64,000 nt of DNA, from assembly GCA_037200965.1 (NCBI GenBank), contig JBBCGK010000001.1, positions 608,001 to 672,000 on the forward strand. Direction: 5' to 3'. This DNA comes from a bacterium. GTDB taxonomy: Bacteria; Patescibacteriota; Minisyncoccia; Phycocordibacterales; Phycocordibacteraceae. This document shows, in pieces, positions 1 through 64,000 of this stretch (positions are counted from its first letter, which is position 1; every line of letters begins with the position of its first letter). Made by a program: the position numbers and the translations under genes. Under the pieces are notes generated by a model. That model ran no database searches. It saw only the letters and a list, made by a program, of their open reading frames with translations, and had not been told where the DNA came from.

Positions 1-9600: not shown

Positions 9601-11109
9601 TTACCGTGCAAACTCCACCACCCTGTTCTCCCGTATGATATTTATCTTTATTTCCCCCGGGTACTTGAGCTCTTCCTGGATACGCTTGGAGATATCCTTG
9701 GCGAGCCGGTGCATGGCGAGATCGGTAATCTTGCCCGGGTTCACGAACACGCGTATTTCGCGTCCGGCTTGTATGGCATAGACTTTCTCGACGCCTTCGA
9801 AGCCCCCCGCGATGCGCTCGAGTTCTCCGAGGCGCTCGAGATAGCGCTCTACCGTGTCCCTTCTCGCGCCGGGGCGTCCGCCGGATACTGCATCCGCCAC
9901 CTGGACGATGATCGATTCCGGCGTTTCATACGGATATTCCTCATGGTGCGACTGCATGGCTTGTATCACGCGCTTGTCGACGCCGAATTTCTCGAGAAGG
10001 CGGCGACCGATCTCCACGTGCGTGCCCTGCACTTCGTGGTCGACGGCCTTGCCGATGTCGTGGAGAAGGGCACCCGTTCGCGCGACGGCCGCGTCGGCCC
10101 CGAGCTCGGTCGCAAGCATCGAGGCGAGATGCGCCATTTCGACCGAGTGCGTGAGAACGTTCTGTCCGTAGCTTGTACGGAAATGGAGGCGGCCGAGAAG
10201 CGCGATGAGCTTAGGGTCAAGTCCGACGACCCCCGCTTCATACGCGGCCTTCTCGCCCTCCTGCTTCACTATCTCGGCGACTTCCGCCCGGGTCTTCTCG
10301 ACAGCCTCTTCTATCTTCGCGGGTTGGATGCGCCCGTCAGCGATAAGCTTCTCAAGCGCGATCTTCGCTATGTGGCGGCGCAGCGGATCGAAAGAGGAGA
10401 GGGTGATCTTATCCGGCGCATCGTCGATAAGGACATCGACGCCCGTCGCCCGCTCGAAGGCTTTTATATTGCGGCCTTCCTTGCCGATGATCTTGCCTTT
10501 CATCTCTTCTGAGGGGATGGTGACGGCAAGGCTCATCACCTCCGCGTTTACGGCATTCCCGAGGCGGTGTATTGCGGCAATCAGGATGCTGCGTGCCTTT
10601 TCCTCGAGCCGCTCGCGGCCGTGCGCTTCGAGCTTCTGGATGCGCGTAAGAATGGCCTCCTCCTGCCCGCTCTCTACCTCTTTTATCAAAGCCTCGCGCG
10701 CGTCCTTTTCCGTGAGGTGGCCAGCGCGTTCGAGTTCTTTGGTGCGTTTCTTTGAAAGTTCGTCGGCGACTTCCATCGCATTCTCGGCCTCGCGCTCGCG
10801 CTCGCGAACGTCTTCCGTCGCGGTATCGAGGTCGCGCTGGCGCTCGTCGAGGAATTCTTCTTTCTTCGCAAGCCGTTCCTCGCGTTCCCGGAGGGGATCG
10901 AGCATTTCGGTCTCAAGGGCCTCGGCCCTGGCCTGCGCCTCTTCGAGCACCTTCGCGGCCGCTTCCTTGGCGGCGAGGATCCGCTGCTTGATTTCCAATT
11001 CCAAAGAGCCCCGCTGTGAGAGCGAGACGAGGACGCGGAGCACGTAGCCGAACGCGATTCCCGCGACGCCCGAGAGCGCGAGCAGGGTGAGGATGATCTT
11101 GAGAGACAT
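9601..11109 (-). CDS. rny: ribonuclease Y
   Basis: N-terminal TM helix, coiled-coil, KH domain, HD domain LLHDIGKAVDHE. Confidence 0.85.
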   Translation of the reverse strand: MSLKIILTLLALSGVAGIAFGYVLRVLVSLSQRGSLELEIKQRILAAKEAAAKVLEEAQARAEALETEMLDPLREREERLAKKEEFLDERQRDLDTATEDVREREREAENAMEVADELSKKRTKELERAGHLTEKDAREALIKEVESGQEEAILTRIQKLEAHGRERLEEKARSILIAAIHRLGNAVNAEVMSLAVTIPSEEMKGKIIGKEGRNIKAFERATGVDVLIDDAPDKITLSSFDPLRRHIAKIALEKLIADGRIQPAKIEEAVEKTRAEVAEIVKQEGEKAAYEAGVVGLDPKLIALLGRLHFRTSYGQNVLTHSVEMAHLASMLATELGADAAVARTGALLHDIGKAVDHEVQGTHVEIGRRLLEKFGVDKRVIQAMQSHHEEYPYETPESIIVQVADAVSGGRPGARRDTVERYLERLGELERIAGGFEGVEKVYAIQAGREIRVFVNPGKITDLAMHRLAKDISKRIQEELKYPGEIKINIIRENRVVEFAR

Positions 11110-11309
11110 ATGCGGGTTATTAAACCCGCCGCCCCGAGGTCAAAGTGTTCTGTCGGAACGGTTTCAAAAATCCGGAATACACGGCGTACTTTGGTCGGGA
11201 GGGCAGGGGAGCGATCGGATAAGGTCGTTCAGGCGGGTCGGTACGGTCGCACTGTACTATAAAAGGTGGGAAGGGGCAAAAACCATGAAAAAGAGCTATA
11301 CTCATTTTC

Positions 11310-12059
11310 ATGAAATCTCCGGGCATGGAAAGCCGGGAAGTCCCTCCGAAAATCCTTTTCAAGGTTACTCTCATGCGGCATGAGAAGCCGTATTACAAGG
11401 ACGAAGGCCATGATCTGACGCCAGAAGGGGTCGAGCGCGCGGTGGAGACAGGAAAGCAGATGCGGGAACAGGGAACGGTAAGCGACGAGGATGAGATATA
11501 TCTCGTGCATTCGCCCCAGCCGCGCGCGAAAGGTACGCTCGAATTCGTCGCGCAAGGAGCGGGTTTGGAAGGAAAGCCTATGGTGAGCAGCAACCAGCTC
11601 CGCAAGAGCGACTTTCTGGATATGGACGCGTTTTTGGCGCGGGTAGCGGAACTCGGCCATGACCAGGAAAAGATAGCGCAAGACCACTACACGCACCCGA
11701 TGCATGCGGAAGGTTCCGTGATCGTCGAGCCGCATGCGCACAAGAAGGAAAGGCTGTATCGCGCATTCGAATATCTTCTCAAGTGGTTCGAGAGCCATCC
11801 GGCAGAAGGGAAGACCGCGCACGTCATCGCGGTATCCCATTTCGAGATCATTACCCACCTAATCGATGACGTCTTCGGTATGGAAAACATCGGAAGATAT
11901 AATGCGCCGAGTTTCGGCGAGGCAGTCCAGATCGAAGCCCGGCCGACTGCGGAAAGCAACCGGGTGCTCCTGAAGGTTACTTTTGACGGGAAAACCAAGG
12001 ATGTTTATTTCGACCGGGCCGCCCGTTCCATCGTTATCGACGGCCAGGCCGCCTCCTAA
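11310..12059 (+). CDS. histidine phosphatase superfamily protein (phosphoglycerate-mutase-like)
   Basis: LMRHEKP RHG-like motif near the N-terminus; ~250 aa. Confidence 0.45.
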   Translation: MKSPGMESREVPPKILFKVTLMRHEKPYYKDEGHDLTPEGVERAVETGKQMREQGTVSDEDEIYLVHSPQPRAKGTLEFVAQGAGLEGKPMVSSNQLRKSDFLDMDAFLARVAELGHDQEKIAQDHYTHPMHAEGSVIVEPHAHKKERLYRAFEYLLKWFESHPAEGKTAHVIAVSHFEIITHLIDDVFGMENIGRYNAPSFGEAVQIEARPTAESNRVLLKVTFDGKTKDVYFDRAARSIVIDGQAAS

Positions 12060-12069
12060 GCTTACCGCT

Positions 12070-13092
12070 ATGAGCTATTCGCAAAGACCGCTTATCGAAG
12101 CCTTCAAGCGGGGCGAAGTTCCTGGTGAAAGCACGGTCCCGAAGCATATAGAAACGGTCATCTCGAATGTCTTCCTGTTTCCCGAGCGCGTGTATAAGGT
12201 CTATAAGGATGACAACGAGTTCTTCAACAAGAATTTCAGGGACATCTCGGCCAAAGAGGCACGCTTTTCGTTTACCAGAAAGGACTTCGTCTGGAATTCC
12301 ACGTTAAGCCCTTCAATCTACCTTGAGCTCAAAGGAGCCGCGGTAGCAGGGGCTTCCATGCAGCTTGCCGAGCCTGGCGACAGCGCCGAAGAGCTTGTGT
12401 TCCTGATGAACCGAATCGACTCGAAAGATATCTTATTCGAGAAGCTCTCTCGCGGGGAAGTATCGGTCGCAGATGCTTATGCGATCGGCGGTCAGCTTGC
12501 GGGGAACTTGGCCAAAGTTCGCACCAGGGCGATAACCGGCCTCAACTATTTCGAGATATTCGAACGGGAGATACGCGATGTGCGCGAATGGATACAGGGA
12601 GTGTCCGAGTACATTCCCGAAGAAGAGTGGAAGAAATACTGTGATTTCATGGAAGAATTCAGGCAGACAAACCGCGCGTGGCATGAAGGTGAGCTTAGCG
12701 AACAGCTTGCCTATTCGGGCGACGCCCATAGCCATAATGCCGTTTTCTCAAACGGGGCGCTGTACCTGATGGACACGTATGCTCCGAAAGAGGAATGGAT
12801 GGTGGCGCACAATCTCATTCCTTTCTACCGGATCGGCGCAGACTTATGGGCGCTCGGCAGCAAGGAGCTGTTCGACTCGTATGCCCGTGGCTATGAAGCG
12901 GCTCTTGAAACCACCCTCGACCCCCGCCTGCAGGCTCCCTTCATTATCTATGCGGCATCCATCATGGTCTCCTATCTATACATGCTCCAAAAGACGGATA
13001 CTGACAAGAAAGAGGCTGCAAAGAAATATCATGAATTCATACAGAGGTATTACAAAGAGATTACCAATCCAGACGCACAGATTACGGTTTAG
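12070..13092 (+). CDS. kinase-like phosphotransferase (APH/choline-kinase fold)
   Basis: Brenner-type motif SGDAHSHNAVF then LMDT; start ATG 12070 (MSYSQRP...), 11 nt after the upstream stop. Confidence 0.4.
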   Translation: MSYSQRPLIEAFKRGEVPGESTVPKHIETVISNVFLFPERVYKVYKDDNEFFNKNFRDISAKEARFSFTRKDFVWNSTLSPSIYLELKGAAVAGASMQLAEPGDSAEELVFLMNRIDSKDILFEKLSRGEVSVADAYAIGGQLAGNLAKVRTRAITGLNYFEIFEREIRDVREWIQGVSEYIPEEEWKKYCDFMEEFRQTNRAWHEGELSEQLAYSGDAHSHNAVFSNGALYLMDTYAPKEEWMVAHNLIPFYRIGADLWALGSKELFDSYARGYEAALETTLDPRLQAPFIIYAASIMVSYLYMLQKTDTDKKEAAKKYHEFIQRYYKEITNPDAQITV

Positions 13093-13095
13093 AGG

Positions 13096-13140
13096 CGCCG
13101 AAGGGAAAGGGAAACGCCCCGGCAAAACCGGGGCGTTTCC
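13096..13140. terminator. bidirectional terminator: perfect 20-bp-stem palindrome between convergent genes
   Basis: gggaaagggaaacgccccgg-caaaa-ccggggcgtttccctttccc. Confidence 0.6.
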
Positions 13141-13157
13141 CTTTCCCTCGATAAAAC

Positions 13158-13766
13158 CTATTTCCCCTTATACACCTGGTCAACGATCCCGTATTTCTTC
13201 GCCTCGTCGGCGGTCATGAAGAAGTCGCGCTCGACGTCCTTCTCGATCTTTTCAAGCGGCTGCCCGGTGTTCGCGGCGAGCATCTTGTTGAGGCTCGAAC
13301 GAAGCTTGAGTATCTGCTTCGCGGTGATCTCGATGTCGGTCGCCTGGCCTTCGGCGCCTCCCGAGGGCTGATGGATCATCACTTCCGCGTTCGGAAGCGC
13401 GAAGCGCTTGCCCTTCTTCCCGGCCGAGAGAAGTATCGCGCCGCCGGATGCCGCCATGCCGACGCATACGGTCGAGACGTCAGGCTTGATGTGATTCATG
13501 GTATCGACCATGGCAAGCGTTGCCGTGACCGAGCCGCCGGGGGAGTTTATATAGAGCTGGATATCCTTCTTCGGGTCTTCCGACTCGAGAAAGAGCATCT
13601 GCGCGATAACGAGGTTCGCAGTATCGTTGTCGATGCCGCCGCCAAGGAAAATGATGCGCTCGCGAAGGAGACGCGAGAAGATATCGTATGCGCGCTCGCC
13701 GAACTGCGATTTCTCGATGACCATCGGAACGAGCATGGATGCGCTCGGAGTGCTGTGTTTTTGCAT
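13158..13766 (-). CDS. clpP: ATP-dependent Clp protease proteolytic subunit
   Basis: Catalytic Ser context [10 protein letters not shown]; His and Asp regions conserved; 202 aa. Confidence 0.9.
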
Positions 13767-13779
13767 GATAGTTTCTTGG

Positions 13780-13986
13780 TTACTCGGATACGGTCGTGGT
13801 GCCGACCGGGAGCGGCGCCTGGCGCTCGGCTATCTTCTTTCCCCAGGCATAGAAGGCTCCCACGACGACGATCGCCACGATGACGACGATGGCGATAAGT
13901 GCGCCATAGGACGTCTGCTTTTCGGTGCGGACGGGTTCAACAGTTGCCGGCGTCTCCCGGCTTGGCACGGGTTCGTTGGGTTCCAT
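13780..13986 (-). CDS. small membrane protein
   Basis: 68 aa with a single TM segment [20 protein letters not shown]. Confidence 0.3.
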
Positions 13987-14009
13987 GCGAAGAGTATAGC
14001 AAACCGCCG

Positions 14010-14597
14010 CTATGCTTCGAGTTTCGGTTTATATTCCTTGTCGTAGCGCTCGATGCTTTCGTGTACGACCGTTTGAGCGTTCGCGACGTCGAGGAACTCT
14101 CCGACCGCGCCGGTTCCGGGCTTTTTGAGCGCCTTATAATTCTCCCAATAGTATTTCGTTTCCGTCTTGAAGTACTCCCCGAGATCCTCGACCGTCTTTA
14201 TGTGGTCGGCGCGCCGGTCGCTTGCGAGGACGGCGATGATCTTGTCATCCACCTCGCCGCCGTCGACGAACTTCATCGCCCCGATGATGCGGGCCTCGAC
14301 GAGCGATCCCGGCACCAAAGGCTCCGTAACGTTCACGATCTCCACGTCGAGAGGATCGTTATCAAGATCCCAGGTCTGCGGGATCGCCCCGTACGTGAAG
14401 GGATAGGCAAGGGAGGAATAACCGACGCGGTCGAGCTTGAGCTGTCCCGATTCCGTGATGAGTTCGTACTTGTTGATCGAGCCGGACGAGACTTCCACGA
14501 TTACGTTGACGATGCCTTTCTCCTCATCCGCAAACGCAGGAAGCGCGTGCAGGAGGTTCAGCATGTACCTTGAGGGTTTTTGATCGATGTTTGCCAT
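14010..14597 (-). CDS. ppa: inorganic pyrophosphatase (family I)
   Basis: DxDxD-containing signature DLDNDPLDVEIV...; start may be ATG at 14564. Confidence 0.8.
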   Translation of the reverse strand: MANIDQKPSRYMLNLLHALPAFADEEKGIVNVIVEVSSGSINKYELITESGQLKLDRVGYSSLAYPFTYGAIPQTWDLDNDPLDVEIVNVTEPLVPGSLVEARIIGAMKFVDGGEVDDKIIAVLASDRRADHIKTVEDLGEYFKTETKYYWENYKALKKPGTGAVGEFLDVANAQTVVHESIERYDKEYKPKLEA

Positions 14598-14620
14598 ACG
14601 TTTCAGTATACGCTGTGCGG

Positions 14621-16036
14621 CTATTCATCCGACGCTTTCACGTCGCGCGCTTCCTCGGCGTCGGCCTTGGAGCCGTTGTCGGTGATCGCGGTCTCGTCCG
14701 CGACCGTAAGGCTCGAAGCCTCCGGATCGTCCTCATTGATGACCGACTCGCTTTCTGAAGGCTTGAGCCCTATCTCGGCGGACGGGTCCTCGGTCGGCAC
14801 ATGTGCCCGCTCGAGGCTTTCCTTAAGCGCGGCCCGGTCCGCCTTCTCGTCCCGTACGTTCGCAATGGAGATGCTCTCGCCGTCGGAGCCCGCGACGCTC
14901 GCGCCCCCGGTCGAGATGATGTCGATGTTCCAGCCCGTGAGCTTGGCGGCGAGGCGTACGTTCTGTCCGCCGCGGCCGATCGCAAGCGACTGCTGGTCCT
15001 CGCTCACCGTCACGATCGCGCGGTGGTCGGCCTCGTTAAGCTTCACCTCGATAGCTTCGGCGGGGGAGAGGGACTCCTTTATATAGGAGGCCTGGTCCTC
15101 GCTCCACTCGATGATGTCGATGCGCTCGCCTCCGAGTTCCGACATCACGGTAGAGACGCGGACGCCTCGTTGTCCGACAAGGGAGCCGACCGGATCGACG
15201 TGCGCCTCGGTCGAGGCGACGGCGATCTTCGTGCGGCTGCCCGCTTCACGCGCGAGTCCCTTCACTTCGATCGCGCCCGAAGCAAGTTCCGGAGCTTCCA
15301 TCTCGAAGAGCTTCAAGAGGAATTTCGGATGCGAGCGGGAAAGACGCAGGTATACGCCGCGGAATCCCTCGTCGACGGCGTAGAGATACGCGCGGATACG
15401 CTCTCCCGGGCGGAAGCGCTCGCCGGGAATTTGCTCCTCGTACGGGATGATGCCGGTCGCGCGACCGAGGTCGACGAAGACCGCGCCGCGCTCGACGCGC
15501 TGCGCAATGCCGGAAACGATCTCTCCTTTCTTGTGCCCGAACTCCTCCATGATGGAGATCTTTTCCGCTTCGCGGATCTTCTGTATCACCACCTGCTTCG
15601 CGGTCTGTGCCGCGATGCGGCCGAAGTCGTCCTGCGGCTCGAGCGGGAAGACGATCTCCTCGCCAAGCGCCGCGTCGCGCTTGATGCGCTTCGCGTCCTC
15701 AAGAAGCATGTGCTTCTCCGCATCAAAGCGGGGAAGTTCGCCTTCGGCCACCTGTTCCTCTTCATGAAAATGTCCGTGATCGGATTCCGGCGCGGCTTCT
15801 TCGCCGTCTTCGGGAAAACGCACCATCGAAGCGTCGACGATGGTCTTTACCTGCTCGAAGGACACGGTGCCAGTGTCAAGCGAAAGCTTGGCGCGCACGA
15901 CCTGGCCACGCTTGCCGTATTCCTTCTTGTACGCGGTTGCCATGGCGACTTCGATCGCGTCGATCATGGTCGCTTTGGAGATGCCGCGCTCTTCGAATTC
16001 CGTGAAAACCGAATTGATCGTCTTGAGATCCAACAT
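14621..16036 (-). CDS. nusA: transcription termination/antitermination factor NusA
   Basis: N-terminal domain, S1 and KH domains, acidic C-terminal tail. Confidence 0.9.
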   Translation of the reverse strand: MLDLKTINSVFTEFEERGISKATMIDAIEVAMATAYKKEYGKRGQVVRAKLSLDTGTVSFEQVKTIVDASMVRFPEDGEEAAPESDHGHFHEEEQVAEGELPRFDAEKHMLLEDAKRIKRDAALGEEIVFPLEPQDDFGRIAAQTAKQVVIQKIREAEKISIMEEFGHKKGEIVSGIAQRVERGAVFVDLGRATGIIPYEEQIPGERFRPGERIRAYLYAVDEGFRGVYLRLSRSHPKFLLKLFEMEAPELASGAIEVKGLAREAGSRTKIAVASTEAHVDPVGSLVGQRGVRVSTVMSELGGERIDIIEWSEDQASYIKESLSPAEAIEVKLNEADHRAIVTVSEDQQSLAIGRGGQNVRLAAKLTGWNIDIISTGGASVAGSDGESISIANVRDEKADRAALKESLERAHVPTEDPSAEIGLKPSESESVINEDDPEASSLTVADETAITDNGSKADAEEARDVKASDE

Positions 16037-16205
16037 ATATAGGGGGTGTTATAGGGTGTGTAGTAGCGTTTTCCAAAACGGAAGCCCGCTTCCGCGGGCT
16101 TCCGTAACGGTCGTGCTGTACGGAAAAGATAGCACGGACGGGGAGCGCGCGTCAAACTATATACCGCCGCCAGTGCATGCTTCGCCTGTTGACGAAAGAG
16201 CTACT

Positions 16206-16499
16206 ATGGCTATAATGGCTCGTATGACCAAAACGCTCATCAATGAAAATATGATCGACGCGCGGGAGGCGAAGAATAACTTCGGCGCGCTTATCGACGC
16301 CGCGCAGCGCCGCCCTATCATCATCCGCAAGCACGGGCGCAAGGTCGCCGTCATGCTCTCGCCGGAGGAATTCGCGCTTTTCGAGCGCATGGAGGACATC
16401 GTGTGGGGAAAGAAGGCGATGGCGGCACTCAAAAAGAACGATTTTCTCGGTCCGGCCGCGTCCAAACGCGTTCTCGACAAGTACCGCAATGCGGCTTGA
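16206..16499 (+). CDS. Phd/YefM-family antitoxin
   Basis: MTKTLINENMIDAREAKNNFGALIDAA...RPIIIRKHGRKVAVMLSPEEF; overlaps the downstream toxin by 11 nt. Confidence 0.6.
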   Translation: MAIMARMTKTLINENMIDAREAKNNFGALIDAAQRRPIIIRKHGRKVAVMLSPEEFALFERMEDIVWGKKAMAALKKNDFLGPAASKRVLDKYRNAA

Positions 16500-16758
16500 G
16501 CTTTCCAAAGCATTAGACCGTTTCCTCGCCCGCATTCCGAAGAAACACGCGGGCCAAATTACCCGTAAGATCGACGAGTTGCTGATCAATCCCTATCCCA
16601 TAGACAGCAAGCTCCTGTCCGGCATCCCTCTGTATCGCGTCGATGTAGGCGAATACCGGATAGCGTACCGCGCGTATACGACTATGCTCGTCGTGGTTCT
16701 TGTTGGTAAGCGAAACGACGGCGATGTTTACCGCCGCCTGGCGAGGATGTTCCGTTAG
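16489..16758 (+). CDS. RelE/ParE-family toxin
   Basis: 89 aa with the ...YRVDVGEYRIAYRAY... RelE/ParE fold signature. Confidence 0.65.
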   Translation: MRLELSKALDRFLARIPKKHAGQITRKIDELLINPYPIDSKLLSGIPLYRVDVGEYRIAYRAYTTMLVVVLVGKRNDGDVYRRLARMFR

Positions 16759-16775
16759 CTTTTCATTTTTAGCGC

Positions 16776-18557
16776 ATGAAACCGGAAGTTTCCGCGTTAT
16801 ACTTCCTATACACAGACATGCACGTACCGGAACAACAGCTTACGCAATTCATCATCGATTCGGGGCTGGTATCCCGGAAGGATGTTGATAATGCGCACGC
16901 GGAAGCGAGGGAGCGCGGCCGATCCGTCGGCGATGTTCTCGTCCTTCGCGGGCATCTTTCCGAAGACGACCTGCGGCGTACCGCGTCCTATGTCCTTGGT
17001 ATCCCGTTCGTTCAGTTCGCCGGGAAACAGATCCCTCCCGATATTCTTCTGCTTATTCCCGAGCCCGTCGCCCGGGCGCATAACGTCATAGCGCTTGATG
17101 CGGACGAGAGCGGTATCGAAGTCGCCCTTCTCGACATCGACGACCTTGCGTCGCTTGACGCGCTCCGGGAGAAGACCGGGCGCGCCATCCGCCCCCGCCT
17201 TACGGACACCGGATCGATCCGCTCCGCGCTTATGCAATACCAGAAGGCTCTTCAGAAAGAGTTCGGCGCGATCATCTCCACCGAATCGAATCTGCTCGAC
17301 GCTGCCGGTCTTGTCGAAGGCGCCTCTAGGGAAGAAATAACGCGTTTGGCGGAAGACCCCTCGATCGCGCGCATCGTCGATGCGCTTTTGCGCCACGCGA
17401 TCGTGCAAAACGCGTCTGACGTGCATGTCGAACCGGCGGAAGGAGGAACGCTCGTCCGCTACCGCATCGACGGCGCTCTCCATGACGCCATGTCCCTTCC
17501 GGGAAACATCGCTCCGCGCATCATCGCCCGCATCAAGCTGCTTGCCGCGCTCGATCTTCACGAACGGCGCCTGCCGCAGGACGGACGGTTCAGGATGGAG
17601 ACGGAAAAAGATACGACATCGTTTCGCGTATCGACGCTCCAGACGGACCGCGGCGAGAAGCTCGTGCTGCGCCTCCTTCGCGAAACCGCCGAAGGATTTA
17701 CGCTCGAGACGCTCGGTTTCCACGGAGAGGGGCTTGAGCATCTACACAAGGCGCTCCGGGAACGAAGCGGGCTTATTCTCGTCGCGGGGCCTTCCGGTTC
17801 GGGCAGGACGACCACGCTCTATACGCTTCTCGACATACTGAACGCGCCGGAACGGAGCATCGCGACCATAGAAGAGCGCGTCGAATACCGGATGAAGCGC
17901 GTGAGCCAGACGCAAGTGGACGTGTCGGCAGGATTCGGCTTCGCAAACGGCCTGCGCGCGATCCTTCGCCAGGATCCCGATGTCGTCATGGTAGGCGACA
18001 TAGGGGATGCCGAGACCGCCGCGCTTGCGATAAGCGCGGCGCTATCCGGACGCCTCGTGCTCGGGGCGATATCGGCCGGGAGCGCCGCAGCGGCCATCTC
18101 CCGCCTCATAGCTGTGGGGGCGGATCCGTCCTCGCTTGCCGCTTCCCTTAAGGCAGTGATCGCCCAGCGGCTTGCGCGCCGGTTGTGTGATGAGAAAGAA
18201 ACGTACGTTTTGAATACAAAAGAGCGGGCGCCGGTTGCTCCGGAAGAGAGCTTCCGCGCCGCACTCGGAGCACTTCAGGAAGAGAGGGTCGCGAAGAGCG
18301 GTGTTTTTCTCGACACCGTCCCGTTTCCCCGCGCGAAGCCGTCTGCCGAGTGTATGGACGGGTTTAAGGGGTACGTCGGCCTTCAGGAAATCCTTCCCGT
18401 ATCTTCCGCAATCCGTGATCTCATTGTTCGCGAAGGAACGAACGAGGAGATAGAAGGACAAGCCGTAAGAGAAGGCATGCTCATGCTTTTTGAAGACGGT
18501 CTGTATAAGGTGATGCGGGGGATGACGAGCCTCGAGGAAGTGGCGGGTACGATATAG
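16776..18557 (+). CDS. pilB: type IV pilus assembly / type II secretion ATPase (PilB/GspE family)
   Basis: Walker A GPSGSGRTTT, Asp and His boxes, N-terminal GSPII-type domain. Confidence 0.85.
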   Translation: MKPEVSALYFLYTDMHVPEQQLTQFIIDSGLVSRKDVDNAHAEARERGRSVGDVLVLRGHLSEDDLRRTASYVLGIPFVQFAGKQIPPDILLLIPEPVARAHNVIALDADESGIEVALLDIDDLASLDALREKTGRAIRPRLTDTGSIRSALMQYQKALQKEFGAIISTESNLLDAAGLVEGASREEITRLAEDPSIARIVDALLRHAIVQNASDVHVEPAEGGTLVRYRIDGALHDAMSLPGNIAPRIIARIKLLAALDLHERRLPQDGRFRMETEKDTTSFRVSTLQTDRGEKLVLRLLRETAEGFTLETLGFHGEGLEHLHKALRERSGLILVAGPSGSGRTTTLYTLLDILNAPERSIATIEERVEYRMKRVSQTQVDVSAGFGFANGLRAILRQDPDVVMVGDIGDAETAALAISAALSGRLVLGAISAGSAAAAISRLIAVGADPSSLAASLKAVIAQRLARRLCDEKETYVLNTKERAPVAPEESFRAALGALQEERVAKSGVFLDTVPFPRAKPSAECMDGFKGYVGLQEILPVSSAIRDLIVREGTNEEIEGQAVREGMLMLFEDGLYKVMRGMTSLEEVAGTI

Positions 18558-18565
18558 TTATAGGC

Positions 18566-19423
18566 ATGAAGGAGGGAATGCCTGGTACCGGTAAGAACAC
18601 CCAGTCGCAATCGGAGCCGGAAAGGATCGATCGGCGGGTATTTCTTCGCGGCGTTCTTGCTGGCGGCGCTGCGGTGGCCGCAGGCCCGCTTGCTCCTCAG
18701 GAAGCGCAAGCGTCGACAGCGCAAGAGATCCACGAAGGGATGAAAAACGTCGCGGAACTCGAGACGGAAAACGCGAAATACAAGATCGTCTATTCGCTGC
18801 ATAACATCCCCACCAATCCCGGCGTGCTGGAAAGAAGCGACGCCTTGGTGCTTGAAATGACCGACATCAACGATGGGGAGATAGCAAAATCTGAGGTTAC
18901 TACGCATATGAACGGACATTCGGGGGCTAGCGGCAAATTGCAGTATCAGGACGTACTACCCACCGCTCTTGATCGAGGGATGCCGGTATATTTTGCAGAT
19001 GCGATGGGTTTTTCCGAAGAAGCGGTCTTCAGCGAAATGATTAAACGAGAGGTTATCACTCAAGCTGAAGGAACGGTGGGTATAGGAGCGTTGGTTGGTG
19101 GGGCCATCTCCCTTAAGAAGAATCAAAGCAGACCGGATAGAAGGAAGTTGCTGGGCGGCATCGCCGGGTTGACGAGCGGAATTTGGCTCAATATGCCAAG
19201 AGCGGAAAATCTCGTGCAACGAGCGCTGTATGCGGACAACACGCGGGAACCGGAAGAGGGCTCGCTCTACCGGACGATCGATAAGAAATTGACTGATGCG
19301 AATTACCATCTCCATCCCGAAACCCGTACCAAGGTCCGCGATGTTCGTAATACGCTCATAGCCCAAAAAGCGGAGAAACTCGGCAAATGGCTGACGGCAA
19401 AGCTCGACAAGAAACCGACCTAA
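18566..19423 (+). CDS. Tat-signal secreted protein, function unknown
   Basis: Twin-arginine motif DRRVFLRGVLAGGAAVAA followed by an AQAS cleavage-like site. Confidence 0.5.
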   Translation: MKEGMPGTGKNTQSQSEPERIDRRVFLRGVLAGGAAVAAGPLAPQEAQASTAQEIHEGMKNVAELETENAKYKIVYSLHNIPTNPGVLERSDALVLEMTDINDGEIAKSEVTTHMNGHSGASGKLQYQDVLPTALDRGMPVYFADAMGFSEEAVFSEMIKREVITQAEGTVGIGALVGGAISLKKNQSRPDRRKLLGGIAGLTSGIWLNMPRAENLVQRALYADNTREPEEGSLYRTIDKKLTDANYHLHPETRTKVRDVRNTLIAQKAEKLGKWLTAKLDKKPT

Positions 19424-19639
19424 CACTTCTCATCGGGGGTGCGCATACGAGGATCGAGCGGGAGCTTGCGCGAACCGAAGAAGAAAGAGTGGAGGAATTG
19501 AAGAACATCCTCGGTCCATCGTTTAAGGCACAAGGCGCGGTCGTGAAGGTCTGGAAAGAGAACGGCCGCCTACAAAGCAAAGTCTTTACCGACGAAGCGT
19601 TCGAATAGGCCGTTTCTCGTGCCTGCTATACTTGAGTAT

Positions 19640-20383
19640 ATGCTCATCGTCGCGAACTGGAAGGCGTATGTGGCGAGCGAAGAGAAGGCGAGGAAGCTCT
19701 TCACGCTCGCGAAACGGCTCGCGAAACAGCCGAAGATAAAGATCGCGCTCGCCCCGCCCGCTCCGTACCTGGGGCTTTTCGCAAGTTTCAAAAAGTCGAA
19801 AATTTGGCTTGCCGCGCAGGATGTCTCGGAGGCGACTGGCGGGGCCGAAACCGGGGAGGTTCCCGCCCAGTTTCTTTCGGGCCTGGGCGTTTCATACGTG
19901 ATAATCGGGCACTCGGAACGGAGGGCGAGGGGCGAAACGCTCGAAGCGGTCGCCGTAAAGATGCAGCGGGCAAGCGCACAGGGATTAAAGCCGATTCTTT
20001 GCATCGGAGAAAAGGAGCGGGATCATAACGCGGCGTATCTCGCGCTTCTTCGCCAGCAGATCACCAGCGCGCTCGAGCCGCTTACCCAAAAAGAGCGCAT
20101 GAGCGTTACGATCGCGTACGAGCCCGTATGGGCCATAGGAAAATCCGCGGCTGACGCCATCACGCCGCCCGATCTGCATGAAATGGTGCTCTATATACGG
20201 AAAGTCTTGGCCGATCTCGTCCCCGGACGCGCCAACGCGCGCATTCCTATTCTCTACGGCGGTTCGGCGGAAGCGGGGAATATCCGGCTTCTTGCGGCCG
20301 GCAGCGGTATCGACGGATTCCTGGTCGGCCATGCTTCAGCCGATCCGGAGATGTTTTCGGAGTTGGTAAGAGCATTAGCATAG
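19640..20383 (+). CDS. tpiA: triosephosphate isomerase
   Basis: ANWK, IIGHSERR and GGS motifs; the ORF-track start 19619 is a GTG, ATG at 19640. Confidence 0.85.
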   Translation: MLIVANWKAYVASEEKARKLFTLAKRLAKQPKIKIALAPPAPYLGLFASFKKSKIWLAAQDVSEATGGAETGEVPAQFLSGLGVSYVIIGHSERRARGETLEAVAVKMQRASAQGLKPILCIGEKERDHNAAYLALLRQQITSALEPLTQKERMSVTIAYEPVWAIGKSAADAITPPDLHEMVLYIRKVLADLVPGRANARIPILYGGSAEAGNIRLLAAGSGIDGFLVGHASADPEMFSELVRALA

Positions 20384-20439
20384 TAAGTTCATATAAAAAG
20401 TAACGGTGCACCGGCCAGAAGCCAGCACACCGTTAGAAG

Positions 20440-21702
20440 TCAGGCCGCAACCGAAAGCCTTTCGGCGACGCGCCTAGGCACGTCGCTGTAGAAGCGCTTC
20501 GGCAGGGATATGCCATCTTTCACGCACCCGTTGTTGAACTTGTTGATCTGGTAGTTCACGCTGCCTTGCCAGATATCAACCAGCGATGCATCCCGCACAT
20601 TCGGATGGACGACGAAGTCGGGTGTGTCGTTTCCGGGGCATCTCCAGACGGCACCATCGTAGTGCAGATAGAGTCCGTGCGTGAGCTGATTGCACGGAGC
20701 GATGCCGATGTAGGATGCGGCGCCTTCATGGTACAGCTGTTCAAGGGTCATGACGCCGCGGGTGATGGCCCAAGTGTAGACGTCGACGGCGAGGTCGAGA
20801 TAGTCGTTCTCGAACTTCTCATCCGCAGCCGACCTCACCAGCTTATGGCCCTTGCCGCTCACCATGGTGGGCGGCATCACAACGGGGATATTTCGTTCGG
20901 TTCCCCACTGATAGAGCTCGAACGCGCCATGTACGTTTTCGCCCGTAACCGGAGCGCAGGCGATCTCGAGGCGCTGATGCAGGAGGTCGCCGTTCATCCC
21001 GAGTCCGCAGAGGCGCTCGATGGCGAGGTTCCGCGCCGCGTGATAGTCGAACCTGATATCGCGGAACTCGCGCAAGTTCTGCGGAATGAAGCGATTTTCA
21101 AGCTCGGGATCGAACGACCGTGCGCCGACGAGGAACGTGGTGTTTGGATATGCCGCAAGACGCCGGGTCAGGTCCTCCGATCCGATCCCGTGATAGTGCC
21201 GCGACAGATGGTCATTGCCCATGATTGCCGCCTTGGTGAAGATACCGGCGATGATGTTCCTTTTCGCCAGCTCATCGAGGATGAAGAAGAGCTTTGAATT
21301 CGCCAGCAGTTCTCCGGGACCGAGAAACTTCATCGACTCGAGCCCGAGCAGTTTCGCCTGGTCGACAACCCGCATGACTTCAGGAAGAGTCATGATCGGA
21401 TTGACCAATTCGGCGTTGTTGAAGCAGCCGGGACAGGCGTGCGGACACGGATAGTTCTTCACGAACGTGTCCTTCGCCTCTTTGGAACCGGGCGCATGCG
21501 CGTTGACCTTGGCCGCAAAACCGGCCTCGGGGATATTGAGATCGAGGGTAAGCATTTTCTTTACGCGCTTGCCTTCAATCTCAACGCTTTCCCCGATACG
21601 GCTTTCAGGGAAGCTCCATTTATACACCATCAATGCGTAGCCGTTCGGGATCTGGCCCTTGGGCGGCAGAATGGGCACAACGGCAGGGAATATGTTTTTC
21701 AT
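20440..21702 (-). CDS. radical SAM protein (CPHACPGC) with a C-terminal Cys-containing region
   Basis: CxxxCxxC motif YPCPHACPGCF; C-terminal cysteines CNQL...WRCPGN...NGC. Confidence 0.65.
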   Translation of the reverse strand: MKNIFPAVVPILPPKGQIPNGYALMVYKWSFPESRIGESVEIEGKRVKKMLTLDLNIPEAGFAAKVNAHAPGSKEAKDTFVKNYPCPHACPGCFNNAELVNPIMTLPEVMRVVDQAKLLGLESMKFLGPGELLANSKLFFILDELAKRNIIAGIFTKAAIMGNDHLSRHYHGIGSEDLTRRLAAYPNTTFLVGARSFDPELENRFIPQNLREFRDIRFDYHAARNLAIERLCGLGMNGDLLHQRLEIACAPVTGENVHGAFELYQWGTERNIPVVMPPTMVSGKGHKLVRSAADEKFENDYLDLAVDVYTWAITRGVMTLEQLYHEGAASYIGIAPCNQLTHGLYLHYDGAVWRCPGNDTPDFVVHPNVRDASLVDIWQGSVNYQINKFNNGCVKDGISLPKRFYSDVPRRVAERLSVAA

Positions 21703-21874
21703 GACGGTAGCCTTTCGGGTTGGGTTGCCTTTCTTTCAAGAAGCTTCGCACTTCTTCCGCAAGTATATTTCTACAAGTCAAGGATGTCAATAGGTCGTAT
21801 GCTAAAATAGGGCTTACTTAAAGCATGTGCACAGTAGTGTGGAACGCGTTTGACACGAATATACCCTATAGAGT

Positions 21875-22678
21875 ATGATTAAACTCATGAAAAAAAGACA
21901 AGAGGACGCGTCAGAAACGCTTCTGTCTTTAGGGCTTTCAAGAAGGGAAGTAGGAGTGTATATCGCGCTTTTAGAGCTTGGACACGGGACGGTCACCCAG
22001 ATATCAAGAAAGGCGGGTATAAATAGGACGACTGGTTACGATATCCTTGATGCGTTAGCGCACAAGAACCTCGCGCGGCTCTCCGGTAAGGAGCCAAAGG
22101 AAGAATACGTGGCTGAATCTCCGGAAAAGCTCGTTACGCTGCTTGATGAGAAGCTGGCAGAGACACAAAAGCAGCTGATCCTTGCGAAGGAATTTCTCCC
22201 GCAACTCAAAGCGATGCATACGGTTCAGGATCGTCCGCAAGTACGGTTCTATGAGGGTGTCGAAGGACTCAAAGAAGTATATGAAGACACTTTGACTTCC
22301 CCGGAACCGATTCGTGCGTACGCCTGTATCGACGACATGCACAAGGCGCTCCCCAACTACTTTCCCGAGTACTATAAACGTCGCGCGCGCAAAGGCATCT
22401 CGATACGCGGCATAGTCCCCGAGACAAAAACGGCGATGGCGCAGGCTGCGTTTAATGCGGAGGAAAAACGCGATATAGCGTTCGTGCCTGCCGATAAGTA
22501 TTACTTCTCTCCGGAAATAAATATTTACGCTAATAAAGTTATGGTGGCATCGTGGCGCGAGAAGCTCGGCATCATCATAGAAAGCGCCGAGATCGCTGAT
22601 GCCATGAAAAAGATATATGAGCTGGCGTGGGCAGAAGCCAAGCGGCTTGATGCGGCGAACTCACCGGTGTCGACATAG
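21875..22678 (+). CDS. TrmB-family HTH transcriptional regulator (paralogue 2)
   Basis: HTH REVGVYIALLELGHGTVTQISRKAGINRTTGYDILDAL. Confidence 0.6.
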   Translation: MIKLMKKRQEDASETLLSLGLSRREVGVYIALLELGHGTVTQISRKAGINRTTGYDILDALAHKNLARLSGKEPKEEYVAESPEKLVTLLDEKLAETQKQLILAKEFLPQLKAMHTVQDRPQVRFYEGVEGLKEVYEDTLTSPEPIRAYACIDDMHKALPNYFPEYYKRRARKGISIRGIVPETKTAMAQAAFNAEEKRDIAFVPADKYYFSPEINIYANKVMVASWREKLGIIIESAEIADAMKKIYELAWAEAKRLDAANSPVST

Positions 22679-22714
22679 GCAACGTCGAAGGAAGGAGCAG
22701 GTTACTATGTATCC

Positions 22715-23854
22715 ATGAAAAGCGTTCGCGATATTCCGGTGCTTGAAAACGTACCGGTATTCGTGCGCTCGTCGCTCAATGTTCCGTTGGTAGATGGAAA
22801 GGTAGCGAACGCGTACCGCATCAAGCACGCGCTTCCCACCATCGAATTCCTCCGGAAAGAGAACGCGCGCATTGTTATCGGAAGCCATATCGGGGAAGCG
22901 GGAACCGAGACGCTCGAGCCCGTATACCTCGCGCTCAAGCAGATGCTCCCCGGCGTCTCGTTCTGCCCGGTCTCTACGGGTCCCCGGGCGCGCGAAGCGG
23001 TGCGGGCGCTTCTGCCGGGCGAAGTTCTCGTGCTTGAGAACCTGCGCAGGAATCGGGGGGAAGTGATGAACGACATGGCGTTTGCCGAAGCGCTTGCCGA
23101 ACTCACGGATGTCTTTGTCGAAGATGCGTTCGATACCTGCCATCGCGAGCACGCATCGATAGTAAGCCTTCCGACGCTCCTGCCTTCGTATGCGGGGCTT
23201 CAGCTCATCGAGGAGATCGCCGAACTCTCGAAGGCGCTCAAACCGAAGGCCCCGTCGCTCGCGGTCATCGGCGGCGCGAAGTTCGGCACCAAGGAGCCCG
23301 TGATCCGCAAGCTTCTCTCCCTCTACACGCACGTGTTTGTGGGCGGCGCGCTTGCGAACGATTTTCTCGCAGCTAAGGGCTATCCCGTGGGAAAGTCGCT
23401 CGTTTCGGGCGGAGATGCCGCCGCTACTAAAGAACTCTTGGTGGATAAGAAACTGGTGCTTCCGCTCGATTCGCTCGTCTGCAAATCCGGCGGCGCGAAA
23501 ACGCCCGGACAGGCACGTATCGCGGGACTTGATGACGTTCAGGAAGACGAAACCATCCTCGATCACGGCCCGAAGACGAATGAAATGCTCGCGAGATTGG
23601 CAGCCGGCGCGAAGACGATTCTCTGGAACGGGCCGCTCGGCCAGTATGAGGCGGGCTTCACGGAAGCGACGGATGCGCTTGCGGTCGCCATCGCCGACTC
23701 AGGCGCGGAGTCATACATCGGGGGAGGAGACACGGAAGCTGCCATCGACTCGCTCGGCCTCAACCGCCGATTCACGTTCATATCGACCGGCGGCGGCGCG
23801 ATGCTTTCGTATCTTGCGAAGGGGACGCTTCCGGGGATTGAGGCGCTGGGCTAG
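22715..23854 (+). CDS. pgk: phosphoglycerate kinase
   Basis: Full-length PGK: N-terminal substrate-binding basic patch, hinge, C-terminal ...STGGGAMLSYLAKGTLPGIEAL. Confidence 0.9.
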   Translation: MKSVRDIPVLENVPVFVRSSLNVPLVDGKVANAYRIKHALPTIEFLRKENARIVIGSHIGEAGTETLEPVYLALKQMLPGVSFCPVSTGPRAREAVRALLPGEVLVLENLRRNRGEVMNDMAFAEALAELTDVFVEDAFDTCHREHASIVSLPTLLPSYAGLQLIEEIAELSKALKPKAPSLAVIGGAKFGTKEPVIRKLLSLYTHVFVGGALANDFLAAKGYPVGKSLVSGGDAAATKELLVDKKLVLPLDSLVCKSGGAKTPGQARIAGLDDVQEDETILDHGPKTNEMLARLAAGAKTILWNGPLGQYEAGFTEATDALAVAIADSGAESYIGGGDTEAAIDSLGLNRRFTFISTGGGAMLSYLAKGTLPGIEALG

Positions 23855-24111
23855 GTTCCGTACAGGTTATGGTGCGTGTCGATGTCCGTGAGGACGATGG
23901 CGTCACCTACCATCTCGTAGATGAGTCGCCAATCGCCGGTCACGTTGATGCTTCGAAAGCCCGTCCATTCTCCCCGCAAGGGATGGTTGTTAAGTAGCGG
24001 GTTTTGAGGATCGGCCATAAACAGCCTAAGGCGCTCGACGAGCGCGCGGCGGATACCAGCCGGTAGGCGCGATACTCGTTTCTCAAACTGTCGTTTGCGG
24101 AGAACCTGCAT
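23851..24111 (-). CDS. RelE/StbE-family toxin (mRNA interferase)
   Basis: 86 aa; its stop overlaps the pgk stop convergently; follows the antitoxin gene on the minus strand. Confidence 0.65.
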   Translation of the reverse strand: MQVLRKRQFEKRVSRLPAGIRRALVERLRLFMADPQNPLLNNHPLRGEWTGFRSINVTGDWRLIYEMVGDAIVLTDIDTHHNLYGT

Positions 24112-24113
24112 GA

Positions 24114-24383
24114 CTATGCGCGTATGGCGCGCGCGAATTCTTCAAGGGACGAAGCGATGAAATGCTCCGGATGTTCGCGGTATTCGCGGCTAAGCGCTTC
24201 CCATTCGCGCAGCTTCTCCGGACGCGGTACAAGCGATACCTCGAACCGCCCGTCGGAAACGAACTGCGCGAGCTGCGCGTTCATAACGGTAGTAAGGGGA
24301 ATGCCGAGCTTCTGCGCGGTGCGCTTCGCGGCATCCCGGAGCTTTTTGTCAGTCTTGATGGTGATAGTTGTTTTCGTATTCAT
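24114..24383 (-). CDS. RelB/DinJ-family antitoxin
   Basis: 89 aa; 2-nt gap to the toxin gene. Confidence 0.6.
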   Translation of the reverse strand: MNTKTTITIKTDKKLRDAAKRTAQKLGIPLTTVMNAQLAQFVSDGRFEVSLVPRPEKLREWEALSREYREHPEHFIASSLEEFARAIRA

Positions 24384-24503
24384 ACCTATATACTACTTTG
24401 GGTATGAGCGTGCTGTCAATCCAATGCAGTTCAAATCTCGTCCGCGAGCCCGCGCACTTCACAAAACCGCCTATCTGGGCGGCTTTGTGTTTAAGAGAAC
24501 GGA

Positions 24504-24890
24504 ATGTTTAAACCAGGTATACTTTTAGTTATGGAAGACTGCATTTTCTGCAAAATAGTGAACCGAGAATCACCTGCCTCGGTAGTGTTTGAAGACGATA
24601 CCTCTATGGTAATTGAACCCATTGATCCTATTTCAAAAGGACATGTACTCGTGCTGCCCAAGAAACATTTTGTGAATATGCTCGATACCGACGACGAGAC
24701 GTTATCTCATCTTGCTGTCGTTTCCAAGAATGTCGGGCACACAGTGCTTGGAAAAAACAACGCTCACTCAATGAACCTTCTCCATGCCGCTGGGATGGAG
24801 GCGCAGCAATCCGTATTCCATCTCCACTTCCATATCGTGCCACGGTATGAGAATGATGGGCTGGATCTCTGGTTTAGGAACAGTCTCTAG
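24504..24890 (+). CDS. HIT-family hydrolase (paralogue A)
   Basis: Histidine triad HLHFHIVP; N-terminus MEDCIFCKIV shared with the HIT at 32203..32559. Start may be 24531. Confidence 0.7.
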   Translation: MFKPGILLVMEDCIFCKIVNRESPASVVFEDDTSMVIEPIDPISKGHVLVLPKKHFVNMLDTDDETLSHLAVVSKNVGHTVLGKNNAHSMNLLHAAGMEAQQSVFHLHFHIVPRYENDGLDLWFRNSL

Positions 24891-24991
24891 GATTAGAGAG
24901 GATACTGGAATCGAACCATTCTCTCAGAAAGCACAGTAAGCTGAGCTAACACAATTTCGGTATAAGAATATAGCCCCTACACTCTCTTATC

Positions 24992-25504
24992 TTGGTTCCA
25001 ACAGCGTCTACGAGCTCGCGCACTCTGGACGATAGTGGAACTGCTATAGTTCCTGATATGGAAATTCCACAGATTAAGATGATTTACGCTTATCCGTTAG
25101 ACGAGGACAGGCGACGGTTTTTCTCTCAACAAAACTTAGGCCGGTATCCCTCCGTTGAAGAGGTCAGGGATACGACTTCTCACTGGAGAAATGTATGGAA
25201 TGAAACCAATAGAGACAACAGGATCGTCTTAACGTTACAAGAGTTAACGAAGAGAGTGCCAACGCGGAGCTTAGAGTGTTTCATTATCGGAGGAGGCATT
25301 AAAGCCATGTCTACCCCCTTCATTATTTCAGTCAGAAAAAGAAATGGGGAAGAGCGCTCAGATCAAGACTTCATCGAGACGCTAATTCACGAAGCAGCGC
25401 ATATTTTCGTATCAGACGTTCCGGCCTACTTCGACTCTCTTCGCGAGAAATATTCCGGGAGCCGCTATCTGCCCGGAATCATATACTCATTTACGCGCTA
25501 TTAG
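24992..25504 (+). CDS. hypothetical protein with HExxH motif (possible small metallopeptidase)
   Basis: LIHEAAHIF motif; AT-rich codon usage unlike the core genes. Confidence 0.3.
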   Translation: MVPTASTSSRTLDDSGTAIVPDMEIPQIKMIYAYPLDEDRRRFFSQQNLGRYPSVEEVRDTTSHWRNVWNETNRDNRIVLTLQELTKRVPTRSLECFIIGGGIKAMSTPFIISVRKRNGEERSDQDFIETLIHEAAHIFVSDVPAYFDSLREKYSGSRYLPGIIYSFTRY

Positions 25505-25690
25505 AGAAACTATACTTAGACCTATTTAATTCTCGCCCAAGTGACTTTGCTAACAGTGACCTGCCGGACAGTTATATCCGAGCGATAGAAATCGTTAAGC
25601 AAGAGGGTTACGAAAAGCTGATTGAAGAATACCAGTCCTTCGTGTAGTAGTTCCGAGGTTGTCCGTAAGGTCGCGACCCTCCCATCTGTT

Positions 25691-25770
25691 TCACAAATAT
25701 GCCCGAATCTTCCCCGCATTCCCCTCGAAATCCATTTTGTCCCCTTCCGCTTGGCCTGGGAATATCCAGA
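25691..25770 (-). pseudogene. 3'-terminal fragment (26 codons) of a HIT gene
   Basis: ~93% DNA identity to 32203-32275; translates IWIFPGQAEGDKMDFEGNAGKIRAYL* versus VWIFPGQAEGDKMDFEGNAERIRARL*. Confidence 0.7.
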
Positions 25771-25775
25771 TATTC

Positions 25776-25848
25776 AATCGGTGGCAACGCGGTAGTAGCG
25801 TATCTTGCATGGGAAACGCTTCCGGGGACTGAGGCGCTGGAATCCTAG
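25776..25848 (+). pseudogene. diverged 3'-terminal fragment of a pgk gene
   Basis: Translates ...SIGGNAVVAYLAWETLPGTEALES* versus the pgk C-terminus ISTGGGAMLSYLAKGTLPGIEALG*; ~75% DNA identity. Confidence 0.6.
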
Positions 25849-26615
25849 AGAGCCTTCCACATAAAGGCATGCATATTTTTAAACAGATTAGCGATATCCT
25901 TGTTTTCGATAACAACCGCAGATAAGTCCCGGAGACTTATAAGCGCGACCTTTTCGTTGAAAACAAGAACGTCGACATTGGACGTAAACCATTCGGGGAG
26001 CCGTTTGTCTGATTTATTTTCATATCCGTTCTTCTCGCGCAGAGCTCGCAGTTTTTTGTAGGTTTTAGCGCTTGCGATAAACAAATCCTTCGCCTTAAAC
26101 GCGTGATCGCTATTTGTCTTGTCGAAATCGCCGTATTCTGCTTCGGTGAAGTTTTCGAAGAAAATATCGGCGGGGAAGATGGAATACGTATCGCCGAGCG
26201 TTTTAAACAGTTCCTCGTAAATATTCTTGATCGCACGCTTTCCTTCGAAGAAGCCGACCTTGGGCTTGTTCGTCGCGCGTTCATATATCTTGCTCATGAC
26301 GGCGGCAGTCGAGTCGAATGCTAGAAGCTCCTTCCTAAGATTTGCGGCGACGGTCTTCGGATCGACTGCCGCGTACAGCGTGCGCTTGCCGATAGGTATC
26401 CGAGTAATGAAACCCTTTTTGAGCAGAAGATCCAGATATTCGTAGCAGGTAGCGCGCCGCACGTCCGCTTGGCGGACTATATCCGCGACTCCCATGCGGC
26501 TTTTCCCGAGAAGCGACACGTAAATCACCGCAGCCTTATCCGGCAAACCGATTCGTTCCAACTCCTTTATGAACGGGATATGTTCCATAAGTTCATATAA
26601 GCTGACTTGGAACAA
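25845..26615 (-). CDS. TrmB-family HTH transcriptional regulator (paralogue 3)
   Basis: HTH KAAVIYVSLLGKSRMGVADIVRQADVRRATCYEYLDLL. Confidence 0.6.
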   Translation of the reverse strand: MFQVSLYELMEHIPFIKELERIGLPDKAAVIYVSLLGKSRMGVADIVRQADVRRATCYEYLDLLLKKGFITRIPIGKRTLYAAVDPKTVAANLRKELLAFDSTAAVMSKIYERATNKPKVGFFEGKRAIKNIYEELFKTLGDTYSIFPADIFFENFTEAEYGDFDKTNSDHAFKAKDLFIASAKTYKKLRALREKNGYENKSDKRLPEWFTSNVDVLVFNEKVALISLRDLSAVVIENKDIANLFKNMHAFMWKAL

Positions 26616-26720
26616 ATGTCAACGAAAGCGACATATTTTACCAGTACCCTCTAAACCACCCTTCACTTTATAAGTCTATTAATAAATATAAGCGTTATTC
26701 CAGACACAAGTACCCATTTA

Positions 26721-27245
26721 TTGAATACTGGGCGGGCTGGTATGGCGCTAAAATCAAAGACAACTCTGCAAACCAAACGCGGCATTTTCGAAGTCGGATA
26801 TTACGTTGTAGACGGGAATCCTTATGTTTCTTTCCGCTACGGGGATGTTTCCCAGGGCAGACCAATAGTGCGATTACAGTCGGCTTGCCTTTTCGGGGAG
26901 GCTTTCGGTTCGCTTGAGTGCGAGTGTGGCGCGCAACTTGCCAAGGCTCTGGACGCCATTGTTAGCCGCGGGGCGGGTCTTGTGCTCTATGCCTATGCGG
27001 AAGGTCGTGGCGCAGGGCTTGAGAAAAAGATAGAAGCTATGGAGATTCAAAGGACGACCGGATGCAATACAGTCGAAGCTTTTGACTCGCTTGGTCTTGA
27101 GAAGTCCGACTACCGGGATTATCAGGCTGAGGTGAACATCCTCACCGAGTTAGGCACAAGCCTCCATATCTGCTTGTTTTCGAAAAATCCAGCTCGATAT
27201 CAAGCGCTCAAAGACGCAGGCTTCGATGTAGATCCATATGAGTAG
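26721..27245 (+). CDS. GTP cyclohydrolase II-like protein (RibA/ToxB-like)
   Basis: Zinc-ligand motif RLQSACLFGEAFGSLECECGAQL with the three conserved Cys; ...YAEGRGAGL... matches the GCH II core. Start may be ATG 26742. Confidence 0.7.
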   Translation: MNTGRAGMALKSKTTLQTKRGIFEVGYYVVDGNPYVSFRYGDVSQGRPIVRLQSACLFGEAFGSLECECGAQLAKALDAIVSRGAGLVLYAYAEGRGAGLEKKIEAMEIQRTTGCNTVEAFDSLGLEKSDYRDYQAEVNILTELGTSLHICLFSKNPARYQALKDAGFDVDPYE

Positions 27246-28140
27246 CTCGTCTGAGCTTATGTATCGTTGGCTTCGCGTATCTCCTACCGGAGACGGATAT
27301 ATCGAGCCCGATTATTACGATCAGCTTCTCAGAAAGTATATCTTTGATGGTAAAGAGGATACCGAGTACTTCCGAGAACATCTTGCAAAAGCACCTTCTC
27401 ATTCAGCATTTCTTGAGCTTGGCCCCGGGACCGGACGAGCGACAAATATACTATTCGCATCGGTTCCGGACATACATTCGCTTACGCTCGTTGATTTAAG
27501 CAGCCGTATGCTTAGTAGCTGCAAACAAGTTTTCACCCGCAAAGAATGCATTTCTTATGTCGTTTCCGATTCCATAGATTTCCTGTTGTCAGTGCAGTCG
27601 TCGTACGACTATATCTATAGCCTGTGGAGTCTTTCTCACTCCATACACAAGAATCTTGAAGACTTGGGAAAAGAAGACGGAAAAGCAAAAGTACGAGAGG
27701 CGCTCTTAAAAATGGTACGGGAGAATCTCAACCGGAACGGCTCTTTATTCCTGATACATTTCGATTCTTCCTCTCCCGAGCAGGAAATATCTATTCGGCA
27801 AAGGCGGCGCGATTCCCGTGACCGGAAATTGTTTGCAGATGTCTCCAAACAAAGTCCCTCTAAGGAAATACTCGACGAGTGCCTTGAAGAATTAAGGCGC
27901 TCGGGTGAGATCTGTTTTGAATGTGAGAGGCATGTAGGTACAGCGCTCGAATTCAGTTCGCTCGACGAAGCGCTCGAGTATTATCTTAATTTCCATATGG
28001 CTTCGTATTTCAATACCTCAAGTTCGATCGACGACATCTTGAAGGAGCTTTCTCAGGATTTACTGGAACACCAAGGGAGTGATGGAAAGATACGGATCGT
28101 TCCCGGTTGCTTCATCTACAAAGCAAGTAAGCCTGGTTAA
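27238..28140 (+). CDS. class I SAM-dependent methyltransferase
   Basis: Motif I LELGPGTGRAT; its ATG overlaps the stop of the GCH II-like gene by 8 nt. Confidence 0.65.
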   Translation: MSSSSELMYRWLRVSPTGDGYIEPDYYDQLLRKYIFDGKEDTEYFREHLAKAPSHSAFLELGPGTGRATNILFASVPDIHSLTLVDLSSRMLSSCKQVFTRKECISYVVSDSIDFLLSVQSSYDYIYSLWSLSHSIHKNLEDLGKEDGKAKVREALLKMVRENLNRNGSLFLIHFDSSSPEQEISIRQRRRDSRDRKLFADVSKQSPSKEILDECLEELRRSGEICFECERHVGTALEFSSLDEALEYYLNFHMASYFNTSSSIDDILKELSQDLLEHQGSDGKIRIVPGCFIYKASKPG

Positions 28141-28176
28141 ATGTTGGTTGCCAGAAAGCTCCCTATATAAAAATCA

Positions 28177-28998
28177 CTAAGATACTTGGCTATTCATCAG
28201 ATCGCGCAAAAGCTCGTTCGCATCTATAAGCTGCGAATGCTCCTGCATAAATTCAAAGGCGGAAAGAATCATTTTTTGTATCTCCGAGTTCTTGACTTCG
28301 ACAATCAATCCTTCGCTTAAGGAGAAGAGATATAAGGAATCCTTAAATATCCAGCACTGGCCGCCATGCCTGAAGTACTTTGGATCAATAACATTGACTC
28401 TCGCGGTGCGTCCTTCGAAATCTTTCACCCATTGTATTCCTAGAGAACGCGCTTGTTCCTCAAGCCACCCGATTGGCAAGACAGCTTCGGTAATCGTACG
28501 GCCCTTCTTTATATCGCGGTTTATTCGGTTTGTTTCGGAAACGGTGAACAGGGTATTCCAACTCTTGGTCGCGCGGTCACCTTGGAAGCCCCAGAAGAAC
28601 CGTTGGTTCTTGTTCGCTTCAAAGAGCTCAAGCATGACCTTCCTAATTGCTTCTTTTCCCCGATAGATACATACCGTTGAGTCAGCGCGACCGTGAACCT
28701 GTTGGTTTCCTTCGGGTATTTGCAGCAAGAAACGCTTGAAATCGTATAGTGCCTGATCAATAGTATCTCCGCTATGCAATTGCCACCGCTTGCGTCCTTT
28801 GGCGATGCGCGAAACGGCCAGCCCTCGTTTATGCAGATTCGCCAAAATCGCATAAATGGCAGAGCGGGAGATTCCCGTCTGGCGAGTCAGCTTTAAGGGC
28901 GTATCCGCACCGTCGCGAAGCGCCAAGAGAATCTTCCTTTCCTTGATTGAGAGGCCGAGTATTCGCAGATCATCGTGAAGTGCCATACGGCAAAACAT
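28177..28998 (-). CDS. TrmB-family HTH transcriptional regulator (paralogue 4)
   Basis: HTH KERKILLALRDGADTPLKLTRQTGISRSAIYAILANL. Confidence 0.55.
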   Translation of the reverse strand: MFCRMALHDDLRILGLSIKERKILLALRDGADTPLKLTRQTGISRSAIYAILANLHKRGLAVSRIAKGRKRWQLHSGDTIDQALYDFKRFLLQIPEGNQQVHGRADSTVCIYRGKEAIRKVMLELFEANKNQRFFWGFQGDRATKSWNTLFTVSETNRINRDIKKGRTITEAVLPIGWLEEQARSLGIQWVKDFEGRTARVNVIDPKYFRHGGQCWIFKDSLYLFSLSEGLIVEVKNSEIQKMILSAFEFMQEHSQLIDANELLRDLMNSQVS

Positions 28999-29169
28999 AG
29001 CAAAAGGTATATAACCTGTCCACTTTCTTAGACAGATATATAAAGCATAAAAACCCTTATATACAGCTTATTTCCAGTATTACTCAACTTAGAGAATACC
29101 TTACTATACTGTCAATGTCTTTAGGATCATTCTTATAGAGGGAACTAGAACTTTATATGGGAGACCGCT

Positions 29170-30318
29170 ATGGCTTGCGAAACGAACGAAGTGCCGCAGG
29201 AAGTGACCGCGATCGATCGTTGGATTGACCACGTATTGCACGGAGAAAAGGATACTGCGATTCCAACGTTACTTGGTCGGGAAGTTCCACCTCTTTTGTC
29301 GTGGATAGTGCGGGGCGGATGCGCGATACAGTGCCGCCACTGCATCTTTCCTCACGAAGGCCCGAAAACCTTCGGCGTGCAAACGGGCGAGGAAGCGCTT
29401 CTCGGCATTCTCCGCCAGTTGTCCGGTTCGCGCCACCTCATTCACGAAGGAAGGCAGCTACTTCCGTGGCAGGTACCGATCTTGGCGGCTGCAGGCCGCG
29501 CAGGACACGGAGTATCGCTTATCAATAACGGACAATATGCAGCGCCGAATATGCTGGCGCTATGCGAGCGAGAGGGGCTCGCAATCGACGCGCTTGACGT
29601 GTCGGTCGACGGTACGAAAGATATCCACAATGGACAGCGCGCGAGCAATAATGCCTGGGACATCGCAATGAAAGGGATTGTGCATGCCAAGCACATACTC
29701 AAGACCGATGGCAAACTTACTTCTCTCTTCACGCTCACCACGCTCAATCACGCGCACTTAGCCGAAACGGGAGAGATGCTCACGCAGGTGGTCGATGAAT
29801 GGCACGTGACGACGATGTCGTTACGGCCGGGGATCGAGCACCTGCGGGCAGGCGATCGCGAACTCGCCTTAGCGCTTGAACAATTGCTCGGCGGCAACTT
29901 CGCGAAACCAGTGTTCCTGCGTACCTATTCTCTCGACGATTTTGTCGCTCTGCTTGGAATTCTCGGAAAAGAAACGGCAAATAGGGTTCTCAGGAACGCG
30001 CTGGTGACTTATAACGCCATCGTACTCGATATCGGAATACCCCTGTACTTCTATCCTAAGTCCCTGCAGGTGAATGAAACGTTAGTGATCGACGCGGATG
30101 GGTGGTGGCGTCTGCCGTTTTGCATCCATCACTCGCTTGCGGAACTGCGGGCGGGAGAGGATGAGATGGGCAAGGATATTTCGCATTTCAATGTCGTCCC
30201 GGTACTGCCGTGCGTGGATGTCCCAACTCTCCATGCCAAGGCCGCATCGAGATGGTGGGTCAGTATAGGCCGGGATTGTTTATCGCTTGAGCGCCAGGCG
30301 CTCGAAGCGTTTCTCTAA
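29170..30318 (+). CDS. radical SAM protein (CAIQCRHC)
   Basis: CxxxCxxC motif GGCAIQCRHCIFP ~60 residues from the N-terminus; 382 aa; AT-rich promoter region upstream. Confidence 0.65.
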   Translation: MACETNEVPQEVTAIDRWIDHVLHGEKDTAIPTLLGREVPPLLSWIVRGGCAIQCRHCIFPHEGPKTFGVQTGEEALLGILRQLSGSRHLIHEGRQLLPWQVPILAAAGRAGHGVSLINNGQYAAPNMLALCEREGLAIDALDVSVDGTKDIHNGQRASNNAWDIAMKGIVHAKHILKTDGKLTSLFTLTTLNHAHLAETGEMLTQVVDEWHVTTMSLRPGIEHLRAGDRELALALEQLLGGNFAKPVFLRTYSLDDFVALLGILGKETANRVLRNALVTYNAIVLDIGIPLYFYPKSLQVNETLVIDADGWWRLPFCIHHSLAELRAGEDEMGKDISHFNVVPVLPCVDVPTLHAKAASRWWVSIGRDCLSLERQALEAFL

Positions 30319-30341
30319 CAACCGGAAAGGAGGTGAAAACT

Positions 30342-30461
30342 ATGTCCGGAGCCAATACCGGTTCCGCTGGCGTGGATGCGAAAGCACGTCCGCCAGTGCA
30401 ATCGTCAGGGGCGAATACCGGTTCGACGGGCGTAACGACGCCGCGTTTGCCGCGTAAGTAG
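30342..30461 (+). CDS. 39-aa repeat-containing peptide ORF immediately downstream of the radical SAM gene (candidate precursor peptide)
   Basis: Perfect SD AAAGGAGG 8 nt before ATG, 23 nt after the rSAM stop. MSGANTGSAGVDAKARPPVQSSGANTGSTGVTTPRLPRK carries SGANTGS(A/T)GV twice. Confidence 0.35.
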   Translation: MSGANTGSAGVDAKARPPVQSSGANTGSTGVTTPRLPRK

Positions 30462-30471
30462 CCTCGGTGAC

Positions 30472-30520
30472 TACAGAGAGCCCGTTCACGCTTTTGATTC
30501 GCGTGGGCGGGCTCTTCTCT
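30472..30520 (+). terminator. structured hairpin with T-rich tail after the peptide ORF
   Basis: gagagcccg...cgggctctt followed by ctcttttat. Confidence 0.35.
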
Positions 30521-30738
30521 TTTATACACTAAATGTGATTCTCGATGTTTCTTTAGAATCGATCGGTCGCCGTTCGCGTAGCCGAGACGGGTCTAACAAT
30601 CGAACGATAGCGGCGCAATGCTCAAGTCTCTTGCGGCTGAATGTTTTCAGCGATTGAAGCATTGAGAGACTAAACAGATTACTCTATTCATAAAGACGCA
30701 TATACCACCTCGTAAAGTCACCCAATACCGCTTTGGTA

Positions 30739-31554
30739 TCAACGACGAATATGAAAATCCTTGGATATACGGCGTTTCCACGCGGCGGCTTTCCCAGGGT
30801 CTTTAGCAATTTTTACCTTTGATGTAACTTCGTGATCTAACTTCTTCAACTTATCCTTGGCGCGCTCAAGGTCGGTTTCCGTTTTAAAGAGAAGTTCGAC
30901 TGCCTTTCGAGCTTTGGGATTAAAACGCACTTCAATCACCCATTCGTGGATTACGGCAATAAACACTTCTTGACGAACTTTCGGCGAGTACGATACCTCA
31001 ACGTTAGAGAATGCGAGCTCCCGGGTTGCGAGCTTGTCGAGCGCCGAAGAGGAGCCGATGAGAAGATAGGCTCTTCTTCCTTTTGCTCCAAGGAGCATAT
31101 CGTGGCTTTTGTCGCTATCGCCACGCAGTACACTCGACCAATTATGCGGATTAAAGAGGTAAAGGTGCTGGCGGTGAGGAACACCCTTTTCAATTACTGA
31201 AAACAGATGGGACCATATCCGATCCATAGCAGTAAGACCATGAATGGTAAGCGTGATCTCTTCTCCGCGTTCAAGCTGACTGAAGTCGCCGAGGATGGAA
31301 CTGTTTTTATATTCGACAAGCTGGCGAAGCTGCTTTAACCAATGTTCGCTTACCGATACGGCAGAACGGTAGACGATAACCTTCTCTTGCGCTCTCAGCT
31401 TTCTAAGCGCCCTATAAAAACCCTGCTTCGTGCAGGCGTGCTTCCTCCTCAGGCCTTTAAGGAGCTCAGTAGTCGTAACCGCTCCTTTTTGAAGTACAAA
31501 AGTAAGGACTGAATCTTCAAGGCGGCTGCCTAACAGTTGCATAGCAGTAAACAA
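30739..31554 (-). CDS. TrmB-like HTH regulator (paralogue 5, more divergent)
   Basis: N-terminal wHTH LTFVLQKGAVTTTELLKGLRRK... with a C-terminal TrmB-like effector domain. Confidence 0.45.
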   Translation of the reverse strand: MFTAMQLLGSRLEDSVLTFVLQKGAVTTTELLKGLRRKHACTKQGFYRALRKLRAQEKVIVYRSAVSVSEHWLKQLRQLVEYKNSSILGDFSQLERGEEITLTIHGLTAMDRIWSHLFSVIEKGVPHRQHLYLFNPHNWSSVLRGDSDKSHDMLLGAKGRRAYLLIGSSSALDKLATRELAFSNVEVSYSPKVRQEVFIAVIHEWVIEVRFNPKARKAVELLFKTETDLERAKDKLKKLDHEVTSKVKIAKDPGKAAAWKRRISKDFHIRR

Positions 31555-31643
31555 CCCGTTTACTATACACCCATTTTGGCCCAGATGCTTGAGCTTGGCA
31601 AAAGGCGGGTTCTAAATGTACGCGGACGGAAGAACCGTTCTCT

Positions 31644-32081
31644 TTGGAGGAACGAACTATGTGTTTTTGTGGCTATGATCCGAAAATGGGCGAGAGCGTC
31701 CGGGTGTTTGCTGAGGGGTTGAATCGATCCCTCAGCGCCAAGGCCGAGCGTCTCGGTCTTACCATGTCCGCGCAGATGCAATCGGAAGCGCTCGAGCTGA
31801 ACGCGCTGATCGAACTCCTGAACCAGAAGCTCGCGAACTCGGAAGACTCTCGACGACATGAGCTGGAAGGACTGCTCGGCATCGTGTACCTCATTCGTGC
31901 TCTTATGCAGCCGGAACGAAACGAGATATCCGTTCGCAGCGACTTCGAACTCTCAGTTCGCACGCGGGCAGTTCGACTGGACGAGAGCATGATTCGCTTC
32001 GAACAAATCTTCGAATCCGACCAGGGTGATTTTCTCAGCGAGCGGCTTCGTCGTGCGGTTGCTGCCGCAATTGAGGCTTAA
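31644..32081 (+). CDS. hypothetical protein
   Basis: 145-aa ORF at the distal end of the island. Confidence 0.35.
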   Translation: MEERTMCFCGYDPKMGESVRVFAEGLNRSLSAKAERLGLTMSAQMQSEALELNALIELLNQKLANSEDSRRHELEGLLGIVYLIRALMQPERNEISVRSDFELSVRTRAVRLDESMIRFEQIFESDQGDFLSERLRRAVAAAIEA

Positions 32082-32202
32082 TTTCAGCCTGTCCCTTCTT
32101 GAGAACCCACGTTCTTCTGCTGCTATGCGGTGGAGAACGGAGGGTTCTTCTTTTCGTTTTGGGTTCCGACAGCGCCTGCAGGCTCGCTGAGCTTTACTGG
32201 TT

Positions 32203-32559
32203 CTACAAACGCGCCCGAATCCTCTCCGCATTCCCCTCGAAATCCATTTTGTCCCCTTCCGCTTGGCCCGGGAATATCCAGACATGGGCATGCGCCACTT
32301 CCTCGCCGACGCTCTTCGAGATAATCCAATCGGTATTGAAAGCCTTTTGCTGCGCTCTCGCGACTTTCCGGACAACTTCGAAATAGCGGCCGATGTCGGG
32401 AACGTCCCATATCCAGCGGTAGTGCTGTTTCGGTATGACCTGCACGTGGCCTGGCGTTTCCGGATGGATATCGATAAACGCGAGGAAGAAATCGTCCTCA
32501 TATACCTTGTATGAAGGAATCTCGCCCCGGACGAGCTTGCAGAACACGCAGTCTTCCAT
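32203..32559 (-). CDS. HIT-family hydrolase (paralogue B)
   Basis: HAHVWIFP histidine triad; start MEDCVFCKLV at 32559 (the 176-aa ORF is over-extended). Confidence 0.7.
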   Translation of the reverse strand: MEDCVFCKLVRGEIPSYKVYEDDFFLAFIDIHPETPGHVQVIPKQHYRWIWDVPDIGRYFEVVRKVARAQQKAFNTDWIISKSVGEEVAHAHVWIFPGQAEGDKMDFEGNAERIRARL

Positions 32560-32605
32560 GAAGGAAATATAGCGCACGGAGGAATTCTGGTACAATCCAC
32601 CAACG

Positions 32606-34336
32606 ATGTTTCCGCTCCATGGTCCTTTGGACGAACGAATACGGGAAATACTCTCCGAGTATGACGACCTGACCGCCGCGCTGCTCTCGCGCAGGGGCAT
32701 TACGACCAAGAAAGAGGCCGAAACCTTCCTCAACCCGAGCTATGAGGAGCATCTCCACGATCCGCTCCTTATAAAGAACATGCCGGGGGCGGCGAAGATG
32801 CTTGCGGAAGCGATTGCCTCGGGCGAGCGCATCTGCGTATGGAGCGATTATGACTGCGACGGCATTCCGGGCGGCGTCCTTCTCCATGATTTCCTCAAGA
32901 AAGCGGGCGCGAACTTCGAGAACTATATCCCGCACCGGCATGACGAAGGATACGGGCTCAATATTCCGGGGCTCGAGAAGCTTGCGGGGAGCGGCGTGAA
33001 GCTCGTCGTGACGGTCGATTCCGGCATCACGGATGTCGAACAGGTCGCGCGCGCGAAAGAGCTCGGCATGAAAGTCATCGTGACCGACCACCACCTGCCG
33101 GGCCCCGCGCTTCCTCCGGCTGATTTCGTTATCGACCAGAAGCAGGAAGGAGAAACGTCGCCGTACCAGGAACTGTGCGGCGCGGGAGTCGCGTGGAAAC
33201 TCGCCTGCGCGACGCTTGCGGTCGCTCCCGGGCTTCGGGAGAAGATTCCTGTCGGCTGGGAGAAGTGGCTTCTCGATATGGCGGGGCTCGCGACGATCGC
33301 CGACATGGTTCCGCTTACGGGCGAGAACCGGGTTATCGCGAAATACGGACTCCTGGTCATGCGAAAATCGCCGCGCATTGGCCTGCAAAGACTTTGCCGC
33401 GTCGCCCGCGTCGAGCAGCGCTCGATCACCGAAGGCGATGTGGCGTTCATGCTCGCGCCGAGGATAAACGCGGCGTCGAGAATGCTCGATCCGCGCGACG
33501 CGTTCGACCTTCTCACGACAAGCGATGAGATAGAGGCGGACGAGCTCGCGAAGAAGCTCGAGAAAGCGAACCGGGCACGTCGCGCGTCCGCCGGAGCGAT
33601 AACGCGGGAGGTGCACGACCGGATTGACGAGCGCCTTTCGGTGCCGGACGCCGAACTCCCTGCCGTGATCGCGATCGGGAATCCTTCGTGGCGCCCGGCC
33701 CTTCTGGGGCTCGTCGCAAGCGGCGTCGTCGAGGAGTACGCGCGCCCGGTATTTCTTTGGGGGAGGGAAGCGGACGGCCGCCTCAAGGGTTCGTGCCGCA
33801 CGGACGGGACGGTGAACGTGGTCGAGCTCATGGAAGCCGCGAAGGATACCTTCGTCGAATTCGGCGGCCATGCCGCGTCCGGCGGATTCACCGTCCGCGA
33901 CGACGCGGTTTTTTATCTTGAGGAACGCCTTTCGGAAGCGAAATCGAAACTGAAGTCCGCGGAAAGTGCCGACGCGTTCTCGCACGCGGACGCCGAGATC
34001 GCTCCGCATGAAGTCACGGCAGCCCTTCTGTCGAAATTAGAGAAGCTCGCGCCCTTCGGAGAGGGAAACCCAAAACCGCTCTTCCATTTCCGCGACGTGC
34101 TCCTTGACGAAGCGTCGCGCTTCGGGAAAGGAGAGGAGCACCTGCGCCTCCTTATCATGAGCGACGGCTTCAAGCCGCTCGAAGCGATCTGTTTCTTCGC
34201 GAAGCGCGAACTTGGGGCGAAGTGCTTCGAGTTTTCGGAAGGGGACCGCGTGCATGTGCTCGCGCATCTCGAGCGAAATCAGTTTTCGAAATACGGTTCC
34301 GTGCGGCTGCGGTTGGTTGACGTAAAGAGGGTTTAA
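32606..34336 (+). CDS. recJ: single-stranded-DNA-specific exonuclease RecJ
   Basis: DHH motifs (DYDCDG, VTVDSG, VTDHH) and DHHA1 domain; 576 aa. Confidence 0.85.
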   Translation: MFPLHGPLDERIREILSEYDDLTAALLSRRGITTKKEAETFLNPSYEEHLHDPLLIKNMPGAAKMLAEAIASGERICVWSDYDCDGIPGGVLLHDFLKKAGANFENYIPHRHDEGYGLNIPGLEKLAGSGVKLVVTVDSGITDVEQVARAKELGMKVIVTDHHLPGPALPPADFVIDQKQEGETSPYQELCGAGVAWKLACATLAVAPGLREKIPVGWEKWLLDMAGLATIADMVPLTGENRVIAKYGLLVMRKSPRIGLQRLCRVARVEQRSITEGDVAFMLAPRINAASRMLDPRDAFDLLTTSDEIEADELAKKLEKANRARRASAGAITREVHDRIDERLSVPDAELPAVIAIGNPSWRPALLGLVASGVVEEYARPVFLWGREADGRLKGSCRTDGTVNVVELMEAAKDTFVEFGGHAASGGFTVRDDAVFYLEERLSEAKSKLKSAESADAFSHADAEIAPHEVTAALLSKLEKLAPFGEGNPKPLFHFRDVLLDEASRFGKGEEHLRLLIMSDGFKPLEAICFFAKRELGAKCFEFSEGDRVHVLAHLERNQFSKYGSVRLRLVDVKRV

Positions 34337-34379
34337 TGATTATATATAAATATCCCCTACAGTAACGGAGGAATGAGGG

Positions 34380-34763
34380 ATGAGTGCAGGAACCAATGAA
34401 CATTTGCTGATCATCAGACAGTACCCGGGGCTTGCGAGCCTGATCAATGACATCAAGAATCCCGCGAAAGGACGTGCGCCGCTTCAGTTCGAAGGCATTA
34501 AACCCGGAGAGAAGCGTATCCAGACTTATCCGCCCCATGTGCTGCGGCTGCTCCAACTTGCGGCCGCGACAAAACAGGCGGCGGATCGCGATCCGCCGCA
34601 AACAATGGCGGCCCGGCTGCACATTGAAAGTGACATCCACTTTTATCTGGCGTGGGCCGAAAAAGAAATGTTGTGGTACGTCGGCGATGAAGTCTTAAAT
34701 CGCTGGTGTTCTCCCAGATTCCACGACAACGGCCTGGTTGGAGTACCAGTGGCCAAATCATAA
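34380..34763 (+). CDS. hypothetical protein
   Basis: GGAGGAATGAGGG SD before ATG. Confidence 0.35.
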   Translation: MSAGTNEHLLIIRQYPGLASLINDIKNPAKGRAPLQFEGIKPGEKRIQTYPPHVLRLLQLAAATKQAADRDPPQTMAARLHIESDIHFYLAWAEKEMLWYVGDEVLNRWCSPRFHDNGLVGVPVAKS

Positions 34764-34866
34764 ACAAAATAGCTCCTCCGGATGCGGGTGTTTTCAAGGG
34801 AAGTTTCTATGGGTCGGGAGCCAAACGGTTTCCGGCTCTTACCTTTTATATTGCTATACTCGTCTC

Positions 34867-35286
34867 ATGCGGTTCACTATCCACGCCGACGGCGGCTCGA
34901 GAGGAAATCCGGGTCCGGCCGGTGCCGGAGCGGTCATCCGCGATGAAGGCGGGTCTACCGTCGCGGTCGTTTCGAAGTTCCTGGGGGTGCAGACCAACAA
35001 CTTCGCCGAGTACGAAGCGGTCATAGCGGCGCTCGACGTACTGCTTTCACGCGTCCCGGAAGAAGAACGCAGGGGCGTGCGGGTACTGATAAAAATGGAC
35101 AGCCAGCTCGTGGTGAAACAAATGCGGGGCGAATACAAAGTGAAGCATCCCAATATCAAGCCGCAGTATGCCCGCCTTTCGGAGCGGGCGGCCAAATTCG
35201 GGTCCGTGACGTTCACGCACGTATATCGGGAAGAGAATGGCGACGCGGACGCGCTCGCGAACGAGGCGATGGATAGGGGTGCTTGA
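34867..35286 (+). CDS. rnhA: ribonuclease HI
   Basis: MRFTIHADGGSRGNPGPAGAG..., FAEYEA..., DSQLVVKQ, NGDADALAN. Confidence 0.8.
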   Translation: MRFTIHADGGSRGNPGPAGAGAVIRDEGGSTVAVVSKFLGVQTNNFAEYEAVIAALDVLLSRVPEEERRGVRVLIKMDSQLVVKQMRGEYKVKHPNIKPQYARLSERAAKFGSVTFTHVYREENGDADALANEAMDRGA

Positions 35287-35337
35287 TCGGTATATCAAAA
35301 TATAAATATTTGATATGCGTCCGGCTACGATCCGGAT

Positions 35338-36831
35338 GTGATCATTCTTCTTGTCGTATCGGGCGGACTTGCAGGCGGCATATTTCTCCGGTCGTTCGCT
35401 GTGTTTGGCTGGCCCCCGTATGTCTTCGCGCTCCTGCTTGCGCTTATCGGAGCGGCCGCTTGGCGGGTAGCGGGCCGGAAGGAGTATCTTCTGTTCGTTC
35501 TGTTTCTTGCGTGCGCCGTACTGGGAGCGTGGCGGTTCTCGATCGCCGAAAAGCCGCTGCCTCCTTCGTTCCTCGCTCAGGTCGGACAGCGCGTACAGTT
35601 TGAAGGCATTGTTGCGTCCGATCCGGACGTGCGCGAAGCGAACCAGCGCGTGATAATCGACGTAGAGCAGGGCGGGGAGAAGACGCGGGTGCTCGCGGTC
35701 GCGAGCCGCTACAGCAAAGTCGGCGTCGGAGACAAGGTGGAAGTATCCGGAACGCTCGCGCTTCCCGAACCGTTCAGTACCGATACTGACGGCGGCCGCA
35801 TGTTCCGGTACGACAAGTTTCTCGAGAAAGACGGGATCAGGTTCCTTTCGGATTTCGCCTCGGTTGCTGTCATAGACCCGGCACCGTGGTACCACCCGTC
35901 CGCGCTTCTCGCGAACACCAAGCACGCCTTCATTGATGGACTTGGCCGGGCGATACCCGAACCGTATGCGACGCTCGCGGCCGGTCTTATCGTCGGCGGA
36001 AAACAGGGCCTTGGGAAAGAGCTGCTCGAAGCCTTCATTCTTTCCGGTCTCGTGCCGATCGTCGTGCTTTCCGGATACAACGTGATGATCGTGGCCGAAG
36101 GAATCATGCGCGCCTTGAAAACGATGCGAGTGCCGTCCCGCGCGTCCGCAATTGCGGGAGCTGTCGCGGTTTTATTGTTCGTACTTATGGCCGGCGCCGG
36201 TTCCGCGAGCATCCGCGCGGGACTCATGGCGCTCATCGCGCTCTATGCCCGGGCTACGGGCCGGTCATACGCGGCGGGGCGCGCACTAATCGTTGTCGCG
36301 ATCCTTATGGTTCTATGGAATCCGTATCTTCTCGCGTTCGACCCTGGCTTCGGGCTTTCGATCGCCGCGACCGCAGGGCTTATCTGGCTCTCGCCGCTGA
36401 TCGAGCTTCGGCTTATATGGATTGCGAGTGATTTCTGTCGAAGCATGCTCGCGACGACGCTCGCCGCGCAGGCCGCGGTCTTGCCACTCCTCCTCTATGA
36501 AACGGGAATGCTCTCGCTTGTCGCGATTCCGGCGAATCTTGTCGTGCTGCCGATGATTCCCCTAGCGATGGCCGCCTCCGCGGTCGCAGCCGTTTCCGGC
36601 ATGTTTCTTGGCGTCTTGGCACCGGTCTTCGCGTTTCCCGCGTATCTTCTGAATGCTTATATCGTCGAGGTCGCACGGTTCTCTTCCGGGCTTCCTTTGG
36701 CCGCGCTCCATATTCCACCGTTTCCTCTCTGGCTTATGGTACTTGCGTATGCCGTTCTGATTTTGTTCGCCCGGTACATATGCAAAGCCCCCGTGGGCGT
36801 GTACGCCCGCGGAGCCTTATCCGCTCCTTGA
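35338..36831 (+). CDS. comEC: ComEC/Rec2 competence channel protein (DUF4131 + competence domain, no MBL domain)
   Basis: Polytopic membrane protein with an OB-like region between TM segments; typical ComEC core. Confidence 0.8.
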   Translation: MIILLVVSGGLAGGIFLRSFAVFGWPPYVFALLLALIGAAAWRVAGRKEYLLFVLFLACAVLGAWRFSIAEKPLPPSFLAQVGQRVQFEGIVASDPDVREANQRVIIDVEQGGEKTRVLAVASRYSKVGVGDKVEVSGTLALPEPFSTDTDGGRMFRYDKFLEKDGIRFLSDFASVAVIDPAPWYHPSALLANTKHAFIDGLGRAIPEPYATLAAGLIVGGKQGLGKELLEAFILSGLVPIVVLSGYNVMIVAEGIMRALKTMRVPSRASAIAGAVAVLLFVLMAGAGSASIRAGLMALIALYARATGRSYAAGRALIVVAILMVLWNPYLLAFDPGFGLSIAATAGLIWLSPLIELRLIWIASDFCRSMLATTLAAQAAVLPLLLYETGMLSLVAIPANLVVLPMIPLAMAASAVAAVSGMFLGVLAPVFAFPAYLLNAYIVEVARFSSGLPLAALHIPPFPLWLMVLAYAVLILFARYICKAPVGVYARGALSAP

Positions 36832-36836
36832 TTTTG

Positions 36837-37430
36837 TCACCGCGCCGCGTCCGTAAAGCGCTTCTCGATAACCGCCCAGTTGAGATTTTCGAAAAAGGCG
36901 TCGATGTAGCTTTTCTTTTCCGCCGGAACATAGTCCACCATATACGCGTGTTCCCAGAGGTCGAGCGCGACGATGACCGGAAGCCCCGACAACTGACCGA
37001 GCTCGTGGTCGCCGACGAAGGTCGTATGGAGCTTCTTTGCGGCGGGATCGAAATACACGACGACCCAGCCGATGCCGCGCGTGGCGGCGACCGCTTTCAT
37101 GGTTCCGGCGATTCCGGCTTCCCCGTACTGCTCGAGCGCGAGTTTCGAGAGCGCGCTCCCTTCGTCCGGGGCGCATGGCTTTTCTTCGAACTGGCTGAAA
37201 TAGTATTCGTGCATGCGCATGCCGTCGAACTCGAACGCGAAGCGGCGGCGCATCTCCGCTACGGCGTACTTGCCGCCTTCATCGTCCGTCTTCTGGTATG
37301 CGGCGATCATGTCCGTGATCAGATTCGCATGCTTTACATACCCCTCGTACAAGGCGAGGTGTACCTTGACCTGCTTTTCCGATATTCCCTTAAGCGCCGG
37401 AAGATCGAATTGTTTTGCGGTGTATGGCAT
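36837..37430 (-). CDS. Fe/Mn superoxide dismutase
   Basis: MPYTAKQFDLPAL start, ...HH...W and DLWEHAYMVDY motifs. Confidence 0.85.
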   Translation of the reverse strand: MPYTAKQFDLPALKGISEKQVKVHLALYEGYVKHANLITDMIAAYQKTDDEGGKYAVAEMRRRFAFEFDGMRMHEYYFSQFEEKPCAPDEGSALSKLALEQYGEAGIAGTMKAVAATRGIGWVVVYFDPAAKKLHTTFVGDHELGQLSGLPVIVALDLWEHAYMVDYVPAEKKSYIDAFFENLNWAVIEKRFTDAAR

Positions 37431-37805
37431 ATGGGGAGAGTCTAGCACGGAGGGCTGCTAAATATTTGGTGAAAGAAGGACCTTGCGCAGGATACCGATT
37501 GTGGGAGAATGAGGCACAAGCTAAAGATACCTATAACCTATGGAAACTATGCCAAATCAGGGGTCTCGAGATGAGAAGTTGACCGCCGAAGACGAAGCTG
37601 TCGCCAAGAAACTCCTCGCAGAAAGCGAGGCCGATATCCATCAGCGCGCGCTTGAAGCCGTGGAGTCAAATGCAAAGCTCGCCTATGACCGGGAAACGGG
37701 CACGATAATTAATCCCGAGGCTAAGCTCGGATAATTTGCACTTGCGGTAAATTGTAAAGGGCACCACAGCGGGTGCCCTTTGCCTTTTCTGAGGAGGCGT
37801 TGTGT

Positions 37806-38024
37806 TCAATGCAACGTCGGCGTTTCGCTGTGCGACAGGGCTTCGAGATGATTTTCACGAGCGCCGTCCCTCATGGCGCGAAGCATGGTGGCCATTTTCC
37901 CCGTGTTAAGGCCGCAGTACGCAGAAAGCTTTGCAAACGTCTGCGGCCCGGGGTAATAATCTCGGAGAATTTCCTCGAGTTGCCGATCCTGGGCGGCAAG
38001 CTTTTCGTTTTGTGCCGTATCCAT
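37806..38024 (-). CDS. hypothetical small protein
   Basis: GGAAGGG SD 6 nt before ATG; 72 aa. Confidence 0.3.
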   Translation of the reverse strand: MDTAQNEKLAAQDRQLEEILRDYYPGPQTFAKLSAYCGLNTGKMATMLRAMRDGARENHLEALSHSETPTLH

Positions 38025-38115
38025 GAGCTACCCTTCCCATTCATTAACCCGAGTTACCATACCACAGTATGATTAGAAGCGCAGGTTTTCCGCTTTATAA
38101 CCCTATACTGAGCGT

Positions 38116-38973
38116 ATGTCGGATGGTACCAAGTATTTTGTATGGCTGCTGGCCTCCCTTGCGGCTGCTAACGCGTTTCTCGCGTATTCGGCCCTTCGGA
38201 CGCTTCCGTCCGTTCTCACAATTTCATTCCTCAGTGTCGGCGCGGGAGAAGCGATCCTTGTACAAAGTCCCGCGGGAGCCGACATTCTCATCGATGCCGG
38301 GCCGGACGCGTCAATACTTCGCGCGCTCGGAACCGAGCTCGGCCCTTTTGATCGGACGATCGACGCGATACTCGTGACGCACGGAAGCGCCAGCGCGATA
38401 GGCGGTCTTTCCGATGTCTTCAATGACTATCAAGTCCGCTCGTTCTTCTCTTCGGGGGTGAATTATCATTCTTTCGCCGAGGAGGTGTTACGGGATGCAC
38501 TGAAACATGAGCAAGGATTGCAAACCGTCACGCTTGCGCGCGGCGAGCGTATCGATATCGGAGGAGGCGCCTATATCGACGTGCTCTATCCCGACCGGGA
38601 CGTATCGGGAGTCGATAGCGACACCGCCTCGCTTGTACTGCGTATCGTATACGGTGAAACGTCGTTTCTTATCACCGGTGCCGCCCCGTCGGGCGTCGAA
38701 GAATATCTGGTACGGCTCGATGGTGCGCGCCTTAAAAGCGGTGTGCTTCTTGCGGGGGACAGCGGCAAGAAAACCTCGACTTCGGCTACTTTTCTTTCGG
38801 CGGTGCATCCCGATACGGTCGTGATCTCGGTGGATACAGGCAACCGGTTCGGATATCCTCATCAGGAAACGCTCGACCGCATTGTTACGGAGGGCGCAGC
38901 CATAGCGCGGACGGGAGACGGCTCCGTGCGGTTCGTAAGCGACGGGAATACCGTACGGCTTGAAAGCCGATAG
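38116..38973 (+). CDS. ComEC-type metallo-beta-lactamase domain protein (stand-alone, membrane-anchored)
   Basis: N-terminal TM helix, then MBL fold: ILIDAGP, VTHGSASAIGG, D...AGDSGKK. Confidence 0.7.
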   Translation: MSDGTKYFVWLLASLAAANAFLAYSALRTLPSVLTISFLSVGAGEAILVQSPAGADILIDAGPDASILRALGTELGPFDRTIDAILVTHGSASAIGGLSDVFNDYQVRSFFSSGVNYHSFAEEVLRDALKHEQGLQTVTLARGERIDIGGGAYIDVLYPDRDVSGVDSDTASLVLRIVYGETSFLITGAAPSGVEEYLVRLDGARLKSGVLLAGDSGKKTSTSATFLSAVHPDTVVISVDTGNRFGYPHQETLDRIVTEGAAIARTGDGSVRFVSDGNTVRLESR

Positions 38974-38984
38974 GTACTTAATAT

Positions 38985-39931
38985 CGCACTAACATATCGA
39001 ACACTCTTGCAGTCGAGCATACGGCGTCTTGAGCTCGATGCCAAGGTGCGGCCGTTCGTGGTTGTATTCGCGCAGAAAGGCCTGATACTGGGCATTGAGG
39101 TCCTCCATTGAAGCGGGCTTTTTCATGAAGCGCCAGAAGAACTCCTCCTCGTCGGTGCGGAATGACCGCTCGATGACCGCGTTCTCATTCGGGTTCGCCT
39201 TGTGGATGAAATGATGCTTCCAGCCGAGTTCCCCAGTCACGAAGGCGCGGAAGCGGCTCTGGAACTCAAGGCCGTTGTCGGTCTGCACGAAATCCGGTAC
39301 GAACGGCAGCGAAACCGTCCGCAGGGCCTCGATGGAGAAGTCCTGCACGAGCTCGGGGAAGATGACGCCAGCTTTGTATCGGCTCCAAATATCAATGACG
39401 GCATACAGATACAGGGTATGCGGGAGCCCCGACAGCTCGGGCGTCACGTACTTCACATCCATCTGAAGCTTCCCGGGCGCGGTCACGTTCTTGAGATACA
39501 TATGCGTGGTCTCCTGATATCTCGGCCGTCGGTATGACGCGCCTTCCAGTATATGACCTTTCGCTTTGAGGAAGCGATGGATGGTCGCCGGGTGCTCGGA
39601 GAGGCCGAGCAGCACTTTGAGCTTGCGCGCCCCGTATCCTTTCTCTTCGCGCAGGCGCAAGAGCGCCTCAGCCCGCTCTCCCGAGAGCGTCCTGCGGCGA
39701 AGACGCTTCGGTCTTGTCGACTTGCGGACAAGCTGCCGCGTCGAGAGCGCAAACCGGCTCCGGATGCTCCGGGCTCGCTTCTTCCAGAACACCACCGTGC
39801 CCGGAGATATGCCGAGTGTCCGTGCGGTTTCGCGCACCTTTCCTCCCGACTTCTTCAATTTCCTGATGATTTCCCTGGGTTCTTTGCGCATATCCTCCTT
39901 AGTATTAGGGAGTGTTCGATATGCAGTGCGA
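38985..39931 (-). mobile_element. IS481-family insertion sequence
   Basis: Imperfect terminal IRs tcgcactaacatatcgaacactc (38985-) and gggagtgttcgatatgcagtgcga (-39931); single tpase ORF 38989..39891. Confidence 0.75.
38989..39891 (-). CDS. IS481-family DDE transposase
   Basis: N-terminal HTH plus rve integrase core (DNG...E). Confidence 0.8.
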   Translation of the reverse strand: MRKEPREIIRKLKKSGGKVRETARTLGISPGTVVFWKKRARSIRSRFALSTRQLVRKSTRPKRLRRRTLSGERAEALLRLREEKGYGARKLKVLLGLSEHPATIHRFLKAKGHILEGASYRRPRYQETTHMYLKNVTAPGKLQMDVKYVTPELSGLPHTLYLYAVIDIWSRYKAGVIFPELVQDFSIEALRTVSLPFVPDFVQTDNGLEFQSRFRAFVTGELGWKHHFIHKANPNENAVIERSFRTDEEEFFWRFMKKPASMEDLNAQYQAFLREYNHERPHLGIELKTPYARLQECSIC

Positions 39932-40026
39932 CCTTAAGTAGGTATTGCTTTCTTGCTACTATATGCTATAGTGATCCCGGTTCCCGAAAGGGATTTGGCT
40001 GTGTTTTTACAGAAGGAGTACTTTTA

Positions 40027-40446
40027 ATGGCTAGAAGAAGAGCAGGGGAAATCGATGCTTTTATCGGCTCGTGCATTCGAAGCCTGCGCAAACGTGCCGG
40101 GGTTGGTCAGGCAGCGCTTGCCAGACACCTTCATCTGCGCGCCCAACAGCTCCAAAAGTATGAAGCTGGTGCGGACCGTGTAACCGTACAAGTGCTGCTT
40201 GAGATCGCCGCCGCCATCGGCGTCGCTCCCGGGCTTCTCATCCAGGAGATACAAACCGCGACACCGCTCAGTGTTTCCAAGCTCGAAAGCGAATCCGCGA
40301 TCCTGGACTTCGTCATGACGGTCGAGGGACGCGATCTCGTAGCCGCGTTTATGCGCATCGGGAACCCGCAGATGCGTAGGCAATTGATTGGCCTCATCGG
40401 GACGATAGCTGGCGAGGCTGAAATCGCCAAACCGAAATCGTCTTAA
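40027..40446 (+). CDS. XRE-family HTH transcriptional regulator
   Basis: GAAGGAG SD; HTH GVGQAALARHLHLRAQQLQKYEAG. Confidence 0.55.
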   Translation: MARRRAGEIDAFIGSCIRSLRKRAGVGQAALARHLHLRAQQLQKYEAGADRVTVQVLLEIAAAIGVAPGLLIQEIQTATPLSVSKLESESAILDFVMTVEGRDLVAAFMRIGNPQMRRQLIGLIGTIAGEAEIAKPKSS

Positions 40447-40543
40447 GGTTACGGCTCCCGACTCTCCGGATGTTGGGGAGTCGGGAGCTGCCCTACAGTC
40501 AAATCCGCCTCAAGGGCGGATTACTTATTTCCAGGAATTTGAG

Positions 40544-40786
40544 TTAAATCAGGCCCGCTTTCTTAAGCGTCGCGTGCGCGCCGTTCTTCTTGATATGCCG
40601 GAGTCCGTTGATGGAAATGTCTACTTTCACGGTCTTGCCGAGCTCGGGAACGAAGATAGCGCGGCGCTGGAGATTGGCCTTGCGACGAACCTTGCCGGTC
40701 GAGTTGAACTGCGTCGCGCGGGTACGGTTCGAATACCGCCCGCCTACTTGCGTGCTCTTGCCGGTGATTTCGCAGCTCCGTGCCAT
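40544..40786 (-). CDS. rpmB: 50S ribosomal protein L28
   Basis: MARSCEITGKSTQVGGRYSNRTRATQFNSTGKV... Confidence 0.8.
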   Translation of the reverse strand: MARSCEITGKSTQVGGRYSNRTRATQFNSTGKVRRKANLQRRAIFVPELGKTVKVDISINGLRHIKKNGAHATLKKAGLI

Positions 40787-40817
40787 AGTGAACGCATGGT
40801 AGCATAGGTATTCATCT

Positions 40818-41462
40818 ATGCAACCGAGCTTCTTCGAGCCTGTCTTTACGGTCGTCGTGCTTATCCTCTCAGTCGTCATCCACGAGGTATCGCACGGCTA
40901 TGCGGCCTATTCGCTCGGCGATCCGACCGCGAAGCTCCAGGGCCGTCTCACGCTGAATCCCCTCAAGCACATCGATCCGGTCGGCTCGGTGCTCATTCCG
41001 ATGTTCCTCGTCCTTACGGGCGCGGGCGTTCTCTTCGGTTGGGCGAAGCCGGTTCCGTATAATCCGTACAACCTGAGAAACCAGCGGTGGGGCGAGGCGA
41101 TCGTCGCCGTCGCGGGCTCGGCGTCCAATATCGCGCTCGCGATAATTTTCGGACTCATCGCGCGTTTTGCGTTCCTCGACCCGTCGCTCGCATCGTTTGC
41201 GATGTTCGCGGGTACGGTGGCGTTCGTGAATCTTTTCCTCGGTCTTTTCAATCTGCTCCCGATTCCCCCCATGGATGGGTACACAGTATTGCGTGGCATC
41301 GTCCCCTACCGTCTCTCGTACGGCCTGCGCCAGTTCGAGGACCGCATCCATTCCCTCGGCTCGACCGGCATCTTCGGCATCCTTCTCATTTTCGTTCTCT
41401 TCCTCTCCGGTCCGTTTTATCTGTTCGTGTCGTTGGTGTTCGGGCTGTTGGTGGGGCAGTAA
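40818..41462 (+). CDS. site-2 protease family (M50) zinc metalloprotease
   Basis: HEVSHG HExxH motif and NLLPIPPMDG LDG-like motif in a polytopic membrane protein. Confidence 0.75.
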   Translation: MQPSFFEPVFTVVVLILSVVIHEVSHGYAAYSLGDPTAKLQGRLTLNPLKHIDPVGSVLIPMFLVLTGAGVLFGWAKPVPYNPYNLRNQRWGEAIVAVAGSASNIALAIIFGLIARFAFLDPSLASFAMFAGTVAFVNLFLGLFNLLPIPPMDGYTVLRGIVPYRLSYGLRQFEDRIHSLGSTGIFGILLIFVLFLSGPFYLFVSLVFGLLVGQ

Positions 41463-41468
41463 AACGGC

Positions 41469-42062
41469 ATGGAGCTCAGTCTTCTGACTTTCCAGCATAT
41501 TTCAGGAGCGATAGCCGTCATTCTTGGCGCTGCGGGGTACGTCTTTTACGCGCAGGGCATTTATCAGGGCTCGGTCAAACCGCATTTTTTCTCCTGGTTT
41601 GTCTGGGGCATTTTGACCGCGACGGCATTCGCGGCCCAGGTGGTAAGCGGAGGAGGGGCTGGAACCTGGGTAACAGGCTTTACGGCGCTTGCATGCCTGT
41701 GCTTCGCTTTGGTCGGGTTGGGCGCATCGTCTCGCAGCCTGATTACGAAAAGCGACTGGATATTTTTTATCGCCGCGCTTCTCGCTATCCCCGTATGGTA
41801 TGTTACGGGCGATCCCCTCTGGTCGGTCATATTAATTACCGTCACTGATGCAGTCGCGTTCGTTCCGACGTTTCGCAAAGGATATATGCATCCAGAGACC
41901 GAAAGCGCGGCGACCTATGCTTTATCGGGCATCAAGTTTATTTTCGGTATTCTCGCCCTGCAGGCCTTTTCGGTTACGACCGTTTTGTATCCCGCATCTC
42001 TGATAGTCGCCAACGGAGTTTTCGTCCTAGTGCTTTTCTGGAGAAAGTTCCCTCACAAATGA
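41469..42062 (+). CDS. integral membrane protein, function unknown
   Basis: ~6 predicted TM helices. Confidence 0.4.
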   Translation: MELSLLTFQHISGAIAVILGAAGYVFYAQGIYQGSVKPHFFSWFVWGILTATAFAAQVVSGGGAGTWVTGFTALACLCFALVGLGASSRSLITKSDWIFFIAALLAIPVWYVTGDPLWSVILITVTDAVAFVPTFRKGYMHPETESAATYALSGIKFIFGILALQAFSVTTVLYPASLIVANGVFVLVLFWRKFPHK

Positions 42063-42068
42063 GTTTCT

Positions 42069-42458
42069 ATGATGCACATCAAATACAAGCTCGATACGTC
42101 GAAGCTCCACGGCATCGGATTATTTGCCGCCGAGAACGTACAGAAAGGACAACTCGTTTATACCGCAAGTCCGGTACTTGACCTCAACATAACGCAGGAG
42201 CAATTCGATGCGCTAAACGAATCGGAACAGCAGGAAATACGGTGGTGGGGATTCGAGGTCGAACCGGGAATCTGGCATGTCGACTTCGACGTCTCAAAAT
42301 TCATTAATCATTCCTACGATTCCACCGTGACCCAGGATCAACATACTAAAGAGGCGCATCTGATAGCGGTGCGGGATATCGAAGCGGGGGAGGAGCTCAC
42401 GCAGAATTATTTGGAATTCGAGTCCGCGGAGGATTTGCAGCGGAGAGGGATTGAGTAG
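42069..42458 (+). CDS. SET-domain protein (putative lysine methyltransferase)
   Basis: GIGLFA, NHSYDST and ELTQNY motifs. Confidence 0.6.
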   Translation: MMHIKYKLDTSKLHGIGLFAAENVQKGQLVYTASPVLDLNITQEQFDALNESEQQEIRWWGFEVEPGIWHVDFDVSKFINHSYDSTVTQDQHTKEAHLIAVRDIEAGEELTQNYLEFESAEDLQRRGIE

Positions 42459-42595
42459 CGGTTCAGTGGAGTCACGAAAACTATCGTGTCGGGTATTCTA
42501 CCGACACACGGTCAATCAGTATGGTAGATGCATGTCGGTGAGCGTTCCAACAAGGATTAAGTTCATTCTATGTTAGAACGGTATATACTAGATTC

Positions 42596-43230
42596 ATGAA
42601 GGAATTCGTACCTACATCACGCGCGAAAAATCCGGAGCCCGATACTTCAGATATCGCCGAATGGCTTGAAGGCGAATCAAGGGAGGTGCGCGCGCTCTTT
42701 AATCAGCTGCCGCGTCCGCTTTGGAGACGGCATTATCAGGCCATAGAGGATCGTATCGCGGCGAGTCCAGACCTCAACCCTGAAGCGCTAGCGCAAGAGA
42801 AGCTTGGGTATCTCTTAGGAGTAGTGGAAGCCAGGAGAGTAAGTCTGGAAGAGTTCAAGTCGACCGATCCGCATTTTCGGGAGTTGATAGCCGAACCTAA
42901 ATTCGGTGAGAGACTGCAGGGATTGCTTGAGTCTCCGGAAGAGACGCTCGGCGCCGGACAAACTGCGCGCGTAAAGCGACTTAGCCTTGCCGGCGAACGT
43001 AACGCTGCGGTGAAGTACCTCCTCACCCCCACACAAAAAACTCTCTCGGCAGAAGGAGAGCATGACATGCTGTGGGAAGTTGATACGGTGACGCATATCG
43101 AAGAGGAAGAACACAAAATAGGCGCGGGCTCCAGAATCCGCGTACCGCACCCATACTTTTACTACAAGAACGAAAAGCTCCAATGTTATGGCATGGAAGA
43201 AATTAAAGGTCAAACCATCGAGCGGTACAT
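42596..43230 (+). pseudogene. N-terminal part of a protein-kinase-like gene, interrupted by IS30
   Basis: N-lobe features (AVKYL lysine, hinge-like region); the frame runs into IS30 sequence at ~43230. Confidence 0.5.
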
Positions 43231-44318
43231 TCAAGAATATATCGCAACACCCGTATCCCTCCAGAATACTTCCTCGGGCGTCAGCCCGCCATGGCGCTTG
43301 CGTGGTCGGGTATTGATGAGGCGTTCCGCTCGAGCAAGCTCCTCGTCAGAGACCAAACTCCAGTCGGTCTTCTTTGGGAAAAATCGACGGGCTAGACCAT
43401 TCGCGTTCTCGTTTGAGCCGCGCTCGCACGAGCTGTATGGATGGGCGAAGAATATATCCATGTCGAGTGCTTCTTTGACTTCTTCCCACCGCACGTTCTC
43501 CGTACCGCGGTCTCGCGTGAGCGTCTTGCGCACGCGCTTTGGAAGAGCGGAGAGCCGTTTGATGAGTGCCTCGTCGCAGACAACGGCCGTACCATCCTTG
43601 GCCTTCTCAAAGAAGGTCACACCGCTCCTGCGCTCGGTCATACTTTTGACACGGTCGGTTGATTGCCTCGACACCATGGTGTCGTCTTCCCAGTCACCGA
43701 TGCGGGAGCGTTCGTTCACCACCTCGGGACGCGCTTCGATTGAGGGCAACGCCTCATTCCGTGCCATTCTGCGGGCTTTCCTGAAGCCCTGCTTCGCACG
43801 CGCCTTGTGGCGACGTGCCAAATGCGGCCGCAGATCGGTCTCTCCGGGCTTCACCGATCCTCGGCCCTTGCGATGTATCCTGCGGTATACCTCCTGGTAT
43901 ACCGCTTCGGTTGAGATGCGCATGGAAGGGTCGTCGGGGTATTCAAGTGGCAGTCGTATATGCACTTGCTCGGGAGACCATTTCTTTTCCCGCATCTTCT
44001 CCTCGACGTACGCTTTGAGTGTTGGGGTACGCTTCATTTTTGGCGTGTTGCCTCGCTTGCCAATGCGTTCTTGCGCTTTTGCGTGTGCCGCTTCAGCTCG
44101 ATACCGCCCCATCCCTTTGCGCGGTTTCCCCGCAAGCTCGCGGGAGACCGAGCTCTTGTTGCGGCCGAGTTCCGTGGCCATGTCCGTGACGCTCTTTGCG
44201 TCCTTGCGCCATCTGACTTCGATGATGCTTCGTTCGCGGAGCGTGAACGGTCCCTTGTTTTGTGCCATATCCAATTAGCCTAGTCTGCTAATTGGGTGTT
44301 GCAATTAATTCTGGAACT
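43229..44318 (-). mobile_element. IS30-family insertion sequence (copy 1)
   Basis: Tpase 43231..44274; terminal IRs gggtgttgcgatatattctt (left, minus) and gggtgttgcaattaattctgg (right), 17/21 matches. Confidence 0.75.
43231..44274 (-). CDS. IS30-family DDE transposase
   Basis: N-terminal HTH; DDE domain with ...RPRKRHGGLTPEEVF C-terminus. Confidence 0.8.
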   Translation of the reverse strand: MDMAQNKGPFTLRERSIIEVRWRKDAKSVTDMATELGRNKSSVSRELAGKPRKGMGRYRAEAAHAKAQERIGKRGNTPKMKRTPTLKAYVEEKMREKKWSPEQVHIRLPLEYPDDPSMRISTEAVYQEVYRRIHRKGRGSVKPGETDLRPHLARRHKARAKQGFRKARRMARNEALPSIEARPEVVNERSRIGDWEDDTMVSRQSTDRVKSMTERRSGVTFFEKAKDGTAVVCDEALIKRLSALPKRVRKTLTRDRGTENVRWEEVKEALDMDIFFAHPYSSCERGSNENANGLARRFFPKKTDWSLVSDEELARAERLINTRPRKRHGGLTPEEVFWRDTGVAIYS

Positions 44319-44393
44319 TAGGAGCAGCTTCTAAGTACCGGTACACCGAATACGCTTGCCGAGACTGAACAACGCGAAGCGGTCTGGAAAGCC

Positions 44394-44690
44394 TTGCGAC
44401 GCAGATACTCGGATCCGCAAGAGCAGGCATCTCTGCATACAGAACTCGACAAGTTTGTATTCGCGGTACACACCGTATGTCTTCATGGGGATATCAAGCT
44501 CGCGAATATGATGGTAGACGGAGAAGGCACCATCTACCTTATCGACTTTGGACAGTCGATAGACATGAACGCCATGAACGACAAAGCCCGCGAGCAGTTC
44601 GAGAATTTACAGGTTCTCGAACGCGACCAGGTTAAATTCTGCATTCGCTCACTCCTTGACGGCATAACGCGCCCAAAGCCCACTGTTTAA
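44394..44690 (+). pseudogene. C-terminal part of the kinase-like gene (catalytic loop + DFG)
   Basis: HGDIKLANMMVD and IYLIDFGQS. Confidence 0.5.
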
Positions 44691-47311
44691 TCTTGAAGGT
44701 ACGGGAACCGTACCTAGTGGACCTCATCTCCAAGCTAAGATACGATCCCGAGAATACGCGCAGCAAACGTAAAAGCTTCTGCCAAATCGCTTTTAGCCAA
44801 AATACGAATTGACGGAAGGCGGTATCGTCAAACGCCCCATAAACGGACGCGGTTTGCGTTTGACGAACCACGTTCGCAGTTCCTGCACGTTCCTGTCTTT
44901 GAATCGGCGTATTTTCGATTGGCATTGATTTTATTTCTTGGGCAACGAGCGCAACTTCTTTGCGCGCTGGATTGACCACCGGACTTCCGGGAATAAGCGA
45001 AATCGCTGTTGTCGCCGTCGCGTGGGAAGCGGCACTTTCGGAAGAACGCCTGCCAACATCCGATACGGAAGACGTCGTAGTCGGCTGAAGCGAATTAGCG
45101 GAATATGGTACTGCCTCACCAAGCCGCGGAGTGATCTCGATATCGACCATGCCGTCGCCGTCTTCGTCAACTATAAGCGCGCTGGCGTGTCTCAGGTCAC
45201 CCGCAACTTTCATTGATGCTCTCGTGCGCTCGCGTACAGGCACCCCGTATATCGTGCTTGATGCGATAACACGGTCTCCTTCCTGTTCCTCAAGATCGAC
45301 CGAGAATGTTCCGGAACCGGTACCGCGAAGTTCGATTTCATAGTTCCGGCCCGCGGGGACGATACTATACTTGACCTCTCCGAATTCCCCGTACGTCGAA
45401 CCCGGAATATCCTCCCGTATCCTGCCGTCGTCGGTAAGGCCGGTGCGGCGTCCGCGCCCATCGGATACTTCGAGCGCGAGCGGGGAATGCAGAAAGAAGA
45501 GGAGTTTCTTCGCGGTCGGGAGTACGGGTTCGGTCGTGACGATCGAAGCCGGTGTTTCTTCGGTATTTGTAAGGATGCTCTCGATGAAAGCGCGCACGTC
45601 CGGATGCTCGAAGATGGTTCCGTGGTCGCTGTCGCTTCCTGCGAGATCTATCCAGTATTTCCTTGCTCCCGTATCCATCATGAGCGCGCTTATGCTCGGC
45701 ACGACGCCGTCGCCTCTGGGGGTGAAGAGCGGACGATATTCGCGAAGCGCGGGAGTTTCGGCACCGATAGGCCCGGCGAACGTGCGGGGGAGCGTATAGA
45801 AGTCGATACCGGAGACCGTTGAATCGACGCCGAAGCCCGCGAGCTCGTAGACGGCCGTGCCCGCGGGCGGCTGCCATGCGTCGATCGAGTCGTGCGTGGC
45901 GGAAGCATAGGCAAGAAGCGATTCGTTCGCATTATTCGCGGAGAGAAATTCCGCGAGTTCGTCTTCGCGGTTGAGAATTTCTCCATACGCATCTTCTTCC
46001 GCCGCATACGCCTCTCCTTCGAACTGTCCTACGGGGAGATCGGAGTCGCTAAAGTACGCCTCCGAAGGCAGGAGGTGGTATGCCATCGGCGCGTTCTGCG
46101 CGAATTCGCGCGCCGCGTCGGCGGAGACCACCGGAACGATGCCGTTAAGCGCCGCGATGCCCTGGTTGAGCCCGTAGAGGAGCGCGCCGACCGCTCCCGG
46201 CGCGCCGCTTTGCGGTACCCCGACAAGAATGACCTTGTCGATAAGCCGGGCGGTTTCCTCGCCTCCGAGCTTTTCCATGAGCGCTTTCGCGACCAGGCCG
46301 CCGTTGCTGTGCGCGATGACCGTCACCCGTCCGCTCTTTGATGTCGCCGCAAGCGAATGAAGCGTCTGTTCTATATACGGGGTGCTCGTCGCTTCTTCAT
46401 AGAAGATCATTCCGTCGCGCAGGGTGCCGTGTTCGATAATGTCCGGAAGCGACAGGCGCCAGTCGTAGGCGGCAGCTTTCCAGTCGCGTATCGTTCCCGC
46501 GCTTTTGAGCGCATCCATTTCATCCATGAAAGAGGCGTAGAAACGGTTGCCGTCGGCTTCGTCGATAACATCGCTTTCTTTGGCGTACAGATCGCTCCGC
46601 GCACTCTTTCCCGCGCCGTTAAGCGACAAGCTTTTCATCCGCTCGTTACCGATCCCGCCGAGAATATCGGCGATCGAATCGTTTTCCCCGATCGACCGGT
46701 TCCCAAAGCTTTCCTTCGGGTCCGTAGAGACGGCTGCCCTCGATGCCGGGAAGGAACAAGACATTCGATACTCCCGGCAGGGGAGGAGGCTCGGGGGTAT
46801 CCGGCTGCTTCACGGCTATCGCGGTGCTTGTCGCGGTTGCCATATACCCGGCCTCGTCCTCGACTGTCACCACCGCAACGACTGCCGCCGCATCCGGGCC
46901 AAGCGCGGGAATATTCATGGGTATGTTCTCAAGCGCTACGACGCCCTCTTCCGCAAACGCGCCCGTCATGGAATGAACCTGGCTCGCGATCGGTCCGTGA
47001 TACGCGCCGCTCCGGTCTATCGCGTACTGATAAATGATTGCGGACTTGAACGGAGAGAAAGTATCGTGCGCGAATCCTGCCAACATCGCACCCCACACGA
47101 TGCCGGGCTCTATCTCGCGGCCGTTCGTCGTATGGAAGTCGGTCAAAGTGACGGATATATCCGGCGTGGAAGTTGCGGCTGCCTCGACAGAGATTGCTTC
47201 AAGGGACAGGCTATCGGGCGAAGTGGCTTCCTCGGCATGCGCGGTAGCCGCAAAACCGCAAAGGAACAGCATGACTGACGCATATAACAGACCGCGCAAG
47301 AACATTCGCAT
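44632..47311 (-). pseudogene. secreted LCAT/PGAP1-like alpha/beta-hydrolase (lipase) gene with a frameshift at a T4C4 run (~46684-46691)
   Basis: N-terminal signal peptide plus VLFLPGIEGSRLY in ORF 46646..47311. GHSNGG nucleophile elbow (IAHSNGG) and APYDWR-like motif in ORF 44632..46764. The two frames join if one G is dropped in the minus-strand GGGGAAAA run. Confidence 0.55.
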
Positions 47312-47439
47312 AGGCGAACGCTAGCAGGGAGCGAATAAGATTTTCTTAAAAGCCCGTGCGGACGAGCGGCCAAGACCGACACCGCATTATCTGTTCTTGA
47401 ACTCAATGGCGTACGATAAGCACACACGTAATCAATCGT

Positions 47440-47913
47440 ATGGGTGTTTTATCTCGATACAAGAAAATGTTGGCTGACGCAGGTGTTTTCTATAAAAAGA
47501 TAGGCAAGATCGTGTGCCCATATTTCGGGCATGAAATACCTTTCAATTCTGACGGTTTCCATCACCTCCAGTTTTCTGCCGACCGGGAACGAGATAAGAA
47601 AGAACAGATGCTGAAGTTCAGTTTGCTCCCCGCAGCACCACGCATCTTGAAAAACTCGGGTACCGTACAGGAACATCGAAAGACAATGGAAATCGAGAAC
47701 ATCGGTCGTTATTCAAAGAATGGCAAGCGAATGGTCGAGGTTGAGTATTGGGGTTTCGTTGCGATTGTCGGTGCCAGGGATCCGTTGCGCATAAAAGTGA
47801 TAGTACGGCGTGTCGGCACGGGACAGGTTCATTTCTGGAGTATTATGCCCGCGCAGCGCATGGGCGAAGACGCGTATCTCAAGGTCGGCAGCAAGGACAT
47901 GCAAGACGGCTAA
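47440..47913 (+). CDS. hypothetical protein
   Basis: 157-aa ORF followed by a strong terminator. Confidence 0.4.
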   Translation: MGVLSRYKKMLADAGVFYKKIGKIVCPYFGHEIPFNSDGFHHLQFSADRERDKKEQMLKFSLLPAAPRILKNSGTVQEHRKTMEIENIGRYSKNGKRMVEVEYWGFVAIVGARDPLRIKVIVRRVGTGQVHFWSIMPAQRMGEDAYLKVGSKDMQDG

Positions 47914-47923
47914 AGGCACATCA

Positions 47924-47952
47924 AAAAGCCCCGCATATGCGGGGCTTTTTGA
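47924..47952 (+). terminator. rho-independent terminator
   Basis: aaaagccccgcatatgcggggcttttt. Confidence 0.65.
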
Positions 47953-48151
47953 TGTGCCTGCCTTCAGCTTACGTATTTTAGCTGAACGGGCCTTGCGGCC
48001 ACAGGCACGGGGCGATTATACCCCAGCAGCATGAAGTTCCCAAGTAAGGTGTGAATTGCTCATAGTACGTAGGTTGCCTGCGGTGGTATTGCGTTTATGC
48101 GCCCTCTCTTATATAGTCTCCTTGACCCGCTTGCGGGTCGTATTTTCGTAA

Positions 48152-48559
48152 ATGTCTACCATAAACCAGCTCGCGAAGAAGCGCCGCAAGGATAAGACGA
48201 GGAAGACCACGGTCCTCGCTCTTGGCCGCGGCTTTAACGCGCTCGAGAACCGCCCGACCTACTATTCCTCGCCCTTCAAGCGCGGCGTTTGCACCAAGGT
48301 GACCACGAAAACTCCAAGGAAGCCGAACTCGGCCGTCCGCAAGATCGCGCGCGTGAGGCTCACGAACGGCATGGAGGTCACCGCGTATATCCCCGGAGAA
48401 GGGCACAACCTCCAGGAGCACTCGGTGGTGCTGCTTCGCGGCGGCCGCGTGAAGGACATCGGCGTCCAGTACACGATCGTGCGCGGCAAGCTCGACACCG
48501 CGGGCCTCGAGAAGCGCCGCCGCTCGCGCTCCCGCTACGGCGCGAAGAAGCCTAAATAA
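48152..48559 (+). CDS. rpsL: 30S ribosomal protein S12
   Basis: PNSA, ...[13 protein letters not shown]..., RGG..DLPGV-like motifs. Confidence 0.9.
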
Positions 48560-48564
48560 TTTCC

Positions 48565-49029
48565 ATGCGACGTCCTCTTAAAAAGAAGCGAACCTGGCGC
48601 CCCGACCTCAAGTACGGATCGGAAGGCCTTGAGCGTTTCGTAAACGCGGTCATGTGGGACGGAAAGAAAGATACCGCCCGCGCGGTCGTCTACGGCGCGC
48701 TTGAGAAGGTAAAGGAGAGCGGCGCAGACCCGCTTGAGACGTTCGAAGCGGCTATCAGGAACGTCTCTCCTCTTATGGAAGTCCGCTCCCGCCGCGTCGG
48801 CGGCGCGAACTATCAGGTGCCGCGCGAGGTTCCCCAGCAGCGCCGTCTCGCGCTTTCCTATCGCTGGATTATCGGCGCTGCCCGCTCGAAGAAGGGCAAG
48901 CCGATGGCCGAGAAGCTCGCCGAGCAGCTCGTCCTCGCCGCAAAGAACGAAGGCGACGCCATCAAGAAGAAGGATGACATGCACCGCATGGCGGAGTCGA
49001 ACAAGGCATTCGCGCACTTCGCGTGGTAG
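48565..49029 (+). CDS. rpsG: 30S ribosomal protein S7
   Basis: Conserved S7 core. Confidence 0.9.
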   Translation: MRRPLKKKRTWRPDLKYGSEGLERFVNAVMWDGKKDTARAVVYGALEKVKESGADPLETFEAAIRNVSPLMEVRSRRVGGANYQVPREVPQQRRLALSYRWIIGAARSKKGKPMAEKLAEQLVLAAKNEGDAIKKKDDMHRMAESNKAFAHFAW

Positions 49030-49047
49030 TCATTTCATAGTATCCGA

Positions 49048-49088
49048 AACACAAAAGACGGCCGCGCTACGGCCGTCTTTTGTGTTTG
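49048..49088. terminator. strong hairpin terminator directly after rpsG (also serves the convergent minus-strand gene)
   Basis: acaaaagacggccg-cgcta-cggccgtcttttgt. Confidence 0.6.
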
Positions 49089-49151
49089 CGGCGGTGAATA
49101 CAAAGCAAAGGGTACGGTCCTGAGACCGCACCCTTTCACTCACCCCTTCTC

Positions 49152-49661
49152 TTATCCGGACCGAACGAGCTGCTGTAGCACCCGCACCTGGTCTCCTTCG
49201 TACCGGGCTGCTGCCCGAAGAGTTTCGGCCGTTTTCATCCATTCCCCGATTGCGGTGTGTATGCCGGATCCGATAACCGCTCTCAGAGTACCTGGAAGGT
49301 CGTTCTTGGCCATATCGCCGCCCGGGAGGGAATCGAAGAAAGCGTCCCAAGAGAGCCTTGCGAGACAACCGTATCCGTCTATTTTTGGGGGCGGCTTCGG
49401 GCCAACCAAATACACGCGGACGAACCCGCCTTTGACGGTGACTGGTTTCCCGTCCTTGCGTTCAAGCGAGCCGGGAACGGGAGCGTCGAGCGCCGTAAGA
49501 ATTTCATAACCCGGCGGCATATCGAATGTGACGGCCGCGATTGCTTCGAGGAATGCGCGTTCGTTTCCGTCCGGGTGACGGGCGATAGCTTCGACCGGAA
49601 TGCAATGACCGGACAATTCCTCCAAGTGCGAGAAAGCGGCGATAGAGCTGATGATGCGCAT
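49152..49661 (-). CDS. hypothetical protein (cargo of the rpsG-fusA insertion)
   Basis: 169-aa ORF. Confidence 0.4.
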   Translation of the reverse strand: MRIISSIAAFSHLEELSGHCIPVEAIARHPDGNERAFLEAIAAVTFDMPPGYEILTALDAPVPGSLERKDGKPVTVKGGFVRVYLVGPKPPPKIDGYGCLARLSWDAFFDSLPGGDMAKNDLPGTLRAVIGSGIHTAIGEWMKTAETLRAAARYEGDQVRVLQQLVRSG

Positions 49662-49759
49662 GATTTCCTCCTTGCGCTAGAACGGATTTACGGAATCGAA
49701 TCCGGAAGCACCATAGCATGGCCGTCCGGTTTTTACCCTAAGCAGCCGGATTGCCGCAA

Positions 49760-50837
49760 CTTGCACAAGTTCAGATACATATGGCACTCCTCCTAACTGA
49801 GGAGCGATGCGTCAATTCAACATACTGAAGGATACCGAGGGCTGGTTGTATATGCGCGAGCGGAGCATACGCTTCCTGCATATGAGGAACAACGACGAGG
49901 TGCGGCATCGGGTCAAGGTGCTGGACTTCTGGAAAACGCACGGGGAGCGTGCGGCCAGGGACGCCTTCAGCGTCTCTCGCCGCACGCTCTTCCGTTGGCA
50001 GGCGAAGCTCGACCGCGCGCACGGGAGACTCGACGCGCTCGATCCCAAGTCGACGGCACCGAAGAATCGGAGGAGACGCATCGTCCTCCCCGAGGTCGAG
50101 ACGTTCATCCTGAAGGAGCGCGCGGAGCATCCGAGGCTCGGCAAGGCGAAGCTCGCAGCCCTGCTGCGGGAGGACGGGTACCGGGTATCCGAATCGTATG
50201 TCGGGAGGGTCGTCGCGGACCTCAAGAGGAGAGGGCTGCTGCTCCCGCACAAGCCGCTCTCATACTATGCGCGAAGCGGCACGTATCGGGAGAAGCCCGT
50301 ATCGAAGCGCACGAAGCTGCGCAGGCGGCACAAGCGGGGCATGGAGCTCGACACCGTCGTCCGCTTCATCGACGGCGTGAAGCGGTACGTCCTGACCGCC
50401 ATCGATGTCGAGAAGAAGTTCGCCTTCGCCGGCGCGTATACCGTCCACTCCTCCGCGTCCGCCGCCGATTTCCTCGCGCGCGTCATCGCGGTGTGCCCCT
50501 TCGACATCACGGAGCTCCAGACCGACAACGGCCCGGAGTTCGCCAAGAACTTCGAGGCGGGGTGCCGCGCCCTCGGCCTCACCCACTTCAATACGTTTCC
50601 CCGCAGCCCGAAGATGAACGCGTTCGTCGAGCGGTTCAACCGGACGATCTCGGAGGACTGCATCATGCTCAATCGGCCGCTCCTGCGGGACGACGTCGCG
50701 GCATTCAACCTGAAGCTGGTCGACTGGCTGCTCTGGTACAACGCCCGGCGTCCGCACGAGTCCCTGGGACAGGTGCCGCCGCTCCGGTATATACTCTCCT
50801 CATTAACGGCCGAGGAGTGCCAGAGGTACTGGACGCG
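49760..50837 (+). mobile_element. IS481-family element (copy 2); right end truncated/overlain by IS30 copy 2
   Basis: Tpase ORF 49807..; its reading frame runs into the IS30 terminal repeat at ~50836. Confidence 0.6.
49807..50835 (+). CDS. IS481-family DDE transposase (C-terminus fused into IS30 sequence in the ORF track)
   Basis: HTH plus rve core: TDNGPEF, RPHESLG. Confidence 0.75.
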
Positions 50838-51875
50838 TACGCCTGAACCCCACTCTAACTGCAACACTCACTTCCTCAGAAATATCGAGCGCGGTGATTC
50901 GAATTTCAGACGCTTGCGCGGCCGGTCATTGAGCTTCTTCACCACATGCGCCAGCTCCTCAGGGGTGATCAGGTTGAAGTTGAGCGAACGAGGAAAGTAC
51001 TGACGCAGGAGTCCGTTGGTATTCTCGTTGGTACCACGCTCCCAAGGACGGTGCGGGTATGCGAAGTACACGGTTGCCCCGCTCTTCTTCCCGAGTCGCT
51101 TCCAGTCGGCAAATTCTGGACCGTTGTCGAGCGTGATGGTCTTGCGTTTGGCACGCGGAATATGACGGAAGCGTGCGAGCGCAAGCGACGTGAGGAGCTC
51201 GGCGCGCATCTTGGGCAACAAGTATGCAACCAGGTATCCGCTCCTGCGATCCACAAAGGTGACAATGCGGACTCGCTTGTCGCTGCCTTGCACCGTATCG
51301 CCCTCCCAGTCGCCGAGCCGGCTTCGTCGTTCAATAATCGTTGGACGGTCATCAATACGCTGCTTCTTGGCCGCTTCACGAGCCTTCTCGCGTATTTTGG
51401 TACCGCGCCTGCGACGGTATTTGCCTTTGGATGATCTGAGGAACTGCTTCAGGTGCGGAGCACGCTCCTCAATATATCGGTATATGGTGCTGGCGGAGAC
51501 TGCACCCGTCACCCCTTCAATTTGCTCAGGAGAGTGGTGGTCTTTGAGCATACGCACCACCGTGCGCAAGAGCGCACCCTTGAGCACGCGAATACTGTCC
51601 ATTGCAGCAATGCGTTTCAGCTTCTTCTTTCTGCGTACTTCGCGTACATCATATCCCTCACGTCCGCCGTATTCGTTCACATGACGAGAGATCGATCCTG
51701 CATCCTTCTCAAGCGTACGTGCGATCTCTCGGATCGCGTGTCCTGCCCGCAGCATGCGGGCAATCACCGGCCAGTCTCCTGGCCCAATCTGGGTATGTGC
51801 CATATCCAGAGAGTGTGGAACCCAAAAGAGCTGTTGCAATTAGCCTGCAAACTTTGTTGCGATTAGGGTGGGGAT
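50838..51875 (-). mobile_element. IS30-family insertion sequence (copy 2, a different IS30 member)
   Basis: Tpase 50868..51839; IRs gtgttgcagttagagtgg (left, minus) and gttgcgattagggtgg (right). Confidence 0.7.
50868..51839 (-). CDS. IS30-family DDE transposase
   Basis: DDE domain, ...LNDRPRKRLKFESP C-terminus. Confidence 0.8.
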   Translation of the reverse strand: MQQLFWVPHSLDMAHTQIGPGDWPVIARMLRAGHAIREIARTLEKDAGSISRHVNEYGGREGYDVREVRRKKKLKRIAAMDSIRVLKGALLRTVVRMLKDHHSPEQIEGVTGAVSASTIYRYIEERAPHLKQFLRSSKGKYRRRRGTKIREKAREAAKKQRIDDRPTIIERRSRLGDWEGDTVQGSDKRVRIVTFVDRRSGYLVAYLLPKMRAELLTSLALARFRHIPRAKRKTITLDNGPEFADWKRLGKKSGATVYFAYPHRPWERGTNENTNGLLRQYFPRSLNFNLITPEELAHVVKKLNDRPRKRLKFESPRSIFLRK

Positions 51876-51962
51876 TCACCTACACAACTTTGACAGACCT
51901 TTGTCTATAGGTTATTATATCCATGGATTCCCGAGTGGCGGGACAGACAAAGGGAGACGTGC

Positions 51963-52391
51963 ATGAACAATCCTGAATTCCGCGAACTCGCGCAGGAAAT
52001 CGATCTGTTTTTGTATTCGGCTGACGGCGAGCGCATCACCGACTATCTGAAGTTCCATGAGAAGCGTATCGTCCTGTTCCGCTCCACGGACTTGGGCGTA
52101 TACCGCTGCTACGGCCTCATGTATGCGGGCTTCGCCTGCTGGGCGGATGCCGACGTCGAGCCCGACGCTGACCCGGCGCTTCGTTCGCTTGACGCTGAGT
52201 CATTCGTCGCGCGCTGGTTCAAGGAAACGGGCGACAACTCCGCCGCGTCGCTCGTCGAAGCGATCAGGCAGGGTTATAGGCGGTTGTGCGAAGAGGATGA
52301 AAACCCCCCGCTCACTGGCCTTGTCCTCGGAATTATCGTTTTCCTCGCCGTTTTCATCTTCCTTGGACTCAAGATCACGGGTCATCTCTGA
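51963..52391 (+). CDS. hypothetical protein with C-terminal TM anchor
   Basis: 142 aa, C-terminal LVLGIIVFLAVFIFLGL. Confidence 0.35.
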   Translation: MNNPEFRELAQEIDLFLYSADGERITDYLKFHEKRIVLFRSTDLGVYRCYGLMYAGFACWADADVEPDADPALRSLDAESFVARWFKETGDNSAASLVEAIRQGYRRLCEEDENPPLTGLVLGIIVFLAVFIFLGLKITGHL

Positions 52392-52549
52392 CGGCCCGTT
52401 CGCAAGAACCGGTACAACACTTGGGCGCGGGCCCGGACCACAAATCCGGGCCTTTGCTTTTCCTAGAAAACCCGCTACTCTATGGATAACGCCTCGGCGC
52501 TTTTATTTTTACCGCTTCCAGACACAACACATCCCTTACGTACTAGTAT

Positions 52550-54697
52550 ATGAACCGCGACTACCCGCTTGAGAAAGTCAGGAACTTCGGAATCATCGCC
52601 CATATCGACGCCGGAAAGACCACCACGTCCGAGCGCATTTTGTATTACACCGGTTCCCAGCACAAAATCGGCGAGGTGCACGACGGAGAGACCACGACCG
52701 ACTGGATGGAGCAGGAGCGGGAGCGCGGCATCACCATCACGGCCGCCGCCATCACCTCCTTCTGGACCCGCACCAGCGAGCCGGACAAGAAGGACGTTTC
52801 GAAAAAGTTCCGCTTCAACATCATCGACACGCCGGGACACATCGACTTCACGGTCGAGGTGAAGCGGTCCATGCGCGTCCTTGACGGCGCGGTCGTCGTT
52901 TTCGACGGCGTCGCGGGCGTCGAGCCGCAGTCGGAGACCAACTGGCGCTATGCGGACGAGGCCAATGTGCCGCGCCTCTGTTTCATCAACAAGCTCGATC
53001 GCACGGGCGCATCGTTCGAGTTCTCCTATAAGAGCATTCTCGACCGCCTCTCGAAGAAGGCCGTGCGCATGCAGATCCCGGTGGGAGAGGAAGACCAGCA
53101 CGAAGGCGTCATCGACCTCCTTTCCATGAAGGCTTTCACCTTCACGGGCAACATGGGCGACATCGTGACCGAGGGAGAGATCCCGGCGAACCTCCTTGAG
53201 GACGCGAAGAAATACCGCGCAGAGCTCATCGAGCGGATCGTCGAGCACGACGAGGCGGCGATGAGCGCGTATCTTGAGGGCAGGGAGCCCGAAGTGGCGG
53301 AGCTTAAGACGATTCTCCGCAAGGCCGTGATCGCGAACGCGATCTTCCCGGTCTTCACCGGTTCCGCGCTCAAGAACAAGGGCGTGCAGCTCGTGCTTGA
53401 CGCCGTCGTCGACTATCTCCCGTCGCCTCTCGACATGCCGCCCGTCAAAGGCATCAACCCGAAGACCGGCGAGGAGGTCGTCCGCAGGGCTTCCGACGAC
53501 GAGCCGTTCACCGCGCTTGCCTTCAAGCTCCAGACCGATCCGTTCGTCGGTGCCCTTACGTTCTTCCGCGTCTATGCGGGAACTTTGACCGCAGGCTCGT
53601 ACGTATACAACTCGACGACCGGCAGCAAGGAGCGCGTCGGCCGCATCGTGCGGCTTCAGGCTGATAAGCGCGAGGAAGTGGAGAAGGTGTTCGCGGGAGA
53701 GATCGCGGCGGCCGTAGGTCTCAAGGACACGAAGACTGCGCACACGCTCTGCGACGAGGCGAATCCGATCATCCTCGAGACTATCAAGTTCCCGGAGCCG
53801 GTGGTATCGCTTCGCATCGAGCCGAAAACCAAGGCCGACCAGGAGAAAATGGGCATGGCGCTCAAGAAGCTCTCCGACGAGGACCCGACCTTCCGCGTCA
53901 CCTCGGACGCCGAAACCATGGAGACCATCATCTCGGGGATGGGCGAGCTGCATCTCGAGATTCTGGTCGACCGCATGCAGCGGGAGTTCAACGTGGGCGC
54001 GAATGTCGGGAAGCCGCAGGTGGCATACCGCGAGACGGTGCTCGGCGCGTCCGATGCCGAAGGCAAGTACATCAAGCAGACCGGCGGCAAGGGCCAGTAC
54101 GGGCATGTGAAGATCAAGATGAAGCACCTCGAGCCTTTGGACCCTGAAGCGAAGATTCCGAAGAACGTCACGCGCGAAGCCAATTTCGAATTCATCAACA
54201 ACATCAAAGGCGGCGTGGTGCCGGCTGAGTTCATCGCTCCCGTCGAGAAGGGTATCCGCGAGTCGATGGCGCGCGGCATTCTCGCGGGCTTCCCGGTCGT
54301 CGACATCTCCGTCGACCTCTACGACGGTTCGTACCACGACGTGGACTCCTCGGAAATCGCCTTCAAGATCGCGGCATCGATGGCCTTCAAGGAAGCCGCG
54401 ACCCGCGCGAAGCCGGTGATTCTCGAGCCGATCATGAAAGTGGAGGTGGTGGTGCCGGAGAAGTTCATGGGCGACATCACGGGGAACCTCTCCGGGAAGC
54501 GCGCTTCGATCGAAGGCATGGAAGAGCGCGGCATGAACAAGGCGGTGCACGCCAAGGTGCCGCTCTCCGAGATGTTCGGGTATACGACGACGCTGCGCTC
54601 CATGACCGAGGGCCGCGGCTCCATGACCATGGAATTCGACCACTACGAAGTCGTGCCCCAAAACGTCGCGCAGGACATCATCGCGAGCAGGAAGTAG
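52550..54697 (+). CDS. fusA: elongation factor G
   Basis: G1-G5 GTPase motifs ([18 protein letters not shown]), domains II-V. Confidence 0.95.
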
Positions 54698-54715
54698 CTT
54701 CCTGAGTATCAGGCA

Positions 54716-54748
54716 AAACCCCGGCGTGCTGTGCACGCCGGGGTTTTG
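54716..54748 (+). terminator. rho-independent terminator after fusA
   Basis: aaaaccccggcgtgc-tgt-gcacgccggggtttt. Confidence 0.6.
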
Positions 54749-54936
54749 CTCATCTTTCCGCTTCTTGCAATCTTCAGGGCGTTCGGTTACATTCAACATA
54801 ACGCAGGCCTGCGGCTTTTTGCTGTTTCAGCGGGAAGTCGCGCCGCGGCAATTATCCGATTCGCGTCTTGCGCCTTGGTCGCCTGCCCTTCGCAGGCAGG
54901 CGCGCGCGGTAACAGTTCCGATAACTTTACAATCAT

Positions 54937-56139
<1,203 letters not shown>

Positions 56140-56162
56140 GGTTCCAATCGGTTCGAAAAAGA

Positions 56163-56190
56163 AAAGCCCCGGCCTTGGCCGGGGCTTTTC
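56163..56190 (+). terminator. rho-independent terminator after tuf
   Basis: aaaagccccggcc-ttgg-ccggggctttt. Confidence 0.6.
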
Positions 56191-56236
56191 TACTTGCGCT
56201 TTTAGCGGCCATGGTGCATACTCGCGGATACGTTCT

Positions 56237-56617
56237 ATGACAGCAGCGACGATCACTCCGAAGCCCAAGCGCGCCTCGAAAAAGGCGGCTGATGTCGCTG
56301 TACCTCCTGCCGAAGCGAAGCTCCGCATCCGCATCAAGGCCTACGAGCACAAGATCCTCGACCTTTCCGTAAAGCAGATCATGGATACCGCGGCACGTTT
56401 CGACGCGAAGGTCGTGGGCCCGGTGCCGCTCCCGACCGAGATCAAGCGCTGGACGGTAAACCGTTCGACATTCGTCCATAAGGACGCGCGCGAGCAGTTC
56501 GAGATGCGCATCCATAAGCGTCTTATCGACATTCTCTCCCCGAATCCGAAAGTGATCGAAGCGCTGACGAATCTCAATCTTCCGTCGGGCGTCACGATCG
56601 ACGTGAAGATGGTGTAG
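56237..56617 (+). CDS. rpsJ: 30S ribosomal protein S10 (with ~23-aa N-terminal extension)
   Basis: LRIRIKAYEHKILD... S10 core. Confidence 0.85.
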   Translation: MTAATITPKPKRASKKAADVAVPPAEAKLRIRIKAYEHKILDLSVKQIMDTAARFDAKVVGPVPLPTEIKRWTVNRSTFVHKDAREQFEMRIHKRLIDILSPNPKVIEALTNLNLPSGVTIDVKMV

Positions 56618-56640
56618 CCGTATTTTAAAAGGAATGAAGA

Positions 56641-56668
56641 AAACCGCCGGTAGGCGGTTTCCTTTTTT
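56641..56668 (+). terminator. rho-independent terminator after rpsJ (unusual inside an S10 operon)
   Basis: aaaccgcc-ggta-ggcggttt then cctttttt. Confidence 0.55.
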
Positions 56669-56724
56669 GTGCTGAAGGCAGGGCCTGTGCTAGGCTTTGA
56701 CGGGACAACTGTGAAGGTAGATCT

Positions 56725-56898
56725 ATGGGTCAAATGAAACGTTTGTGGGGAAAGTTGCAGACTGAAGGCAGGCAACCTCCCAAGGCCGGAAAGACGTCTG
56801 ATCAACTCGGTCTTCACCTTGATGAAGAGGCTCCGGTTGCTCACGACGGGAAGCCGGGCCGGCTCTTCTATCTGGATAAGCCAGAAAATGGAGAGTGA
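56725..56898 (+). CDS. 57-aa ORF between rpsJ and rplC
   Basis: MGQMKRLWGKLQTEGRQPPKAGK...; flanked by hairpins at 56641-56668 and 56923-56950; no clear SD. Confidence 0.2.
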   Translation: MGQMKRLWGKLQTEGRQPPKAGKTSDQLGLHLDEEAPVAHDGKPGRLFYLDKPENGE

Positions 56899-57072
56899 GC
56901 TTCCGGCGCTACACACCTAACAAAGGCCGCGGGCGAAAGCCCGCGGCCTTGGAGTTTGCATCTTTCGGAGCCTTCGTGTAGAGTGCCCCTATCGCTACGA
57001 ACGGTGCCCTTGGCCGGTCCAATGGCAATTCGCGCTGCTGCGATTGCTGCTAGCGCGTTTTGCTTTAGCCAC

Positions 57073-57705
57073 ATGAAATTCCTACTCGCAAAGAAACAGG
57101 GCATGACCCAGATCTTCACCGACAAAGGCGAGGCTTTTGCCGGTACCGTCCTCGTCGCGGGCCCCGTTACCGTCACTCAGGTGAAGGGCAAGGAGAAGGA
57201 AGGATATTCGGCCGTGCAGGTAGGCTTTGGCGCCCGCAAAGCGAAGAACCTCTCGAAGCCCGTTGCAGGACATCTGAAGGGGAAGAGCTTCGCGGCGCTC
57301 CGCGAGTTCCGCACGGACGATGCGTCCGCGCACGAACTCGGCTCCGAAATTTCCGTCGACACGTTCGCTCCGGGAGACATCGTCCGCGTCTCGGGCGTCA
57401 CCAAGGGCAAGGGTTTCCAGGGCACCGTGAAGCGCCATGGTTTCCACGGCGGGCGCCGCACGCACGGCCAGAAGCACTCGGAGCGCGAGCCGGGGTCGAT
57501 CGGCGGATCGGGCGGCCGCGCCGGAGGCCGGGTCGCGAAGGGCATCCGCATGAGCGGGCGCATGGGCGGCGACCGTGTTACGGTCGAGAACCTGAAGGTG
57601 CTGTCGGTCGACACGAAGGCGGGCACGATCATCATTTCGGGAGCGGTTCCGGGCGCACGCGGCGCGCTTCTTGAGATAACGTCGATGCACGGCAAGAGCG
57701 CATAA
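57073..57705 (+). CDS. rplC: 50S ribosomal protein L3
   Basis: MKFLLAKKQGMTQIF... start, L3 core; the ORF-track N-extension is rejected. Confidence 0.9.
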   Translation: MKFLLAKKQGMTQIFTDKGEAFAGTVLVAGPVTVTQVKGKEKEGYSAVQVGFGARKAKNLSKPVAGHLKGKSFAALREFRTDDASAHELGSEISVDTFAPGDIVRVSGVTKGKGFQGTVKRHGFHGGRRTHGQKHSEREPGSIGGSGGRAGGRVAKGIRMSGRMGGDRVTVENLKVLSVDTKAGTIIISGAVPGARGALLEITSMHGKSA

Positions 57706-57713
57706 ATTTCCGT

Positions 57714-58472
57714 ATGGCAACCAACAACACGAAAAACAAGAATAAGCTGAATGCCAAAAAGGTTGCGCCTAAGAAGGCGGTCGTTCCCGCTGCTCCGGCG
57801 AAGGTGCTTGAGGCCACGGTGTACGACATGAAGGGCAAGAGCGCCGGGACCATTACGCTTCCGGCAGAAATCTTCGGCAAGCCGTGGCGCCCGGCCATGG
57901 TGCACCAGGTCGCGCTCGCGATGGAAGCGAACGCCCGCCCGGTCGTGGCGAACACGAAGGGCCGCGGCGAAGTGCGCGGCGGAGGCAGGAAGCCCTGGAA
58001 GCAGAAGGGCACCGGCCGCGCTCGCCACGGCTCCTCGCGCTCTCCTATCTGGAGGGGCGGCGGCATCACCTTCGGCCCGACTTCCGAGCGCTCCTACAAG
58101 GAGAAGATCAACCGCAAGCTCCGCGTCGCCGCGCTCTTCTCCGTGCTTTCGAAGAAAGCGAAGGACGGCGAAGTGCTCTTCGTCGACAAATTCACCATGG
58201 GCGCTCCGAAGACCGCCGTGGCCAAGGCCGCGCTCGTCGCGATCGGCTCCGCCGCGGGTGCCGACCGCCTTACGACCAAGGCCAGGAATTCCGCGGTTAT
58301 CGCGCTTGGAAGCAAGAACCTCATGATCGAGAAGAGCTTCCGTAATATCGGCAACCTCGTCGTCGAAGAAGTCAGGAACCTCAACCCGGTGACGCTTCTC
58401 AAGTACCGCTATCTCATAATCGAGCAGCCTGCCGAGGCGTTCAAGACGCTCACGGCGCGCTCCGCAAAATAA
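57714..58472 (+). CDS. rplD: 50S ribosomal protein L4 (N-terminal K/A-rich extension)
   Basis: Conserved L4 core. Confidence 0.9.
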   Translation: MATNNTKNKNKLNAKKVAPKKAVVPAAPAKVLEATVYDMKGKSAGTITLPAEIFGKPWRPAMVHQVALAMEANARPVVANTKGRGEVRGGGRKPWKQKGTGRARHGSSRSPIWRGGGITFGPTSERSYKEKINRKLRVAALFSVLSKKAKDGEVLFVDKFTMGAPKTAVAKAALVAIGSAAGADRLTTKARNSAVIALGSKNLMIEKSFRNIGNLVVEEVRNLNPVTLLKYRYLIIEQPAEAFKTLTARSAK

Positions 58473-58474
58473 CC

Positions 58475-58879
58475 ATGGCTATTTTTTCCAAATCAACCCC
58501 CAAGAAGGCCAAGATGCCGAAGAAAGTAACGGTATCCCCGAACGCCGGAGCGCGCGTGCTCAAGTCTTCCCGCGGCCGCGGCGTTTCCGCCTCGACCGGC
58601 CGCACCTCCGACGTGCTTCGCGCACCGTGGCTTTCGGAAAAGGCGCTTATCGCGACCGAGCGCGGCGTGTACGTGTTCGCCATTCCCGAGAAGGCGACGA
58701 AGTACGACGTGGCCGCGGCGGTTACCGCCATCTACAAAGTCACCCCGAAGAAAGTGAACATCGTGAACCTTCCGGCGAAACTTAAGATGATGCGCACGCG
58801 CCGCGGGCTCGGCAAGCAAAGCGTCCGCCGGAAGGCATACGTATTCCTTCAGGCCGGAGACACCATTCAATTCGCATAA
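58475..58879 (+). CDS. rplW: 50S ribosomal protein L23
   Basis: Conserved L23 core. Confidence 0.9.
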   Translation: MAIFSKSTPKKAKMPKKVTVSPNAGARVLKSSRGRGVSASTGRTSDVLRAPWLSEKALIATERGVYVFAIPEKATKYDVAAAVTAIYKVTPKKVNIVNLPAKLKMMRTRRGLGKQSVRRKAYVFLQAGDTIQFA

Positions 58880-58885
58880 ACCCTT

Positions 58886-59734
58886 ATGAAATCCTATCGC
58901 CCGACCAGCAAGAGCCGCCGTGCCATGACGACGCTCCCGTACAAGGAGCTCCTTTCCGGCGCGAAGCCGCATAAGCCGCTCATGGGCTCGAAGAAGCGCC
59001 AAGGGGGCCGCAACAACGCGGGCCGCGTGAGCGTCCGGCACCAGGGCGGCGGGCACAAGCGCCTCTATCGCGACGTCGATTTCAAGTACGACAAGAAAGG
59101 AATCCCGGCGAAGATCGAGACCGTCGAATATGATCCGTATCGCTCGGGCTTCATCGCGCTCGCGCTCTATGCCGACGGCGCCCGCCGCTACGTGCTCGCG
59201 CCCAAGGGTCTTTCGGTCGGCGATTCCTTCATCGTCGCCGAGGATGCGCCGCTTAAGAGCGGCAACCGACTCCCGATCGGGAAGATTCCCGTCGGCACCT
59301 TCATCTATAACGTCGAACTTCGCCCGGGCGCAGGCGCGCTTCTCGCCCGTTCTGCGGGAAACTACGCGGAAGTGGTCGCGCACGACCAGGGCTATGCTCA
59401 GGTTAAATTGCCGTCGACCGAAATCCGCAGGGTGTCCGATCTTTGCTGGGCTTCGGTGGGTTCGGTGGGGAACGAGGAATACAATCTCGTGAACCTCGGT
59501 AAGGCGGGCCGCTCGCGCTGGCTTGGCATCCGCCCGACGGTTCGCGGTACGGCCATGAACCCGGTCGACCATCCGCATGGCGGCGGCGAAGGAAGGCAGG
59601 GCCGCGGACTCAGGAGGGCGAAGAGCGCCTGGGGCAAGCCGACCGGCAAAGGCCAGAAGAGCCGCACGCCGAAGAAGTACTCGAACGTCTTCATCGTCTC
59701 GAGGAGGAAAGTCGGGAAGAAGAGGAAAGGATAA
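58886..59734 (+). CDS. rplB: 50S ribosomal protein L2
   Basis: Conserved L2 core (GRNxxGRITxRHxGGGHK-like: GRVSVRHQGGGHKR). Confidence 0.9.
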   Translation: MKSYRPTSKSRRAMTTLPYKELLSGAKPHKPLMGSKKRQGGRNNAGRVSVRHQGGGHKRLYRDVDFKYDKKGIPAKIETVEYDPYRSGFIALALYADGARRYVLAPKGLSVGDSFIVAEDAPLKSGNRLPIGKIPVGTFIYNVELRPGAGALLARSAGNYAEVVAHDQGYAQVKLPSTEIRRVSDLCWASVGSVGNEEYNLVNLGKAGRSRWLGIRPTVRGTAMNPVDHPHGGGEGRQGRGLRRAKSAWGKPTGKGQKSRTPKKYSNVFIVSRRKVGKKRKG

Positions 59735-60668
59735 TTTTACAAGGGTAATCCCTAATTCCTGCCACCAAACCCAGTGCCCTGAACGAGCGTGAGCAGACGC
59801 TCCTCCTGCTCGGCAAGCGTCTTCGTGCGGCGGTTGAACTTCCAGGCGATCTCTCCGACGAAGAGGTACAGATGCGTACGGCGCATGCCGCCGATGCATC
59901 CGAGACGACGCTTCAAGAGCCCCCAGAAGCCCTCGATGTTGTTCGTATGCACGTCGCCGCGTACGAGCTCTCCGCCGTCATGATCCACGTACTCGTGACG
60001 GTACCCCCGCTTCTTGAGGCCGCGGTATGTTTTGAAGCCGTCGGTATACACGTACGCTCCCTCCGGCACCAGCCGCTCGATCGTGCTGAAGATGGTCCTC
60101 CAATCAAGCTTCTTGGGGAGTATGGCGACATATACCTGTCCGGAGGTCCGCGAAAAGAGCCCGAAGATGGGAAGCTTGTCGGTCCCGTGACCGCGCTTCG
60201 TTTCCAGACGCCGGATGTGGAGACGTTTGTTCTTGCGCTGGCCGCCGATGTACGTTTCGTCCATCTCGATTGGACCGGGAAGCACGGCTGGCTGGTCAGC
60301 CGTCATGACCGTACGGAGATGGAGTGCCATGCGCTCCACGCGCGAATGCGGTATTCCCGTCTCCTCAACGATACGTTTGATCGTCCGCTCCCTGAGGAAG
60401 ACACGTATGCACTTCCGCCACTCGGCTTCCGTGCTGCGGATGCCCTCAACTGGAGCTGCGTGCCCGCTCCACTCGCGTCTGCACCGCCTGCACTTCAGTT
60501 TGTTCCTGCGGAGTTTCCAGGCACGGCGGAAGGCGCAATACGGACATACAGGAGCGGGCATATATGGTGGCACTATTAGGTATTGCACCACTGTGCCCGT
60601 CAGAGAGCCTCACGCAAGGATATTTCAAAGATATGTGGTGGCAGAGTTAGGGATTACCCTTTACAAAA
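59735..60668 (-). mobile_element. IS1595-family insertion sequence inserted 1 nt after the rplB stop
   Basis: Terminal IRs ttttacaagggtaatccctaa (59735-59755) and ttagggattaccctttacaaaa (60647-60668); tpase 59752..60591. Confidence 0.75.
59752..60591 (-). CDS. IS1595-family transposase (N-terminal zinc finger + DDE)
   Basis: CPYC...CRRC zinc finger, DDE_Tnp_IS1595-like core (DETYIGG..., TDGFKTY, HTNNIEGFW). Confidence 0.8.
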   Translation of the reverse strand: MVQYLIVPPYMPAPVCPYCAFRRAWKLRRNKLKCRRCRREWSGHAAPVEGIRSTEAEWRKCIRVFLRERTIKRIVEETGIPHSRVERMALHLRTVMTADQPAVLPGPIEMDETYIGGQRKNKRLHIRRLETKRGHGTDKLPIFGLFSRTSGQVYVAILPKKLDWRTIFSTIERLVPEGAYVYTDGFKTYRGLKKRGYRHEYVDHDGGELVRGDVHTNNIEGFWGLLKRRLGCIGGMRRTHLYLFVGEIAWKFNRRTKTLAEQEERLLTLVQGTGFGGRN

Positions 60669-60698
60669 GAAAAAGCCCCGCCAGACCGGCGGGGCTTT
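60669..60698. terminator. bidirectional terminator adjacent to the IS right end
   Basis: aaaagccccgcc-agac-cggcggggcttttt. Confidence 0.55.
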
Positions 60699-60709
60699 TT
60701 CTTTCCGGC

Positions 60710-61495
60710 TTATTGGTATTCGGGCTTCAAGATGTCCGCGAAATCGGAACGCGGCAGGCGCACGGTCTGCGGACCTATGGCATACGGGCCGACGGCGTAA
60801 GGAGGGAAGAAAATAAGGAGATCGGTACCGTCAAGCGCAAAGAACTGGAAATTTCCCGCGTCGTCCGGCGACGTTCCGGTGTCGACGAAATCCGGAAGCG
60901 CGTACTCCCCGAGCGCTGCGTACAGGAATGCCCGCGATGCTCTGGAGAGCGCGTCGAGATACGGCGCGCTACGCATGAACAGATCGCCAAGTTGGAGTGC
61001 CTTGCCGGTCGTGGAATCGAATGTGAACGTGCGGTAGTAGCTGTTGGGGTGCGCACCGAGCGTATCCTCGTAAATACTGAAGACATAGGAGAGCGTACGG
61101 GGTGACGCATATGCCGCATACTCGATATCCTGCGCGTATTTCTTATCAGGCCCGAGTTCCTGAAGTTTTATATCTTCTTCCGTAAGGTTTCCGAGGCGGT
61201 TCTGGTTCTTGAATTCCGCTTCCGCGGCCAGTACCCATGTCTCCATGACCTTTGCCGCATGTGCGTCCGCCTCCGCCCCGGCGGTTACAAGAAGCGGGGT
61301 TGATGCGGGATAGATGGCGTCGATGAGGTAGTAGTCGGCGTGGTCCGCAACCGTCTTGGAGGTCGTAGTTGCATTTTCCCCGGAAGGGACAGGGGCCACT
61401 CCGGGTGCCGGATTCTCGGCCATGTACCAGAGAAGGCAGGCAAGTATGGCAACCAGCACCGCACCGAGCGCGATCCGTTCGCAAGTGGTGTTCAT
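60710..61495 (-). CDS. membrane-anchored DUF3298/DUF4163-like (RsiV-like) protein
   Basis: N-terminal TM helix; general resemblance to RsiV-type domains (low certainty). Confidence 0.4.
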   Translation of the reverse strand: MNTTCERIALGAVLVAILACLLWYMAENPAPGVAPVPSGENATTTSKTVADHADYYLIDAIYPASTPLLVTAGAEADAHAAKVMETWVLAAEAEFKNQNRLGNLTEEDIKLQELGPDKKYAQDIEYAAYASPRTLSYVFSIYEDTLGAHPNSYYRTFTFDSTTGKALQLGDLFMRSAPYLDALSRASRAFLYAALGEYALPDFVDTGTSPDDAGNFQFFALDGTDLLIFFPPYAVGPYAIGPQTVRLPRSDFADILKPEYQ

Positions 61496-61552
61496 GCGAG
61501 AAAGTGTAGCACCCGCATATCAGGGAAAAATGAAGGGCTCCGGAATAGCCAA

Positions 61553-61590
61553 ATGAAAGGGCCCGGGCGGTAATGCCACCCGGGCCCCCC
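61553..61590 (-). terminator. hairpin terminator for the minus-strand gene ending at 61600
   Basis: gggcccgggcgg-taatgcc-acccgggccc with T-run on the minus strand. Confidence 0.45.
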
Positions 61591-61599
61591 AACGAAGGC

Positions 61600-62049
61600 T
61601 TAAGATTTGCAGGGACCTGTCCCGCAGGTTTTGCAACTTTTGCACGTTCCGTGTCTTATCCCTTTTCTCTTTCGGGAATTTCGCGCCTCTTCTCCGGGCA
61701 TGGCTTCGCCGAAGCGCGCGAAATAGAGCTTCGAGGTTCTCGCGTACCCTCTGCGGGAGCTTGCGTTCGGCTCAAGTTCAGGCTGATGGTGGAGGAAACC
61801 GCCGAAGACCGTCTGACAGTCCGAAGCGTACTTCTTCGTCATCAGGATATGTTCATGCCAGGCCCAGTCGATCATGTGAGACGGTGCCAGAGATTTGCGC
61901 GGATTTTCGCGGCAAAGCGTGTAGAACCGGCGCAAACCGAGAACGCACATCTTTGCGACCGGTTCGGTAAGACGCAAGGCAAGTTTGTGCTCCACTGCCC
62001 CGAGGTCGAGTCTCCGGATAGCGCTTGGAAGGTTCTTTTTGACGGCCAT
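61600..62049 (-). CDS. hypothetical protein with Cys-rich C-terminal tail (CKSCKTCGTGPCKS)
   Basis: 149-aa ORF. Confidence 0.4.
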   Translation of the reverse strand: MAVKKNLPSAIRRLDLGAVEHKLALRLTEPVAKMCVLGLRRFYTLCRENPRKSLAPSHMIDWAWHEHILMTKKYASDCQTVFGGFLHHQPELEPNASSRRGYARTSKLYFARFGEAMPGEEARNSRKRKGIRHGTCKSCKTCGTGPCKS

Positions 62050-62257
62050 CTCGGCCTCCTGCTGTGATTGCCGTTCCAGAGTAGCAAGGCGCGCAGCACC
62101 AGGTCAACCATAGAATCATACAAGTATAATGTGTTTTGTCTACGTTTTAAAACGGCCTTGCAAGTACGAGCTCTTTTGAAACGGTACGATTTGACTCTTT
62201 ATCCCGGCTCCTGTATCTTGCACCTATCTCGCGCTATGCGCGGGCTTTACCTTACTC

Positions 62258-62608
62258 ATGTCCCGATCGCTCAAGAAAGGTCCCTACGTGGACGCGAAGC
62301 TCATAAAGAAGCTTCGCGACAAGAAACCGGCTACCGCCGGGGTGATTAAGACGTGGGCGAGAGGTTCCCAGATCGCCCCGGAGATGGTCGGCTTCACGTT
62401 CGGCGTCTATAACGGACAGAAGCACCTCGAGGTGCTCGTCTCCGAGGAGATGGTAGGGCACCGCCTCGGCGAATTCTCCCCGACCAAGAAGTTCGTCCGG
62501 CACGGAGGCAAGATGCAGAAGGAGCTCGAGCAGAAGCGCCAGGAGTCCGAGATCGCGTCCGCGAAGGCCGCCTCAGCCGCTCCTGCCAAGGCCCCGGCAA
62601 AGAAATAA
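62258..62608 (+). CDS. rpsS: 30S ribosomal protein S19 (A/K-rich C-terminal extension)
   Basis: [11 protein letters not shown]...[13 protein letters not shown]. Confidence 0.9.
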
Positions 62609-62611
62609 TCC

Positions 62612-62932
62612 ATGAAAGCCGAACTCACCGGATACAACCAGGCCCCGCGCAAAGTCCGCCTCGTCACCGACATGGTGAAGGGGAAGACCGTCGAGGCGGC
62701 TCTCGCCGCGCTCACCTTCTTCCCGAAGCGCGCTGCCGAGCCCATCGCGAAGCTCATCAAGTCCGCCGCCGCAAACGCGAAGCAGCAGGGCGTCGAGGAG
62801 CCGATGAAGCTGGTCGTCAAGAACATCGAGGTCAACAGCTCGGGGATGCTGACTCGTTTCCGCGCCCGCGCGATGGGCCGCTCGGCGACGATCCGGCACC
62901 GGAAGAGTCGCGTCGCGGTCACCCTCGCATAG
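62612..62932 (+). CDS. rplV: 50S ribosomal protein L22
   Basis: Conserved L22 core. Confidence 0.9.
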   Translation: MKAELTGYNQAPRKVRLVTDMVKGKTVEAALAALTFFPKRAAEPIAKLIKSAAANAKQQGVEEPMKLVVKNIEVNSSGMLTRFRARAMGRSATIRHRKSRVAVTLA

Positions 62933-62943
62933 ATTTACATACC

Positions 62944-63660
62944 ATGACTCACACCGTACATCCTTACGCGCACCGCCTCGGCATCATCCGCGACTGGAAG
63001 AGCCGCTGGTTCGCGGGCGACAAGAAGAGCTATCGCGAGAACATCCGCGTCGACGAGGCGCTGCGCGCGTTTCTCGTGAAGAAACTGCGCGGCACCTATA
63101 CGAGCGGCATCGAGATCGAGCGCACCGCGAACGAACTCAAGATCGTCGTCCACAGCGCCCGCCCGGGCCTCATCATCGGCCGTTCGGGCGAGAACGCGGC
63201 GAAGCTCCGCAAGGAACTCACGGACCTCGTCGCCAAGACCGCGAAAGGACATGGCCGCAAGGTCTCGTTCGATATCGTCGAGATCCGCCAGCCGGAGACC
63301 GATGCCGCGGTCGTCGCCTATATGGTCGCCGAAGGCCTCGAGAAGCGCATGCCGTTCCGCCGCGTGCTCAAGTCGACGGTCGAGAAGGTGATGGCGGTGC
63401 GCGACGTGGTCGGGGTGCGCATCACCATCTCGGGACGCCTTGGCGGCGCGGACATGTCGCGCAAGGAAGAGATCAAGAAGGGACGCATTCCGCTTCAGAC
63501 CTTCCGCGCGGACATCGATTTCGCGAACGAGAAGGCGCATCTTCCGTACGGCGTGATCGGCATCAAGGTCTGGATATACCGCGGCGAGGTGCTCGGAAGC
63601 GAAGGGCGCGGCTCGCGCCCGGAAGCCCGCACGGCGCGTCCCGCCCAGTCGCCCGTCTAA
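62944..63660 (+). CDS. rpsC: 30S ribosomal protein S3
   Basis: KH domain plus S3 C-domain; R/A-rich tail. Confidence 0.9.
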   Translation: MTHTVHPYAHRLGIIRDWKSRWFAGDKKSYRENIRVDEALRAFLVKKLRGTYTSGIEIERTANELKIVVHSARPGLIIGRSGENAAKLRKELTDLVAKTAKGHGRKVSFDIVEIRQPETDAAVVAYMVAEGLEKRMPFRRVLKSTVEKVMAVRDVVGVRITISGRLGGADMSRKEEIKKGRIPLQTFRADIDFANEKAHLPYGVIGIKVWIYRGEVLGSEGRGSRPEARTARPAQSPV

Positions 63661-63670
63661 TCCTTTGCCA

Positions 63671-64000
63671 TGCTGTTTCCCAAAAAAGTAAAGCACCGCA
63701 AGTGGCAGACGCAGCGCAAGAGCCCTGCGCGCCTCCTTCGCCCCGAGACCCGCGGTATCACGCTCGCCTTCGGTGCCTATGGCCTTAAGGCGACGACCTC
63801 CTCGCGCGTCACGAGCAACCAGATCGAGGCGGCCCGCAAGGTGCTCTCGCGCGTAACGGGCAAGGGGGGTAAGATGTGGATCCGCATCTTCCCCGACCGC
63901 CCGGTCACCAAGAAGCCCGCGGAAGTGGGCATGGGTTCCGGAAAGGGCGACCCCCAGCACTTCGTCTTCGAGGTACGCCCGGGCCGCGTCCTCTTCGAGC
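63671..64000 (+). CDS. rplP: 50S ribosomal protein L16 (5' partial, runs off the window)
   Basis: MLFPKKVKHRKWQTQRK... L16 N-terminus. Confidence 0.85.

Follow-up and report, generated by a model that had tools for sequence, protein, structure and literature searches.

The genes rplB and rpsS are neighbours in the classical S10 operon of E. coli (rpsJ-rplC-rplD-rplW-rplB-rpsS-rplV-rpsC-rplP-rpmC-rpsQ), which forms a single transcription unit. In the 64-kb window (the whole stretch of DNA analysed) the gene order of the S10 cluster is the same and fully conserved, and a transposase gene and two further genes stand between rplB and rpsS. The first-pass annotation had read this arrangement as an S10 operon interrupted by an IS1595-like insertion sequence (IS) together with two cargo genes, and as a sign of unusual tolerance of IS activity inside ribosomal operons. 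The question raised by this locus is therefore whether an IS divided an intact ribosomal operon or entered a gap that was already there. The genes bordering the gap are:

58886..59734, plus strand: rplB (ribosomal protein L2), Pfam Ribosomal_L2_N and Ribosomal_L2_C, closing the predicted upstream transcription unit
62258..62608, plus strand: rpsS (ribosomal protein S19), PF00203 at 2.5e-32, first gene of the predicted downstream unit

The best relatives of rplB in genome collections belong to Kaiserbacteria/Paceibacteria with an identity of at most 70%, and metagenome relatives with 92-96% identity were found. The IS next to rplB is composed of the following elements, the two copies of the target-site duplication being read directly from the sequence:

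59736..59742: target-site duplication, left copy, TTTACAA
59743..60659, minus strand: IS1595-family insertion sequence of 917 bp, with a transposase, inverted repeats and identical copies elsewhere
59743..59767: terminal inverted repeat on the downstream side of the transposase gene, GGGTAATCCCTAATTCCTGCCACCA
59752..60561, minus strand: transposase gene, 269 aa, ATG start, intact
60560..60584: further, subterminal occurrence of the inverted-repeat motif, which shares 80% identity with 60631-60655 and overlaps the transposase start
60636..60659: terminal inverted repeat on the upstream side of the transposase gene, GGGTAATCCCTAACTCTGCCACCA as reverse complement
60660..60666: target-site duplication, right copy, TTTACAA

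The inverted repeats that had been placed at 59735-59755 and 60647-60668 are real, but the true ends lie at 59743-59767 and 60636-60659, and the outer bases of the earlier assignment belong to the TTTACAA duplication. Consequently the body of the IS begins 9 nt after the rplB stop, and not 1 nt after it as had been thought. The inverted repeats are imperfect, about 25 nt long and begin with GGGTAATCCCTAA; they differ by one mismatch and one indel and agree at about 23 of 25 positions. The AT-rich 7-bp direct repeat abuts both ends and brackets the 917-bp IS alone. The left boundary can be placed only to within 2 nt, as the repeat common to the copies of the IS spans 59741-60659, and the alternative reading is a 919-bp IS with the 5-bp repeat TTTAC. 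The subterminal motif at 60560-60584 may constitute a second transposase-binding site. A fortuitous inverted-repeat match, which had been named as a reason to abandon the IS interpretation, is not what was found, since the motif has exactly two occurrences in the 64-kb window and identical copies of 919 nt exist elsewhere; neither a third inverted repeat nor a further copy of the IS was found in the window. The element is a genuine IS1595-family IS.

This assignment is confirmed by the transposase, which exceeds the cut-offs of two profiles, namely PF12762 (99.4 bits, cut-off 27, 2.6e-28, profile positions 2-153 of 153) and NF033547 (120.9 bits, cut-off 75, 6.6e-35). The zinc-ribbon profile PF12760 reaches 18.3 bits on the N-terminus (E = 0.0023, cut-off 25.4), where the cysteine pairs CPYC...CRRC are visible. 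Inspection by eye of the 269-aa product reveals a catalytic-site pattern of the type D...D...N/E in EMDETYIG, VYTDGFKTY, HTNNIEGFWGLLK and GEIAWKFN, with the conserved blocks HxNxIExFW and ExxFRxN represented by HTNNIEGFW and EIAWKFN. The ATG-start product of 269 aa is already recorded by NCBI as 'IS1595 family transposase', and an alternative GTG start at 60591 would yield 279 aa, a product for which an exact look-up returned no record. The closest transposase sequences, all of metagenomic origin, share about 70% identity with that of the window.

Members of the IS1595 family measure about 0.7-1.1 kb (ISfinder), and the window IS, with 917-919 bp and one reading frame, lies within this range. 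Much of the family usually generates a target duplication of 8 bp, and the IS described here differs from known members in its 7-bp duplication, its new sequence (about 70% to the nearest transposases), its host among the Patescibacteria (candidate phyla radiation) and its extra subterminal inverted-repeat motif. In other respects it resembles the IS1016-like and IS1595-like subgroups, of which ISApl4 is an example (PMC12561309): one DDE transposase with a Cys-pair, possibly zinc-ribbon-like N-terminus, a length below 1 kb, a GGG start of the inverted repeats, a short target duplication rich in A and T, and multiple identical copies at which short-read assemblies break. The IS1016 subgroup is described as having 7-9-bp AT-rich repeats and GGGG-starting inverted repeats (PMC12561309), with which the GGG start and the 7-bp AT-rich repeat of the window IS agree, and the spacing of the ISApl4 catalytic pattern, compared by eye, is similar to that of the window transposase (PMC12561309).

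Outside the window, a second copy of the IS with 919 nt at 100% identity is present in L083 (GCA_015655515.1, contig JAATEX010000081.1), where it adjoins unrelated genes, and a collapsed repeat contig of 919 nt from Logan (L084) is also 100% identical; both end at the same 919 nt. Because the copies are identical, the IS is probably recently active and multi-copy. The counterpart lacking the IS is provided by the metagenome contig L167 (rplB 92.6% identical), in which the rplB stop is followed by ATTTTACAAA, the terminator and the gene for a DUF3298 protein. A single TTTACAA is found in L167, and removal of the IS and of one heptamer from the window brings the two sequences into alignment; the string expected at the IS-free site of the window is GGATAATTTTACAAAAGAAAAAGCCCC.

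Since short-read assemblies break at this repeated IS and the source is a metagenome-assembled genome, a mis-joining of the repeated IS between rplB and the terminator, with an empty site on the true chromosome, had to be considered. Two Logan contigs, L001 and L002, run from rplB and from the DUF3298 gene through unique flank and about 30 nt into each IS end and then stop, as expected for a repeat, and neither Logan contig of that sample bridges the empty site. These contigs come from a different assembler and possibly from the same sample as the source, and as such they exclude an assembler artefact and do not count as independent biological replicates. Moreover, the motif that occurs once in L167 is perfectly duplicated over 7 bp in the window, a trace left by transposition and not by mis-joining, which renders an erroneous assembly very improbable.

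Between the IS and rpsS the following features are located, the hairpins, promoters and terminators being predictions:

60666..60704: bidirectional intrinsic terminator serving rplB (plus strand) and the DUF3298 gene (minus strand), A-tract/hairpin/T-tract with 17-nt arms that are 100% complementary
60710..61495, minus strand: membrane-anchored DUF3298/RsiV-family gene, 261 aa, PF11738 at 8.7e-10, N-terminal membrane helix
61556..61590, minus strand: terminator-like hairpin and then UUUCAUUU, after the 149-aa gene, from the fold of the enclosing stretch
61600..62049, minus strand: putative GRDP-like/UCP032817-like gene, 149 aa, Cys-rich C-terminal tail, PF27765 in precomputed hits only
62115..62142, minus strand: promoter-like site of the 149-aa gene, TAGACA-N16-TATGAT, supported only by its agreement with the consensus at 10 of 12 positions
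62191..62219, plus strand: promoter of rpsS-rplV-rpsC-rplP, TTGACT-N17-TATCTT, predicted from sequence and conservation
62228..62244, plus strand: rpsS leader hairpin CUCGCGC-uau-GCGCGGG, with a U-rich tract after the stem, 13 nt before the rpsS start

The first-pass annotation was correct in placing a bidirectional terminator after the IS, a perfect hairpin in its 17-nt arms, and in describing a membrane-anchored DUF3298-like gene and a Cys-rich gene on the minus strand before rpsS. The DUF3298 protein of 261 aa scores 39.8 bits against PF11738 (cut-off 24.1) and is named 'RsiV family protein' by NCBI. No esterase function is claimed, as the Rv3036c esterase model reached only 55.5 bits against a cut-off of 200. 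The closest homologues of the DUF3298 protein, with 61%, 57% and 54% identity, are all encoded in the rplB/rpsS spacer, on the strand opposite to the ribosomal genes and with no IS there. At this same locus the gene is found in six contigs that are IS-free there (L085, L087, L165, L166, L167 and a contig of JGI 3300045391), including the more distant relative L085. The spacer of L086 contains a terminator and a promoter only, and rplB identity groups L086 with L085 and L087 and not with the window. This distribution indicates that the DUF3298 gene is an ancestral resident of the rplB/rpsS spacer in this genus.

The 149-aa gene has a different history. The synteny comparison that had been proposed as a check found the DUF3298 gene to be native between rplB and rpsS in relatives and the 149-aa gene in no relative with readable spacer DNA, which points to the latter as a lineage-specific addition to the spacer. 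In the JGI 3300045391 contig, a gene of 112 aa, possibly a homologue, occupies the corresponding position. Its product belongs to a large family, an exhaustive HMMER search having returned 5167 representative relatives at E <=0.001, several of which match PF07173 GRDP-like, three above the cut-off. Local Pfam (even at E = 1) and NCBIfam gave no match to this protein, a word-indexed homologue search returned only the protein itself, a metagenome scan yielded no relatives and a sequence search of solved structures no match. The 66-nt stretch 61540-61605, which holds the hairpin after this gene, folds at -37.3 kcal/mol (z = -3.9), and the first hexamer of its promoter-like site aligns with TTGACA in L165 and L167. 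As a side observation, GC3 is 0.64-0.67 in the DUF3298 and 149-aa genes and 0.76-0.90 in ribosomal genes; a foreign origin of the accessory genes was dropped as an explanation, since a difference in expression level accounts for GC3 equally well.

That the three genes are contiguous, all lie opposite to the ribosomal strand and fill the whole gap could suggest that the IS and two passenger genes (59735-62257) entered an intact rplB-rpsS operon and forced rpsS to acquire a new promoter, all the more as some IS1595-family members (ISNha5 group) do carry passenger genes. Such an origin deserves next to no credence. The TTTACAA duplication encloses the IS alone, the copies L083 and L084 are without both genes, and no third inverted-repeat-like sequence was found in 60670-62300, where the best local score was 9 with probes of 28 and 30 nt. 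Furthermore, the DUF3298 gene occupies this locus in the six IS-free contigs, L167 retains the empty site, and the promoter and leader of rpsS are conserved in relatives without the IS. Thus, the two genes are not cargo of the IS.

The promoter that had been deduced to be required within 62050-62257 was indeed predicted at 62191-62219. A promoter-consensus scan of the window returned eight sites of this quality against 0.8 expected, and L085, L086, L165, L166 and L167 carry the same two hexamers at the same 17-nt spacing. In-silico removal of the IS places the terminator at 60666-60704 directly 3' of the rplB stop. With a predicted terminator and a predicted promoter between rplB and rpsS, the cluster in the window does not qualify as a single-unit S10 operon. 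The same organization recurs in relatives, with a strong terminator 3' of rplB in about 18 of 28 and a promoter followed by a hairpin upstream of rpsS. From rplB to rpsS the median distance is 741 bp across 26 Patescibacteria-like loci, as compared to 30 bp across 121 loci of other phyla, where it does not exceed 239 bp. Unlike the classical S10 operon, this Patescibacteria clade thus has an rplB terminator, an rpsS promoter and 0.1 to >4 kb of variable accessory DNA between them, whose content ranges from MazEF, pyrimidine genes with dgkA, and a PKD/CARDB protein with an IS200-like element to HepT/MNT with an IS1595-like element. On this comparative evidence, the terminator after rplB and the promoter before rpsS are ancestral in the lineage and widespread in related Patescibacteria, and the operon break predates the IS insertion. 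The earlier picture of an operon interrupted by the IS is hence not supported, the split being already present in relatives, and neither is that of unusual IS tolerance, since the insertion struck a pre-existing spacer between operons.

According to the comparison with relatives, the sequence of events was as follows. In the Kaiserbacteria-like lineage of Patescibacteria from which the window derives, the S10 cluster natively comprises two predicted transcription units, the first extending from rpsJ to rplB and closed by the bidirectional intrinsic terminator, and the second from rpsS-rplV-rpsC-rplP onward with its own sigma-70-type promoter, a short hairpin and a U-rich leader. Accessory genes in the spacer differ by genome, and in the window an ancestral DUF3298/RsiV gene, which converges on rplB and diverges from rpsS, was later joined by the 149-aa GRDP-like gene between it and the rpsS promoter. 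In the latest step, the 917-bp IS entered TTTACAA between the rplB stop and the terminator hairpin with duplication of the heptamer. The rplB 3' UTR would thereby gain 924 nt antisense to the transposase gene, and transcripts that run on from the highly transcribed rplB unit may keep transposase expression low. A near-neutral insertion is probable, because no co-transcribed genes were separated and no coding or terminator sequence was destroyed, the expected effect being the longer rplB 3' UTR.

A non-neutral insertion would instead have altered expression, for example if it separated rplB functionally from its terminator, sent outward or antisense transcripts into rplB or interfered with the DUF3298 gene, and would either have been selected or be mildly harmful and transient. 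In line with this, the transposase frame is directed toward rplB and stops 9 nt from the IS end with no terminator between, the rplB 3' UTR is lengthened as described, and the identity of the copies implies a recent insertion that may not have met selection. However, coding sequence, promoter and terminator are all undisrupted, the same spacer takes many different insertions in relatives, and the consensus scan detected no outward promoter, and we regard a non-neutral effect as unlikely. A natively two-unit S10 cluster, into whose spacer the IS recently entered with a probably near-neutral outcome, is therefore the interpretation held with high confidence.

The insertion itself matters little, as it represents an ordinary IS1595-family element at a probably neutral spot with a product already named by NCBI. 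The junction is of modest wider relevance, since candidate-phyla-radiation phylogenomics relies on the ribosomal-protein block as a syntenic marker set and this block is non-contiguous at rplB/rpsS in this clade, with consequences for marker extraction at the contig level and for binning checks based on synteny. Like gene-insertion hotspots, the spacer has fixed core-gene flanks and a cargo that changes between relatives and is enriched in toxin-antitoxin modules and IS. Unlike usual hotspots, it lies inside a ribosomal-protein supercluster, and its insertions look like independent small events and not like one island; no integrase or attachment site was seen at the spacer. A literature search found no title addressing ribosomal operon organization in Patescibacteria and none on point for IS at rplB/rpsS. 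It seems that, through an internal promoter in front of rpsS, one junction of a highly conserved operon became a variable spacer, and rplB/rpsS thereby offers a natural setting in which to study how an essential operon comes to be divided.

The leader of rpsS resembles ribosomal-protein leaders such as the L4-controlled S10 leader of E. coli in having a hairpin and a U-run between the promoter and the first gene, but differs from the latter in that its hairpin has 5-7 bp and lies a few nt after the predicted transcription start near 62226, with no Rfam match. Across the whole window, Rfam at gathering thresholds gave 0 matches, hence no known leader or other RNA family. A role of the hairpin as terminator of an upstream gene was rejected, as L086 has a separate rplB terminator followed by promoter and hairpin and no minus-strand gene of the window ends at this hairpin. 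It may be a simple 5' stabilising stem-loop. Rather speculatively, the hairpin with its U-run could serve rpsS-rplV-rpsC and downstream genes as an attenuator or autoregulatory element of an undescribed kind, positioned at a maintained rplB/rpsS operon break that would act as a permissive landing pad for accessory genes, toxin-antitoxin modules and IS in a Paceibacteria/Kaiserbacteria-like lineage. The hairpins upstream of rpsS were chosen by eye and each is modestly stable, with z from -0.1 to -3.6, the 38-nt leader of the window folding at -10.3 kcal/mol (z = -2.2). The stem is kept in relatives through compensatory changes to CCCGC/GCGGG.

The spacer between rplB and rpsS in the window follows genes in the order tuf, rpsJ, rplC, rplD, rplW and rplB, and contains an IS1595-family insertion sequence (IS) and two minus-strand genes. 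This content stood as given by the first-pass annotation, while the boundaries it assigned to the element required correction. The features are:

58886-59734, plus strand: rplB (Pfam L2)
59752-60561/60591, minus strand: transposase gene, 269/279 aa (Pfam DDE_Tnp_IS1595, 2.6e-28)
60666-60704: perfect hairpin with 17-nt arms (repeat finder)
60710-61495, minus strand: 261-aa gene (Pfam DUF3298, 8.7e-10)
61600-62049, minus strand: 149-aa gene
62228-62244: leader hairpin CUCGCGC-uau-GCGCGGG
62258-62608, plus strand: rpsS (Pfam S19), followed on the same strand by rplV, rpsC and rplP

The comparison of relatives indicates that the break in the S10 operon at rplB/rpsS is clade-wide and older than the IS, and hence the IS cannot be regarded as having interrupted the operon. 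In rplB-centred loci taken from species-representative genomes and metagenomes, the gap was measured between the point where the rplB match ends and the point where rpsS begins. For the 26 Patescibacteria-like loci (rplB at least 59% identical) its median is 741 bp, and 23 of them have a gap of 140 bp or more; the 121 loci of other phyla have a median of 30 bp, with a maximum of 239 bp. Several further relatives contain no rpsS within 0.9-4.8 kb, and a strong A-tract/hairpin/T-tract terminator lies directly 3' of rplB in about 18 of 28 relatives. Spacer content varies between genomes, with occupants such as MazE/MazF; pyrF, a phosphoribosyltransferase gene, pyrD and dgkA; a 1007-aa PKD/CARDB protein with an IS200-like gene; HepT/MNT with another IS1595-like transposase; and small coiled-coil proteins. 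An S10 cluster split at this point with variable cargo and a promoter-hairpin leader was not found in the literature searched; the clade-wide split is a modest comparative-genomics observation and not a new kind of system.

The assignment of the element to the IS1595 family, with terminal inverted repeats, was borne out by the Pfam match and by the NCBIfam model 'IS1595 family transposase' (120.9 bits, cut-off 75). The repeat finder places the inverted arms at 59741-59758 and 60644-60661, the 64 kb contain exactly two occurrences of their core GGGTAATCCCTAA, and gapped comparison extends the repeats to about 25 nt (59743-59767 versus 60636-60659), with a single mismatch and a single indel. Both ends are directly flanked by the heptamer TTTACAA (59736-59742 and 60660-60666), which is the target-site duplication; the outer bases previously counted as inverted repeat belong to this direct repeat, and the body of the IS begins 9 nt after the rplB stop rather than 1 nt. 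GGG opens each inverted repeat, and at 7 bp the AT-rich duplication falls inside the 7-9 bp quoted for the family (PMC12561309). Catalytic blocks of the IS1595/IS1016 type (EMDETYIG, VYTDGFKTY, HTNNIEGFW and EIAWKFN) were recognized by eye. The element thus shows the tested defining features of the family, with a zinc-ribbon profile match below threshold. A second copy of the inverted-repeat motif, 80% identical, lies inside the IS at 60560-60584, where it overlaps the transposase start codon; 71 nt separate it from the terminal repeat on the upstream side of the transposase gene.

An IS carrying the two neighbouring genes as cargo, as had been proposed, was rejected, both tests of membership having gone against it. 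The target duplication encloses the IS alone and neither neighbour gene, no sequence resembling the inverted repeat was found in the window beyond the two genes, and other copies of the IS lack both. Contig look-up placed the three nearest homologues of the 261-aa protein of the DUF3298/RsiV family (61%, 57% and 54% identity) all in the rplB-rpsS interval, encoded on the opposite strand so that they converge with rplB and diverge from rpsS, at loci without an IS; their contigs represent near relatives, with rplB 92.5-96% and rpsS/rplV about 90% identical. Among three more distant relatives (L085, L086 and L087; rplB 78-79% identical), L085 has a full homologue, L087 a truncated remnant, and L086 neither gene nor remnant, only terminator and promoter. 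Since the window lies outside this group by rplB identity, the DUF3298 gene is probably ancestral at the locus and was lost in L086. Relative L167 retains the empty site, reading 'stop, ATTTTACAAA, A-tract/hairpin/T-tract, end of DUF3298', which aligns with the window minus the IS and one heptamer copy.

These comparisons show the ancestral order to be rplB, bidirectional terminator, opposite-strand DUF3298 gene, divergent promoter region and rpsS, with the 149-aa gene as a later addition and the IS as the last arrival, into the TTTACAA that lies after the rplB stop and ahead of the terminator. Because the IS would leave transcription units, coding sequences and terminators intact, and its sole expected effect would be an rplB 3' UTR 924 nt longer and antisense to the transposase gene, the insertion appears near-neutral, and an unusual tolerance of IS activity in ribosomal operons need not be invoked. 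The transposase may be repressed by rplB read-through. The rpsG/fusA interval, whose insertion was cited earlier alongside that idea, spans 3.5 kb (49030-52549) and includes two integrase-core (rve) transposase genes, whose reading frames overlap by 136 bp, and two unassigned reading frames of 169 and 142 aa:

49807-51003, plus strand: rve/HTH_32 transposase gene, 398 aa
50868-51839, minus strand: rve/HTH_38 transposase gene, 323 aa, IS30-like in appearance

As rpsG and fusA are adjacent in two relatives (13 bp apart in L010, 79 bp in L092), this insertion appears lineage-specific.

The IS is probably a multi-copy, recently active element. Exact-product look-up revealed the same transposase among unrelated genes in GCA_015655515.1 (contig JAATEX010000081.1) and on a 919-nt Logan contig of run SRR28211700, and the three copies are 100% identical across 919 nt. 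Two more Logan contigs, one covering rplC to rplB and the other rpsC to the DUF3298 gene, each enter an IS end by about 30 nt and then stop, which is the behaviour a repeat should show in a de Bruijn graph, and hence both junctions are reproduced by a different assembler. About 600 related transposases exist, most of them on contigs near 1 kb in length, with 56-72% identity among the matches listed; one is labelled Kerfeldbacteria.

A promoter for rpsS had been anticipated within 62050-62257, and promoter search indeed identified a candidate, TTGACT-N17-TATCTT at 62191-62219. It belongs to the 8 matches of the pattern TTGACW-N16-18-TANNNT, which is about ten-fold enriched in the window (0.8 expected), and L085, L086, L165, L166 and L167 have the same two hexamers at the same 17-nt distance. 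Inspection by eye revealed TTGAC(A/T)-N16-18-TAnnAT at the same place in most more distant relatives, and a promoter-like site overlapping or just past the rplB end in two (L090 and L096) of three loci with a gap below 100 bp. A short hairpin lies 4-9 nt past the second hexamer, followed by a U-rich run, and recurs in family-level relatives (L003-L018, L085-L094 and L165-L167) with stems that differ yet remain complementary, the changes being compensatory between lineages (CCCGC/GCGGG, AGCUC/GAGCU, AAGCCC/GGGCUU and others). Since these hairpins were picked by eye and are individually only modestly stable, the leader is taken as a conserved element that could be a 5' stabiliser or an attenuator. 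At gathering score, no Rfam family, whether tRNA, leader or another known RNA, matches anywhere in the 64-kb window. That the junction combines a new regulatory leader with a permissive landing pad is considered unlikely.

A similar hairpin precedes rpsL (about 48105-48150), and it is absent at seven further promoter-like sites of the window. The block directly upstream of the first rpsS hexamer (62146-62190) is conserved in L165-L167 and, in part, in L085 and L086. The repeat TTTTnAAACGG occurs in it twice, as TTTTAAAACGG and as TTTTGAAACGG, at a separation of about 31 nt, and the block may be a UP element or regulator site. A visible Shine-Dalgarno sequence is missing from most ribosomal genes in the window, and several sigma-70-type sites (21850-21879 and 24390-24419) are separated from a start codon by just 6-7 nt, distances that suggest leaderless or very short-leader mRNAs.

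The 149-aa gene is missing in every relative with readable spacer DNA; on a JGI 3300045391 contig, the corresponding position is occupied by an uncharacterised 112-aa gene. The 149-aa protein belongs to a genuine family, with 5167 representative proteins matching it at E up to 0.001; several relatives match the GRDP-like family PF07173, and PF27765 is precomputed for it. The gene has a promoter-like site of its own and a strong terminator-like hairpin.

Small coiled-coil proteins of 156 aa (L085, 3216-3686) and 86 aa (L165, 5740-6000), sharing a C-terminal DHxRRITxLExA, are encoded between rplB and the DUF3298 gene as another recurrent spacer occupant. In the Patescibacteria relative L092 (8835-11508), the stretch after rplB starts with two unassigned genes, continues with a toxin-antitoxin pair (HepT/MNT) and then encodes a different transposase of the IS1595 family (38% identity), with no rpsS up to the contig end; this is a second, independent element of the family in DNA 3' of rplB. 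Other ribosomal-cluster junctions are likewise open in some relatives, with a 186-aa gene between rpsJ and rplC on the JGI 3300045391 contig, fusA and tuf about 2 kb apart in L092 and L095, and tuf and rpsJ about 0.8 kb apart in L007.
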